From Thalia democratica (Eukaryota), in assembly GCA_965202585.1 (NCBI GenBank), contig OZ241826.1, positions 26,474,001 to 26,538,000 of the forward strand: a stretch of 64,000 nucleotides of DNA. The letters are read 5' to 3'. Under the pieces are notes generated by a model that saw nothing but the letters and a program-made list of their open reading frames with translations, was not told the origin of the DNA and did not search any database. Numbering within the stretch: position 1 is the stretch's first letter; the number at the start of each line of letters is the position of its first letter. The position numbers and the translations under genes were made by a program. Positions 1 through 64,000 of the stretch are shown one piece after another.

Positions 1-73
1 TATTTTCTTACTGATTTAATCTATGTAAACACAAGGGTACACTTGTCTTAAAACTGTAGTTTACGCTTGGGCT
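1..73 (+). repeat. Pre-gap sequence identical to 10001-10073
   Basis: tattttcttactgatttaat...ttacgcttgggct occurs at 1-73 and again at 10001-10073. Confidence 0.95.
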
Positions 74-173
74 NNNNNNNNNNNNNNNNNNNNNNNNNNN
101 NNNNNNNNNNNNNNNNNNNNNNNNNNNNNNNNNNNNNNNNNNNNNNNNNNNNNNNNNNNNNNNNNNNNNNNNN
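74..173. other. Assembly gap (100 N, placeholder-size scaffold gap)
   Basis: Run of exactly 100 N. Confidence 0.99.
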
Positions 174-1384
174 AACACACATGTATATTTATTACAAATG
201 CGCTACGTATACATACCTGCCGTGGTCGATTTCCTTATCTTTCGGACCGTACGTTGCCATCAGTTGGGCTTCCAAATCGCAAACCGGCTTCCTGGCTGTT
301 GTGACTGCGTGTATTGGAGTAAAAGTTATTAGACAACCGAGAAATAAATGCGCACAGTATAAGCTTTTGAGTAGTTGTAATTATAGTTTTTTTTTTGAAA
401 TTCCGACAATTTAAGTTACTTACTAATAATATAGGTTCACATGATAAAGATATACTCAAATTAAAAAGTTTAAAGTAAAGTGCTATAGTTCATTTTTAAG
501 CATATTGAACGACCTAATCTCAAAAAATCATTAAAAATAGCTTACTATAATGCCTGCAAAGTTATTTGTAGTAATAAACTGTTTAAATTACAAAAATCAG
601 CGTAAATTCTAGTTCCATAAACTTATAATACCTTAAAAAGAATATTCAAAATAAAAAATCCATACAACTAAAACCCCACCTCTCGAGTTTGCCCCCATCT
701 TTCCCAGGTAGTTGCTCCTCAGCGGCTTCTGTTTTGGCGGGAACATTATGTGGTCTTCCCGCCACATCAGCTGGGCGTGATCGTCCCACTTGGAAGCCTC
801 CTTGTTGTTTTTGATGGCGAGCGCCCTCATCTGGATGCGCTTCGACTCCGGCTTGCTCGGTTCGGCCTGCAACGTTTTCTTGTTCTTTTCAAGCATCTCC
901 ATCTTTCTTTTCATTTGGTCGCCTGAAAATAAGAAAGTTAATTCTAAACTCAAGGTTTTTTATTTGTTAAAGGACGAAAAATTATATTCATCAAATTTTA
1001 AAAAGTAAATAGTAACTGAATTTCTTTAAATATTCAACTAAAACACTTACCACTGTTTTATTATACATATAAGAGGATAACTTTTTAACAGAAACTTCTT
1101 AAACTTAATTACTTTACAACTTTAAATGATTAAACTTTTGTAATTAATAGTGTTCTTAGATTAGGTTTTGTGTTTAGTCTAATTTACACTTATTTATCAT
1201 TTACAGTCAAAAACTTGCTATATAAAAAAGCAATAAGATTAATTAAACAAACTAATTGAATTATTTTCTAAAATAGAAGAAAACATAGCTTAGTTAAAGT
1301 TTAGTTCTGAAAAGTTAGTATCGTTTAACAAACTATAAAATAATATTTGTTTTAACGTTCTTGAACTATGATAAACAAGTTTAA

Positions 1385-1955
1385 GGGCATAGGGTAGTGT
1401 CTGACGATTATTTTTACTAAAAATAACATTGGATCTTATATGAAAGCCACATATGAAAGTACGTACTACAAGCCAGTTTTTATAGAATTAAAAAATCATA
1501 TTTAACTTTTAATATATTGTAATCTTTGTATAAAGCTTCTGATAATACGTTTAGACCGCAATTTTTTGTATTCAATATTCTCAGAAATTTGAAAAACCAC
1601 TAAAAATCTATCTTCTTCTTTATTTTTTGAGCTAGAGACATCAGACTTTCAGGAAACGATCATTTTATAGTTTAAAAGGCTTTAAATGTTGCAATTTTCA
1701 AAATATGAAAAAATATAATTTTTAGAATAAAAAAAAAGAAAAAAAGTTTTTTTTTTTATGAAAATTTTATTTTTGAAAAAGCGGTTTTGGTTTGTGCTTT
1801 CCATCAGAAACTTATTAACATCACCGACTTTGATTGCTTTTATATCAAAAATTACTTTGAGTTTATTAAAGCGATTAAAAATGACTGATAGCGCAGATAA
1901 AACTGTATAAAATAAAATCAACTTGTAAAAATCAAGGTGACCACCCCCTATGCCC
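1385..1955. mobile_element. Non-autonomous DNA transposon (MITE) with TTAA TSD and GGGCATAGGG TIRs, Kolobok-like
   Basis: TTAA|GGGCATAGGG ... CCCTATGCCC|TTAA. TTAA TSD with purine-purine termini fits Kolobok rather than piggyBac (CCC termini). Confidence 0.75.
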
Positions 1956-2173
1956 TTAAATCATAAGCACATAGTTTCAAAACATTCTATTTAAAATGTT
2001 TAATTAATTTAAATTTATAAAATAGTATTTTATTTTTTCAATAAAGCAAGACTAAATTAAAGGAAACCAGAAAAACTCATTTGGTGATAACATTAATTTA
2101 TTGAAAAAAAAACCAAAATTTGGAATGAAGTAAGAACCAAGCTTCAAAAAACCTATACACAAAAATGAATTAA

Positions 2174-2681
2174 GGGCATAGGGGGGTTATTCACTATTTT
2201 CACAATTTAGTCTTATTTTAAAGAGTTTTAAATAAGCTACAAAATGCTTTTTACAGATTTTTAAAGTTTAAATATTATTTGAGATATAGCAGGCCAAAGT
2301 CAGGGGCAACAATAGGTTCCTTATGGGGGGTGCAAACTATAACCGCAAAAACAGTTTTGTTTTTTATCATAAAATTTTTATTTTTTTAATTTCTTCAAAT
2401 TTTCTTTTGACAAAGTTTTCTAAATATTGCAAGAACCATTTCCTAAAAATTTGAGGTAGTTATCTTAAAAAACGTAGAAGATGAATTTTTAGTGATTTCT
2501 AGTTATTTGTTGTTTTAGTTTGCGCCCCCCATAAGTAACCAATTGTTGCTTCTGACTTTGACCTGCTGTATCTCAAAGATTTTTCTGAGTTTTAAAAACA
2601 TGTAAAAAGCAACTTGAAGCTTAGTTAAAACTCAATAAAATAAGACTAAATTGTGAAAAGGTGATTTATCACCCTATGCCC
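2174..2681. mobile_element. Second TTAA/GGGCATAGGG MITE with ~170 bp imperfect TIRs, Kolobok-like
   Basis: Same termini and TTAA TSD. The left arm (ttttcacaatttagtcttatttt..gcaggccaaagtcag..ttatggggggtgcaaact) mirrors the right arm (agtttgcgccccccataag..ctgactttgacctgc..aaaataagactaaattgtgaaaa). Confidence 0.8.
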
Positions 2682-3366
2682 TTAAATATGAAAGAATTTT
2701 GCTTATTTATGTAAATTAATGAAAACATGATAAGGATCTAAATATCTTAAAATTTATGAAAACATAAAAGTTAAATGTACATTTTAAATGTAATAAATTC
2801 TGAAATTCTATAATATTAGTAAAAAAGTTATGAAGACTACTACAACAAAAAAAGTAAGCAATGAAACAAATAAAAGTTTATATTGACAACAACATTTTAT
2901 AAATTATCTGTTTGCATATATTTATGCAATCTATAATAACGAAAACTATTAGTATATAAACAATTAAATCGCCTACCTTTAACATTTCCCTCTTCAAATA
3001 TGTCACCAAAAGCAGTGTCACTTTCATTTAACACCGGACCGTCAACCAAAGTCCTGCGTCTTTTGTTAGTGGCTTGCTTCTCTTCCTCCTCCTTTACAAT
3101 TTAAAGAGTTTATTTTTTTTTTACCTTAGGGGCAAAGAATTACAAATTGTTATTTTGGTCAAAAATGGACTAACTTTTACATATTCTTATTCAGAATAAA
3201 TGTTCATACAACTAAAACTAATAACACACTTTCTAATTGGCTACAAGCTTGTGAATAACTTAGAATCATAATCTATTCAAAGAATTTTAAACTGAAAGAT
3301 TTCAGCCCTTTTCAAAAATAAACTTTGACTTGTGATAGAATAAAATAATTAATAAAAATCACTTAC

Positions 3367-6200
3367 AAAAATTATTGTATGATCTTGGGTTCCTCACTCC
3401 TATATCTTAACTCGGTTTCAGAAGGAATTGCATTTTCAAAACTAGATGTTTTCTTCAGATCAGCCTTCTCATAATACCATATAGGCTTGCTCAGTTCATA
3501 TAAGGTTTTTTGGTGATGAGATTTAGTTGATTTTAATATATTTTCTGTTAGAAGTTTAACAATATTGTTAATACTAAGCTTTTACTTGTGTTGGGTACCT
3601 TGATGAAATTTTTCTGTTTACTTAAATTAATTTGTACTTTAAGATATTCATATAAATAGTTGTATGGTTTGCATGCTTCAAAGACTTAATTTAGTAAAGA
3701 TTAATTTAAGTAGTTATAAGCACTAAAGTTCATATATATGAAACATTTTAAATACAGTTCACAAGTAGTTAATGTTCATAACTTTCCAAAACTAGACTAA
3801 GTTCTAAGATACAATTTAGTCTAGCAACATAAGAAGTTTTTACAGCAGTATTATATCAATACTTATTTAGTTAATTAAAACAAATAAAGACTTTAGAAAA
3901 ATTTAAACTTATCATTTTTGTGGCTTAAAACTGAACTTGAAATATCATAATGTAATGATGGTTTTGTTTGATATAAAATATGTTTCACTCAAATATAAGT
4001 AGTTATTTTTCACAGTCATACAAAAATATTTTGTTAATTGTGTCTTTATTTAGCATTCACTCACTATGAACAATATGGCTTTTTGTTTTCTACCTGCTTT
4101 AAAAAGTTGTTACATCAATGACTACAAAAACTCAGTAGTTTTGGCAAACATGGCAAAACGATTCGAACTAAATTATTACTGAAATGAGTTTGAAAAAGTT
4201 AAATGTAACCTGATGAAATTAAAGGCTTTAAGCTAAATATATTAAATCTTATACAAATTGTTAGGTGTTAAACATCTTAAAAACAAATAAAAAACAATTT
4301 CGTAAAGTTTAGAGTTAAATACTTAATTCATATACTTAAATAAAGTTGTCAATGTAATTTATATGAGCATAATGAATTACTGTAGCTTAAATATTAAACA
4401 ATACGTTTAACCAACTATCACTAATGCAGTAAAAAAGGTAGAAATAAAGTTATGTAAAGTACTTTATGTTCAAAAAAGCTAAAAACCACCCTGCTATGCT
4501 AACATAGTGTTTCAACTTGTAGTTTTTGATAAATTCTGTAAATTCTTACATTTTATTGTGACATCACACTAAAATAGTATTTTAGAAAATAATTTTTTTC
4601 AATGAAAATTCTTTTGAGAAAAGCACTTGTAGTAGTAAGAGCTCTGGATGCTGTAGGTGTAAATTTTTACTTTTTTTTCTTTTTTTATGCTGTTTATGTG
4701 AGCTTTGTGGAATACTTAAGCAAACTCTATTTGATTATCAATACTGTTGAAGATAAAACTTGATAATTGTTGCTCATTTTATCTTCTATAATTCTTATTT
4801 TTCTTCACTGAGTGAGTGTAAGTTTAAGACCTAGTTTGGGAATCAACAGTCTTGAAAGTTTATGTTGATAATCTGTATTGTTTTTCTTATGCAAAACCTT
4901 TGAAATGACTCTTTACTTTATCTTCTAATTCATCATATAAAGCACTTTTATATTTACAAGCATGACATGTTAAGAATGCACTTACATCATGCTAAAAAAG
5001 ATCATCAAGAGGCTTTGAAATTTTGCATCTCAGTTTTTTTAATCTTTGAAACACCATTGTAAAGTGAACTGGGTAGAAAAAAGCTCAAAAAAATCTTTTT
5101 GAAAGTCTTTTGAACCTCAGTAAAGTTTTAAAACTTCTGAGCTTGTTTCAAATCCTTTGTCTTTATACGTTGTTACTGTGACTTTTTCCTACATGCAGAG
5201 TTCAGATCACACTTCTTTGGATTCTGATTGGATGATGAGTACCTACTACAGCAGCTGTTGAGGTTAGTTTGTTTAATAGTTAATTAGATTGTTTTAATTT
5301 GTGCAAAACTTAGTATTTTTTGCTATTTCAAGCAGCCAGACTAGTTGAGTCTCTAACAAAATTAAATATTATAGGATATTATAATAAATCTTAAAAAATT
5401 ATATTTTCTACTTGTTAATTGGTGAGTCCTTTTGTCACTTAAAAATTTTTTGAGTGCTCATCCTTGAGTAACATTAAGCTTTAGATGTTATTTAAGTTTT
5501 GCACAAATTCAGACTAGCACTTTCTATTCATGGAGTTGTAAACTTGGCTTATACCATAAACATATATTTGTCGTGTTGGGCTTCATTCTCCTAAAATTGC
5601 TAGGTTACCTTAAAAGAAAACTTAAATAAGGGAATAAATAAAATCATTAAAAAGTAGCAGCACTTGTGTTAAATTTTACAAGCTTGTATAAAGAAGTGTT
5701 GCATTCATGAATGAAGCCCAAAGAGACAGCAAGCTAAGTGTAGAAGTTTATTTACAGCATAAAATTTAAATTCTGGTTGTATTAATGTAGTTTATGTGTT
5801 CATAGATTAATAATTTGTAATAAAAAGTACTTTTCAAAGTGTGCATGAAACATGTTAGGCAAGAGTAATTATAAAACAAATTGTTATTATTAATAAAATT
5901 TTTTACGAAAGAAAACAGTTGAACCATATGAGGATTAAGTTTGCTAGTAAAAAAAGTTCCAAAATTTTAAGCTTACATTCATATATTTACAAAGCAGTTC
6001 ACAGCAAGCAAAATTTAAAAGTTGTTAATTCATATGTGTATGAGGATTGTTCTTACCTTTGTTTAATTTTTCTATTCTTCTATCATTAACTTCTTTCTCT
6101 TCTTTTATCTATCAACAACTTCTTTTGTTCATATGTTTGCACTAATAAGCTTTTGACAACAACTTGCTGTACTGTTTTTTATGTATATGACAAATGTAAA
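3367..6200 (-). pseudogene. Decayed multi-exon gene or TE coding fossil upstream of UTP14 (copy A)
   Basis: Exon-like segments with AG/GT borders: 3544-3367 (..KSHHQKTLYELSKPIWYYEKADLKK..PKIIQ*, premature stop) and 5733-5680 (LAVSLGFIHECNTSLYKL). There is also a long stop-riddled frame near 4.7-5.2 kb (SALYDELEDKVKSHFKGFA*). Family not recognised. Confidence 0.5.
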
Positions 6201-6930
6201 GACTAAATTTTGGAACAATATAAATATTAGTTAAATGGTGTTAAATGCAGAGTATTTAAGATGCAAGCATTTGAAAAACTTTGAAAAGAACTACATATGT
6301 TATTGACACAAAGTAGTGTGGTTTAACTGTTTTAGTTTGTAACAATGTATTGAGATGATAAATTCAAAACATCAAGCTCCTTTAATTTCTATGCACACTT
6401 AAAGAAACACACAATATTGAGACAAACTTAACTGTCATGGAAAACTTTAGCTTATGTAAGATGATGACAAGTAAAATGATATACTGTAACAGTATAGAAT
6501 CGAAGTTAAACAAATTTACAGTTATTACTCAAATTAAAAAACTTTAAACTGTTTAGTCTAATCTCAAGCATTTATCTAATATTGAAAAATTTAAGATTTA
6601 TACTGTTTTGAAAAGGTTACTAATTAAAATCAATTTACATAAGCAAGTTAAGTGACTGTTGTTTAAATATACATAGGATACAGTTCAATCATATAAATAG
6701 ATTTGTCAATGTACACATTTAGACTCATATTATTCTTTCTATTTTTATTTGGTACATTTTGTCATAAAAAAGTACACTTATCTATGATATTGATGAACTG
6801 TTTTCTATGTATTTGTAAAATATTAGGTAACTAAGTAGGATGATGTAATATCTGAAACTATATTCATTAAATTTAGGCTCTCTAAACCATAACCATTAAG
6901 TGTGTGGTTTTAACAAAATAAATACATCTC

Positions 6931-7242
6931 TAAGGTACGCATTTTAAGGAGTACGCACTAGTTTTTTAATAGAACCTTTTCTGTTGCAACTATAGGTTTT
7001 CTTTAAAGAGTACGCACCACCCGCACAAGGTACGCGATAAATTTTACGGCCCGCCACCCATTTTTTCAATATGGGGAATCCCCCAAACCGAAAATCGATG
7101 GGAAATTTTTGATGAAGATTATTTAAAATAATTTTTTTAAGGCATTTCGCCGGCTCCGCGAAATTTTTCACATTTTTCCTTTTCCCTTTTTCTCCACGGC
7201 CTTTTTTCTTGAAGGCCACCTTTTTCTGTCAAATGGACCGTG
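6931..7242. mobile_element. Probable DNA-transposon terminus with GTACGCA subterminal repeats
   Basis: GC-enriched block with four (A/G)GTACGC motifs, ending ..aaatggaccGTG. The partner end was not found and the superfamily is unresolved. Confidence 0.4.
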
Positions 7243-7444
7243 AGTAGCGTAACTGCCAAACAAATGTACGTTTGTATATTTGTACGGTCTTTATCTGTTA
7301 TCTTTTACTAACCTTGAGCTTATGTGATCTAACTTATCAGTGTATAACCATTAAAGGCCTGACGGTAATATCGGTTGATAGTTTTTTAGTTATTGACTGA
7401 GTGGTTTTATATTGGTGAGTTTGATTAGTAAGTTTATAGGTAGC

Positions 7445-7549
7445 GGACAAGAATTAAAAAAAAACAAAGGGCTACGGCCGGTCGATGACACGGTGCTTCG
7501 CACCTGTCATCTCCCCGGCCTGCCCTTAGTTTTTTTTTAATTCTTGTCC
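7445..7549. repeat. ~105-nt long inverted repeat (hairpin)
   Basis: ggacaagaattaaaaaaaaac-aaagggc-ggccgg-gatgaca-ggtgc[ttc]gcacc-tgtcatc-ccggcc-gccctt-gtttttttttaattcttgtcc. Confidence 0.9.
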
Positions 7550-7749
7550 TTTAGGCCCGGCCACTATGCTGGTCGGCACCTCCTTGAGTTATGACTTGGA
7601 TGTACGAGTAAATGTGCTAGTACTTCTAAGTCACAACTAAACTTTATTTTCACTAGAAGTTATTAGATAGAACAGACTAATTTTAGTATTTAAATTAATT
7701 AACAGATATAAATTAATATGAGCCACTTGTTTTCTGCAAACTATTTACG

Positions 7750-10700
7750 TCTTAATTTGTCCACACAAAATTAGGTAAATTTACAAATTATTTGCGTTAA
7801 TCGTACAATAGTAAATAAAATAATTTCTTCTTAATTTGTCCACATAAAGGTAGGAAATTTAAAAAATAATCTGCATCAATTATACGAACTTTTCTTTTTC
7901 AGCTATTTTTTCACATTAAGTCCTTAAATTTTATTTTTATTTTACCGTATTGTTACGTCATAATAAGTCTCTTTTTTTAATAATTTATTAGGGTTTTGCT
8001 TCTTATGTAATATGCACGCAAGTTATATTTATAAACTATCTTTTAAAGCAAATAACTTTCTAATAATGGATGAATAACATCAAGATTTACTAGTTTATTT
8101 TTATGTATAACTTCTTACTCATCCTTTAATTAGATCTAACAGACAAACTTTGTTTACTTGTACTTCAAACTTCCTAGATTCCGTTGATCAACCTTGTGTA
8201 TATTCTAAAGTGTTAGTTCATTTAAACAACTTGCTTTAATTTTTTTTTTGTGTTTTCGTCTGTTGTAGTTGCCATGTTTCTTATTTATTGGTTGTTTATG
8301 ATTGCAGGGATGCTTGCTACCACTTACATATGCATAATAAGCAATGAATAACATATTTTTTAATAAATTTCTTGTATTTAAGCATATATGGTAACCAACT
8401 AGTAATGTTTTATTGCCTGGTCTCGTTTGACTTAGTTCAAACGAGTGAAACATTATTTTATTAACAAAATTTATGATATTGAATTGATTGTTCTCCTTAT
8501 TATTTAGTCAAAAACTTTTATTGTGATCTATATTGTAAAAAGTTCACAATACTTTATTGATACTAATAACTACTTTTTATGTTTATTGTAAAATTTAGAT
8601 CATGCCGGGTTGCCGAAAAACCTGGAACTTGTGAAATTTTGAAAAAACCTTGAATTTTAAACAATTTTTACATGTTAAGTAGTAAAATTTTGATTCGACG
8701 CGAACAATCTATCAAATGTATAAATACTTTTTGTCATCTATAATTATTTATTTTAAAATACATTTAAAGTAGCTTCACAGTAATGTTGTTTTACTGTTTA
8801 ACACAGTTTTTTTACGTTAAACTTAACTTTTAATTAAAAATAGACCAATAAACGTGTAATTTGAAAATCTAGAAGAAATCCTGTTGCAACCCTGATCATA
8901 AGTCTTGATTTGATGAAATTAATTTTGATATTAAACAATCGTTATTGTTTGTTTTCCTACTATTTTAATTTGATAGAGCAGTGTTTCTTAATTAAACAGT
9001 TTTGTTCATATAATTTTGTACACTCCCTTACTAAACTTAAGTTAAACAAATATTCAAACTAAAACCAACTCTTATGGTTTTATCATTGATTATCATCTTG
9101 TTGCGCTTGTTTTAACTGTTATATCTATTGCATTAAAAAATATTTATTTCACTCGAAATTCAATGAGATAAAATGTCTATTTAAAGTTACCATCCCGTTT
9201 TAAAAAGTATAGTTTCACGGTCTGTACTACACTTAACCGTTATATACATGGTACCACAAAATCAGGAAAAAGTAGGGGTTTTTAAAAATGTCATGAAATT
9301 TGATATAAACATGCTGTTAATATGAAAGCTTATCATCACTATAAACTGCATTTTGAGAATGTTACTTCCAAAAAAAATTGCACTTCATTTTTTTTCAAGG
9401 TTTAGTTGAATTTTTGGAACAAATTAAAATCTTCTATGACCTCATGTGTGTATTTATTATGTGGTAAAGATACAAGTATTTTGCTTGTAGAGCTTTTTAT
9501 TGCGTATACATTAATAATATACATATGATTCAAATAGTGCAATGGAAAACTTATATGATTGAATCATAAACTGTTGTTAAAACTTATAAAAAACTAAGAT
9601 TAAAAATTTCACATAATTTCAAGTCATTGTTTATGTATTTTTGAATTAAATCCAAAAATCCGTAAATTTTTTTCAACTCGATATGTGACAACCTTGTATA
9701 TGTTTACATTATAAAACTGTCTCTACCTAAACTAAAAATGGCGAATTGACCAGCTTCAAATAATTGTTTTCTAACTGAACACAGTTACGCCAATTAAGTA
9801 ACTGTTTTATTTTTGAGGTCTTGTTTATAATTTTTTAAGAATAGTTTTTGTAGTACGATTAAGCAAAGTTTTTTTTTTGTATACAAGAATGAGCATATTA
9901 TACTTACTTGTCTTGTCAAAATTATATTTTTGCTTAAAAGCATTTAGTATCCTCAAATTCGTATGTTTGTAATGCGTCTACATTTAATTGAAAGATTTTA
10001 TATTTTCTTACTGATTTAATCTATGTAAACACAAGGGTACACTTGTCTTAAAACTGTAGTTTACGCTTGGGCTTTATGTAGCCCAACTAGCTCGTTTCTA
10101 CTATTTCTTTATTTAGTCTACTACTATTATTCTTATCTTTTATTGAACTTTCAAGTCGTTTTAAAAGGTTAGTTTTGGTAGATTTTTTTAAGGTAAGTTG
10201 TGTATTCTGCCTTAATTACGTAAGAAGTATCGATAAAGTAATGTAATCATAGCATCATAAAAAATATTGGATAAGGTGCCTCTTAATTAAATAACACATA
10301 TGTATGTGGCAATTAACTCTTTTTTTTATTTAATTGCTGCGTATTTAATTAAACTAGTATCAAAATTACAATAAATTCTTAATACTTAATCATTAATTTT
10401 TATCATTTTGTGCTGGTTTATATGATTATTTCTAGTTTTATGTCACAAACAACATATATTTATCTTTGAATTTAAAAAATTAAACTGTTTCTTTCAAGTA
10501 ATAATTACAGTTGAAATACACTTAGAGGCTTTATAAGTTTAAAGGTTTTGTTTTTCAGCTGTAATTTATGTTGTGCCATTTAAGCCAAACTTTTGGTCTA
10601 CAAGGTTGTGTTTACCAAACATTATGTTTGCTAATGTCTTATCTAAGCACAAACTTGCTGTTTAGTAATTTAAAAGAATTAAATCTCCCTAGTTCGTATT

Positions 10701-13300
10701 TTTTTAAAGCGCATCTATTTAAAATAAGTATTTTATTGCTTAGCCATAACACTGTTCATATTTCAAATAACAAAGGCATTTTACCTATGTAAATCTTTCA
10801 ACTTAGATCATCAGTTTGGTTTTAATTGTCTAATTAAACAATCAATTAATAGCTAATTATCACTAATTCGCCCTTTTATTAACTTATTTTTCTACATTAA
10901 CTATTTATTTTATACTAATCACTTTGATAGAAAAGTATTTCTTAAGTAAACAATTAAGTATGCATTCAGTTTTAAACAATACCTTACCGCGCTGAAGATT
11001 AATTTATGTTATAATTACTTTCAATTCTTAATATATAATCTTTGATTTTATTCTTAATTAATCTTAATAACTAATTTTGTTGCGCTGCTTTATATGGTTA
11101 TTTCCAATTTTATGTTTTAAACAATAAACGGTCTGTATTAAATTAAATCGTTATGTATGACTTTATTTTACACTAATATATATAACTCTAAACCAAATAC
11201 TGGCGAAGTTATAAAACTGTGCCGATTAAGTAAACATTTCAATTTTGAGGTCGTATTTTGTTTTTTTCAACTTGTTTAGTTGTTTTTGGTGGTTTTTTAG
11301 TATAAGATTGTATATACTATGGTCTTATTTTCTGTCAACTAATTTGAAAACTTCCTTAGTTTTACATGTTCTAAAGCTCGTCTACTTGATTTAAACTTTT
11401 TAAAACATATTTTTTTTTACAGTTCTTTTTTGAAATCTTTATATAAAGAAAGGTTAGAAAACGGTGAAGTAAATTTATTTAGTTTTAATTTATTTATGGG
11501 TCAATCTAAGTCTTATCAATCAAAAACGGATCATGTTTTAGTGATTGTTTCATTATTATTACTGTAGAATACTTGAAAGTTTGTTTAAAAAAAATTGGTT
11601 TTTCATGAATTTGTTCTAAAGTTTGTTTATAAGTCTAATTCGTTATTATGTTCTAAATTTAATTTTTTCTTGATTTAATTCTACTTCGATAAATTTTGGT
11701 TTAAAAGTGAGTTTTATATTATAAAGTTTGTTTTACTCATGGTTTAGATATATTTTTAGTTAACACTTCATTGTTTTGTTCATGTTACTGTAAAATAACT
11801 TTGCAATTTAAATACCAAGGTTATTTGGAAACTTTTCCACGGGTTCTCTTTAGTTAATAATATTTGTAAATAGTTTTAGTTCTTTTAAGTGCAAGTAATT
11901 TTGCACAATAATTTTCAATCAAGTTCAAATTTCTCATAATAAACGTCTTTGTTTGTCCACATAAAATTGTATGCATTATTAAAGTAACGAAATATCTTTT
12001 TTTATCCATATAGTTTAGGTGTTTTAGTTGAAATTTATTTGGTCTTATTACACACTATTATTACGTCATCATATAGTCTCATTAAGTGTGGTAGTTTTCT
12101 CTACATTAACATATGCTTTAAAGTGTCAAGATGTATTGATGAAGAGCTTTTATTAATGTTTTATCATTCAAGTTTTAGTATTTTCTTAGTTATTGCATTG
12201 TTATTCGTATGTTAATTATTACACTTATTTTTGTTAATTATTAATCATCTGTAGAACTACTTGGTTGGTTTGATTTTGGATGCAATTAAACGTTAGGTTA
12301 TTAGAAATCTATGATGTGTTTTTACTTAATTTAAGTGAAGCAGTTGTTTACGGATTTAATACTAATTTCCTTTAATTTCACTTCATAACTACAAATAATC
12401 CTGCTTGTAACTACCTTATCTACTTAGACTATTTACTCTACATCTAGTTTTACTAAAAAAGTATGTTTATTACCATATAAAATTCAACTGAATCGCTAAA
12501 TCTAGTTTTAAAATGTCTGCAACATACTTGCTTACCTTACAAATTATTCACTAGAGATTTTAGTTTTAAATGAACCAAATTTTAATAAGCGTATAACGTT
12601 CAATTGATAATGGTATTATGGCAACTCTGGTTCGTAAATTTGTCCTACTTTTGTCGAAATTTACGTTATTCAATCATTTCAATTTAAAAAAATATTGGTT
12701 TAGCATAGAGCTTTGAACTATGATTTATGTCGTATTCGTGAATAAATATACTTATTCTCAACAAGACTAAAATTAGATCCAATTTCGTATTTTTAGCTGG
12801 TATAAAATTCTTCCGTTCGTTTTACTGTGATGTTAACTAAAGTTTTCTTTAACTATGGTTTCTCTTTAATCATTCTAATATATACATCTATATATTTTGT
12901 TTTATTCTCCTATTATTTTCAGAACATACTGATTTTTAAATTAAAATTTGCTCTTAGTATTTTATTATGAACTATTATCTTGTCGCGCTGGTTTATATTA
13001 CTAATTCCAGATTTATTCTAAAAACAACATTTAACTTTAACTTACAGATAATAATTACAGCTCGAATATACTTTCTATATAAAAGCTTATTAAAGTCCTG
13101 TAAAACTTATTAGGTCTTTAACGCCAAACATTATATGTTTCTCTAAATTCAAAAACTTAAAATTAACTTATGTTTTTATTATAATCAAGGCCAGTTCAAA
13201 AACCATTTTAATTTTGGGGTCTCGTTTAGTTATTGTTTACAGTAATTTTGGTAACTCCATATTGTTTTGTATTTCATACATAATGGTCTTGTCTAAGTTG
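7750..13300 (+). repeat. Degenerate repeat family or ancient satellite (copy A)
   Basis: Recurring motifs: atcatcttgttgcgctggtttatatg-like (~9091, 10400, 11075, 12975), ttgaggtc-like (~9810, 11240, 13210), tggcgaa (~9738, 11200), gtccacataaa-like (~7755, 7835, 11955). Confidence 0.6.
8605..8894. mobile_element. Small hAT-like MITE, present only in copy A
   Basis: Termini ccgggttgc ... gcaaccctg (CAGGGTTGC-type TIR) with gatcat repeated at both flanks. A clean 8-bp TSD is not seen. Confidence 0.45.
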
Positions 13301-15842
13301 TATTTTTAAAAAATTTTTCAATAAAGTTGAAAAACATTGAAAATAGGTACTACATTTAGAGTCTTATGAAATCTAAACTGTTTGGTTTAACAATGCCTCA
13401 ATATTTCATACATGTTTCAATAACTAAAACAGTTAACTAAATACTATGTTATGATTTATTGCCCATCTTTTCTTAAAGATTCTGATCATTTATACTTCTG
13501 CTTATCACCAACATAAAACTCAATGGAATTAGGCAAATTAATTCTCTTTTCATATGTTTGTGAGTTTTCCAAATGTAACTACTTCGTTGTAGCATTCATT
13601 GTATTCAATGTAGTTTTTTCTAATGTTATGGGATCGTTTTTAATTGGACAAGTATTTGTTAAAGTTCAACAAAACTCGGAATTAGTTCAAATGTGTATTT
13701 TACTAATGATTTATTTCTTTCCTTTTAACAAAATTACATCATATTTTAGTAAATAGTTCATTGATGTTGCTGTAGAACTTTTTTAAATTGTAAAAACATG
13801 TTTGTATGGTTTCTTATGAAATTGTCCTAATGTTTATTTATAAGTCTAATTTGTTATTATGCTTCAAATTTCTTATTTCGTAAGTTAATTCTATTTTAAT
13901 AAACTAAAGTTAGGTCCAGCTTTATATTTTTAGTTAACACTTCATTGTTTTTTGTTGTTTCAGTAAAACTATTTCAAGGTTTACTTAAAAATAAATCTAT
14001 GTGTTCTTTTTAATTAATGTTATTTGTGTATAAGTCTATTTTGTTGTTATATTATGCTTTTTTGTTTGTCTATTTAGTTATATTTCTTGCCGAATAAGTA
14101 AAGACTGAATATAATTATATATATTTATATTTTAAGTGTATTTTGTATGTTTTGGAAAATAAAGGTAGGATAGTTATTTATTTATAAGTAAATAAAACTT
14201 TTGGATTAACTAAAATATATGTTTCAATCTAAACGAAATTATTGTTAGATAAGTTAGATAAATCGTATTGTTAGATAGCTTATAATTTCTTATGTCTGTC
14301 AAGTTATTTTAATTTTTGTTCAACCTGAACTAATAGCGTTTGTTATTGAGAGTTAATGCTGTTTCGTATTTAATTCTATTAACAGCCCAAAACTAAGCAG
14401 AATTTTATTTTTAAAGTTAGGTTTAAACTAAAAGTAAAGCTTGATGTTTTATAGTATATATCCTTGGTGTTGTACTATGAATGATGCATTTTTATAGTAG
14501 ACAACCTTGGTATTATTCTATAAGTAACACAGCAGTTTTGCATTGTAGTTTAGTATGTCAGTATCTATTGTAATTCAAGTAGTTAAACTATTTTATTGTA
14601 TTTAATACTAAGTCTCATAAATAGCAATAAAAATTTTTTTTTGTATTTAATTATCTTGTAGACTGTTTGTTTATAAAAGTCAGTTAAAAGTTGCTCATGT
14701 CACTATTTTAATTTAATTTCAATTAGACATACTACGTGTTATTTGTTTTACTTAAAATTTATAAGCAACCACACGAATTTATTTGACAATAAAAGCAACG
14801 TTTAACGACTCAACAGTTTTAAATAGTTATTGTAATCAAACTTGTTATAATTATTCTTTTGTAATCGACTTTAGATACTGTTTTTAGTACGATAATATGT
14901 CCTTTAAGTAGCAAATGACAAGACACAATTTAATAACTAAAGTAACTGCTATTACAATTATATCGTCTATTTATAAAAGTTTAAGTACACCTATAAGTCT
15001 TGTTTTCGCGTAGACTATAAGTTAATTATGTCTCTATTTTAGTTTAATTACAATTGAATCTTAACAATTGTTTAAGTAAGAAATCAGGTTTATTTTAATT
15101 TTATTTTCAATTCCTTATTTCTTATAAGCTTTAAATTTAAATTTAATGTTTATAAGTTTAATTTACTTTTATTCTTTAAATTAAAATTGTAATGTAAGTA
15201 AATTTGTAAAGTGTCCGTTTTATTAAATATTAAATATAATTTACTCTTTTACCCAAATGTTGTTAATTGACGAAATGACGTAAAAATAAAATTATTTGAT
15301 TTTAATGTTATTTATTCTTTTTTTTTTACTAAGACACTATTAAATCATTTTTTATCTTTCCAATAAACTGTTTAGATTCTATCTTTAAAATGAAGAAGTT
15401 TGCTAGTTATACATGACAATCAAAAAATTGTAAAAATCTGCTTAAGTTTTACTTTAAGTAATAATATAAACAAAATTACTTTACGTTTATCAAAGTTTAA
15501 ACATTTAATTTATCATACTAGTTAATAATAAACTTATAACTTAATGAATAAATATTGTCTTGAAGTAACATCGTTTAATAAGATAACTGTCTTAAAATGT
15601 ATAAAAAGCATCGAAGCTTGTTTAATGTTGTACTTATATACTACTTTTTGATTCATCCATAGTACTGTGCTTACTCCAATAAAATGTTTTGGTTCTCATT
15701 GATAGTTACCAAACTTTTTGTTTTATTTTAGGCATAAGCGCTACAAGTTTTTAAACAATTTAATAATATTATGAACTAAATAAGTTATATGCAATTAAAT
15801 TATCATGCAAAATTATATAATCTCGAAAACGTAATAATTTCA

Positions 15843-15915
15843 TGTGGAACAATAGTGTAGAGGTCAATGCTCGCGCCCCTCAGTCCAGAGACCCGAGTTC
15901 GAGCCCTCGCTGCAT
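15843..15915 (+). mobile_element. tRNA-derived SINE head or tRNA pseudogene
   Basis: Pol III A box TAGTGTAGAGG (15853-15863), B box GTTCGAGCC (15897-15905) and T-arm cgag/ctcg. The acceptor and anticodon stems do not close. Confidence 0.65.
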
Positions 15916-16753
15916 TACTTTTTACCAACATAATTTCCTTGATTTTAAACTTTCTTAGATGAGTTGTAGTTCTTATTTTTAATTAATGCATCAATTTCTA
16001 TTCAAGTGTGTATTGATTTTAAGAGTGACTCACGAATTACCTTAGAATTGTTTTAAAATGCAGAAAAATATTAATTAAATTAAGATATATACTGGCGTAT
16101 ACTTATTTTTGTATACCCTTATCCCAGCTCACTTGAACATGGAACAAACGAAAAAATTATTTAATATTTAAAATTAGAAATAAATTGACAAAGTGTTTGA
16201 AAAATTATTTTTGACATAAGCAAACTACTAGCAGGTTTTTGAAGTTGACCTTTAATAGCTTTTATCAATAAATGAATACATTTGTGGAAAAATAAAATTT
16301 TAATTATAAAAGTTTATATTAACCTCTTGTAAGTTTAGTTTGTTTTAATACACCAACACCAGATTCATTACGGTTAAAGCATAGATTTTCATTAGTTTTC
16401 TTTAATTAATAAAAAATTTATTTGTAGCAACTCGACAAAGCAAAATTTTTGCAACAAAATATTATTAATTAGAAATATGTAAAACTCAGTTAATGGAAAA
16501 GGAGAGTTGGTTGTAAGTTCACACTTTTAAGTTCTTATCTACTAAAGTGTTTGGAAATAAATTCGGAGTTTAAACAGTATATATTAACACAAAATGATTC
16601 TATAATGAGTTTAAAAAAGAATTTGTTTAAACTGGAAAGATAAAAAACGCTAAACAAACTCTAAACCAATGGCTTATTCTATTTTGAAAAATGTTCTGCT
16701 TCTTTTAATTTTCAAGTTCAATTCTCAAAACAATCAAATAAACATTTTCAAAG

Positions 16754-16806
16754 GGACAGACCGAATCAGACGCCCAACACCGCCGAGGTACTTCAATTAC
16801 CAATAA
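16754..16806 (+). pseudogene. Internally deleted remnant of the CUB terminal exon
   Basis: ggacagaccgaatcagacgcccaac|accgccgag..cttcaattaccaataa joins the start and end of the 20403 exon through a ccaac microhomology. Confidence 0.85.
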
Positions 16807-19471
16807 ATATACTTTGATGTTACTGAATAAACTCGTTGAATAGATTTTATTTTTATTTTTTAAAGTAACAACGCTTGATTACTGTCAGTTTATTGTCTAA
16901 CTCTGGACCTAGGCATTAAAATAAAATTGTTACAAACCTTTAATAAGATAAATAACAAGTTCTGTGTTACATTTTAAAACTTGAAACAGTTTAATTATGC
17001 TTCTCATCAAACTTCTGGTTGTAAAACAATACACCAATACAAAACCGTAATACTGTTGAAACTAAAAAAGAACATATAAACGTTTTCATGCTATTCAAGT
17101 ATTTAGATGCTGAAATCGTCAATTTATCTATCATTAACTTTTTTTAACTATAAGCTTTCATTAAGTATATTAAACAAAAGGTATTTTCTACGTTTTATTA
17201 ACATGTACTACTCTATAAGTTCGTAAAGGTGATATATTAAGTAAAACAAACGTTTATTACATTTAAGTATAAAGGAAAGTTTTCTGAAAAACATTTTGCT
17301 TTAAACTTTTAATGATACAAAATGTTAACAAAATTTAATTTCTAAACAGGTAAAACCGTTTATAAAAAAAATTACTTTTCATCATAAAATAAAAGTTAGA
17401 AATAAGCTGTTATAAAAGTTGTTAAAAAAAAACAAGGCAAAGTATAAAACTTTAAATTAGACTAGAAGCGAGCAAACTATGGGCCAACTGCTAATTTAGG
17501 GCCGTACTTACTTCAACTAATAAAGCTTTGGAAAAACAACTAAATCTTTTCAAATAAACTTATAGTTTGTAACTACATAAATAGCTAAAAGGAAAAAGTT
17601 TTTTTTTGCTAGTTCTACGACAAACCGATACAAATACCTATTTTAGATAAAATGTTATATATTTCTAGATAGGTACCAGTTTACGATTAACTTTGACTTT
17701 AAATATGCACACAACTAAAATTAAATGCTACGGCTATAAGCTAAATAAAACTTCAAGTTTTATCAAGTCTTTACTACAAAAAGGAGTTAACTCAAAACAA
17801 AATTTAGTATTTTTTATTTATAATTAGTTTTATACTATCAGTAAAGACTGTTTTTTAAGATATAACTTTTTACAGATAATTTTTATAAAGTGTGTTGTGT
17901 TACATTTAGTTACATAAAAGTTCCACAAGAAACAAGAAGTTAACAAATTCCTAACTAGTTATGAACAAAAAAAAATCTATTTATTATTAACTTAATCTAT
18001 TTTTAAAGGTATACAACAAAAGTAAAGTTCACGGTAAACTTATGTCTAAATACAACAAGTTTTCAGGGGTATAGAAGTTTACTATTTTTTTTATCTCATA
18101 ACTACCACTGATATTAACTTAAAACTGAGTTTTATTTATAGTTAAGTAAAGACTTTTCCTTTATAGTTTTACTGTTTAAAATATAAATACTTATATACTG
18201 TGGTGTACAACTCGATAACCGAAAGGTTCTTTTCTACACCACATCCTTATACCAAAATTTTTTAAGGGTTTTTCTTATCGTTCAATAAACAATATATATA
18301 ACTCGAATTTAATATCAATAATAAATTTTATTTTTGAAAAAGATTAAAAAATTTATTGAATTAGAAAAAAAAAAGATAAGGTTTTGTGTTCGACAAAGAT
18401 AAATATTGAAGGTTAGTTTAAAAAATGATTAGATGTATTTCTTGTTACAACTTAAGTTACAACTTGGACTTTCGTTTCTAGTTATTGAAATGTTGTACAT
18501 ATCAAATTTTAGTACATAAATTGTATTATAAAATAATTTAACATAACCTATCTGATTTAATACCCACAAAATGTTAGTTTTAAAATAATGGACTTTATTT
18601 TTGTTTTTAAATGGAAGTTTTAAAAATAGTAAAAAAAACATTAATTTGTTAGGAGGTCTAAACTTTTAACCGTTTAAGCATTAATCAATACCTTGTGCTT
18701 TTACTTTGTTACTAGTATCTAATGTTCAGAAAAATCCACAAGTTGCGGTCCGCAACAAGGTACTTTTTTTAATTTATTTGTTCTAAATTTCACTTCAACT
18801 ATACTTTTTTTTTTGACCTATAATATAAGTAGAAACTTTTCTGGTCGGCGGGCTAAACATATAGATATTATACTGCGTGAAGCGATAATTGTTGAAGACG
18901 ACAGCAAAAATAATCTTTAAAGCAAAAGTAATTTTAAATGAACATTGAAGTAAGCACAACTTTGTACTAAAAATAAAGTTAATAGCATCTTCTTTGAAAA
19001 GATATAAAAAACTCAACTTTAGTTGCGTTTCTATTTATTACGTTTCTAGCCAGATGTTTTTGTTGGGTAGGTCGGACTCGCCCTCATATCTAGCCTATAA
19101 TTATGTTTAAGCTATAAGTCTGACGGTTTTATTTTTAACAACTTTATCATAGAACAGAGATGGTCATACTTGCAGCACACGGCAAGCGACTAACTACTTG
19201 ATTACTACAATTTGCACTGAGCAAGAAACGATTTGAACAAAATTTTATAACCATGGCATTATTATTAACTATAGGGGCTAATTTAAAAGTTATATTTCAA
19301 TAGTTTTATAAAGCTAAGGCGGAAAGCTGTGTGAAGAAATATGTCACAGCTGGTACTGTGCTTACTCGAATAAAATGTTTTGGTTCAATTTAATAATATT
19401 ATGAACTAAATAAGTTATATGCAATTAAATTATCATGCAAAATTATATAATCTTAAAAACGTATCATTTTG

Positions 19472-19545
19472 TGTGGAACAATAGTGTAGAGTTCAGTGCT
19501 CGCGCCCCTCAACCCAGGGACCCGAGTTCGAGCCCTCGCTACATT
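19472..19545 (+). mobile_element. tRNA-derived SINE head (duplicate)
   Basis: TAGTGTAGAGT...GTTCGAGCC. Confidence 0.62.
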
Positions 19546-20402
19546 ACTTTTTACCAACATAATTTCCTTGATTTTAAACTTTTTTAGATTAGTTGTAGTT
19601 CTTATTTTTAATTGATGCACAAATTTCTTTTCAAGTGTGTATTGATTTTAAGAGTAACTCATAAACACTTTAATCTCAGAATTGTTTTAAAATGCCGAAA
19701 AATATTAATTAAATTAAGATATATACTGGCGTATACTTATTTTTGTATACCGTTATCCCTAACCCAGCTCACTTGAACATGGAACAAACAAAACAATTAT
19801 TAAATATTTAAAATTAGAAATAAAATGACAAAGTGTTTGAAAAATTATTTTTGACATAAACAAACTACTAGCAGGTTTGTGAAGCTGACCTTTGATATCT
19901 TTTATCAATAAATGAATACAATTTTGTGGAAAAATAAAATTTTAATTATAAAAGTTTATATTAACCTCTTGTAAGTTTAGTTTATTTTAATACACCAACA
20001 CCAGATTCATTACGGTTAAAGCATAGCATTTACATTAGTTTTCTTTAATTAATATAAAAATTACTTGTAGCAACTCGACAAAGCAAAATTTTTGCAACAA
20101 AATATTAAATATAATAGGAAATATGTAAAACTCAGTTAACGGAAAAGGAGAGCTGGTTGTAAGTTCACACTTTTAAGTTCTTATTTACAAAAGTGTTTGG
20201 AAATAAATTCGGAGTTAAAACAGTATATATTAACACAAAAGGATTCTATAATGAGTTTAAATAAGAATTTGTTTAAACTGGAAAGATTAAAAACGATAAA
20301 TAAACTCTAAAGCAATGGCTTATTCTATTTTGAAAAATTTTCTACTTTTTTTAACGTCCAAGTATTTTAGAGATTAAAAAAATCAAATAAACGTTTTCAA
20401 AG

Positions 20403-20561
20403 GTGTACGACGGACAAACCGAATCTGACGCCCAACTGGCCAACATTTTCGACAACTACAACCAGAGGTACCACATTGAAGCGACCGGTAACTGGATGTA
20501 CATCGTGTTCAGATCTGACAGCGCCAACACCGCCAAGGGATTCTACTTCGATTACCAATAA
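20403..20561 (+). CDS. Terminal coding exon of a CUB-domain protein (upstream exons not located)
   Basis: ttttcaaag| then VYDGQTESDAQLANIFDNYNQRYHIEATGNWMYIVFRSDSANTAKGFYFDYQ*. This matches the C-terminal half of the CUB consensus (VYDG..S.GN.L.V.F.SD....GF...Y). GC-rich codons; AATAAA at 20557 and 20581. Confidence 0.85.
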   Translation: MYDGQTESDAQLANIFDNYNQRYHIEATGNWMYIVFRSDSANTAKGFYFDYQ

Positions 20562-20788
20562 ACATACTTTGATGTTACTGAATAAACTTGTTTGATGTAT
20601 TATTTGTATTTGTATTTATTCTAAGTAAATCTATAATGTTTTTATATGATAAATAAAAATTCCTTCACCATTATTGTTTTTTTTTTGGAGTAGTTTTCGG
20701 GTTTTGATCAAAAATATGCTGTACTATCATGTTTCAGTACTACAATTTTGTACCGTTTCCTAATTAAAAAAGCCAATATTTATTTCGG

Positions 20789-20827
20789 TCATCTGATGAG
20801 TCCTAATAAGGACGAAACTGGTCGTAG
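20789..20827 (+). ncRNA. Minimal type I hammerhead ribozyme motif
   Basis: tcat-CTGATGA-gtcct[aata]aggac-GAAA-ctg-GTC^gtag. Full conserved core, 5-bp helix II with the G10.1-C11.1 pair, GUC triplet (cut after 20823). Helix III is 2 bp and helix I is weak. Confidence 0.72.
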
Positions 20828-23800
20828 GATTGTCTCGGATGCTGTTGTTGTTGATCTTGCGGTAAAGTTCATTGTCTAATTAAAAAAAGAAAACAAGTTA
20901 TATTTTCTGGTGTTTTATACGAATAAGCTGCGTAAACCGTGGTTTAAAATATTGTTAACCTCCTTGCTTCAAATAATTTAAACAAAAAAGTTTTTTATAT
21001 GCTTTAATATCATGTTTAATATTGTTTATGAATAATTTAAAGTTAGTGTGGTACGGAGAAAAACAGATTAGATGCACTTGAAAACTAAAGTTGGATAGTT
21101 TTACGATTCAAAATCAATCTGTAAAAGCTTGAAACTTTAGCACAGCTCTATTTTTAGTTCCAAATTTAAAACTTTACCTTTAATCAACTTTAATTTAAAA
21201 AGATAATTTAAGTTTAAAGTTGAAATTAGAGTATACTTACAGTTATGCTAGTTCAACTTAATGATACTCACTTGAACTTTTTTCAACTTTCCCTTGTGTA
21301 ATTTGTTTAAACTTTTGTTGCATATATAAATTTTTAACTTAAAAGTTTAATGTTCAGTGGTATAAAGTTCAAAAAACTTCAACGTCTACTGTCGATTACT
21401 TTAGAATATAACTTTTAAGTACGATGATAAAATTATACAAACGCAATACAATTTATTTGATTTACTTATAACTACTAAAATTTAGAACAAGATAAAATGA
21501 AATTTGGGAGTTAAAAACACCAAAATTTTGAATAGTATGTATTGAAGTCAAAAGACAAATATGTATATTGAAGTTAAGAAACAACGTGACGCTATAAAAC
21601 ATCCACTCGCTTCTAATGGTATAGTACGAAAAGAAATAACAAACAAAGTTCAAATTGAAAATTAATTTTGAATTTTATATCAATTAGTTTTCTAACTTCT
21701 TTAGCAACAAAAATGTTTTTTTTTTTATTAAAATATGCATCAACTAGGGGTTTTAAAAGTATTTAATAAAGTGTTTATTTTAAGACTTGTGTAATTTAAG
21801 GCAGTTATGTCGTTTAGTTAGTATGATTGGTTTTTGAAGTATAACGTCGCGTTCTACAAAAAAATATTGACTCTTGCTTTTGAGTCATTTTGATCCGGCC
21901 AGAACTTAGTTAGGATACAAATTATATTTTTGAAAACAGAAACATAACAGAAAAGACCGTATTCGGTAATTATCTAAAACAGAAACAATTTAATTTTTCA
22001 AAAAAAAAAGCTTATGCTCTTCGAAACATTTTCTCTTAATATCTTTTTAACACTAACATCAATTAACATAAAGTTATAATAAATAGCTATCTAGAATACA
22101 CGTATGTTTGTTTAAAACTATCCGTGCTAAGTTAATAAACATTCACTCATTTTTTTTTTAAATAAGCTTTAACTTTATTTCTATTCTTGCTAGTGCTCGT
22201 TGTAAAGATCAATGTTTTGTCGTAAAATCAGTGAAAATAACGCAAAAAATTTATAAACCGTAAAAAATAACTAAACATTTTTATCAAAACATCAAGCAGT
22301 GTATTGCAGCTTTCTTTTTATTTTACTATTTCCAAATTGGTTTAATTGAAAAACCGGGTTATCTCAAAACTAGGATTCATTATTTTAATTAAGTTTTATA
22401 TTCCAAGGATTATTTTAAAGTGAAAACACGTAAAAGTATTGTTTCTATTTGTACAAACTTAAAGTAAGAAGCGTTCAAAGGACAAATTATTATATATGGA
22501 AAAATATTTTTTTTGCATAAACAGATTCAAACTTAGCTAATTTTAAAAGTCGAGTGCTTAAAAACAAAAACTTTTAGACCAAAACGAAAGACATTTTTAC
22601 AATTAAGAATGTGCAAAGCTATTCTAAAAATAAAATTGATATTACTTATAATATTTAAACTAATCTTTCATTAATTGTAGTCTAAAATTATTAACTGTAA
22701 AATAATCACCTAATATTTTAGTATTTACAAATCTTTGTCTTTGGATGATTACTAACATTGATGAAAAAACAAACATCTAAATTACTTGATATACTTAACA
22801 CAATAATATTCATTAACATAACTAGTTGACATAATTCATTTATTGAAAGTTATGTTTAATTTTTATAGAATATATGTTAAGTGGACTTGTAATTTTATTA
22901 CTAAATTTATTCAGTCCGACGTCATAAAAATACTATAATGACGTCATACAAATATTATTACCACCATATAATCTGTTAGCAGATTTTCTTAAATAAAATG
23001 TCTTGAAACAGGCTTATAGTATTCTTTTAATTATATCATTTATAATTCGCTTCACCAAAGGCAAGCACACCTTAACAGGTAGCTTTAATTATTGATAACT
23101 TGTATTTAATACTGCCAAAACTTTCTTAAGCAATTTTAAGAGCAAAATTTTTTAAAATATCGTTGATCAAGCTGCTTAAAATCACTTTTTATAGATAAAA
23201 AATTTTGATAAACTTTTTCATTAAACTTATCTATATACCATTGTATAGAGAAGCAAAAAAAACACCATCAACTTAAAACTTTACTTTTTAAATTTCGCGA
23301 TGGGTAATACTGTAACGAATAAAAATAATGTTTGTAGACAATAATATGAAACACAGATTAAAACCTTACCTTGCTAAGTTAACTAAACATTTTGAATCAT
23401 CTAAGTAACAAAATTTATCCTTATGAAATTAAATTACCATAAATTACTTATAACCATTTAATCTATCTTAGCTCAAGAACTTTAAACTGTCTGACAAATA
23501 AATTTTTTAAGGGCATTTGTTGCTCAAATAAATTACTTAGATATACATTTTAGTTAAGTTTTCTTCCTACACTATAAAGTGTAGAAAAAAATTATTCTTG
23601 TAATTCTCTTACCTAGCAAAAAAACTTACAAGTAGATGCATAAACATAAGCATACACATAAAACTGCTTTAAAATAAGTGTGAAAATTTAACATGAAACA
23701 CAATAAAATCTAACTGTTCTTCATAGGTATTATTTTTAAAAAGTGTATAAGTTGATAATATCAAAAACATGTAATTTTGATTTTATCTCTATCTATTACT

Positions 23801-24372
23801 ATTCATTTTTAATTTTTATCCAAAAAAAAGTCTAAATCAACTTAGCTTTTGTAAATAGAATAATAATTAAAGTACCAAATATATTTATTGTACTTTAAAC
23901 TAAAAACACCTCAATCAAATAACCATGTTTTATAATCAGTGGTAAAAACATTAATTTTTCTAAGACAAATAAAACGATGTTAAAAACGTACATAAACAAT
24001 TCTAACCTATAATATTAGCCTATTAAAGTTTCTAAAATCATTATATAACTGAATCAACGTGTAAATAAAAATACAAGATTGTCTTCCACAAAATATCAAA
24101 TAGGTAATTTGAGATAAAATATTCATCAAAACATTTTGTTTTTTTTTATGTGAAAACATTATTTTAAACAACATTTACTATAGTAAGTAATATAAAGCTT
24201 TAAAAATGTTAATAGTAAAACTGTGATAGCTTAAACATATAAAACTGTTCATAGCAATTAAAACTAAATATTCTTTAAACTACTTGCAATAAACAACTAA
24301 ACTATAATAGTATATACTTCAATTTTTTTTTCTAACATCAAAAAAAAGACAAATCTACTGTTTTCTCAGTTT

Positions 24373-27300
24373 TCACTTTCCGAGTTCTCCCACCCTCTTA
24401 TAATGCTTTTGCTTCTTGGTCATGCCAAACTGCAGTTTCTGCTGTTTCCTCCTTCTACTCTGACCAACGTCCACCTTCACTACATCCGGGTGCATTGGAC
24501 TGATGAACTTGCCTGTAAAAAGTTTGTTAATCTAATTTCCTTTGTCAGGGCCGTAGGTTCAGCAAGCCTTCATTTACTTGTTTGTTAATAAACATTAATT
24601 TTTGCTTACATTTTGACAAGATTTTCGTTATCTAAAACCAACTTGAACATGTTTAAATCGTAAACAGAAAAAGAAAATTATGTTTGGAACCGACCGTAAT
24701 CTACTAGACGACACTGGATCGCAACGAATGTGCTCGACACTAGATATTTTTTCAACCTTTTTAGATTATTTACTAAACACAAATACAGCATGCATACCTG
24801 AAACAGTCTCGATCTTGGGCCGGTTGATCTTCTTGAGCGAGAGAGCCGTGTTGTACTGCCTCGCCACGGGGTAGTCCAGTGACCTCTCGAAAGCTGGGAC
24901 GTCTCTGTGGTACTCCCACGGTATCTGCTGCACCTGTTTGCGCGTTGGTTTGTTCACGTTTGTTTGTTATGGTGGCAAAAAAGTTATTAGAACAATGAGT
25001 AGTTTTGATGGGTAGGTTTATGTTGCAACTATTAATAGTTACTTTACTAAATATATAATATTATTTTGAAAAAAAAAGAGCTTAAAACAAAACTAATACA
25101 AAAAAAAAGTTTTGATGCGCACATTGTAGCTATTTCAGCAACTTCTCAATTAGAAACAAATAATTTTTACAGTCATATACATCAAGAACTCAATAAAAAC
25201 CTGCATCTTGGTCAAACCGAGATCTCTATGTTTGGTCGGGATCCACGCGAAACTCTTCCTCTCTTTCTCCACATCCCTCATCTTCCTCTTCTACAATAAG
25301 AAACAACATTTGAAAACTTAATTTCAAACAAAAACTTCAATTGTGTTTCGTTCTGCCATTCATGTAATGCAAACTTTTCTTTTTTACACTTGAATACTTT
25401 ATTTGACAAAAGCTTCGAAAATAATTAAATTTTCTCAAAACAATCGTCGTAATAAAAAAAATTGTACAACATAAAAAGAAAAATATAAATAAATAATTAT
25501 ATTCTAATCAATTTACAACCAAACAACCTTGGCCTTCTTCTTCTTCTGGGTGATTCCTTCCCCCGCCCACCCGGTACCGAACCCCGGCATGTCCAGCTCC
25601 ATCATCTCCTTCTCCCTCTTCCGCTCCTCCTCCTTCTCGTGCTCCCCCCACACGTCGTCCTCCTCGAACGCCTCCTCGATCAACCCAGCGTTCTTGTCTG
25701 TGAAAATTTAATATTTTTTAAGAGCTTTTCTACAAAAAAAAAAACACAGTTAAATGCAATTTAGCGGCACGTCGGAATTCAAGGAAAGATTTCCCGAAAA
25801 ATAAACATTCATTTAATTTACGAAAGTCAACTAACTAAAAAAATTTATTATCAAAACTTTGGTAAACTTAATATAAAAAGCACTCACCCGGAACGAAATC
25901 GTTCATGAGGTCGTCCACGTCTTCCTCAACTTCCTTCCCTCCTCCCACGACGATCAGCTCCTCTTCACCGTCGCGCAACTTCACCGGCTTCAACACTTCC
26001 TCCTGCTGAACCACTTGTTACAAAAACCGACGAGTCGCTGAATTTAAACTATCACGTTTGAGAATTATGAATACGCTTGTTGCTATGTGCTTTGAATTTT
26101 AGAAAATAAACAAAGATGTCTCGACTTTTAGAGGAGAAATTATGTATTTATCAGTTTATAAATTACGTGATATATTTATTAGTTTGCATAATAAAGTCTT
26201 GTAAGAACAAATAAAAAAAAATATTAAGAGACACGTTCAAAATTCCACCCAGTCAAGTTCGAGAACCGTTTACCGACCGAGAGTTAGGGGTAACAGTGAT
26301 AGTGAAAAATAAATAAATGCAAAAATTATATAAAACAAATTAATAAACAAAGAAATCAAAAAAAGATCGGGTGGATTTTGAACGTGAGAGAATTTCGATA
26401 GTACACCGTCATCACAACAAACCTTCCTTTCAACAGCCACCATCTTCGTTTCCCCCTCCCCGTCCAAACCGGCCTCCTCCGTCTCAACTTCCACCATCAC
26501 CGTGTTTTCTTCCTTCTCTTCGGCTTCCTGCTCCTCCCTGGCCGCCTTCACCACCTCCTCTGCTGCTTGCAACGATTTCAGTGATTCCAACGCGCTGGTG
26601 AACTTTTGCTCGTTCCTTAATGCTTCGCTGTCCTGAGCATGATTGTCTGCTTCTTCTTGAATTTTTTGGTTTTAATGAAAGTTTTGAATTTCAATTGAGT
26701 ATTTCATTGTTTACAAATTATAAAAACTTGGACATAGCCTTTAAATTTAACTTTAATCTGTTTAAAATTAGCCGTTTCAGATGTAAAATAACTGATTCTT
26801 AAAAAACTAAAATTAAAAGTGGCTGTAAAGTTTTAGTTTCAAAGTTAAATTGCAAACAATTTTTTAAACTTTCCAATTAATTGTTCTTATTAAACAAACA
26901 AGAACAAATACAAACCTTCAGTCTCTTCACTGTCGTCTTGTTCAGCTGCCAGCCACTTGTTGTCAGACTTCAGCGGTTTCACAACCTCTTGTTGAACATC
27001 GTTACTTTCTCCTTCATCGTCATCATCTTCCTCCGATTCACTGCTGTCACTTTCAACCTGATGATAATTTTCAAGTAAACTTTCTTAGCTCCATTGAATT
27101 AAGAACCTTTACGTTATTTCTGTAACTTCAACAAACACTCCATAAACATTTTGAACGAGCCATCAAATCAATTGATGCGATAAACACCAAACAAATCAAA
27201 CACATTTTATACTTATCATTTTATTAAAGAAATTATAAATACATTTATTATTGTAACACACCTTTCTCTTCTTCATCAGTTCCTTGTGCCTGTCAGCTTC

Positions 27301-30300
27301 GGCGTTCATCTTTTCCCTGACGTCTTCGTTGTATTTGGCTATCTTCGCCTTAAATTTTGAATTTTGTTTAAAAACTTATGCATAAACTATTTTAAATTTT
27401 GAAGTAGTTATTTAGTTTGTTACTTTACTTTTATTTAGAATAAAGTTTCTAACCACTAACATCGTTGTATTTATTTAAAATTAAATTGCAATATTCACCT
27501 TATCCTTATGCCATATTCCCGTCATGATAAAATTGCTAATGACTAACATAAGGTTATGAATAACTTAATTACACCTAAATAAATTACAACCCTAACCTTG
27601 TTCTTGTGCCATTTTCCCTGCCCCCGGTGAGCCAACGTAGCCCTCTCCTTGGCTCTCGCTCTCATGTGTTCCTCTTCCTCGTCTTCCTGATCTTCCTCGT
27701 CGCTCCCTTGCAGCTCCTTCAACTTCTGCTGCTCCTGTTGATTTTTTTTTTAGGTTTGATCTTTATACATTACTATTATTTTTAAAATTAACAAATTTTT
27801 AGTAATTTGTTTAAATAAATGTCTTTTTGAAATTATGGCAGCTAATGTTTTTTTTTCAAGATAACTTTATTAAACAATGGTTTTTTGTTCAAAAAAGTTT
27901 CACTCAGTCATTGTAAAAAGGTAAAACTTAATAATAGAATAAATAATTTTATTTTTCAAAATATCTTTTAAAAAAAAATTTTTGATCGTTAACCAATAAA
28001 ATGACATTTATATTATTCCTATAAATTATAAAAAAAGTGAAACTTATCTATGAAATGGTACATTCGAACCTTCTCTTTTTTCTTTCTCTGCACCCTCCTG
28101 AAGTTCTTGCTCTTGATCTTCTTGGTCCTCTTGTACATCTGCTGCATCCTTCCCATGAAGACCCTGTTCTTCTGCAGCTGCTTCAGCCTCTCCCTCGCTT
28201 CCTGCTCGGACATCCTCTCTAGTGCCTCCTTGTCCCTCAGCGTAAGTCCCCGCCACCTTGTGAAACAATTACTTCAAAGTTGTCCGGTTTAAATATATAA
28301 GAAACATAAGATCGTTAAACATTGTATTACATAAAAAACCACTAAAAAAAGGAACTTAAAATAAATCAAGAATTTGAATAGTCATGAACCCTACTACTCA
28401 TAACACACCTGTGTATTTATTACAAATGCGCTACATATATACATACCTGCCGTGGTCGATTTCCTTATCTTTCGGACCGTACGTTGCCATCAGCTGGGCT
28501 TCCAAATCGCAAACTGGCTTCCTGGCCGTTGTGACTGTGTATTGGAGTAAAAGTTATTAAACAACCGAGAAATACATGCGCACAGGACAAGCTTTTGAGT
28601 AGTTGTAATTATAGTTTTTTTTTTGAAATTCTGACAATTTAAGTTACTTACTAATAATATAGGTTCACATGATAAAGATATACTCAAATTAAAAAGTTTA
28701 AAGTAAAGTGCTATAGTTTATTTTTAAGCATATTGAACGACCAAATCTCAAAAAATCATTAAAAATACCTTACTCTAATGCCTGCAAAGTTATTGGTAGT
28801 AATAAACTGTTTAAATTACAAAAATCAGCATAAACTCTAGTTCCATAAACTTATAATACCTTAAAATGAATATCAAAAATAAAAAAATCCATACAACTTA
28901 AATCGCACCTCTCGAGTTTGCCCCCATCTTGCCCAGGTAGTTGCTCCTCAGCGGCTTCTGTTTTGGCGGGAACATTATGTGGTCTTCCCGCCACATCAGC
29001 TGGGCGTGATCGTCCCACTTGGAAGCCTCCTTGTTGTTTTTGATGGCGAGCGCCCTCATCTGGATGCGCTTCGACTCCGGCTTGCTCGGTTCGGCCTGCA
29101 ACGTTTTCTTGTTCTTTTCAAGCATCTCCATCTTTCTCTTCATTTGGTCGCCTGAAAATAAGAAAGTTAATTCTAAACTCAAGGTTTTTTATTTGTTAAA
29201 GGATGAAAAATTATATTCATCAAATTTTAAAAAGTATATAGTAACTGAATTTCTTTAATATATTCGACTAAAACACTTATCACTGTTTTTATTATTCATA
29301 TAAGAGAATAACTTTTTAACTGAAACTTCTTTAACTTAATTACTTTACAACTTTAAATGATTAAACTTTTGTAATTAATAGTGTTCTTAGATTAGGTTTT
29401 GTGTTTAGTCTAATTTACACTTATTTATCATTTACAGTCAAAAACTTGCTATATAAAATAGCAATAAGAGTAATTCAAACAAACTAATTGAAATCTTTTC
29501 TAAAATAAAAGAAAACATAGCATAGCTAAAGTTTATTTCTGAAAAGTTAGTATCGTTTAACAAACTATAAAATAATATTTGTTTCAATGTTCTTGAACTA
29601 TGATAAATAAGTTTAAGAGCATGGGGGAGTGTCTGATAATTATTTTTACTAAAAATAACATTGGATCTTATATGAAAGCCACATATGAAAGTACGTACTA
29701 CAAGCCAGTTTTTATAGAATTAAAAAATCATATTTAACTTTTGATATATTGTAATCTTTGTATAAAGCTTCTGATAATACGTTTAGACCGCAATTTTTTG
29801 TATTCAATATTCTCAGAAATTTGAAAAACCACTAAAAATCTATCTTCTTCTTTATTTTTTGAGCTAGAGACATCAGACTTTCAGGAAACGATCATTTTAT
29901 AGTTTAAACGGTTTAAAATGTTGCCATTTTCAAATTATTAAAAAATAAAATTTCTAGATAAAAACAAAAATAATAAGAGTTTTTTTTTAATGAAAATTTT
30001 ATTTTTCAAAACGAGGTTTTAGTTTGCTCCTTCTTTTAGAAACCTATTAACATCACCGATTTTGATTACTTTTATGTCAAAAATTACTTTGAGTTTGTTA
30101 AAGGGGTTAAAATTTCTGATAGCTCAGATAAAACTCTATAAAATAAAATCAACTTTAAAAATCAATTTGATCACCCCCTATGCAACTAAATCATAAGCAC
30201 ATAGTTTCAAAGCATTATATTTAAAATGTTTAAATAATTTAAATTTATGAAATAATTTTTTTTTATACATAAAACAAGTCTTTTTCACAACACAAATATA

Positions 30301-32652
30301 TTTCAACAATTTTCTTCAGTGTGATTACAATTATTTTCCTATTTCATAGAGCAAATAAAATATGTTCGCCAGAAGTATTTCAGAATGAACTTAAGGTTAT
30401 AAAAGAATTACTAATAAAGAATGGATACCCTAATCCGTTGATTGATAGGGTATTCAAAACTGAATTGAGAAGACTAAAGTACACAAAACCTTATGGACCA
30501 GAGAAATGTCCTGTTCTATTAATTTTGCCTTATGTGGGTGAAAAATCAAAACAAGTTGAAAGAGATATCAAGAATATGACAGAAAAAGTTTACCATGCTT
30601 CTAAACCAAGAGTAATTTTTACATCTACTGCTATCCTAAATCCTAGAGGTAAAGATCTAATATCCTACAAGCACAAAAGTTGCGTGGTATACACGTATAA
30701 ATGCTGTTGCGCAAACAGCTATATAGGACAAACATCTAGGCATTTAGAAACAAGAATAAAAGAGCACGTACCTAAGTGCGTGAAAGACCATATCAAAAAT
30801 CAACCGAAGAAAATGAGTATTGCAACCTTAAACGCAACAAAAAGATCATCAATTTCAGAGCACTTAGTAAAAAATCCTAAATGTGGTAATAATTACAGTG
30901 AGACAAAGTTCAAAGTTTTAAGAAGTTGCACGAACATTTTTGATTTAATTAAAATAGAAGCTATTTATATTCACTTGGACAAGCCAGAATTATGCAAACA
31001 AAGAGAGTTTGATTACTCTTTATCCTTGTTTAAATTAGACTAATTTTGTTTTGTTTTAAATGTTACAGTTAATTATGTTTTCCTTGTTGTTTTTAAATTT
31101 TTTGTTATAGTTTAGGGTTTTTTTTACTAATTGATTGATAATTTCTCATATAATTAAAAAGGCTATATAAGTTTAAAATTTGTTTTACCTTGTTACAATT
31201 GTAATCACACTGAAGAAAATTGTTGAAATATATTTGTGTTGTGAAAAAGACTTGTTTTATGTATAAAAATTAAAATTAGCAGACATATGTTTAAAATTTT
31301 TTTTTAATAAAGCAAGACTAAATTAAAGGAAATTTGAAAAACTTATTTGAAGATAACATTAATTTATTGATTTAATTGATTTCAATACCAAAATTTGGAA
31401 TGAAGTAATAACCAAATTTCAAAAAAATATACACAAAATTGAATTAAGGGCTTAGGGGAGTTAATCACTATTTTAACATTTTAGTCCTATTTTTAAGACT
31501 TTCAAATAAGCTACAAGATGCTTTTTACAGATTTTATAAGTTCAAAATAATATTTGAGATATAGCAGGTCAAAGTCAGAGGCATTTTCCTTATGGGGGTT
31601 GCAAACTAAAACCGCAAAAACAGTTTTGTTTTTGTTTTTTTTATCATAAAACTTTTATTTTTTAATTTTCTTTTGACAGAATTTTCTAAATATTGCAAGA
31701 ACCATTTCCTGAAAACTTGAGGTAGTTATCTCAAAAAAACGTAGGAGAAGATGGATTATTATAGATTTCTAGTTGATTGTTGTTTTACTTTGGGCCACCC
31801 ATAACGAACCTATTGTTATCTCTGACTTTGACCTGCTATATCTCAGAAAATTTTTTAAGTTTTAAAAATCTATAAAAAGCAACTTGTAGCTTAGTTAAAA
31901 CTCAATAATATACTAAATTGTGAAAAAGTTGATTTATGCCCCTATGCCTTTAAATATGAAAGAATTTTTCTTATTTATGTAAAATAATTAAAACATGATA
32001 AGGATCTAAATATCTTAAAACTGGTGAAAATATAAAAGTTTAATGTTCATCTTAAATGTAATAAATTCTGAAATTTTATAATATTAGTAAAAAAGCTATG
32101 CACACTACTATAACAAAAAAGTAAGCAAAGAAACAAATAAAAGTTAAAGTCAAAAACAATATTTTTTAAAATTATCTGTTTGTATATACTTATGCAATCT
32201 ATAATAACAAAAACTATTGATATATAAACAATAAAATTGCCAACCTTTAACATTTCCCTCTTCAAATATGTCACCAAAAGCCGTGTCTTTATCATCTAAT
32301 ACCGGACCGTCAACCAAAGTCCTGCGTCTTTTGTTGGTGGCTTGTTTCTCTTCCTCCTCCTTTACAATTTGAAGAGTTTAAATTTTTTTCTATTAACCTT
32401 AGGGGCAAAGAATTATAAACTGTTAATTTGGTCAAAAACAACATATTTACTTTTTTCTAGCAATTTTTTTTAACCTATCAGATGCTTTTTAGAGTTAAAA
32501 AATATTATTCAGTACTTTTTTTTGTGAGATTTTATAAGTATAATAGCTGTTTAAACCTTGACATTGAGAGCATCAAGCACTTTGTCCATCTTCTGGTTCT
32601 CATCTTCCGATGAGTAGCAATCACTGCTGTAATCTTCTGAATCTGAACTCAT
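24373..32652 (-). CDS. UTP14: U3 snoRNA-associated protein 14 (UTP14), complete 14-exon copy, ~660 aa
   Basis: Hand-spliced exons 32652-32557, 32359-32245, 29151-28909, 28534-28447, 28256-28070, 27734-27597, 27348-27262, 27057-26916, 26655-26423, 26005-25888, 25697-25528, 25290-25201, 24933-24798, 24512-24373. All are GT-AG with compatible phases, total 1983 nt (MSSDSEDYSS...GELGK*). Recognised motifs: ASKWD..FPP, MSEQEARERL..KKIKSKNFRRV, ERATLAHRGQGKW, IEEAFEEDDV..LDMPGFGTGWAGEG, QVQQIPW..FERSLDYPVARQYNT..RPKIETVSGKFISP. The acceptors of exons 2, 10 and 13 are the least certain. Confidence 0.92.
26232..26386. mobile_element. 155-bp MITE with CAC..GTG termini and 5-bp TSD (Transib-like) in UTP14 intron 9
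   Basis: AGAGA|CACGTTCAAAATTCCACCC ... GGGTGGATTTTGAACGTG|AGAGA. Confidence 0.75.
29617..30185. mobile_element. Copy-B paralog of the first Kolobok-like MITE, with degenerate termini
   Basis: TTAA|gagcatgggg ... cccctatgcaa; collinear with 1385-1955. Confidence 0.65.
30291..30323 (-). ncRNA. Inverted copy of the Penelope hammerhead (UTP14 sense strand)
   Basis: Exact reverse complement of 31206-31238 within the inverted pLTR. Confidence 0.7.
30321..31043 (+). CDS. Penelope ORF fragment: RT C-terminal helical region plus GIY-YIG endonuclease (240 aa)
   Basis: HRANKICS..NGYP..LPYVG..VVYTYKCCCANSYIGQTSRHLETRIKEH..ISEHL..IEAIYI..PELC. The first residues derive from the inverted pLTR, so there is no native start. 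Confidence 0.88.
   Translation: MITIIFLFHRANKICSPEVFQNELKVIKELLIKNGYPNPLIDRVFKTELRRLKYTKPYGPEKCPVLLILPYVGEKSKQVERDIKNMTEKVYHASKPRVIFTSTAILNPRGKDLISYKHKSCVVYTYKCCCANSYIGQTSRHLETRIKEHVPKCVKDHIKNQPKKMSIATLNATKRSSISEHLVKNPKCGNNYSETKFKVLRSCTNIFDLIKIEAIYIHLDKPELCKQREFDYSLSLFKLD
31206..31238 (+). ncRNA. Minimal type I hammerhead ribozyme in the Penelope 3' pLTR
   Basis: CACA-CTGAAGA-aa[attg]tt-GAAA-tata-TT^TGTG. 4-bp helix I, minimal helix II, self-complementary ATATAT helix III, AUU triplet. Confidence 0.7.
31448..31949. mobile_element. Copy-B paralog of the second Kolobok-like MITE
   Basis: TTAA|gggcttagggg ... cccctatgcct|TTAA; collinear with 2174-2681. Confidence 0.7.
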
Positions 32653-33564
32653 TTTGTATGTATTTGTATGCAGGTGTTTTGCTGAATGTAATTACTTTAT
32701 AAGTTAAATCTGTTGGTAGTGTTGACTTACTAATGTTAGTTTAAAAGTTTGACGACAGTTATTACTTTTCTTATTGTTTAAAACAAACTTAAGAAACATA
32801 AAACCATTGCTTTCTAATTTTGTGCATGTACTTGTATACTTCCTTGTTATCTTCATTGATACTTTTACAACATGTAAAAATAGCTAGCAATTAGTACAAA
32901 AAAATAATCTATTGTTCTACTGGTTAATATAAACACCAAACAATGTAAACTTGTGTTAAACAAAAGTATTTCATTACTTAATTTCAATGTTCACAGCTTA
33001 ATAACTACCAACAAAGATAATTAATTTTTGTTAATTACTAAGCTTAAATTACAAAAAATTGACATAGTGACAATTTTACATGAAATTTTAATCTTAATTG
33101 TTTAAAATATCATTGATAACATTTGTTTTTAAAACTATTTATTGCAAAAGGGAAATAAATATTTTTACTATAGTCTGACAGCAACCCTAAGCTTATTGTT
33201 ATCAATACATAACATTTTAAATCATTCAAGCAATTAAGTAAAAAGATATAAAGCTTTATAAAATATTATATTATAGGTTTTAATTAAGTTTTAAACTTAA
33301 ATTTTGTTAGGAAAATAAGATACTATTGTTTAAAACTTAAGTAAAAATACAGTTAAAACTTTTTTTTGAGGACTAACTTTTACATATTCTTATTCAGAAT
33401 AAATGTTCATACAACTAAAACTAATAATACACTTTCTAATTGGCTACTAGCTTGTGAATAACTTAGCATCATAATATATTCAAAGAATTTTAAACTGAAA
33501 GATTTCAGCCCTTTTCAAAAATAAACTTGGACTTGTGATAAAATAAATAAAAAAAATCACTTAC

Positions 33565-36340
33565 AAAAATTCTTGTATGATCTTTGGTCCCTCACTCCTA
33601 TATCTCAACTCGGTTTCAGAAGGAATTCCATTTTCAAAACTAGATGTTTTCTTCAGATCAGCCTTCTCATGATACCATGTAGGCTTGCTCAGTTCATATA
33701 AGGCTTTTTGGTGATGAGATTTAGTTGATTTTAATATATTTTCTGTTAGAAGTTTAACAATATTGTTAATACTAAGCTTTTACTTGTGTTGGGTACCTTG
33801 ATGAAATTTTTGTGTTTACTTAAATTAATTTGTTCTTTAAGATATTCATATAAATAGTTGTATGGTTTGAATGCTTCAAAGACTTTGAAGATTAATTTAA
33901 GTAGTCATAAGCACTAAAGTTTCATATAAATGAAACATTTTAAATACAGCTCACAAGTAGTTAATGTTCATAATTTTCCAAAACTAGACTAAGTTCTAAG
34001 ATACAATTTAGTCTAGCAACATAAGAAGTTTTTACAGCAGTATTATATCAATACTTATTTAGTTAATTAAAACAAATAAAGACTTTAGAAAAATTTAAAC
34101 TTATCATTTTTGTGGCTTAAAACTGAACTTGAAATATCATAATGTAATGATGGTTTTGTTTGATATAAAATATGTTTCACTCAAATATAAGTAGTTATTT
34201 TTCACAGTCATACAAAAATATTTTGTTAATTGTGTCTTTATTTAGCATTCACTCACTATGAACAATATGGCTTTTTGTTTTCTACCTGCTTCAAAAAGTT
34301 GTTATATCAATGACTACAAAAACTCAGTAGTTTTGGCAAATATGGCAAAACGATTCGAACTAAATTATAACTGAAATGAGTTTGCAAAAGTTAAATGTAA
34401 CTTGATGAAATTAAAGGCTTTAAGCTAAATATGATAAATTTTATACAAGTTGTTAGGTGTTAAACATCTTTAAAAGAAGTAAAAAACAATTTCGTAAAGT
34501 TTAGAGTTAAATACTTAATTCATATACTTAAATAAAGTTGTCGATGTAATTTATATGAGCATAATGAATTACTGTAGCTTAAAAATTAAACAATATGTTC
34601 AACCAACTATCACTAATGCAGTAAAAAAGGTAGAAATTAAGTTGTGTAAAGTACTTTATGTTCGAAAAAGCTAAAACCACCCTGCTATGCTAACATAGTG
34701 TTTCAATTTGTAGTTTTTGATAAATTCTGTAAAATCTTACATTTTATTGTGACATCATACAAAAAAAGTATTTTAGAAAATATTTTTTTTCAATGAAAAT
34801 TCTTTTGAGAAAAGCACTTGTAGTAGTAAGAGCTCTGGATGCTGTAGGTGTAAATTTTAACTTTTTTTCTTTTTTTATACTGTTTATGTGAGCTTTGTAG
34901 AATACTTAAGCGAACTCTATTTGATTGTCAATACTGCTGAAGATAAAACTTGATAATTATTGCTCATTTTATCTTCTAAAATTCTTATTTTCTTTACTGA
35001 GTGAGTTTAAGACCTAGATTAGGAATCAACAGTCTTGAAAGTTTATGTTGATAATCTATATTGTTTTCCTCATGCAAAACCTTTGAAATAGTTCTTTACT
35101 TTATCTTCTAATTCATCATATGCTGCACTTTTACATTTACAAGCATGACATGTTAAGAATGCACTTACATGATGCCAAAAAAACCATCAAGAGGCTTTGA
35201 AATCTTGCATCTCAGTTTTTTTTAATCTTTGAAACATCATTGTAAAGTGAACTGGGTAGAAAAAAGCTCAAAAAAATCTTTTAAAAGTCTTTTGAACCTC
35301 AGCAAAATTTTAAAACTTCTGAGCTTGTTTCAAATCCTTTGTCTTTATAAGTTGTCACTGTTACTTTTTCCTCTATGCAGAGTTCAGATCACACTTTTTT
35401 AGATGATGAGTACCTACTACAGCAGCTGTTGAGGTTAGTTTGTTTAATAGTTAATTAGATAGTTTTAATTTGTGCAATACTTAGTATTTTTTGCTAGGGT
35501 TACCAGCCAGACTAGTTGAATATTACAAAGTTAAAGTTTTTAGGATAATATAATAAATCTTAAAATTTTATATGTTTTACTTATTAATTGTTGAGTCCTT
35601 TTGTTACTAATAAATTTTTTGAATGCTCATGCTTGAATAACATTAAGCTTTAGATGTAATAAAGTTTTGCACAAATTCAGACTAGCACTTTCTATTCATA
35701 GAGTTGTAACCTTGGCTTATACCATAAACATATGTTTGTCGTGTTGGGCTTCATTCTCCTAAGATTACTAGGTTACCTTTAAAGAAAATTTAAGTAAGGA
35801 AATAAATAAAATCATTAAAAATTAGCAACACTTGTGTAAAATTTTACAAGTCTGTATAAAGAAGTGTTGCATTCATGAACGAAGCCCAAAGAGACAGCAA
35901 GCTAAGTGTAGAAGTTTATTTACAACATAAAATTTAAATTCTGATTGTATTAATGTAGTTTATATGTTCATAGATTAATGATTTGTAATAAAAAGTACTT
36001 CTTAAAGTGTGCATGAAACATAATAGGTAAGAGTAATTATAAAACAAATTGTTATTATTAATTAATTTATTTACAAAAGAAAATAGTTAAACCATATGAG
36101 GATTAGGTTTGCTAGTAAACAAAATGTTCCAAAATTGTAAGCTTACATTCATATATTTACAAAGCAGTTCACAGCAAGCAAAATTTAAAAGTTGTTAGCT
36201 TATTCTTACCTTTGTTTAATTTTTCTATTCTTCTATCATTAACTTCTTTCTCTTTTTTTATCTATCAATAACTTCTTTTGTTCATATGTTTGCACTAATA
36301 AGCTTTTGACAACAACTTGCTGTACTGTTTTTTATGTATA
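33565..36340 (-). pseudogene. Decayed multi-exon gene or TE coding fossil upstream of UTP14 (copy B)
   Basis: Exon 33742-33565 is open (NILKSTKSHHQKALYELSKPTWYHEKADLKKTSSFENGIPSETELRYRSEGPKIIQEF|gtaagt), as is exon 35901-35848 (LAVSLGFVHECNTSLYRL). The frame near 34.87-35.13 kb has several stops (SAAYDELEDKVKNYFKGFA*..KKIRILEDKMSNNYQV). Confidence 0.5.
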
Positions 36341-37235
36341 TGACAAATGTAAAGACTAAATTTGGGAACAGTATAAATGTTAATTAAATGATGTTAAATG
36401 CAGAGTATTTAAGATGCAAGCATTTGAAAAACTTTGAAAAGAACTACATATGTTATTGACACAAAGTAGTGTGGTTTAACTGTTTTAGCTTGTAACAATG
36501 TATTAAGATGATAAATTCAAAACATCAAGCACCTTTAATTTCTATGCACACTTTAAGAAACACACAATAAGTTGTCTGTATTCAATGATTAATTCAATGA
36601 TAAGCGTTAAAAGTTTAAGTCTATTAGTAAATATTTAAAGTATACCAGTTAATAAGTAGTAATGGCAGTAACTGTGCATGAGAAAGCTTTGTACTTATTA
36701 GATTTCTAGATAATTACTTAACAATGAGACAAACTTAACTGTCATGGAAAACTTTAGCTTATGTAAGATGATGACAAGTAAAATGATATCCTGTAGTAGG
36801 AACAGTATAAAATTGAAGTTAAACAAATGTACAGTTACTACTCAAATCAAAATAATCTAAACTGTTTAGTCTAATCTCAAGCATTTATATAATATTGAAA
36901 AATTTAAGATTTATACTGTGTTGAAAAGGTTACTAATTAAAATCAATTTACATAAGCAAGTTAAATGACTGTTGTTTAAACATACACAGAATACAGTTCA
37001 ATCATATAAATAAATTTGTCAATGTACACATTTAGACTCATATTATTCTTTCTATTTTTATTTGGTACATTTTGTCATAAAAAAGTACACTTATCTATGA
37101 TATTGATGAACTGTTTTCTATGTATTTGTAAAACATTAGGTAATTAACTAGGATGATGTGATACCTGAAACTATATTCATTTGATTTCGGCTCTAAACCA
37201 TAACCATTAAATGTGATTTAAACAAAATACTTCTA

Positions 37236-37570
37236 TAAGGTACGCATTCTAAGAAGTACGCACCCGCATAAAGTACGAACTAGTTTTTTAATAACACATT
37301 TGCTGTTGCAATTAAATGTTTTCTTTATGGAGTACGCACCCGCATAAGATACGCACTAAATTTAAAAGGCCCGTCACCCATTTTGAAAAAATGGGGATTC
37401 CCCGAAAGTGAAAATTGGGGTGGGAATTTTTTGATGAAGATTATTTAAAATAATTTTTTTAAGGCATTTCGCCGGCTCCGCCGGCGAAAAATTTTTCACA
37501 TTTTTCCTTTTCACTTTTTCTCCACGGCCTTTTTTCTTGAAGGCCACCTTTTTCTGTCAAATGGACCGTG
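37236..37570. mobile_element. Copy-B paralog of the probable transposon terminus
   Basis: Five gtacgca-like motifs; ends atggaccGTG followed by the same agtagcgtaac flank. Confidence 0.4.
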
Positions 37571-37771
37571 AGTAGCGTAACTGCCAAACAAATGTACGTT
37601 TGTATATTTGTACGGTCTTTATCTGTTATCTTTTACTAACCTTGAGCTTATGTGATCTAACTTATTGATGTATAACCATTAAAGGCCTGACGGTAATATC
37701 GGTTGATAGTTTTTTAGTTATCGACTGAGTGGTTTTATATTGGTGAGTTTGATTAGTAAGTTTGAGGTAGC

Positions 37772-37875
37772 GGACAAGAATTAAAAAAAAACAAAGGGCT
37801 ACGGCCGGTCGATGACACGGTGCTTCGCACCTGTCATCTCCCGGCCTGCCCTTAGTTTTTTTTTAATTCTTGTCC
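37772..37875. repeat. Copy-B paralog of the long hairpin
   Basis: Same sequence with a 1-nt difference in a bulge. Confidence 0.9.
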
Positions 37876-37959
37876 TTTAGGCCCGGTTACTCTGCTGGTC
37901 GGCACCTTTTTTAGTTATGACTTGGATGTACGAGCAAATGTGCTAGTACATAAGTCATA

Positions 37960-40900
37960 ATTTTAACACATTTGTACCACATAATTGTATGTGGAATATT
38001 TATTTCACTCAGATAGAAACTAAGCTTTTTTTTATATACGTTTCCATTAATAAGTATTACGTCTTAACTTGTTTGAAAAAGGTTGGCTTCTATCAAAATA
38101 CTGTTTTTGTCCATAGTTTTTCGTTTAATTCTGTTAAGATTTTATATTAATTATTTACTTATTATTACGTCATAATACAATAGTATCATTAAGTATAATC
38201 TTATCTTAATTATTACTTACTTATCTTATTACTTAATTTAAGTTTTTCTATTAACTATAGTAGCAAATACATTATAAGTATTAGATAATACTTTAATCAA
38301 AGTGTTTAATTGAAACGGAACTTATATAATACAGACACAGCTAACACTAACTATTTATGCATGACAAGTATTTGATACCACTTAACTTAATTTTTGTTTA
38401 AGATCTTTTTTTTAGTTTTTCCTTTTAGTAACGTTTAGACTTAACGGTCAAAGTAGAGTAACTTTTATAGTTAAAAAAAAACTTTACTACTCTAGTTGTT
38501 TATCCATAATAAATATTAGATAGGATTTAATTAAACTATTACGTATAAATATGTTCGATAGTCAACCTCAATCATACAATTTTATAGGCACAACTATATA
38601 ATATTTATTTTTATCTTAAAACGAAGATCATCAGTTTAGTCTTAATTATCAAGTTAAAAACTCAATTTCTTGTTAATGATCCATTAGTACACCTTTTTTA
38701 TTTTTATTACAGCAGTGTTTAGTAAACAATCAACTACATACAATGATTTTATAATATTAAGTATACTTATATTAGAAGTGTATACAGACTGCAATAAAGT
38801 TTTAGTAATTTATCATTAGTTATCATCTTTTGTAAGTAGTATCCATACAATATTGTATGTAGGAGATTATGTAAATTCCTTATTTATTAGTTCACATTTT
38901 GTTGTACATAAAATTATTCTTTTTTTATAGTATTTTGATCTGGTGCAGCATTAATTATCAATTTGATTTTATAATTTCTTAATATTTTTAAAATAAACTA
39001 ATCTTAAAACTACAGTTATTTATTAGTATTTTATTATTAATTATCATTTTGTTGTGTTGGTTTGTATGGTTATTAACTTTATGTCTCAAGCAACGTGTAT
39101 TTAACTATAAATTTCAGAGATTAAAGTGTCTCTTTCAAGTATGCAAGAATTGAAAATCTAATGTACGTCCAGTTTAAAATCTTTATGATACCAATTGATT
39201 ATTAGTTTAAAGTGTAAATTTAGGTTATCTATTAGCTTTAAACGTTACATGTCACATTACTTTACGCTAACTAAACTCATTATGGCGAATTGATAAAGCT
39301 ATTACCAGCTCTATACTTATATAAATAAAATACCGTTATGACAAATAACTCTAACTTTGAGGTCTTTTGTTAGCAGTAATTTATGTTGAGACATTTTTTG
39401 GTGTGCAAGGTTCTGTATACCATACATAATGTTTGATATAAGCACAAAGTTGCTTTTAAATAGTATACTGTAATCGTCTCTTAATCAAACTAATTAATTG
39501 CTATAAATGATAATTTTCAGCCAAACGTCGTCTTTGCATTAATTAAATCTAACTAAAATACTGAAAAATGTATGAACAATATATATTTTTCATCTTGGTC
39601 TTTAAAACTGTATCATCAGTTAAGATTTAGCTATTAAACTAAAAACTAATCTTCGAATTACAGTCAGTTATTAGTGTTTTTTTATTAGTAATCATCTTGT
39701 TGCGCTAGTTTATATGACTATTTCTAGTTGTATGTCACAAACAATATATGTACTATTTAACTATAAATTAAAAGGATTAAACTGTTTCTTTCAAGTAATA
39801 ATTACAGTTCAAATATACATCCCACTTACAGGCTTTATGAGTTTAAAGTTATTGATTAGAGTTATTTTTTCAGCTGTAGTTTATATTGTGTCATTTAAGC
39901 TAAATTTTTGGTCTACAAGGTTATGTATAGCATACATTATGTTTGCTAATGTCTTATCTAAGCACAAACTTGCTGTTTAGTAATTTAAAAGAATTAAATC
40001 TCCCTAGTTTTTTAAAGCGCATCTATTTAAAATAAGTATTTTTTTGCTTAGCCATAACACTGTTCATATTTCAAATAACAAAGGCATTTTACCTATGTAA
40101 ATCTTTCAACTTAGATCATCAGTTTGGTTTTAATTGTCTAATTAAACAATCAATTAATAGCTAATTATCACTAATTTACACTTTTATTAACTTATTTTTC
40201 TACATTAACTTTGTTTACTTTATACTAATCACTTCGATAGATCAGTATTTCTTAAGTAAACAATTAAGTGTGCTTCAGTCTTAAACAATACCTTATCGCG
40301 CTTATGATAAATTTATATTATAATTACTTTCAATTTTTAATATTTAATCTTTAGTTTCATTCTTAATTAATCTAAATAATTAATCTTGTTGTGCTGCTTT
40401 ATATCGTTTTTTCCAGTTTTATGTTTTAAACAATAAACTGTCTTTATTAAATTAAATCGTTATGTATGACTTTATTTTACACTAATATAATGACTCTAAA
40501 CCAAATACTGACAAAGTTATAAAACTGTGCCGATTTAGTAAACATTTCAATTTTGAGGTCGTATTTTGTTTTTTTCAACTTTAGTTGTTTTCGGTGGTTT
40601 TTTAGTATAAGATTGTATACACATTAAGTTGTTTTCTGTCAACTAGTTTGAAAACTTCCTTAATTTGACATATTCTAAAGCTCGTCTACTTGATTTAAAT
40701 TTTTCCAAATATTTTTTTTACACTTCTTTTTTTGAAATCTATATATAAAGAAAGGTTAGAAAACGGTGAAGTGAATTTATTTGGTTTTAATTTATTTATG
40801 GGTCAACCTAAGTCTTACCAACTAAAAACGGATCATGTTTTAGTGATTGTTTCATTGTTATTACTGTAGAATTACTTGAAAGTTTGTTTAAAAAAAATTG

Positions 40901-42520
40901 GTTTATCATGAATTTGCTCTAAAGTTTGTTTATAAGTCTAATTCGTTATTATGTTCTGAATTAACTTTTTTCTTGATTAAACTCTACTTCGATAAATTTT
41001 GGTTTAAAAATGAGTTTTATATTATAAAGTTTGTTTTACTCATGGTTTAAATATATTTCTAGTTAACACTTCATTGTTTTGTTGATGTCACTGTAAAATA
41101 ACTTTACAATTTGAATACCAAGGTTTATTTAAAAACTGTTCCACGGGTTCTCTTTAGTTAATAATGTTTGTAAACAGTTTTAAGTGCAAGTTATTTTGCA
41201 TAAAAACTTTCAACCAAGTTCAAATTTCTCATAATAAACGTCTTGTTTGTCCACATAAATTTGTATGCATTATTAAAGTAACGAAATAACTTTTTTTTTA
41301 TCCGTTTAGTTTAGGTGTTTTAGTTGAAATTTATTTAGTCTCATTACACACTATTATTACGTCATCATATAGTCTCATCTTTAAATTTTAATAACATTTG
41401 CTTTAAAGTGTCAAGATGTATTGATGAAGAGCTTCTTTTAATGTTTTATCATTCAAGTTTTAGTATTTTCTTATTTATTGCATTGTTATTCGTATGTTAA
41501 TTATTACACTTATTTTTGTTTGTTATTCATGATCTGTAGAACTACTTGGTTGGTTTGATTTTGGATGCAATTAAACGTTAGGTTATTAGAAATATATGCA
41601 TGTGTTTATACTTAATTTAAGTGAAGCAGTTGTTTACGAATTTAATACCGTTTTCCTTTAATTTCACTTCATAACTACAAATAATCCTGCTTGGAACTAC
41701 CTTATCTACTTAGACTATTTACTCTACATCTAATTTTACTAAAAAAGTCTGCTTATTACCAATATAAAATTCAATTGAATCCTTAAATCTAGTTTTAAAA
41801 TGTCTGCAACATTCTTGCTTACCTTACAAATTATTCACTTTTAGTTTTAAATGAACCAACATTAAATAACCATTCAGCGTTCAATTGATAATGGTATTAT
41901 GGCAACTCTAGTTCGTAAACTTGCCCTACTTTTGTCAAAATTTACTTTATTCAATCATTTCAATTTAAATAAATATTGGTTTAGCATAAAGCTTTGAATT
42001 AATGTTCGTGATTAAATATACTTATTTTCAACAAGACTAAAATTAGATCCAAATTCATATTTTTAGTTGATATAACATTGTTCCGTTCGTATTACTGTGA
42101 TGTTAACCAAAACTTTCTTTAATTATGGTTTCTCTTTTATCAATCTAATATATACATCTATATATTTTGTTTTATTCTCCTATTATTTTCAGAACATACT
42201 GATTTTTAAATTAAAATTTGCTATTAGTATTTTATCATTAACTATCATCTTGTCGCGCTGGATTATATGACTAATTCCAGATCTGTTCTTTAAACAACAT
42301 TTAACTTTAACTTACAGATAATAGTTACAGCTCGAATATACTTCCGATATAAAAGCTTTGTGATTTTTTAGTCTTAGTTTCACGTCCTGTAAAACTTATT
42401 AGGTCTTCTACCGCCAAACATTATATGTGTCTCTAAATTTAAAAATTAACTTATGTTTTTATTATAATCAAGGCCAGTTCAAAAACCATTTTAATTTTGG
42501 AGTCTCGTTTAGTTATTGTA
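37960..42520 (+). repeat. Degenerate repeat family or ancient satellite (copy B)
   Basis: The same motifs occur at ~39045, 39690, 40380 and 42245, with ~650-690 bp spacing among the first three. Confidence 0.6.
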
Positions 42521-45100
42521 CTCATACATAATGGTCTTGTCTAAGTTGTATTTTTTGAAAATTTTTCAATAAAGTTGAAAAACATTAAAAGTAAGTACTA
42601 CATTTTGAGTCTTATGAAATCTAAACTGTTTAATTTAACAATGCCTCAATATTTCATACATATTTCCATAACTAAAACAGTTAACTAAATACTATGTTAT
42701 GATTTATTGCCCATCTTTTCTTAACTATTCTGATCATTTATGCTTCTTCTACTTATCACCAACATAAAACTCAATGGATTTAGGCAAATTAATTCTCGTT
42801 TCAAATGTTTGCGAGTTTTCCAAATGTAACTACTTCGTTGTAGCATTAATTGTATTCAATGTAGTTTTTTCTAATGTTATGTGATCGTTTTCCATTGGAT
42901 AAGTATTGACTTTAAGTTCAGCAAAACTCGGAATTAGTTCAAAAGTGTATTTTGCTAATGATTTATTACTTTCCTTTTAACAAAATTACATCATATTTTA
43001 GTAAATAATTCATTGATGTTGCTGTAGAACTATTTAAAATTGTAAAAACATGTTAGTATGGTTTCTTATGAAATTATTCTAATGTTTATTTATAAGTCTA
43101 ATTTGTTATTATGCTTCAAATTTCTTATTTCGTAAGTTAATTCTATTTTAATAAACTAAAGTTAGGTCCAGCTTTATATTTTTAGTTAACAATTCATTGT
43201 TTTTTGTTGTTTCAGTAAAACTATTTCAAGGTTTACTTAAAAATAAATCTATGTGTTCTTTTTAATTAATGTTATTTGTGTATAAGTCTATTTTGTTGTT
43301 ATATTATGCTTTTTTGTTTGTCTATTTAGTTATATTTCTTGCCGAATAAGTAAAGACTGAATATAATTATATATATTTATATTTTAAGTGTATTTTGTAT
43401 GTTTTGGAAAATAAAGGTAGGATAGTTATTTATTTATAAGTAAATAAAACTTTTGGATTAACTAAAATATATGTTTCAATCTAAACGAAATTATTGTTAG
43501 ATAAGTTAGATAAATCGTATTGTTAGATAGCTTATAATTTCTTATGTCTGTCAAGTTATTTTAATTTTTGTTCAACCTGAACTAATAGCGTTTGTTATTG
43601 AGAGTTAATGCTGTTTCGTATTTAATTCTATTAACAGCCCAAAACTAAGCAGAATTTTATTTTTAAAGTTAGGTTTAAACTAAAAGTAAAGCTTGATGTT
43701 TTATAGTATATATCCTTGGTGTTGTACTATGAATGATGCATTTTTATAGTAGACAACCTTGGTATTATTCTATAAGTAACACAGCAGTTTTGCATTGTAG
43801 TTTAGTATGTCAGTATCTATTGTAATTCAAGTAGTTAAACTATTTTATTGTATTTAATACTAAGTCTCATAAATAGTAATAAAATTTTTTTTTTGTATTT
43901 AATTATCTTGTAGACTGTTTGTTTATAAAAGTCAGTTAAAAGTTGCTCATGTCACTATTTTAATTTAATTTCAATTAGACATACTATGTGTTATTTGTTT
44001 TACTTAAAATTTATAAGCAACCACACGAATTTATTTGACAATAAAAGCAACGTTTAACGACTCAACAGTTTTAAATAGTTATTGTAATCAAACTTGTTAT
44101 AATTATTCTTTTGTAATCGACTTTAGACACTGTTTTTAGTACGATAATATGTCATTTAAGTAGCAAATGACAAGACACAATTTAATAACTAAAGTAACTG
44201 CTATTACAATTATATCGTCTATTTATAAAAGTTTAAGTACACCTATAAGTCTTGTTTTCGCGTAGACTATAAGTTAATTATGTCTCTATTTTAGTTTAAT
44301 TACAATTGAATCTTAACAATTGTTTAAGTAAGAAATCAGGTTTATTTTAATTTTATTTTCAATTCCTTATTTCTTATAAGCTTTAAATTTAAATTTAATG
44401 TTTATAAGTTTAATTTACTTTTATTATTTAAATTAAAATTGTAATGTAAGTAAACTTGTAAAGTGTCCGTTTTATTAAATATTAAATATAATTTACTTTT
44501 TTACCCAAATGTTGTTAATTGACGAAATGACGTAAAAATAAAATTATTTGATTTTAATGTTATTTATTCACTTTTTTTTACTAAAACACTATTAAATCAT
44601 TTTTTATCTTTCCAATAAACTGTTTAGATTCTATCTTTAAAATGAAGAAGTTTGCTAGTTATACATGACAATCAAAAAATTGTAAAAATCTGCTTAAGTT
44701 TTACTTTAAGTAATAATAATAATATAAACAAATTTACTTTACGTTTATCAAAGTTTAAACATTTAATTTATCATACTAGTTAATAATAAACTTATAACTT
44801 AATGAATAAATATTGTCTTGAAGTAACATCGTTTAATAAGATAACTGTCTTAAAATGTATAAAAAGCATCGAAGTTTGTTTAATGTTGTACTTATATACT
44901 ACTTTTTGATTCATCCATAGTACTGTGCTTACTCCAATAAAATGTTTTGGTTCTCATTGATAGTTACCAAAATTTTTGTTTTATTTTAGGCATAAGCGCT
45001 ACAAATTTATGAATAATAATAATAATATTATGAACTAAATAAGTTATATGCAATTAAATTATCATGCAAAATTATATAATCTCAAAAACGTATCATTTTG

Positions 45101-45175
45101 TGTAGAACAATAGTGTAGAGGTCAGTGCTCGCGCCCTTCAGTCCAGAGACCCGAGTTCGAGCCCTCGCTGCATTA
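45101..45175 (+). mobile_element. tRNA-derived SINE head (unit B)
   Basis: Paralog of 15843-15915. Confidence 0.62.
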
Positions 45176-46022
45176 CCATTTACCAACATAATTTCCTTGA
45201 TTTTAAACTTTCTTAGATGAGTTGTAGTTCTTATTTTTAATTAATGCATCAATTTCTATTCAAGTGTGTATTGATTTTAAGAGTGACTCACGAATTACCT
45301 TAGAATTGTTTTAAAATGCAGAAAAATATTAATTAAATTAAGATATATACTGGCGTATACTTATTTTTGTATACCCTTATCCCTTATCCCAGCTCACTTG
45401 AACATGGAACAAACGAAAAAATTATTTAATATTTAAAATTAGAAATAAAATGACAAAGTGTTTGAAAAATTATTTTTGACATAAGCAAACTACTAGCAGG
45501 TTTTTGAAGTTGACCTTTAATAGCTTTTATCAATAAATGAATACATTTGTGGAAAAATAAAATTTTAATAATAAAAGTTTATATTAACCTCTTGTAAGTT
45601 TAGTTTGTTTTAATACACCAACACCAGATTCATTACGGTTAAAGCATAGAATTCACATTAGTTTTCTTTAATTAATAAAAAATTTATTTGTAGCAACTCG
45701 ACAAAGCAAAATTTTTGCAACAAAATATTAAATATAATTAGAAATATGTAAAACTCAGTTAATGGAAAAGGAGAGTTGGTTGTAAGTTCACACTTTTAAG
45801 TTCTTATCTACTAAAGTGTTTGGAAATAAATTCGGAGTTTAAACAGTATATATTAACACAAAATGATTCTATAATGAGTTTAAAAAAGAATTTGTTTAAA
45901 CTGGAAAGATAAAAAACGCTAAACAAACTCTAAACCAATGGCTTATTCTATTTTGAAAAATGTTCTGCTTCTTTTAATTTTCAAGTTCAATTCTCAAAAC
46001 AATCAAATAAACATTTTCAAAG

Positions 46023-46080
46023 GGACAGACCGAATCAGACGCCCAACACCGCCGAGGGTTTCTACTTCAATTACCAATAA
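46023..46080 (+). pseudogene. Internally deleted remnant of the CUB terminal exon (unit B)
   Basis: Same deletion; retains 7 nt (gggtttctac region) that were further lost in unit A. Confidence 0.85.
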
Positions 46081-48754
46081 ATATACTTTGATGTTACTGA
46101 ATAAACTCGTTGAATAGATTTTATTTTTATTTTTTAAAGTAACAACGCTTGATTACTGTCAGTTTATTGTCTAACTCTGGACCTAGGCATTAAAATAAAA
46201 TTGTTACAAACCTTTAATAAGATAAATAACAAGTTCTGTGTTACATTTTAAAACTTGAAACAGTTTAATTATGCTTCTCATCAAACTTCTGGTTGTAAAA
46301 CAATACACCAATACAAAACCGTAATACTGTTGAAACTAAAAAAGAACATATAAACGTTTTCATGCTATTCAAGTATTTAGATGCTGAAATCGTCAATTTA
46401 TCTATCATTAACTTTTTTTAACTATAAGCTTTCATTAAGTATATTAAACAAAAGGTATTTTCTACGTTTTATTAACATGTACTACTCTATAAGTTCGTAA
46501 AGGTGATATATTAAGTAAAACAAACGTTTATTACATTTAAGTATAAAGAAAAGTTTTCTGAAAAAGATTTTGCTTTAAACTTTTAATGATACAAAATGTT
46601 AACAAAATTTAATTTCTAAACAGGTAAAACCGTTTATAAAAAAAGTTACTTTTCATCATAAAATAAAAGTTAGAAATAAGCTGTTATAAAAATTGTTAAA
46701 AAAAAACAAGGCAAAGTATAAAACTTTAAATTAGACTAGAAGCGAGCAAACTATGGGCCAACTGCTAATTTAGGGCCGTACTTACTTCAACTAATAAAGC
46801 TTTGGAAAAACAACTAAATCTTTTCAAATAAACTTATAGTTTGTAACTACATAAATAGCTAAAAGGAAAAAGTTTTTTTTTGCTAGTTCTACGACAAACC
46901 GATACAAATACCTATTTTAGATAAAATGTTATATATTTCTAGATAGGTACCAGTTTACGATTAACTTTGACTTTAAATATGCACACAATTAAAATTAAAT
47001 GCTACGGCTATAAGCTAAATAAAACTTCAAGTTTTATCAAGTCTTTACTACAAAAAGGAGTTAACTCAAAACAAAATTTAGTATTTTTTATTTATAATTA
47101 GTTTTATACTATCAGTAAAGACTGTTTTTTAAGATATAACTTTTTACAGATAATTTTTATAAAGTGTGTTGTGTTACATTTAGTTACATAAAAGTTCCAC
47201 AAGAAACAAGAAGTTAACAAATTCCTAACTAGTTATGAACAAAAAAAAATCTATTTATTATTAACTTAATCTATTTTTAAAGGTATACAACAAAAGTAAA
47301 GTTCACGGTAAACTTATGTCTAAATACAACAAGTTTTCAGGGGTAAAGAAGTTTACTATTTTTTTATCTCATAACTATCACTGATATTAACTTAAAACTG
47401 AGTTTTATTTATAGTTAAGTAAAGACTTTTCCTTTATAGTTTTACTGTTTAAAATATAAATACTTATATACTGTGGTGTACAACTCGATAACCGAAAGGT
47501 TCTTTTCTACACCACATCCTTATACCAAAATTTTTTAAGGGTTTTTCTTATCGTTCAATAAACAATATATATAACTCGAATTTAATATCAATAATAAATT
47601 TTATTTTTGAAAAAGATTAAAAAATTTATTGAATTAGAAAAAAAAAAGATGAGGTTTTGTGTTCGACTAAGATAAATATTGAAGGTTAGTTTAAAAAATG
47701 ATTAGATGTATTTCTTGTTACAACTTAAGTTACAACTTGGACTTTCGTTTCTAGTTATTGAAATGTTGTACATATCAAATTTTAGTACATAAATTGTATT
47801 ATAAAATAACTTAACATAACCTATCTGATTTAATACCCACAAAATGTTAGTTTTAAAATAATGGACTTTATTTTTGTTTTTAAATGGAAGTTTTAAAAAT
47901 AGTAAAAAAAACATTAATTTGTTAGGAGGTCTAAACTTTTAACCGTTTAAGCATTAATCAATACCTTGTGCTTTTACTTTGTTACTAGTATCTAATGTTC
48001 AGAAAAATCCACAAGTTGCGGTCCGCAACAAGGTACTTTTTTTAATTTATTTGTTCTAAATTTCACTTCAACTATACTTTTTTTTTTGACCTATAATATA
48101 AGTAGAAACTTTTCTGGTCGGCGGGCTAAACATATAGATATTATACTGCGTGAAGCGATAATTGTTGAAGACGACAGCAAAAATAATCTTTAAAGCAAAA
48201 GTAATTTTAAATGAACATTGAAGTAAGCACAACTTTGTACTAAAAATAAAGTTAATAGCATCTTCTTTGAAAAGATATAAAAAACTCAACTTTAGTTGCG
48301 TTTCTATTTATTACGTTTCTAGCCAGATGTTTTTGTTGGGTAGGTCGGACTCGCCCTCATATCTAGCCTATAATTATGTTTAAGCTATAAGTCTGACGGT
48401 TTTATTTTTAACAACTTTATCATAGAACAGAGATGGTCATACTTGCAGCACACGGCAAGCGACTAACTACTTGATTACTACAATTTGCACTGAGCAAGAA
48501 ACGATTTGAACAAAACTTTATAACCATGGCATGAAGTAATTTGGTAGTTAACTATAGGGGCTAATTTAAAAGTTATATTTCAATAGTTTTATAAAGCTAA
48601 GGCGGAAAGCTGTGTGAAGAAATCTGTCACAGCTGGTACTGTGCTTACTCGAATAAAATGTTTTGGTTCAATTTAATAATATTATGAACTAAATAAGTTA
48701 TATGCAATTAAATTATCATGCAAAATTATATAATCTTAAAAACGTATTATTTTG

Positions 48755-48828
48755 TGTGGAACAATAGTGTAGAGTTCAGTGCTCGCGCCCCTCAACCCAG
48801 GGACCCGAGTTCGAGCCCTCGCTACATT
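48755..48828 (+). mobile_element. tRNA-derived SINE head (unit B duplicate)
   Basis: Paralog of 19472-19545. Confidence 0.62.
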
Positions 48829-49685
48829 ACTTTTTACCAACATAATTTCCTTGATTTTAAACTTTTTTAGATTAGTTGTAGTTCTTATTTTTAATTGATG
48901 CACAAATTTCTTTTCAAGTGTGTATTGATTTTAAGAGTAACTCATAAACACTTTAATCTCAGAATTGTTTTAAAATGCCGAAAAATATTAATTAAATTAA
49001 GATATATACTGGCGTATACTTATTTTTGTATACCGTTATCCCTAACCCAGCTCACTTGAACATGGAACAAACAAAACAATTATTTAATATTTAAAATTAG
49101 AAATAAAATGACAAAGTGTTTGAAAAATTATTTTTGACATAAACAAACTAATAGCAGGTTTTTGAAGCTGACCTTTGATATCTTTTATCAATAAATGAAT
49201 ACAATTTTGTGGAAAAATAAAATTTTAATTATAAAAGTTTATATTAACCTCTTGTAAGTTTAGTTTATTTTAATACACCAACACCAGATTCATTACGGTT
49301 AAAGCATAGCATTTACATTAGTTTTCTTTAATTAATATAAAAATTACTTGTAGCAACTCGACAAAGCAAAATTTTTGCAACAAAATATTAAATATAATAG
49401 GAAATATGTAAAACTCAGTTAACGGAAAAGGAGAGTTGGTTGTAAGTTCACACTTTTAAGTTTTTATTTACAAAAGTGTTTGGAAATAAATTCGGAGTTA
49501 AAACAGTATATATTAACACAAAAGGATTCTATAATGAGTTTAAATAAGAATTTGTTTAAACTGGAAAGATTAAAAACGATAAATAAACTCTAAACCAATG
49601 GCTTATTCTATTTTGAAAAATTTTCTACTTTTTTTAACATCCAAGTATTTTAGAGATTAAAACAATCAAATAAACGTTTTCAAAG

Positions 49686-49844
49686 GTGTACGACGGACAA
49701 ACCGAATCGGACGCCCAACTGGCCAACATTTTCGACAACTACAACCAGAGGTACCACATTGAAGCGACCGGTAACTGGATGTACATCGTGTTCAGATCTG
49801 ACAGCGCCAACACCGCCAAGGGATTCTACTTCGATTACCAATAA
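49686..49844 (+). CDS. Terminal coding exon of a CUB-domain protein (unit B)
   Basis: Same peptide as 20403-20561 with one synonymous change (TCT/TCG). Confidence 0.85.
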   Translation: MYDGQTESDAQLANIFDNYNQRYHIEATGNWMYIVFRSDSANTAKGFYFDYQ

Positions 49845-50071
49845 ACATACTTTGATGTTACTGAATAAACTTGTTTGATGTATTATTTGTATTTGTATTT
49901 ATTCTAAGTAAATCTATAATGTTTTTATATGATAAATAAAAATTCCTTCACCATTATTGTTTTTTTTTTGGAGTAGTTTTCGGGTTTTGATCAAAAATAT
50001 GCTGTACTATCATGTTTCAGTACTACAATTTTGTACCGTTTCCTAATTAAAAAAGCCAATATTTATTTCGG

Positions 50072-50110
50072 TCATCTGATGAGTCCTAATAAGGACGAAA
50101 CTGGTCGTAG
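50072..50110 (+). ncRNA. Minimal type I hammerhead ribozyme motif (unit B)
   Basis: Identical to 20789-20827. Confidence 0.72.
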
Positions 50111-53100
50111 GATTGTCTCGGATGCTGTTGTTGTTGATCTTGCGGTAAAGTTCATTGTCTAATTAAAAAAAGAAAACAAGTTATATTTTCTGGTGTTTTA
50201 TACGAATAAGCTGCGTAAACCGTGGTTTAAAATATTGTTAACCTCCTTGCTTCAAATAATTTAAACAAAAAAGTTTTTTATATGCTTTAATATCATGTTT
50301 AATATTGTTTATGAATAATTTAAAGTTAGTGTGGTACGGAGAAAAACAGATTAGATGCACTTGAAAACTAAAGTTGGATAGTTTTACGATTCAAAATCAA
50401 TCTGTAAAAGCTTGAAACTTTAGCACAGCTCTATTTTTAGTTCCAAATTTAAAACTTTACCTTTAATCAACTTTAATTTAAAAAGATAATTTAAGTTTAA
50501 AGTTGAAATTAGAGTATACTTACAGTTATGCTAGTTCAACTTAATGATACTCACTTGAACTTTTTTCAACTTTCCCTTGTGTAATTTGTTTAAACTTTTG
50601 TTGCATATATAAATTTTTAACTTAAAAGTTTAATGTTCAGTGGTATAAAGTTCAAAAAACTTCAACGTCTACTGTCGATTACTTTAGAATATAACTTTTA
50701 AGTACGATGATAAAATTATACAAACGCAATACAATTTATTTGATTTACTTATAACTACTAAAATTTAGAACAAGATAAAATGAAATTTGGGAGTTAAAAA
50801 CACCAAAATTTTGAATAGTATGTATTGAAGTCAAAAGACAAATATGTATATTGAAGTTAAGAAACAACGTGACGCTATAAAACATCCACTCGCTTCTAAT
50901 GGTATAGTACGAAAAGAAATAACAAACAAAGTTCAAATTGAAAATTAATTTTGAATTTTATATCAATTAGTTTTCTAACTTCTTTAGCAACAAAAATGTT
51001 TTTTTTTTTATTAAAATATGCATCAACTAGGGGTTTTAAAAGTATTTAATAAAGTGTTTATTTTAAGACTTGTGTAATTTAAGGCAGTTATGTCGTTTAG
51101 TTAGTATGATTGGTTTTTGAAGTATAACGTCGCGTTCTACAAAAAAATATTGACTCTTGCTTTTGAGTCATTTTGATCCGGCCAGAACTTAGTTAGGATA
51201 CAAATTATATTTTTGAAAACAGAAACATAACAGAAAAGACCGTATTCGGTAATTATCTAAAACAGAAACAATTTAATTTTTCAAAAAAAAAAGCTTATGC
51301 TCTTCGAAACATTTTCTCTTAATATCTTTTTAACACTAACATCAATTAACATAAAGTTATAATAAATAGCTATCTAGAATACACGTATGTTTGTTTAAAA
51401 CTATCCGTGCTAAGTTAATAAACATTCACTCATTTTTTTTTTAAATAAGCTTTAACTTTATTTCTATTCTTGCTAGTGCTCGTTGTAAAGATCAATGTTT
51501 TGTCGTAAAATCAGTGAAAATAACGCAAAAAATTTATAAACCGTAAAAAATAACTAAACATTTTTATCAAAACATCAAGCAGTGTATTGCAGCTTTCTTT
51601 TTATTTTACTATTTCCAAATTGGTTTAATTGAAAAACCGGGTTATCTCAAAACTAGGATTCATTATTTTAATTAAGTTTTATATTCCAAGGATTATTTTA
51701 AAGTGAAAACACGTAAAAGTATTGTTTCTATTTGTACAAACTTAAAGTAAGAAGCGTTCAAAGGACAAATTATTATATATGGAAAAATATTTTTTTTGCA
51801 TAAACAGATTCAAACTTAGCTAATTTTAAAAGTCGAGTGCTTAAAAACAAAAACTTTTAGACCAAAACGAAAGACATTTTTACAATTAAGAATGTGCAAA
51901 GCTATTCTAAAAATAAAATTGATATTACTTATAATATTTAAACTAATCTTTCATTAATTGTAGTCTAAAATTATTAACTGTAAAATAATCACCTAATATT
52001 TTAGTATTTACAAATCTTTGTCTTTGGATGATTACTAACATTGATGAAAAAACAAACATCTAAATTACTTGATATACTTAACACAATAATATTCATTAAC
52101 ATAACTAGTTGACATAATTCATTTATTGAAAGTTATGTTTAATTTTTATAGAATATATGTTAAGTGGACTTGTAATTTTATTACTAAATTTATTCAGTCC
52201 GACGTCATAAAAATACTATAATGACGTCATACAAATATTATTACCACCATATAATCTGTTAGCAGATTTTCTTAAATAAAATGTCTTGAAACAGGCTTAT
52301 AGTATTCTTTTAATTATATCATTTATAATTCGCTTCACCAAAGGCAAGCACACCTTAACAGGTAGCTTTAATTATTGATAACTTGTATTTAATACTGCCA
52401 AAACTTTCTTAAGCAATTTTAAGAGCAAAATTTTTTAAAATATCGTTGATCAAGCTGCTTAAAATCACTTTTTATAGATAAAAAATTTTGATAAACTTTT
52501 TCATTAAACTTATCTATATACCATTGTATAGAGAAGCAAAAAAAACACCATCAACTTAAAACTTTACTTTTTAAATTTCGCGATGGGTAATACTGTAACG
52601 AATAAAAATAATGTTTGTAGACAATAATATGAAACACAGATTAAAACCTTACCTTGCTAAGTTAACTAAACATTTTGAATCATCTAAGTAACAAAATTTA
52701 TCCTTATGAAATTAAATTACCATAAATTACTTATAACCATTTAATCTATCTTAGCTCAAGAACTTTAAACTGTCTGACAAATAAATTTTTTAAGGGCATT
52801 TGTTGCTCAAATAAATTACTTAGATATACATTTTAGTTAAGTTTTCTTCCTACACTATAAAGTGTAGAAAAAAATTATTCTTGTAATTCTCTTACCTAGC
52901 AAAAAAACTTACAAGTAGATGCATAAACATAAGCATACACATAAAACTGCTTTAAAATAAGTGTGAAAATTTAACATGAAACACAATAAAATCTAACTGT
53001 TCTTCATAGGTATTATTTTTAAAAAGTGTATAAGTTGATAATATCAAAAACATGTAATTTTGATTTTATCTCTATCTATTACTATTCATTTTTAATTTTT

Positions 53101-53656
53101 ATCCAAAAAAAAGTCTAAATCAACTTAGCTTTTGTAAATAGAATAATAATTAAAGTACCAAATATATTTATTGTACTTTAAACTAAAAACACCTCAATCA
53201 AATAACCATGTTTTATAATCAGTGGTAAAAACATTAATTTTTCTAAGACAAATAAAACGATGTTAAAAACGTACATAAACAATTCTAACCTATAAATATT
53301 AGCCTATTAAAGTTTCTAAAATCATTATATAACTGAATCAACGTGTAAATAAAAATACAAGATTGTCTTCCACAAAATATCAAATAGGTAATTTGAGATA
53401 AAATATTCATCAAAACATTTTGTTTTTTTTTATGTGAAAACATTATTTTAAACAACATTTACTATAGTAAGTAATATAAAGCTTTAAAAATGTTAATAGT
53501 AAAACTGTGATAGCTTAAACATATAAAACTGTTCATAGCAATTAAAACTAAATATTCTTTAAACTACTTGCAATAAACAACTAAACTATAATAGTATATA
53601 CTTCAATTTTTTTTTCTAACATCAAAAAAAAGACAAATCTACTGTTTTCTCAGTTT

Positions 53657-56600
53657 TCACTTTCCGAGTTCTCCCACCCTCTTATAATGCTTTTGCTTCT
53701 TGGTCATGCCAAACTGCAGTTTCTGCTGTTTCCTCCTTCTACTCTGACCAACGTCCACCTTCACTACATCCGGGTGCATTGGACTGATGAACTTGCCTGT
53801 AAAAAGTTTGTTAATCTAATTTCCTTTGTCAGGGCCGTAGGTTCAGCAAGCCTTCATTTACTTGTTTGTTAATAAACATTAATTTTTGCTTACATTTTGA
53901 CAAGATTTTCGTTATCTAAAACCAACTTGAACATGTTTAAATCGTAAACAGAAAAAGAAAATTATGTTTGGAACCGACCGTAATCTACTAGACGACACTG
54001 GATCGCAACGAATGTGCTCGACACTAGATATTTTTTCAACCTTTTTAGATTATTTACTAAACACAAATACAGCATGCATACCTGAAACAGTCTCGATCTT
54101 GGGCCGGTTGATCTTCTTGAGCGAGAGAGCCGTGTTGTACTGCCTCGCCACGGGGTAGTCCAGTGACCTCTCGAAAGCTGGGACGTCTCTGTGGTACTCC
54201 CACGGTATCTGCTGCACCTGTTTGCGCGTTGGTTTGTTCACGTTTGTTTGTTATGGTGGCAAAAAAGTTATTAGAACAATGAGTAGTTTTGATGGGTAGG
54301 TTTATGTTGCAACTATTAATAGTTACTTTACTAAATATATAATATTATTTTGAAAAAAAAAGAGCTTAAAACAAAACTAATACAAAAAAAAAGTTTTGAT
54401 GCGCACATTGTAGCTATTTCAGCAACTTCTCAATTAGAAACAAATAATTTTTACAGTCATATACATCAAGAACTCAATAAAAACCTGCATCTTGGTCAAA
54501 CCGAGATCTCTATGTTTGGTCGGGATCCACGCGAAACTCTTCCTCTCTTTCTCCACATCCCTCATCTTCCTCTTCTACAATAAGAAACAACATTTGAAAA
54601 CTTAATTTCAAACAAAAACTTCAATTGTGTTTCGTTCTGCCATTCATGTAATGCAAACTTTTCTTTTTTACACTTGAATACTTTATTTGACAAAAGCTTC
54701 GAAAATAATTAAATTTTCTCAAAACAATCGTCGTAATAAAAAAAATTGTACAACATAAAAAGAAAAATATAAATAAATAATTATATTCTAATCAATTTAC
54801 AACCAAACAACCTTGGCCTTCTTCTTCTTCTGGGTGATTCCTTCCCCCGCCCACCCGGTACCGAACCCCGGCATGTCCAGCTCCATCATCTCCTTCTCCC
54901 TCTTCCGCTCCTCCTCCTTCTCGTGCTCCCCCCACACGTCGTCCTCCTCGAACGCCTCCTCGATCAACCCAGCGTTCTTGTCTGTGAAAATTTAATATTT
55001 TTTAAGAGCTTTTCTACAAAAAAAAAAACACAGTTAAATGCAATTTAGCGGCACGTCGGAATTCAAGGAAAGATTTCCCGAAAAATAAACATTCATTTAA
55101 TTTACGAAAGTCAACTAACTAAAAAAATTTATTATCAAAACTTTGGTAAACTTAATATAAAAAGCACTCACCCGGAACGAAATCGTTCATGAGGTCGTCC
55201 ACGTCTTCCTCAACTTCCTTCCCTCCTCCCACGACGATCAGCTCCTCTTCACCGTCGCGCAACTTCACCGGCTTCAACACTTCCTCCTGCTGAACCACTT
55301 GTTACAAAAACCGACGAGTCGCTGAATTTAAACTATCACGTTTGAGAATTATGAATACGCTTGTTGCTATGTGCTTTGAATTTTAGAAAATAAACAAAGA
55401 TGTCTCGACTTTTAGAGGAGAAATTATGTATTTATCAGTTTATAAATTACGTGATATATTTATTAGTTTGCATAATAAAGTCTTGTAAGAACAAATAAAA
55501 AAAAATATTAAGAGACACGTTCAAAATTCCACCCAGTCAAGTTCGAGAACCGTTTACCGACCGAGAGTTAGGGGTAACAGTGATAGTGAAAAATAAATAA
55601 ATGCAAAAATTATATAAAACAAATTAATAAACAAAGAAATCAAAAAAAGATCGGGTGGATTTTGAACGTGAGAGAATTTCGATAGTACACCGTCATCACA
55701 ACAAACCTTCCTTTCAACAGCCACCATCTTCGTTTCCCCCTCCCCGTCCAAACCGGCCTCCTCCGTCTCAACTTCCACCATCACCGTGTTTTCTTCCTTC
55801 TCTTCGGCTTCCTGCTCCTCCCTGGCCGCCTTCACCACCTCCTCTGCTGCTTGCAACGATTTCAGTGATTCCAACGCGCTGGTGAACTTTTGCTCGTTCC
55901 TTAATGCTTCGCTGTCCTGAGCATGATTGTCTGCTTCTTCTTGAATTTTTTGGTTTTAATGAAAGTTTTGAATTTCAATTGAGTATTTCATTGTTTACAA
56001 ATTATAAAAACTTGGACATAGCCTTTAAATTTAACTTTAATCTGTTTAAAATTAGCCGTTTCAGATGTAAAATAACTGATTCTTAAAAAACTAAAATTAA
56101 AAGTGGCTGTAAAGTTTTAGTTTCAAAGTTAAATTGCAAACAATTTTTTAAACTTTCCAATTAATTGTTCTTATTAAACAAACAAGAACAAATACAAACC
56201 TTCAGTCTCTTCACTGTCGTCTTGTTCAGCTGCCAGCCACTTGTTGTCAGACTTCAGCGGTTTCACAACCTCTTGTTGAACATCGTTACTTTCTCCTTCA
56301 TCGTCATCATCTTCCTCCGATTCACTGCTGTCACTTTCAACCTGATGATAATTTTCAAGTAAACTTTCTTAGCTCCATTGAATTAAGAACCTTTACGTTA
56401 TTTCTGTAACTTCAACAAACACTCCATAAACATTTTGAACGAGCCATCAAATCAATTGATGCGATAAACACCAAACAAATCAAACACATTTTATACTTAT
56501 CATTTTATTAAAGAAATTATAAATACATTTATTATTGTAACACACCTTTCTCTTCTTCATCAGTTCCTTGTGCCTGTCAGCTTCGGCGTTCATCTTTTCC

Positions 56601-59600
56601 CTGACGTCTTCGTTGTATTTGGCTATCTTCGCCTTAAATTTTGAATTTTGTTTAAAAACTTATGCATAAACTATTTTAAATTTTGAAGTAGTTATTTAGT
56701 TTGTTACTTTACTTTTATTTAGAATAAAGTTTCTAACCACTAACATCGTTGTATTTATTTAAAATTAAATTGCAATATTCACCTTATCCTTATGCCATAT
56801 TCCCGTCATGATAAAATTGCTAATGACTAACATAAGGTTATGAATAACTTAATTACACCTAAATAAATTACAACCCTAACCTTGTTCTTGTGCCATTTTC
56901 CCTGCCCCCGGTGAGCCAACGTAGCCCTCTCCTTGGCTCTCGCTCTCATGTGTTCCTCTTCCTCGTCTTCCTGATCTTCCTCGTCGCTCCCTTGCAGCTC
57001 CTTCAACTTCTGCTGCTCCTGTTGATTTTTTTTTTAGGTTTGATCTTTATACATTACTATTATTTTTAAAATTAACAAATTTTTAGTAATTTGTTTAAAT
57101 AAATGTCTTTTTGAAATTATGGCAGCTAATGTTTTTTTTTCAAGATAACTTTATTAAACAATGGTTTTTTGTTCAAAAAAGTTTCACTCAGTCATTGTAA
57201 AAAGGTAAAACTTAATAATAGAATAAATAATTTTATTTTTCAAAATATCTTTTAAAAAAAAATTTTTGATCGTTAACCAATAAAATGACATTTATATTAT
57301 TCCTATAAATTATAAAAAAAGTGAAACTTATCTATGAAATGGTACATTCGAACCTTCTCTTTTTTCTTTCTCTGCACCCTCCTGAAGTTCTTGCTCTTGA
57401 TCTTCTTGGTCCTCTTGTACATCTGCTGCATCCTTCCCATGAAGACCCTGTTCTTCTGCAGCTGCTTCAGCCTCTCCCTCGCTTCCTGCTCGGACATCCT
57501 CTCTAGTGCCTCCTTGTCCCTCAGCGTAAGTCCCCGCCACCTTGTGAAACAATTACTTCAAAGTTGTCCGGTTTAAATATATAAGAAACATAAGATCGTT
57601 AAACATTGTATTACATAAAAAACCACTAAAAAAAGGAACTTAAAATAAATCAAGAATTTGAATAGTCATGAACCCTACTACTCATAACACACCTGTGTAT
57701 TTATTACAAATGCGCTACATATATACATACCTGCCGTGGTCGATTTCCTTATCTTTCGGACCGTACGTTGCCATCAGCTGGGCTTCCAAATCGCAAACTG
57801 GCTTCCTGGCCGTTGTGACTGTGTATTGGAGTAAAAGTTATTAAACAACCGAGAAATACATGCGCACAGGACAAGCTTTTGAGTAGTTGTAATTATAGTT
57901 TTTTTTTTGAAATTCTGACAATTTAAGTTACTTACTAATAATATAGGTTCACATGATAAAGATATACTCAAATTAAAAAGTTTAAAGTAAAGTGCTATAG
58001 TTTATTTTTAAGCATATTGAACGACCAAATCTCAAAAAATCATTAAAAATACCTTACTCTAATGCCTGCAAAGTTATTGGTAGTAATAAACTGTTTAAAT
58101 TACAAAAATCAGCATAAACTCTAGTTCCATAAACTTATAATACCTTAAAATGAATATCAAAAATAAAAAAATCCATACAACTTAAATCGCACCTCTCGAG
58201 TTTGCCCCCATCTTGCCCAGGTAGTTGCTCCTCAGCGGCTTCTGTTTTGGCGGGAACATTATGTGGTCTTCCCGCCACATCAGCTGGGCGTGATCGTCCC
58301 ACTTGGAAGCCTCCTTGTTGTTTTTGATGGCGAGCGCCTTCATCTGGATGCGCTTCGACTCCGGCTTGCTCGGTTCGGCCTGCAACGTTTTCTTGTTCTT
58401 TTCAAGCATCTCCATCTTTCTCTTCATTTGGTCGCCTGAAAATAAGAAAGTAATTATTAAATTCAAGGTTTTTTATTTGTTAATTAATGAAAAATTATAA
58501 TCATCAAATTTTAAAAAGTAAATAGTAACTGAATTTCTTTAATATATTCGACTAAAACACTTATCACTGTTTTTATTATTCATATAAGAGAATAACTTTT
58601 TAACTGAAACTTCTTTAACTTAATTACTTTACAACTTTAAATGATTAAACTTTTGTAATTAATAGTGTTCTTAGATTAGGTTTTGTGTTTAGTCTAATTT
58701 ACACTTATTTATCATTTACAGTCAAAAACTTGCTATATAAAAAAGCAATAAGATTAATTAAACAAACTAATTGAATTATTTTCTAAAATAGAAGAAAACA
58801 TAGCTTAGTTAAAGTTTAGTTCTGAAAAGTTAGTATCGTTTAACAAACTATAAAATAATATTTGTTTTAACGTTCTTCAACTATGATAAACAAGTTTAAG
58901 GGCATAGGGTAGTGTCTGACGATTATTTTTACTAAAAATAACATTGGATCTTATATGAAAGCCACATATGAAAGTACGTACTACAAGCCAGTTTTTATAG
59001 AATTAAAAAATCATATTTAACTTTTGATATATTGTAATCTTTGTATAAAGCTTCTGATAATACGTTTAGACCGCAATTTTTTGTATTCAATATTCTCAGA
59101 AATTTGAAAAACCACTAAAAATCTATCTTCTTCTTTATTTTTTGAGCTAGAGACATCAGACTTTCAGGAAACGATCATTTTATAGTTTAAACGGTTTAAA
59201 ATGTTGCCATTTTCAAATTATTAAAAAATAAAATTTCTAGATAAAAACAAAAATAATAAGAGTTTTTTTTTAATGAAAATTTTATTTTTCAAAACGAGGT
59301 TTTAGTTTGCTCCTTCTTTTAGAAACCTATTAACATCACCGACTTTGATTGCTTTTATATCAAAAATTACTTTGAGTTTACTAAAGCGATTAAAAATGAC
59401 TGATAGCGCAGATAAAACTGTATAAAATAAAATCAACTTGTAAAAATCAAGGTGATCACCCCCTATGCCCTTAAATCATAAGCACATAGTTTCAAAACAT
59501 TCTATTTAAAATGTTTAATTAATTTAAATTTATAAAATAGTATTTTATTTTTTCAGTAAAGCAAGACTAAATTAAAGGAAACCAGAAAAACTCATTTGGT

Positions 59601-60903
59601 GATAACATTAATTTATTGAAAAAAATACCAAAATTTGGAATGAAGTAAGAACCAAGCTTCAAAAAACCTATACACAAAATTGAATTAAGGGCATAGGGGG
59701 GTTATTCACTATTTTCACAATTTAGTCTTATTTTAAAGAGTTTTAAATAAGCTACAAAATGCTTTTTACAGATTTTTTAAGTTTAAAATAGTATTTGAGA
59801 TATAGCAGGCCAAAGTCAGGGGCAACAATAGGTTCCTTATGGGGGGTGCAAACTATAACCGCAAAAACAGTTTTGTTTTTTATCATAAAATTTTTATTTT
59901 TTTAATTTCTTCAAATTTTCTTTTGACAAAATTTTCTAAATATTGCAAGAACCATTTCCTAAAAATTTGAGGTAGTTATCTTAAAAAACGTAGAAGATGA
60001 ATTTTTAGTGATTTCTAGTTATTTGTTGTTTTAGTTTGCGCCCCCCATAAGTAACCAATTGTTGCTTCTGACTTTGACCTGCTGTATCTCAAAAATTTTT
60101 CTGAGTTTTAAAAACATGTAAAAAGCAACTTGAAGCTTAGTTAAAACTCAATAAAATAAGACTAAATTGTGAAAAGGTGATTTATCCCCCTATGCCCTTA
60201 AATATGAAAGAATTTTGCTTATTTATGTAAATTAATGAAAACATGATAAGGATCTAAATATCTTAAAATTTATGAAAACATAAAAGTTTAATGTACATTT
60301 TAAATGTAATAAATTCTGAAATTCTATAATATTAGTAAAAAAGTTATGAAGACTACTACAACAAAAAAAGTAAGCAATGAAACAAATAAAATTTTATATT
60401 GAGAACAACATTTTATAAATTATCTGTTTGCATATATTTATGCAATCTATAATAACGAAAACTATTAGTATATAAACAATTAAATCACCTACCTTTAACA
60501 TTTCCCTCTTCAAATATGTCACCAAAAGCCGTGTCTTTCTCATCTAACACCGGACCGTCAACCAGAGTCCTGCGTCTTTTGTTGGTGGCTTGTTTCTCTT
60601 CCTCCTCCTTTACAATTTGAAGAGTTTAAATTATTATTTTTTATTTACCTTAGGGGCAAAGAATTATAAACTGTTAATTTGGTCAAAAACAACATATTTA
60701 CTTTTTTCTAGCAATTTTTTTTAACCTATCAGATGCTTTTTAGAGTTAAAAAATATTATTCAGTACTTTTTTTTGTGAGATTTTATAAGTATAATATCTG
60801 TTTAAACCTTGACATTGAGAGCATCAAGCACTTTGTCCATCTTCTGGTTCTCATCTTCCGATGAGTAGCAATCACTGCTGTAATCTTCTGAATCTGAACT
60901 CAT
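53657..60903 (-). CDS. UTP14: UTP14, second complete 14-exon copy
   Basis: Exon 1 60903-60808, exon 2 60607-60493, exons 3-14 at copy-B coordinates +29284 (58435-58193 ... 53796-53657). Small differences from copy B: MKALAIK vs MRALAIK and VLDEKD vs VLDDKD. Confidence 0.92.
55516..55670. mobile_element. Transib-like MITE (second UTP14 copy)
   Basis: Identical element at +29284. Confidence 0.75.
58900..59470. mobile_element. Copy-C paralog of the first Kolobok-like MITE
   Basis: TTAA|GGGCATAGGG ... CCCTATGCCC|TTAA. Confidence 0.75.
59689..60197. mobile_element. Copy-C paralog of the second Kolobok-like MITE
   Basis: TTAA|GGGCATAGGGGG ... CCCCCTATGCCC|TTAA. Confidence 0.78.
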
Positions 60904-61824
60904 TTTGTATGTATTTGTATGAAAGTGTTTTGCTGGATGTGATTATTTTATACTTAAAATAAATCTGCTGGTAGTGTAGATTAATGTTTTTTTTTTAAGT
61001 TAACAACAGTATAACATTTTTGAATGTTTCAAACAAGCTTAAGAAAAATAAAATCATAGCTGTCTAATTTTGTGCATGTACTTGTATACTTTCTTGTTAT
61101 CTTCATTGATACTTTTACAAAATGTAAAAATACCTAACAATTAATACAAAATTTAATCTATTGTTTTACAGGTTAATATAAACACCAAACAATGTAAACT
61201 TGTGTTAAACAAAAGTATTTCATTACTTAATTTCAATGTTCACAGCTTAATAACTACCAACAAAAATAATTAATTTTTGTAAATTACTAAGCTTAAATTA
61301 CAAAAAATTGACACATTGACAATTTCACATGAAATTTTAATCTTAATTGTTTAAAATATCATTGATAACATTTGTTTTTAAAACTATTTATTGCAAAAGG
61401 GAAATAACTATTTTTACTATAGTCTGACAGCAACCCTAAGCTTATTGTTATCAATACATAACATTTTAAATCATTCAAGCAATTAAGTAAAAAGATATAA
61501 AAGATATAATTTATAAAATATTATATTATAGGTTTTAATTAAGTTTTAAACTTAAATTTTGTTAGGAAAATAAGATACTATTGTTTAAAACTTAAGTGAA
61601 AAATAAAGGTAAAACTTTTTTTTGAGGACTTTTACATATTCTTATTCAGAATAAATGTTCATACAACTAAAACTAATAATACACTTTCTAATTGGCTTCA
61701 AGCTTGTGAATAACTTAGCATCATAATCTATTCAAAGAATTTTAAACTGAAAGATTTCAGCCCTTTTCAAAAATAAACTTGGACTTGTGATAGAATAAAT
61801 TAAATTAAAAAAAAAATCACTTAC

Positions 61825-64000
61825 AAAAATTCTTGTATGATCTTGGGTCCCTCACTTCTATATCTCAACTCGGTTTCAGAAGGAATTCCATTTTCAAAAC
61901 TAGATGTTTTCTTCAGATCAGCCTTCTCATAATACCATATAGGCTTGCTCAGTTCATATAAGGTTTTTTGGTGATGAGGTTTAGTTGATTTTAATATATT
62001 TTCTGTTAGAAGTTTAAGAATATTGTTAATACTTAGCTTTTACTTGTGTTGGGTACCTTGATGAAATTTTTCTGTTTACTTAAATTAATTTGTACTTTAA
62101 GATATTCATATAAATAGTTGTATGGTTTGAATGCTTCAAAGACTTTGAAGATTAATTTAAGTAGTTATAAGCACTAAAGTTTCATATAAATGAAACATTT
62201 TAAATACAGCTCACAAGTAGTTAATGTTCATAACTTTCCAAAAGTAGACTAAGTTCTAAGATACAATTTAGTCTAGCAACATAAGAAGTTTTTACAGCAG
62301 TATTATATCAATACTTATTTAGTTAATTAAAACAAATAAAGACTTTAGAAAAATTTAAACTTATCATTTTTGTGGCTTAAAACTGAACTTGAAATATCAT
62401 AATGTAATGATGGTTTTATTTGATATAAAATATGTTTCACTCAAATATAAGTAGTTATTTTTCACAGTCATATAAAAATATTTTGTTAATTGTGTCTTTA
62501 TTTAGCATTCACTCACTATGAACAATATGGCTTTTTGTTTTCTACCTGCTTCAAAAAGTTGTTATATCAATGACTACAAAAACTCAGTAGTTTTGGCAAA
62601 TATGGCAAAACGATTCGAACTAAATTATAACTGAAATGAGTTTGCAAAAGTTAAATGTAACTTGATGAAATTAAAGGCTTTAAGCTAAATATGATAAATT
62701 TTACACAAGTTGTTAGGTGTTAAACATCTTTAAAACAAGTAAAAAACAATTTCGTAAAGTTTAGAGTTAAATACTTAATTCATATACTTAAATAAACTTG
62801 TCGATGTAATTTATATGAGCATAATGAATTACTGTAGCTTAAAAATTAAACAATATGTTCAACCAACTATCACTAATGCAGTAAAAAAGGTAGAAATTAA
62901 GTTGTGTAAAGTACTTTATGTTCGAAAAAGCTAAAACCACCCTGCTATGCTAACATAGTGTTTCAATTTGTAGTTTTTGATAAATTCTGTAAAATCTTAC
63001 ATTTTATTGTGACATCATACAAAAATAGTATTTTAGAAAATATTTTTTTTCAATGAAAATTCTTTTGAGAAAAGCACTTGTAGTAGTAAGAGCTCTGGAT
63101 GCTGTAGGTGTAAATTTTAACTTTTTTTTTTTTTTTATACTGTTTATGTGAGCTTTGTAGAATACTTAAGCGAACTCTATTTGATTGTCAATACTGCTGA
63201 AGATAAAACTTGATAATTATTGCTCATTTTATCTTCTAAAATTCTTATTTTCTTTACTGAGTGAGTTTAAGACCTAGATTAGGAATCAACAGTCTTGAAA
63301 GTTTATGTTGATAATCTATATTGTTTTCCTCATGCAAAACCTTTGAAATAGTTCTTTACTTTATCTTCTAATTCATCATATGCTGCACTTTTACATTTAC
63401 AAGCATGACATGTTAAGAATGCACTTACATGATGCCAAAAAAACCATCAAGAGGCTTTGAAATCTTGCATCTCAGTTTTTTTTAATCTTTGAAACATCAT
63501 TGTAAAGTGAACTGGGTAGAAAAAAGCTCAAAAAAATCTTTTAAAAGTCTTTTGAACCTCAGCAAAATTTTAAAACTTCTGAGCTTGTTTCAAATCCTTT
63601 GTCTTTATAAGTTGTCACTGTTACTTTTTCCTCTATGCAGAGTTCAGATCACACTTTTTTAGATGATGAGTACCTACTACAGCAGCTGTTGAGGTTAGTT
63701 TGTTTAATAGTTAATTAGATAGTTTTAATTTGTGCAATACTTAGTATTTTTTGCTAGGGTTACCAGCCAGACTAGTTGAATATTACAAAGTTAAAGTTTT
63801 TAGGATAATATAATAAATCTTAAAATTTTATATGTTTTACTTATTAATTGTTGAGTCCTTTTGTTACTAATAAATTTTTTGAATGCTCATGCTTGAATAA
63901 CATTAAGCTTTAGATGTAATAAAGTTTTGCACAAATTCAGACTAGCACTTTCTATTCATAGAGTTGTAACCTTGGCTTATACCATAAACATATATTTGTC
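61825..64000 (-). pseudogene. Decayed gene or TE coding fossil upstream of UTP14 (copy C, partial)
   Basis: Exon 62002-61825 is open; the rest is collinear with copy B. Confidence 0.45.

Follow-up and report, generated by a model that had tools for sequence, protein, structure and literature searches.

Discontinuous hammerhead ribozymes have reportedly been found in the 3′UTRs of rodent Clec2 genes. The Clec2 ribozymes build their three helices from two distant segments, are conserved between species and cleave in vivo. Minimal hammerheads that dimerise are also said to reside in the pseudo-LTRs of Penelope-like elements. In animals, retrozymes consist of tandem repeats of 150–450 bp with type I hammerheads (Cervera and de la Pena 2020, PMC7229834). 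The insertions of Penelope-like elements show 5′ truncation and partial tandems forming the pseudo-LTRs; an inverted, 5′-truncated copy lies next to them, and their target-site duplications vary in length (PMC8557442). One study describes retrozymes as non-autonomous forms that derive from Penelope-like elements (bioRxiv 10.64898/2026.07.22.740005).

Here we have analysed a perfect hammerhead core that lies downstream of a CUB-domain gene in a window of 64 kb, by which we mean the whole stretch of DNA under analysis. Our results make it very probable that the sequence around this core, at 20771–20882, is a dead insertion of ~105 bp which derives from a very abundant family of non-coding, hammerhead-bearing retroelements.

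The hammerhead core and its neighbourhood

The initial annotation described a perfect core with a 5-bp helix II, situated past the stop codon and the poly(A) signals of the CUB gene and identical in the two units of the window, and all of this is borne out by the sequence (Table 1). The core, of 31 nt, starts 232 nt 3′ of the stop of the upstream CUB-domain exon, on the sense strand, and its conserved nucleotides are complete: C3–A9, G12–A14, the A15.1–U16.1 pair (A20817/U20822) and C17 (C20823). CUGAUGA occupies 20793–20799, GUCCU (20800–04) pairs with AGGAC (20809–13) over a loop of 4 nt to form helix II, GAAA lies at 20814–17, and the helix III element ACUGGU lies at 20817–22, so the nominal cleavage site falls after C20823. 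The 31-mer occurs exactly once more, in the second unit, and besides these two copies no further hammerhead core or piece of the repeat unit described below was found in the 64-kb window.

The upstream frame (20391–20558) matches the CUB profile of Pfam at 21.5 bits, just over the cut-off of 21.4, and corresponds to a C-terminal half-domain (profile positions 60–110 of 110). The first of the three AATAAA signals, at 20557–62, overlaps the stop codon, and the other two are found at 20581–86 and 20652–57; the CUB mRNA most likely ends by means of these signals, which precede the motif by 140–235 nt. On the opposite side, the convergent UTP14 gene is recognised by two minus-strand matches to Pfam Utp14, with 40.4 bits at 28022–28273 and 30.4 bits at 25516–25707.

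Table 1. Features of the insertion, its copy in the second unit and the neighbouring genes (positions in the window)
Feature	Positions	Strand	Basis
Last coding exon of CUB-domain gene, stop TAA 20559–61	20391..20561	+	open frame 20391–20558; Pfam CUB PF00431
Three AATAAA poly(A) signals	20557..20657	+	pattern match; all upstream of the hammerhead motif
Putative target-site duplication, left copy CTAATTAAAAAAG	20760..20772	.	12-nt exact direct repeat with 20876–20887
Inverted arm	20771..20793	-	reverse complement of unit 122–144, 21/23 identical, blastn-short against the L010 unit
Hammerhead core C3–C17	20793..20823	+	sequence; family model R1 58.5 bits; Rfam Hammerhead_3 24.2 bits
Remaining forward arm, unit positions 32–83	20824..20875	+	96.5% identity to unit 1–86
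Putative target-site duplication, right copy CTAATTAAAAAAAG, one extra A	20876..20889	.	direct repeat; sequence
Convergent UTP14 exons (context, outside the element)	25516..28273	-	Pfam Utp14 PF04615
Same insertion and duplications in the second 29.3-kb unit	50043..50172	+	core 50076–50106; outer limits are 20760–20889 plus the 29,283-nt offset

Could the core have arisen by chance, as a sequence in AT-rich intergenic DNA that happens to fit the hammerhead consensus? A search of the whole window with Rfam gave no match at gathering score, a result that would fit a chance match. In the E-value mode Hammerhead_3 was the sole match, at 24.2 bits (gathering score 48.5), and its alignment relies on a fortuitous upstream GGUC which is supplied by the inverted arm of the insertion. 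The type III hammerhead reading that this alignment implies was rejected, as the upstream GUC is 2 nt from C3 and helix I cannot form. However, the 31-mer was absent from every one of 100 shuffles of the window, in the genome dozens of loci carry it exactly and 1,516 others carry it with a single base changed, and the homology extends 55 nt past the core. A chance match is thus refuted by the shuffles, by the genomic copy number and by the homology beyond the core.

The parent repeat family and the anatomy of the insertion

The motif is one of very many decayed copies, an outcome that the initial annotation had itself named as one that would speak against its reading. With at most 3 mismatches the 31-mer has 3,876 matches in the 802-Mb genome, while the reversed-pattern control gave 0. 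The form with the palindromic helix III, ACCGGTC, which we call the master, accounts for 1,516 exact copies; the window form, ACTGGTC, has 45, including the 7 that represent the window locus and its duplicates, and ACCAGTC has 23. The helix III element of the window is one change from the palindrome (ACUGGU against ACCGGU in the family), as had been annotated. Since ACTGGTC and ACCAGTC are the two CpG-transition products of CCGG, this change looks like ordinary decay.

Many copies of the family are spaced by 327–328 bp on the same strand, or are placed head-to-head. The locus L010 represents a full insertion, with an ORF-less unit of 327 bp, a partial tandem, an inverted arm and a flanking direct repeat of its own, and a second locus (L006) is another mini head-to-head insertion. 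Independent copies all share the ending ...CATTGTTTAT(TA), which lies ~58 nt 3′ of the cleavage site, and lose their similarity beyond it. Over 35 copies from the sampled loci, 93% of the helix I cells are paired, and across the family helix II is paired in 98.9%. In full copies the 5′ strand of helix I is contained in the 22 nt that precede C3, and the helix comprises 6 bp plus an outer helix. There are two sub-families which share an identical 31-nt core and differ in helix I, CCUGC/GUAGG in one and ACUGA/UCAGU in the other, with both-sided changes in 4 of the 6 helix I pairs. This covariation, which represents one or a few compensated events, nevertheless shows on comparative grounds that the helix matters. 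Full copies align with the whole Rfam model Hammerhead_HH9 (RF02275), including its two-part helix I, at 31–35 bits (E ~1e-6), and they fall under its gathering score of 52 because their helix III is minimal.

No adjacent Penelope ORF had been noticed in the initial annotation, and our results agree with this: in the 14–30 kb part of the window no stop-free frame exceeds 133 aa, and none of 30 related loci of 3 kb contains a Penelope RT/GIY-YIG ORF (RT-like frame of at least 150 aa). As neither this part of the window nor these loci contain an ORF for reverse transcriptase and GIY-YIG, the family looks non-autonomous, and for the same reason its tie to Penelope-like machinery is one of architecture and literature. 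The family is, in our view, one of non-coding, hammerhead-bearing repeats in tandem units of ~327 bp, of the animal non-LTR retrozyme or Penelope pseudo-LTR kind.

The insertion in the window consists of a 23-nt inverted piece followed by unit positions 1–86, and lies between the two copies of a putative target-site duplication of 12–13 bp, so that the whole spans ~130 nt. The stretch 20793–20878 is 96.5% identical to positions 1–86 of the L010 unit, and in BLAST comparisons with 27 independent loci the homology starts exactly at 20793, that is at C3, and stops at 20875–20878. The inverted arm shares its outer terminus with the inverted arm of L010, and the forward arm, in which the 3′ strand of helix I is left as an orphan (GUAGGA, 20824–29), terminates at the usual 3′ terminus of the family, ...CATTGT. 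CTAATTAAAAAA, present at 20760 and 20876, is the only direct repeat of at least 10 nt in 20650–21000, and both copies abut the boundaries of the family homology, immediately outside them. From its position, we take this direct repeat for a target-site duplication, which would enclose a mini-insertion composed of one short inverted arm and one 5′-truncated forward arm. An empty site was sought in the paralogous CUB exon of the window, where homology is lost at 20611, and genome-wide with the left flank as a 208-nt query, and neither search yielded one: 7 of the 7 full matches carry the insertion, and three further matches span only the first 30–66 nt of the flank. As neither paralogues nor another species offer an empty site, the putative target-site duplication is defined by the A-rich direct repeat itself.

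This anatomy also bears on the initial annotation of the motif as a relic of a solo pseudo-LTR, that is, a once-working terminal repeat that decayed after the autonomous Penelope-like body was lost by recombination. That the motif is a relic of a Penelope-type or retrozyme repeat holds, as it is one of ~3,900 cores, and minimal hammerheads with a palindromic helix III are indeed typical of Penelope pseudo-LTRs (PMC7229834, PMC8557442). A solo pseudo-LTR should, however, retain sequence upstream of CUGAUGA, and here the homology stops sharply at C3, where an inverted piece of the 327-bp unit takes over. What is present is a fragment of 83–86 nt which begins at C3 and is fused to this 23-nt piece, and fragment and target-site duplication together amount to only ~130 nt. 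The matching relatives are ORF-less tandem units of 327 bp, and a Penelope-like ORF of at least 150 aa was found in 0 of the 30 sampled loci. We regard the loss of a larger element by recombination as very doubtful, and favour a short insertion of the non-coding family.

We propose that this insertion arose when a GIY-YIG endonuclease of the Penelope type nicked the DNA at the A-rich sequence CTAATTAAAAAAG, which lies in the 3′ flank of the CUB gene. Target-primed reverse transcription would have begun at the usual 3′ end of the family, ~58 nt past the cleavage site, and would have covered only ~83–89 nt before stopping at C3 of the core. The product may then have been joined to the 23-nt inverted piece, coming from elsewhere in the unit and equivalent to the inverted 5′-truncated copy of Penelope-like insertions. 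Another possibility is that a larger insertion, head-to-head like L010, lost its centre later. The insertion would have given rise to the target-site duplication of 12–13 bp. Later, the CpG in the palindrome of helix III would have undergone a C-to-T change, converting ACCGGU into ACUGGU, and the duplication of the ~29-kb CUB/UTP14 segment would have carried the relic into every unit.

Ribozyme competence and the question of co-option

The initial annotation suggested that the motif could have been co-opted for processing the 3′ end of CUB transcripts or for insulating the convergent CUB and UTP14 genes. Such a ribozyme would cut read-through CUB transcripts at 20823, perhaps acting as a dimer. 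In its favour are the intact catalytic core and helix II, the placement of the motif in sense orientation, 232 nt after the stop, and its presence in every unit of the duplicated array. In addition, the helix III element still forms a duplex of 6 bp, with two G-U pairs when it pairs with itself and one when it pairs with RNAs of the master type.

Against this proposal, the 5′ strand of helix I, which is conserved and compensated in full copies, is absent from the window copy, because the homology to the family starts at C3. Only U20792–G20824 and A20791–U20825 can pair, in agreement with the weak helix I noted in the initial annotation; from the sequence, the window copy appears either never to have had the 5′ strand of helix I or to have lost it. 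The covariance model of the family (R1) gives the window copy 58.5 bits, compared with 79–96 bits for full copies. To adopt the catalytic fold rather than the one of minimum energy costs the window copy 12.8 kcal/mol, and a full copy 2.6 kcal/mol. The masking of the core by a downstream segment, which had also been suggested, is present in the predicted minimum-energy fold of the window copy: CAUCUGA (20790–96) pairs with UCGGAUG (20835–41), and UCCUA with UAGGA, so that in this fold both the core and helix II are destroyed. With helix I lacking its 5′ strand, formation of the three-way junction is precluded and a competing hairpin is predicted, so no self-cleavage is expected. On this modelling, cleavage in cis by the window copy is very unlikely. 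Having neither a second ribozyme nor helix I, the window copy, as read from its sequence, could not release or circularise an RNA.

The change in helix III, an ordinary CpG transition, weakens the dimer. The trans duplex of helix III calculated with duplexfold has -3.2 kcal/mol for ACUGGU, which pairs with itself over 6 bp with two G-U pairs, against -8.3 for the master ACCGGU. A heteroduplex between ACUGGU and ACCGGU, which is possible with the abundant RNAs of the family, has -6.1 kcal/mol and one G-U pair. If such a heterodimeric helix III were combined with a surrogate helix I, retrozyme RNAs could cut read-through CUB transcripts at 20823, and the 3′ flank of a host gene would then be processed in trans. 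That the fragment is cleaved in vivo in this way seems to us to have next to no chance of being true.

Nor does the identity of the units argue for a function. The two units of the window show 4 differences in 1,301 positions (99.7% identity over 1.3 kb), none of them within the insertion, and no difference from 20427 to 21600 around the motif. The identity between units is accounted for by this duplication, which is very young, and is therefore uninformative on selection. The 3′ flank of the CUB gene is present in 7 genomic copies, 3 chromosomal and 4 on unplaced contigs, all with the identical insertion, and the flanks of the third unit and of the unplaced copies are 96–98.6% identical. No conservation of the motif was detected beyond this recent duplication.

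The RNA data are assembled contigs from two marine metatranscriptome runs, one of them primed with oligo-dT, and such contigs cannot show transcript ends. They lie on 20401–20576 and on 20793–20875, and 20598–20783 has none, although gaps between assembled contigs prove nothing. The contigs over the motif run upstream into the helix I strand of the family, and hence derive from other family copies. A run from a second organism contained the CUB exon, together with a repeat family of equal abundance, and no unique flanks at a likeness of at least 90%. The expectation that, if the motif has no role, CUB transcripts end before 20789 finds weak support at the level of contigs, since those of the CUB exon stop at ~20576. 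Together with the three AATAAA signals upstream of the motif, the contigs fit a termination of the CUB transcript before the motif is reached. With the catalytic fold so strongly disfavoured, and the motif being one among ~3,900 copies, we consider its co-option for 3′-end processing or insulation extremely unlikely, and return to the reading of a dead insertion.

Significance and comparison with known systems

The evidence suggests that the motif of the window belongs to an ordinary fragment of a transposon, an inactive retroelement relic of a kind already known. Its biological weight is small, and we see its value rather as a calibration case for hammerhead cores that lie next to genes. In a genome with thousands of retrozyme or Penelope-type copies, a perfect core beside a gene is no evidence of a gene-linked ribozyme, and the deciding checks are the point at which the repeat homology starts and the presence of helix I. 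The locus is also a clean record of a very short insertion product in the Penelope style, with an inverted arm, a forward arm and a putative target-site duplication. Finally, the identical 31-nt core and the fully compensated helix I of the two sub-families give good comparative support to the view that the ribozyme of the family needs helix I.

How does this locus compare with the described systems? The window copy and the rodent Clec2 ribozymes have in common that a hammerhead core follows a stop codon on the sense strand. In the window copy, however, helix I is left without a partner, and the RNA contigs of the CUB exon stop short of the motif. Among the models of Rfam, the type I model Hammerhead_HH9 aligns with the full copies of the family, and the window copy was reported only under Hammerhead_3.

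The parent family shares most with the non-LTR retrozymes of animals. In both, AT-rich tandem units without ORFs (~327 bp in the family) carry a type I hammerhead each, the copies number thousands, target-site duplications exceed 4 bp and RNA is found in transcriptomes. Tandem units of 150–450 bp bounded by type I hammerheads are thus present in the relatives of the window copy, which is itself one partial unit and differs from the retrozymes in being a single fragment of 83–86 nt out of 327, with a 23-nt inverted piece.

The master copies resemble the hammerheads of Penelope pseudo-LTRs, as their helix III is one A-U pair capped by the palindromic CCGG, and such a minimal palindromic helix implies that they act as dimers; the window copy, by contrast, has ACUGGU in place of the palindrome and lacks helix I. 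Penelope-like elements also differ from it in that no ORF for RT/GIY-YIG is present nearby or in the 30 sampled loci. In the form of the insertion itself, however, the window copy is close to them: the 5′ truncation, the adjacent inverted and truncated copy, and the target-site duplication of variable length that characterise Penelope-like insertions all have their counterpart in the window.

Hammerhead core and helix I in two sub-families

In alignment A3 of 30 sampled loci with related hammerhead-bearing repeats (L001-L030), two repeat sub-families have in common an identical 31-nt hammerhead core, and differ in the sequence of helix I, the changes being fully compensated. Outside the shared core and the compensated helix I, the unit sequences of the two sub-families are unrelated.

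Sub-family helices (alignment A3) and locations of features
Feature	Location	Sequence or remark
One sub-family	alignment A3	helix I CCUGC/GUAGG; outer helix CGCGA/UCUCG
Other sub-family	alignment A3	helix I ACUGA/UCAGU; outer helix UUUCGG/CCGAAA
Example copies for sub-family comparison	L010:1479-1553; L021:1479-1553	
Direct repeat copies in L010	L010:1431-1443; 2403-2415	CATGTAGAATAAT
Run of 100 N	window 74-173	assembly gap or masked
Third CUB/UTP14 unit	G000:C1:26456549 upstream	window's own genome, upstream of the window

The CUB/UTP14 array

Over window 1-64000, the segment with the CUB-domain gene and the convergent UTP14 gene recurs in tandem every ~28.2-30.2 kb. Each of these units in turn contains duplicated CUB exons, ~3.65 kb apart and with 67-83% identity. 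Four more near-identical copies are found in the unplaced contigs C227, C536 and C559; these may be haplotigs or collapsed units of the array. In window 30260-31290, neither an Rfam hammerhead at E<=1, nor a CUGAUGA...CGAAAC core, nor similarity to the 327-bp unit of the repeat family was found; all that is present is an inverted pair of sequences that include CTGAAGA, located at 30313 and 31210.

Insertion and distribution of the repeat family

Locus L010 carries a full head-to-head insertion with a 13-nt direct repeat on both sides, which supports target-site duplications of ~12-13 bp for the 327-bp-unit family. With window 20793-20876 compared with runs X2, X8 and X10, the summed contig depth of the family reached about a million in DNA-like runs from two different organisms, and the family was also present in marine metatranscriptome contigs. 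From these sequence matches, the family is common to at least two related species, since it is deep in the runs of both organisms, and is transcribed, since it occurs in the metatranscriptome contigs.
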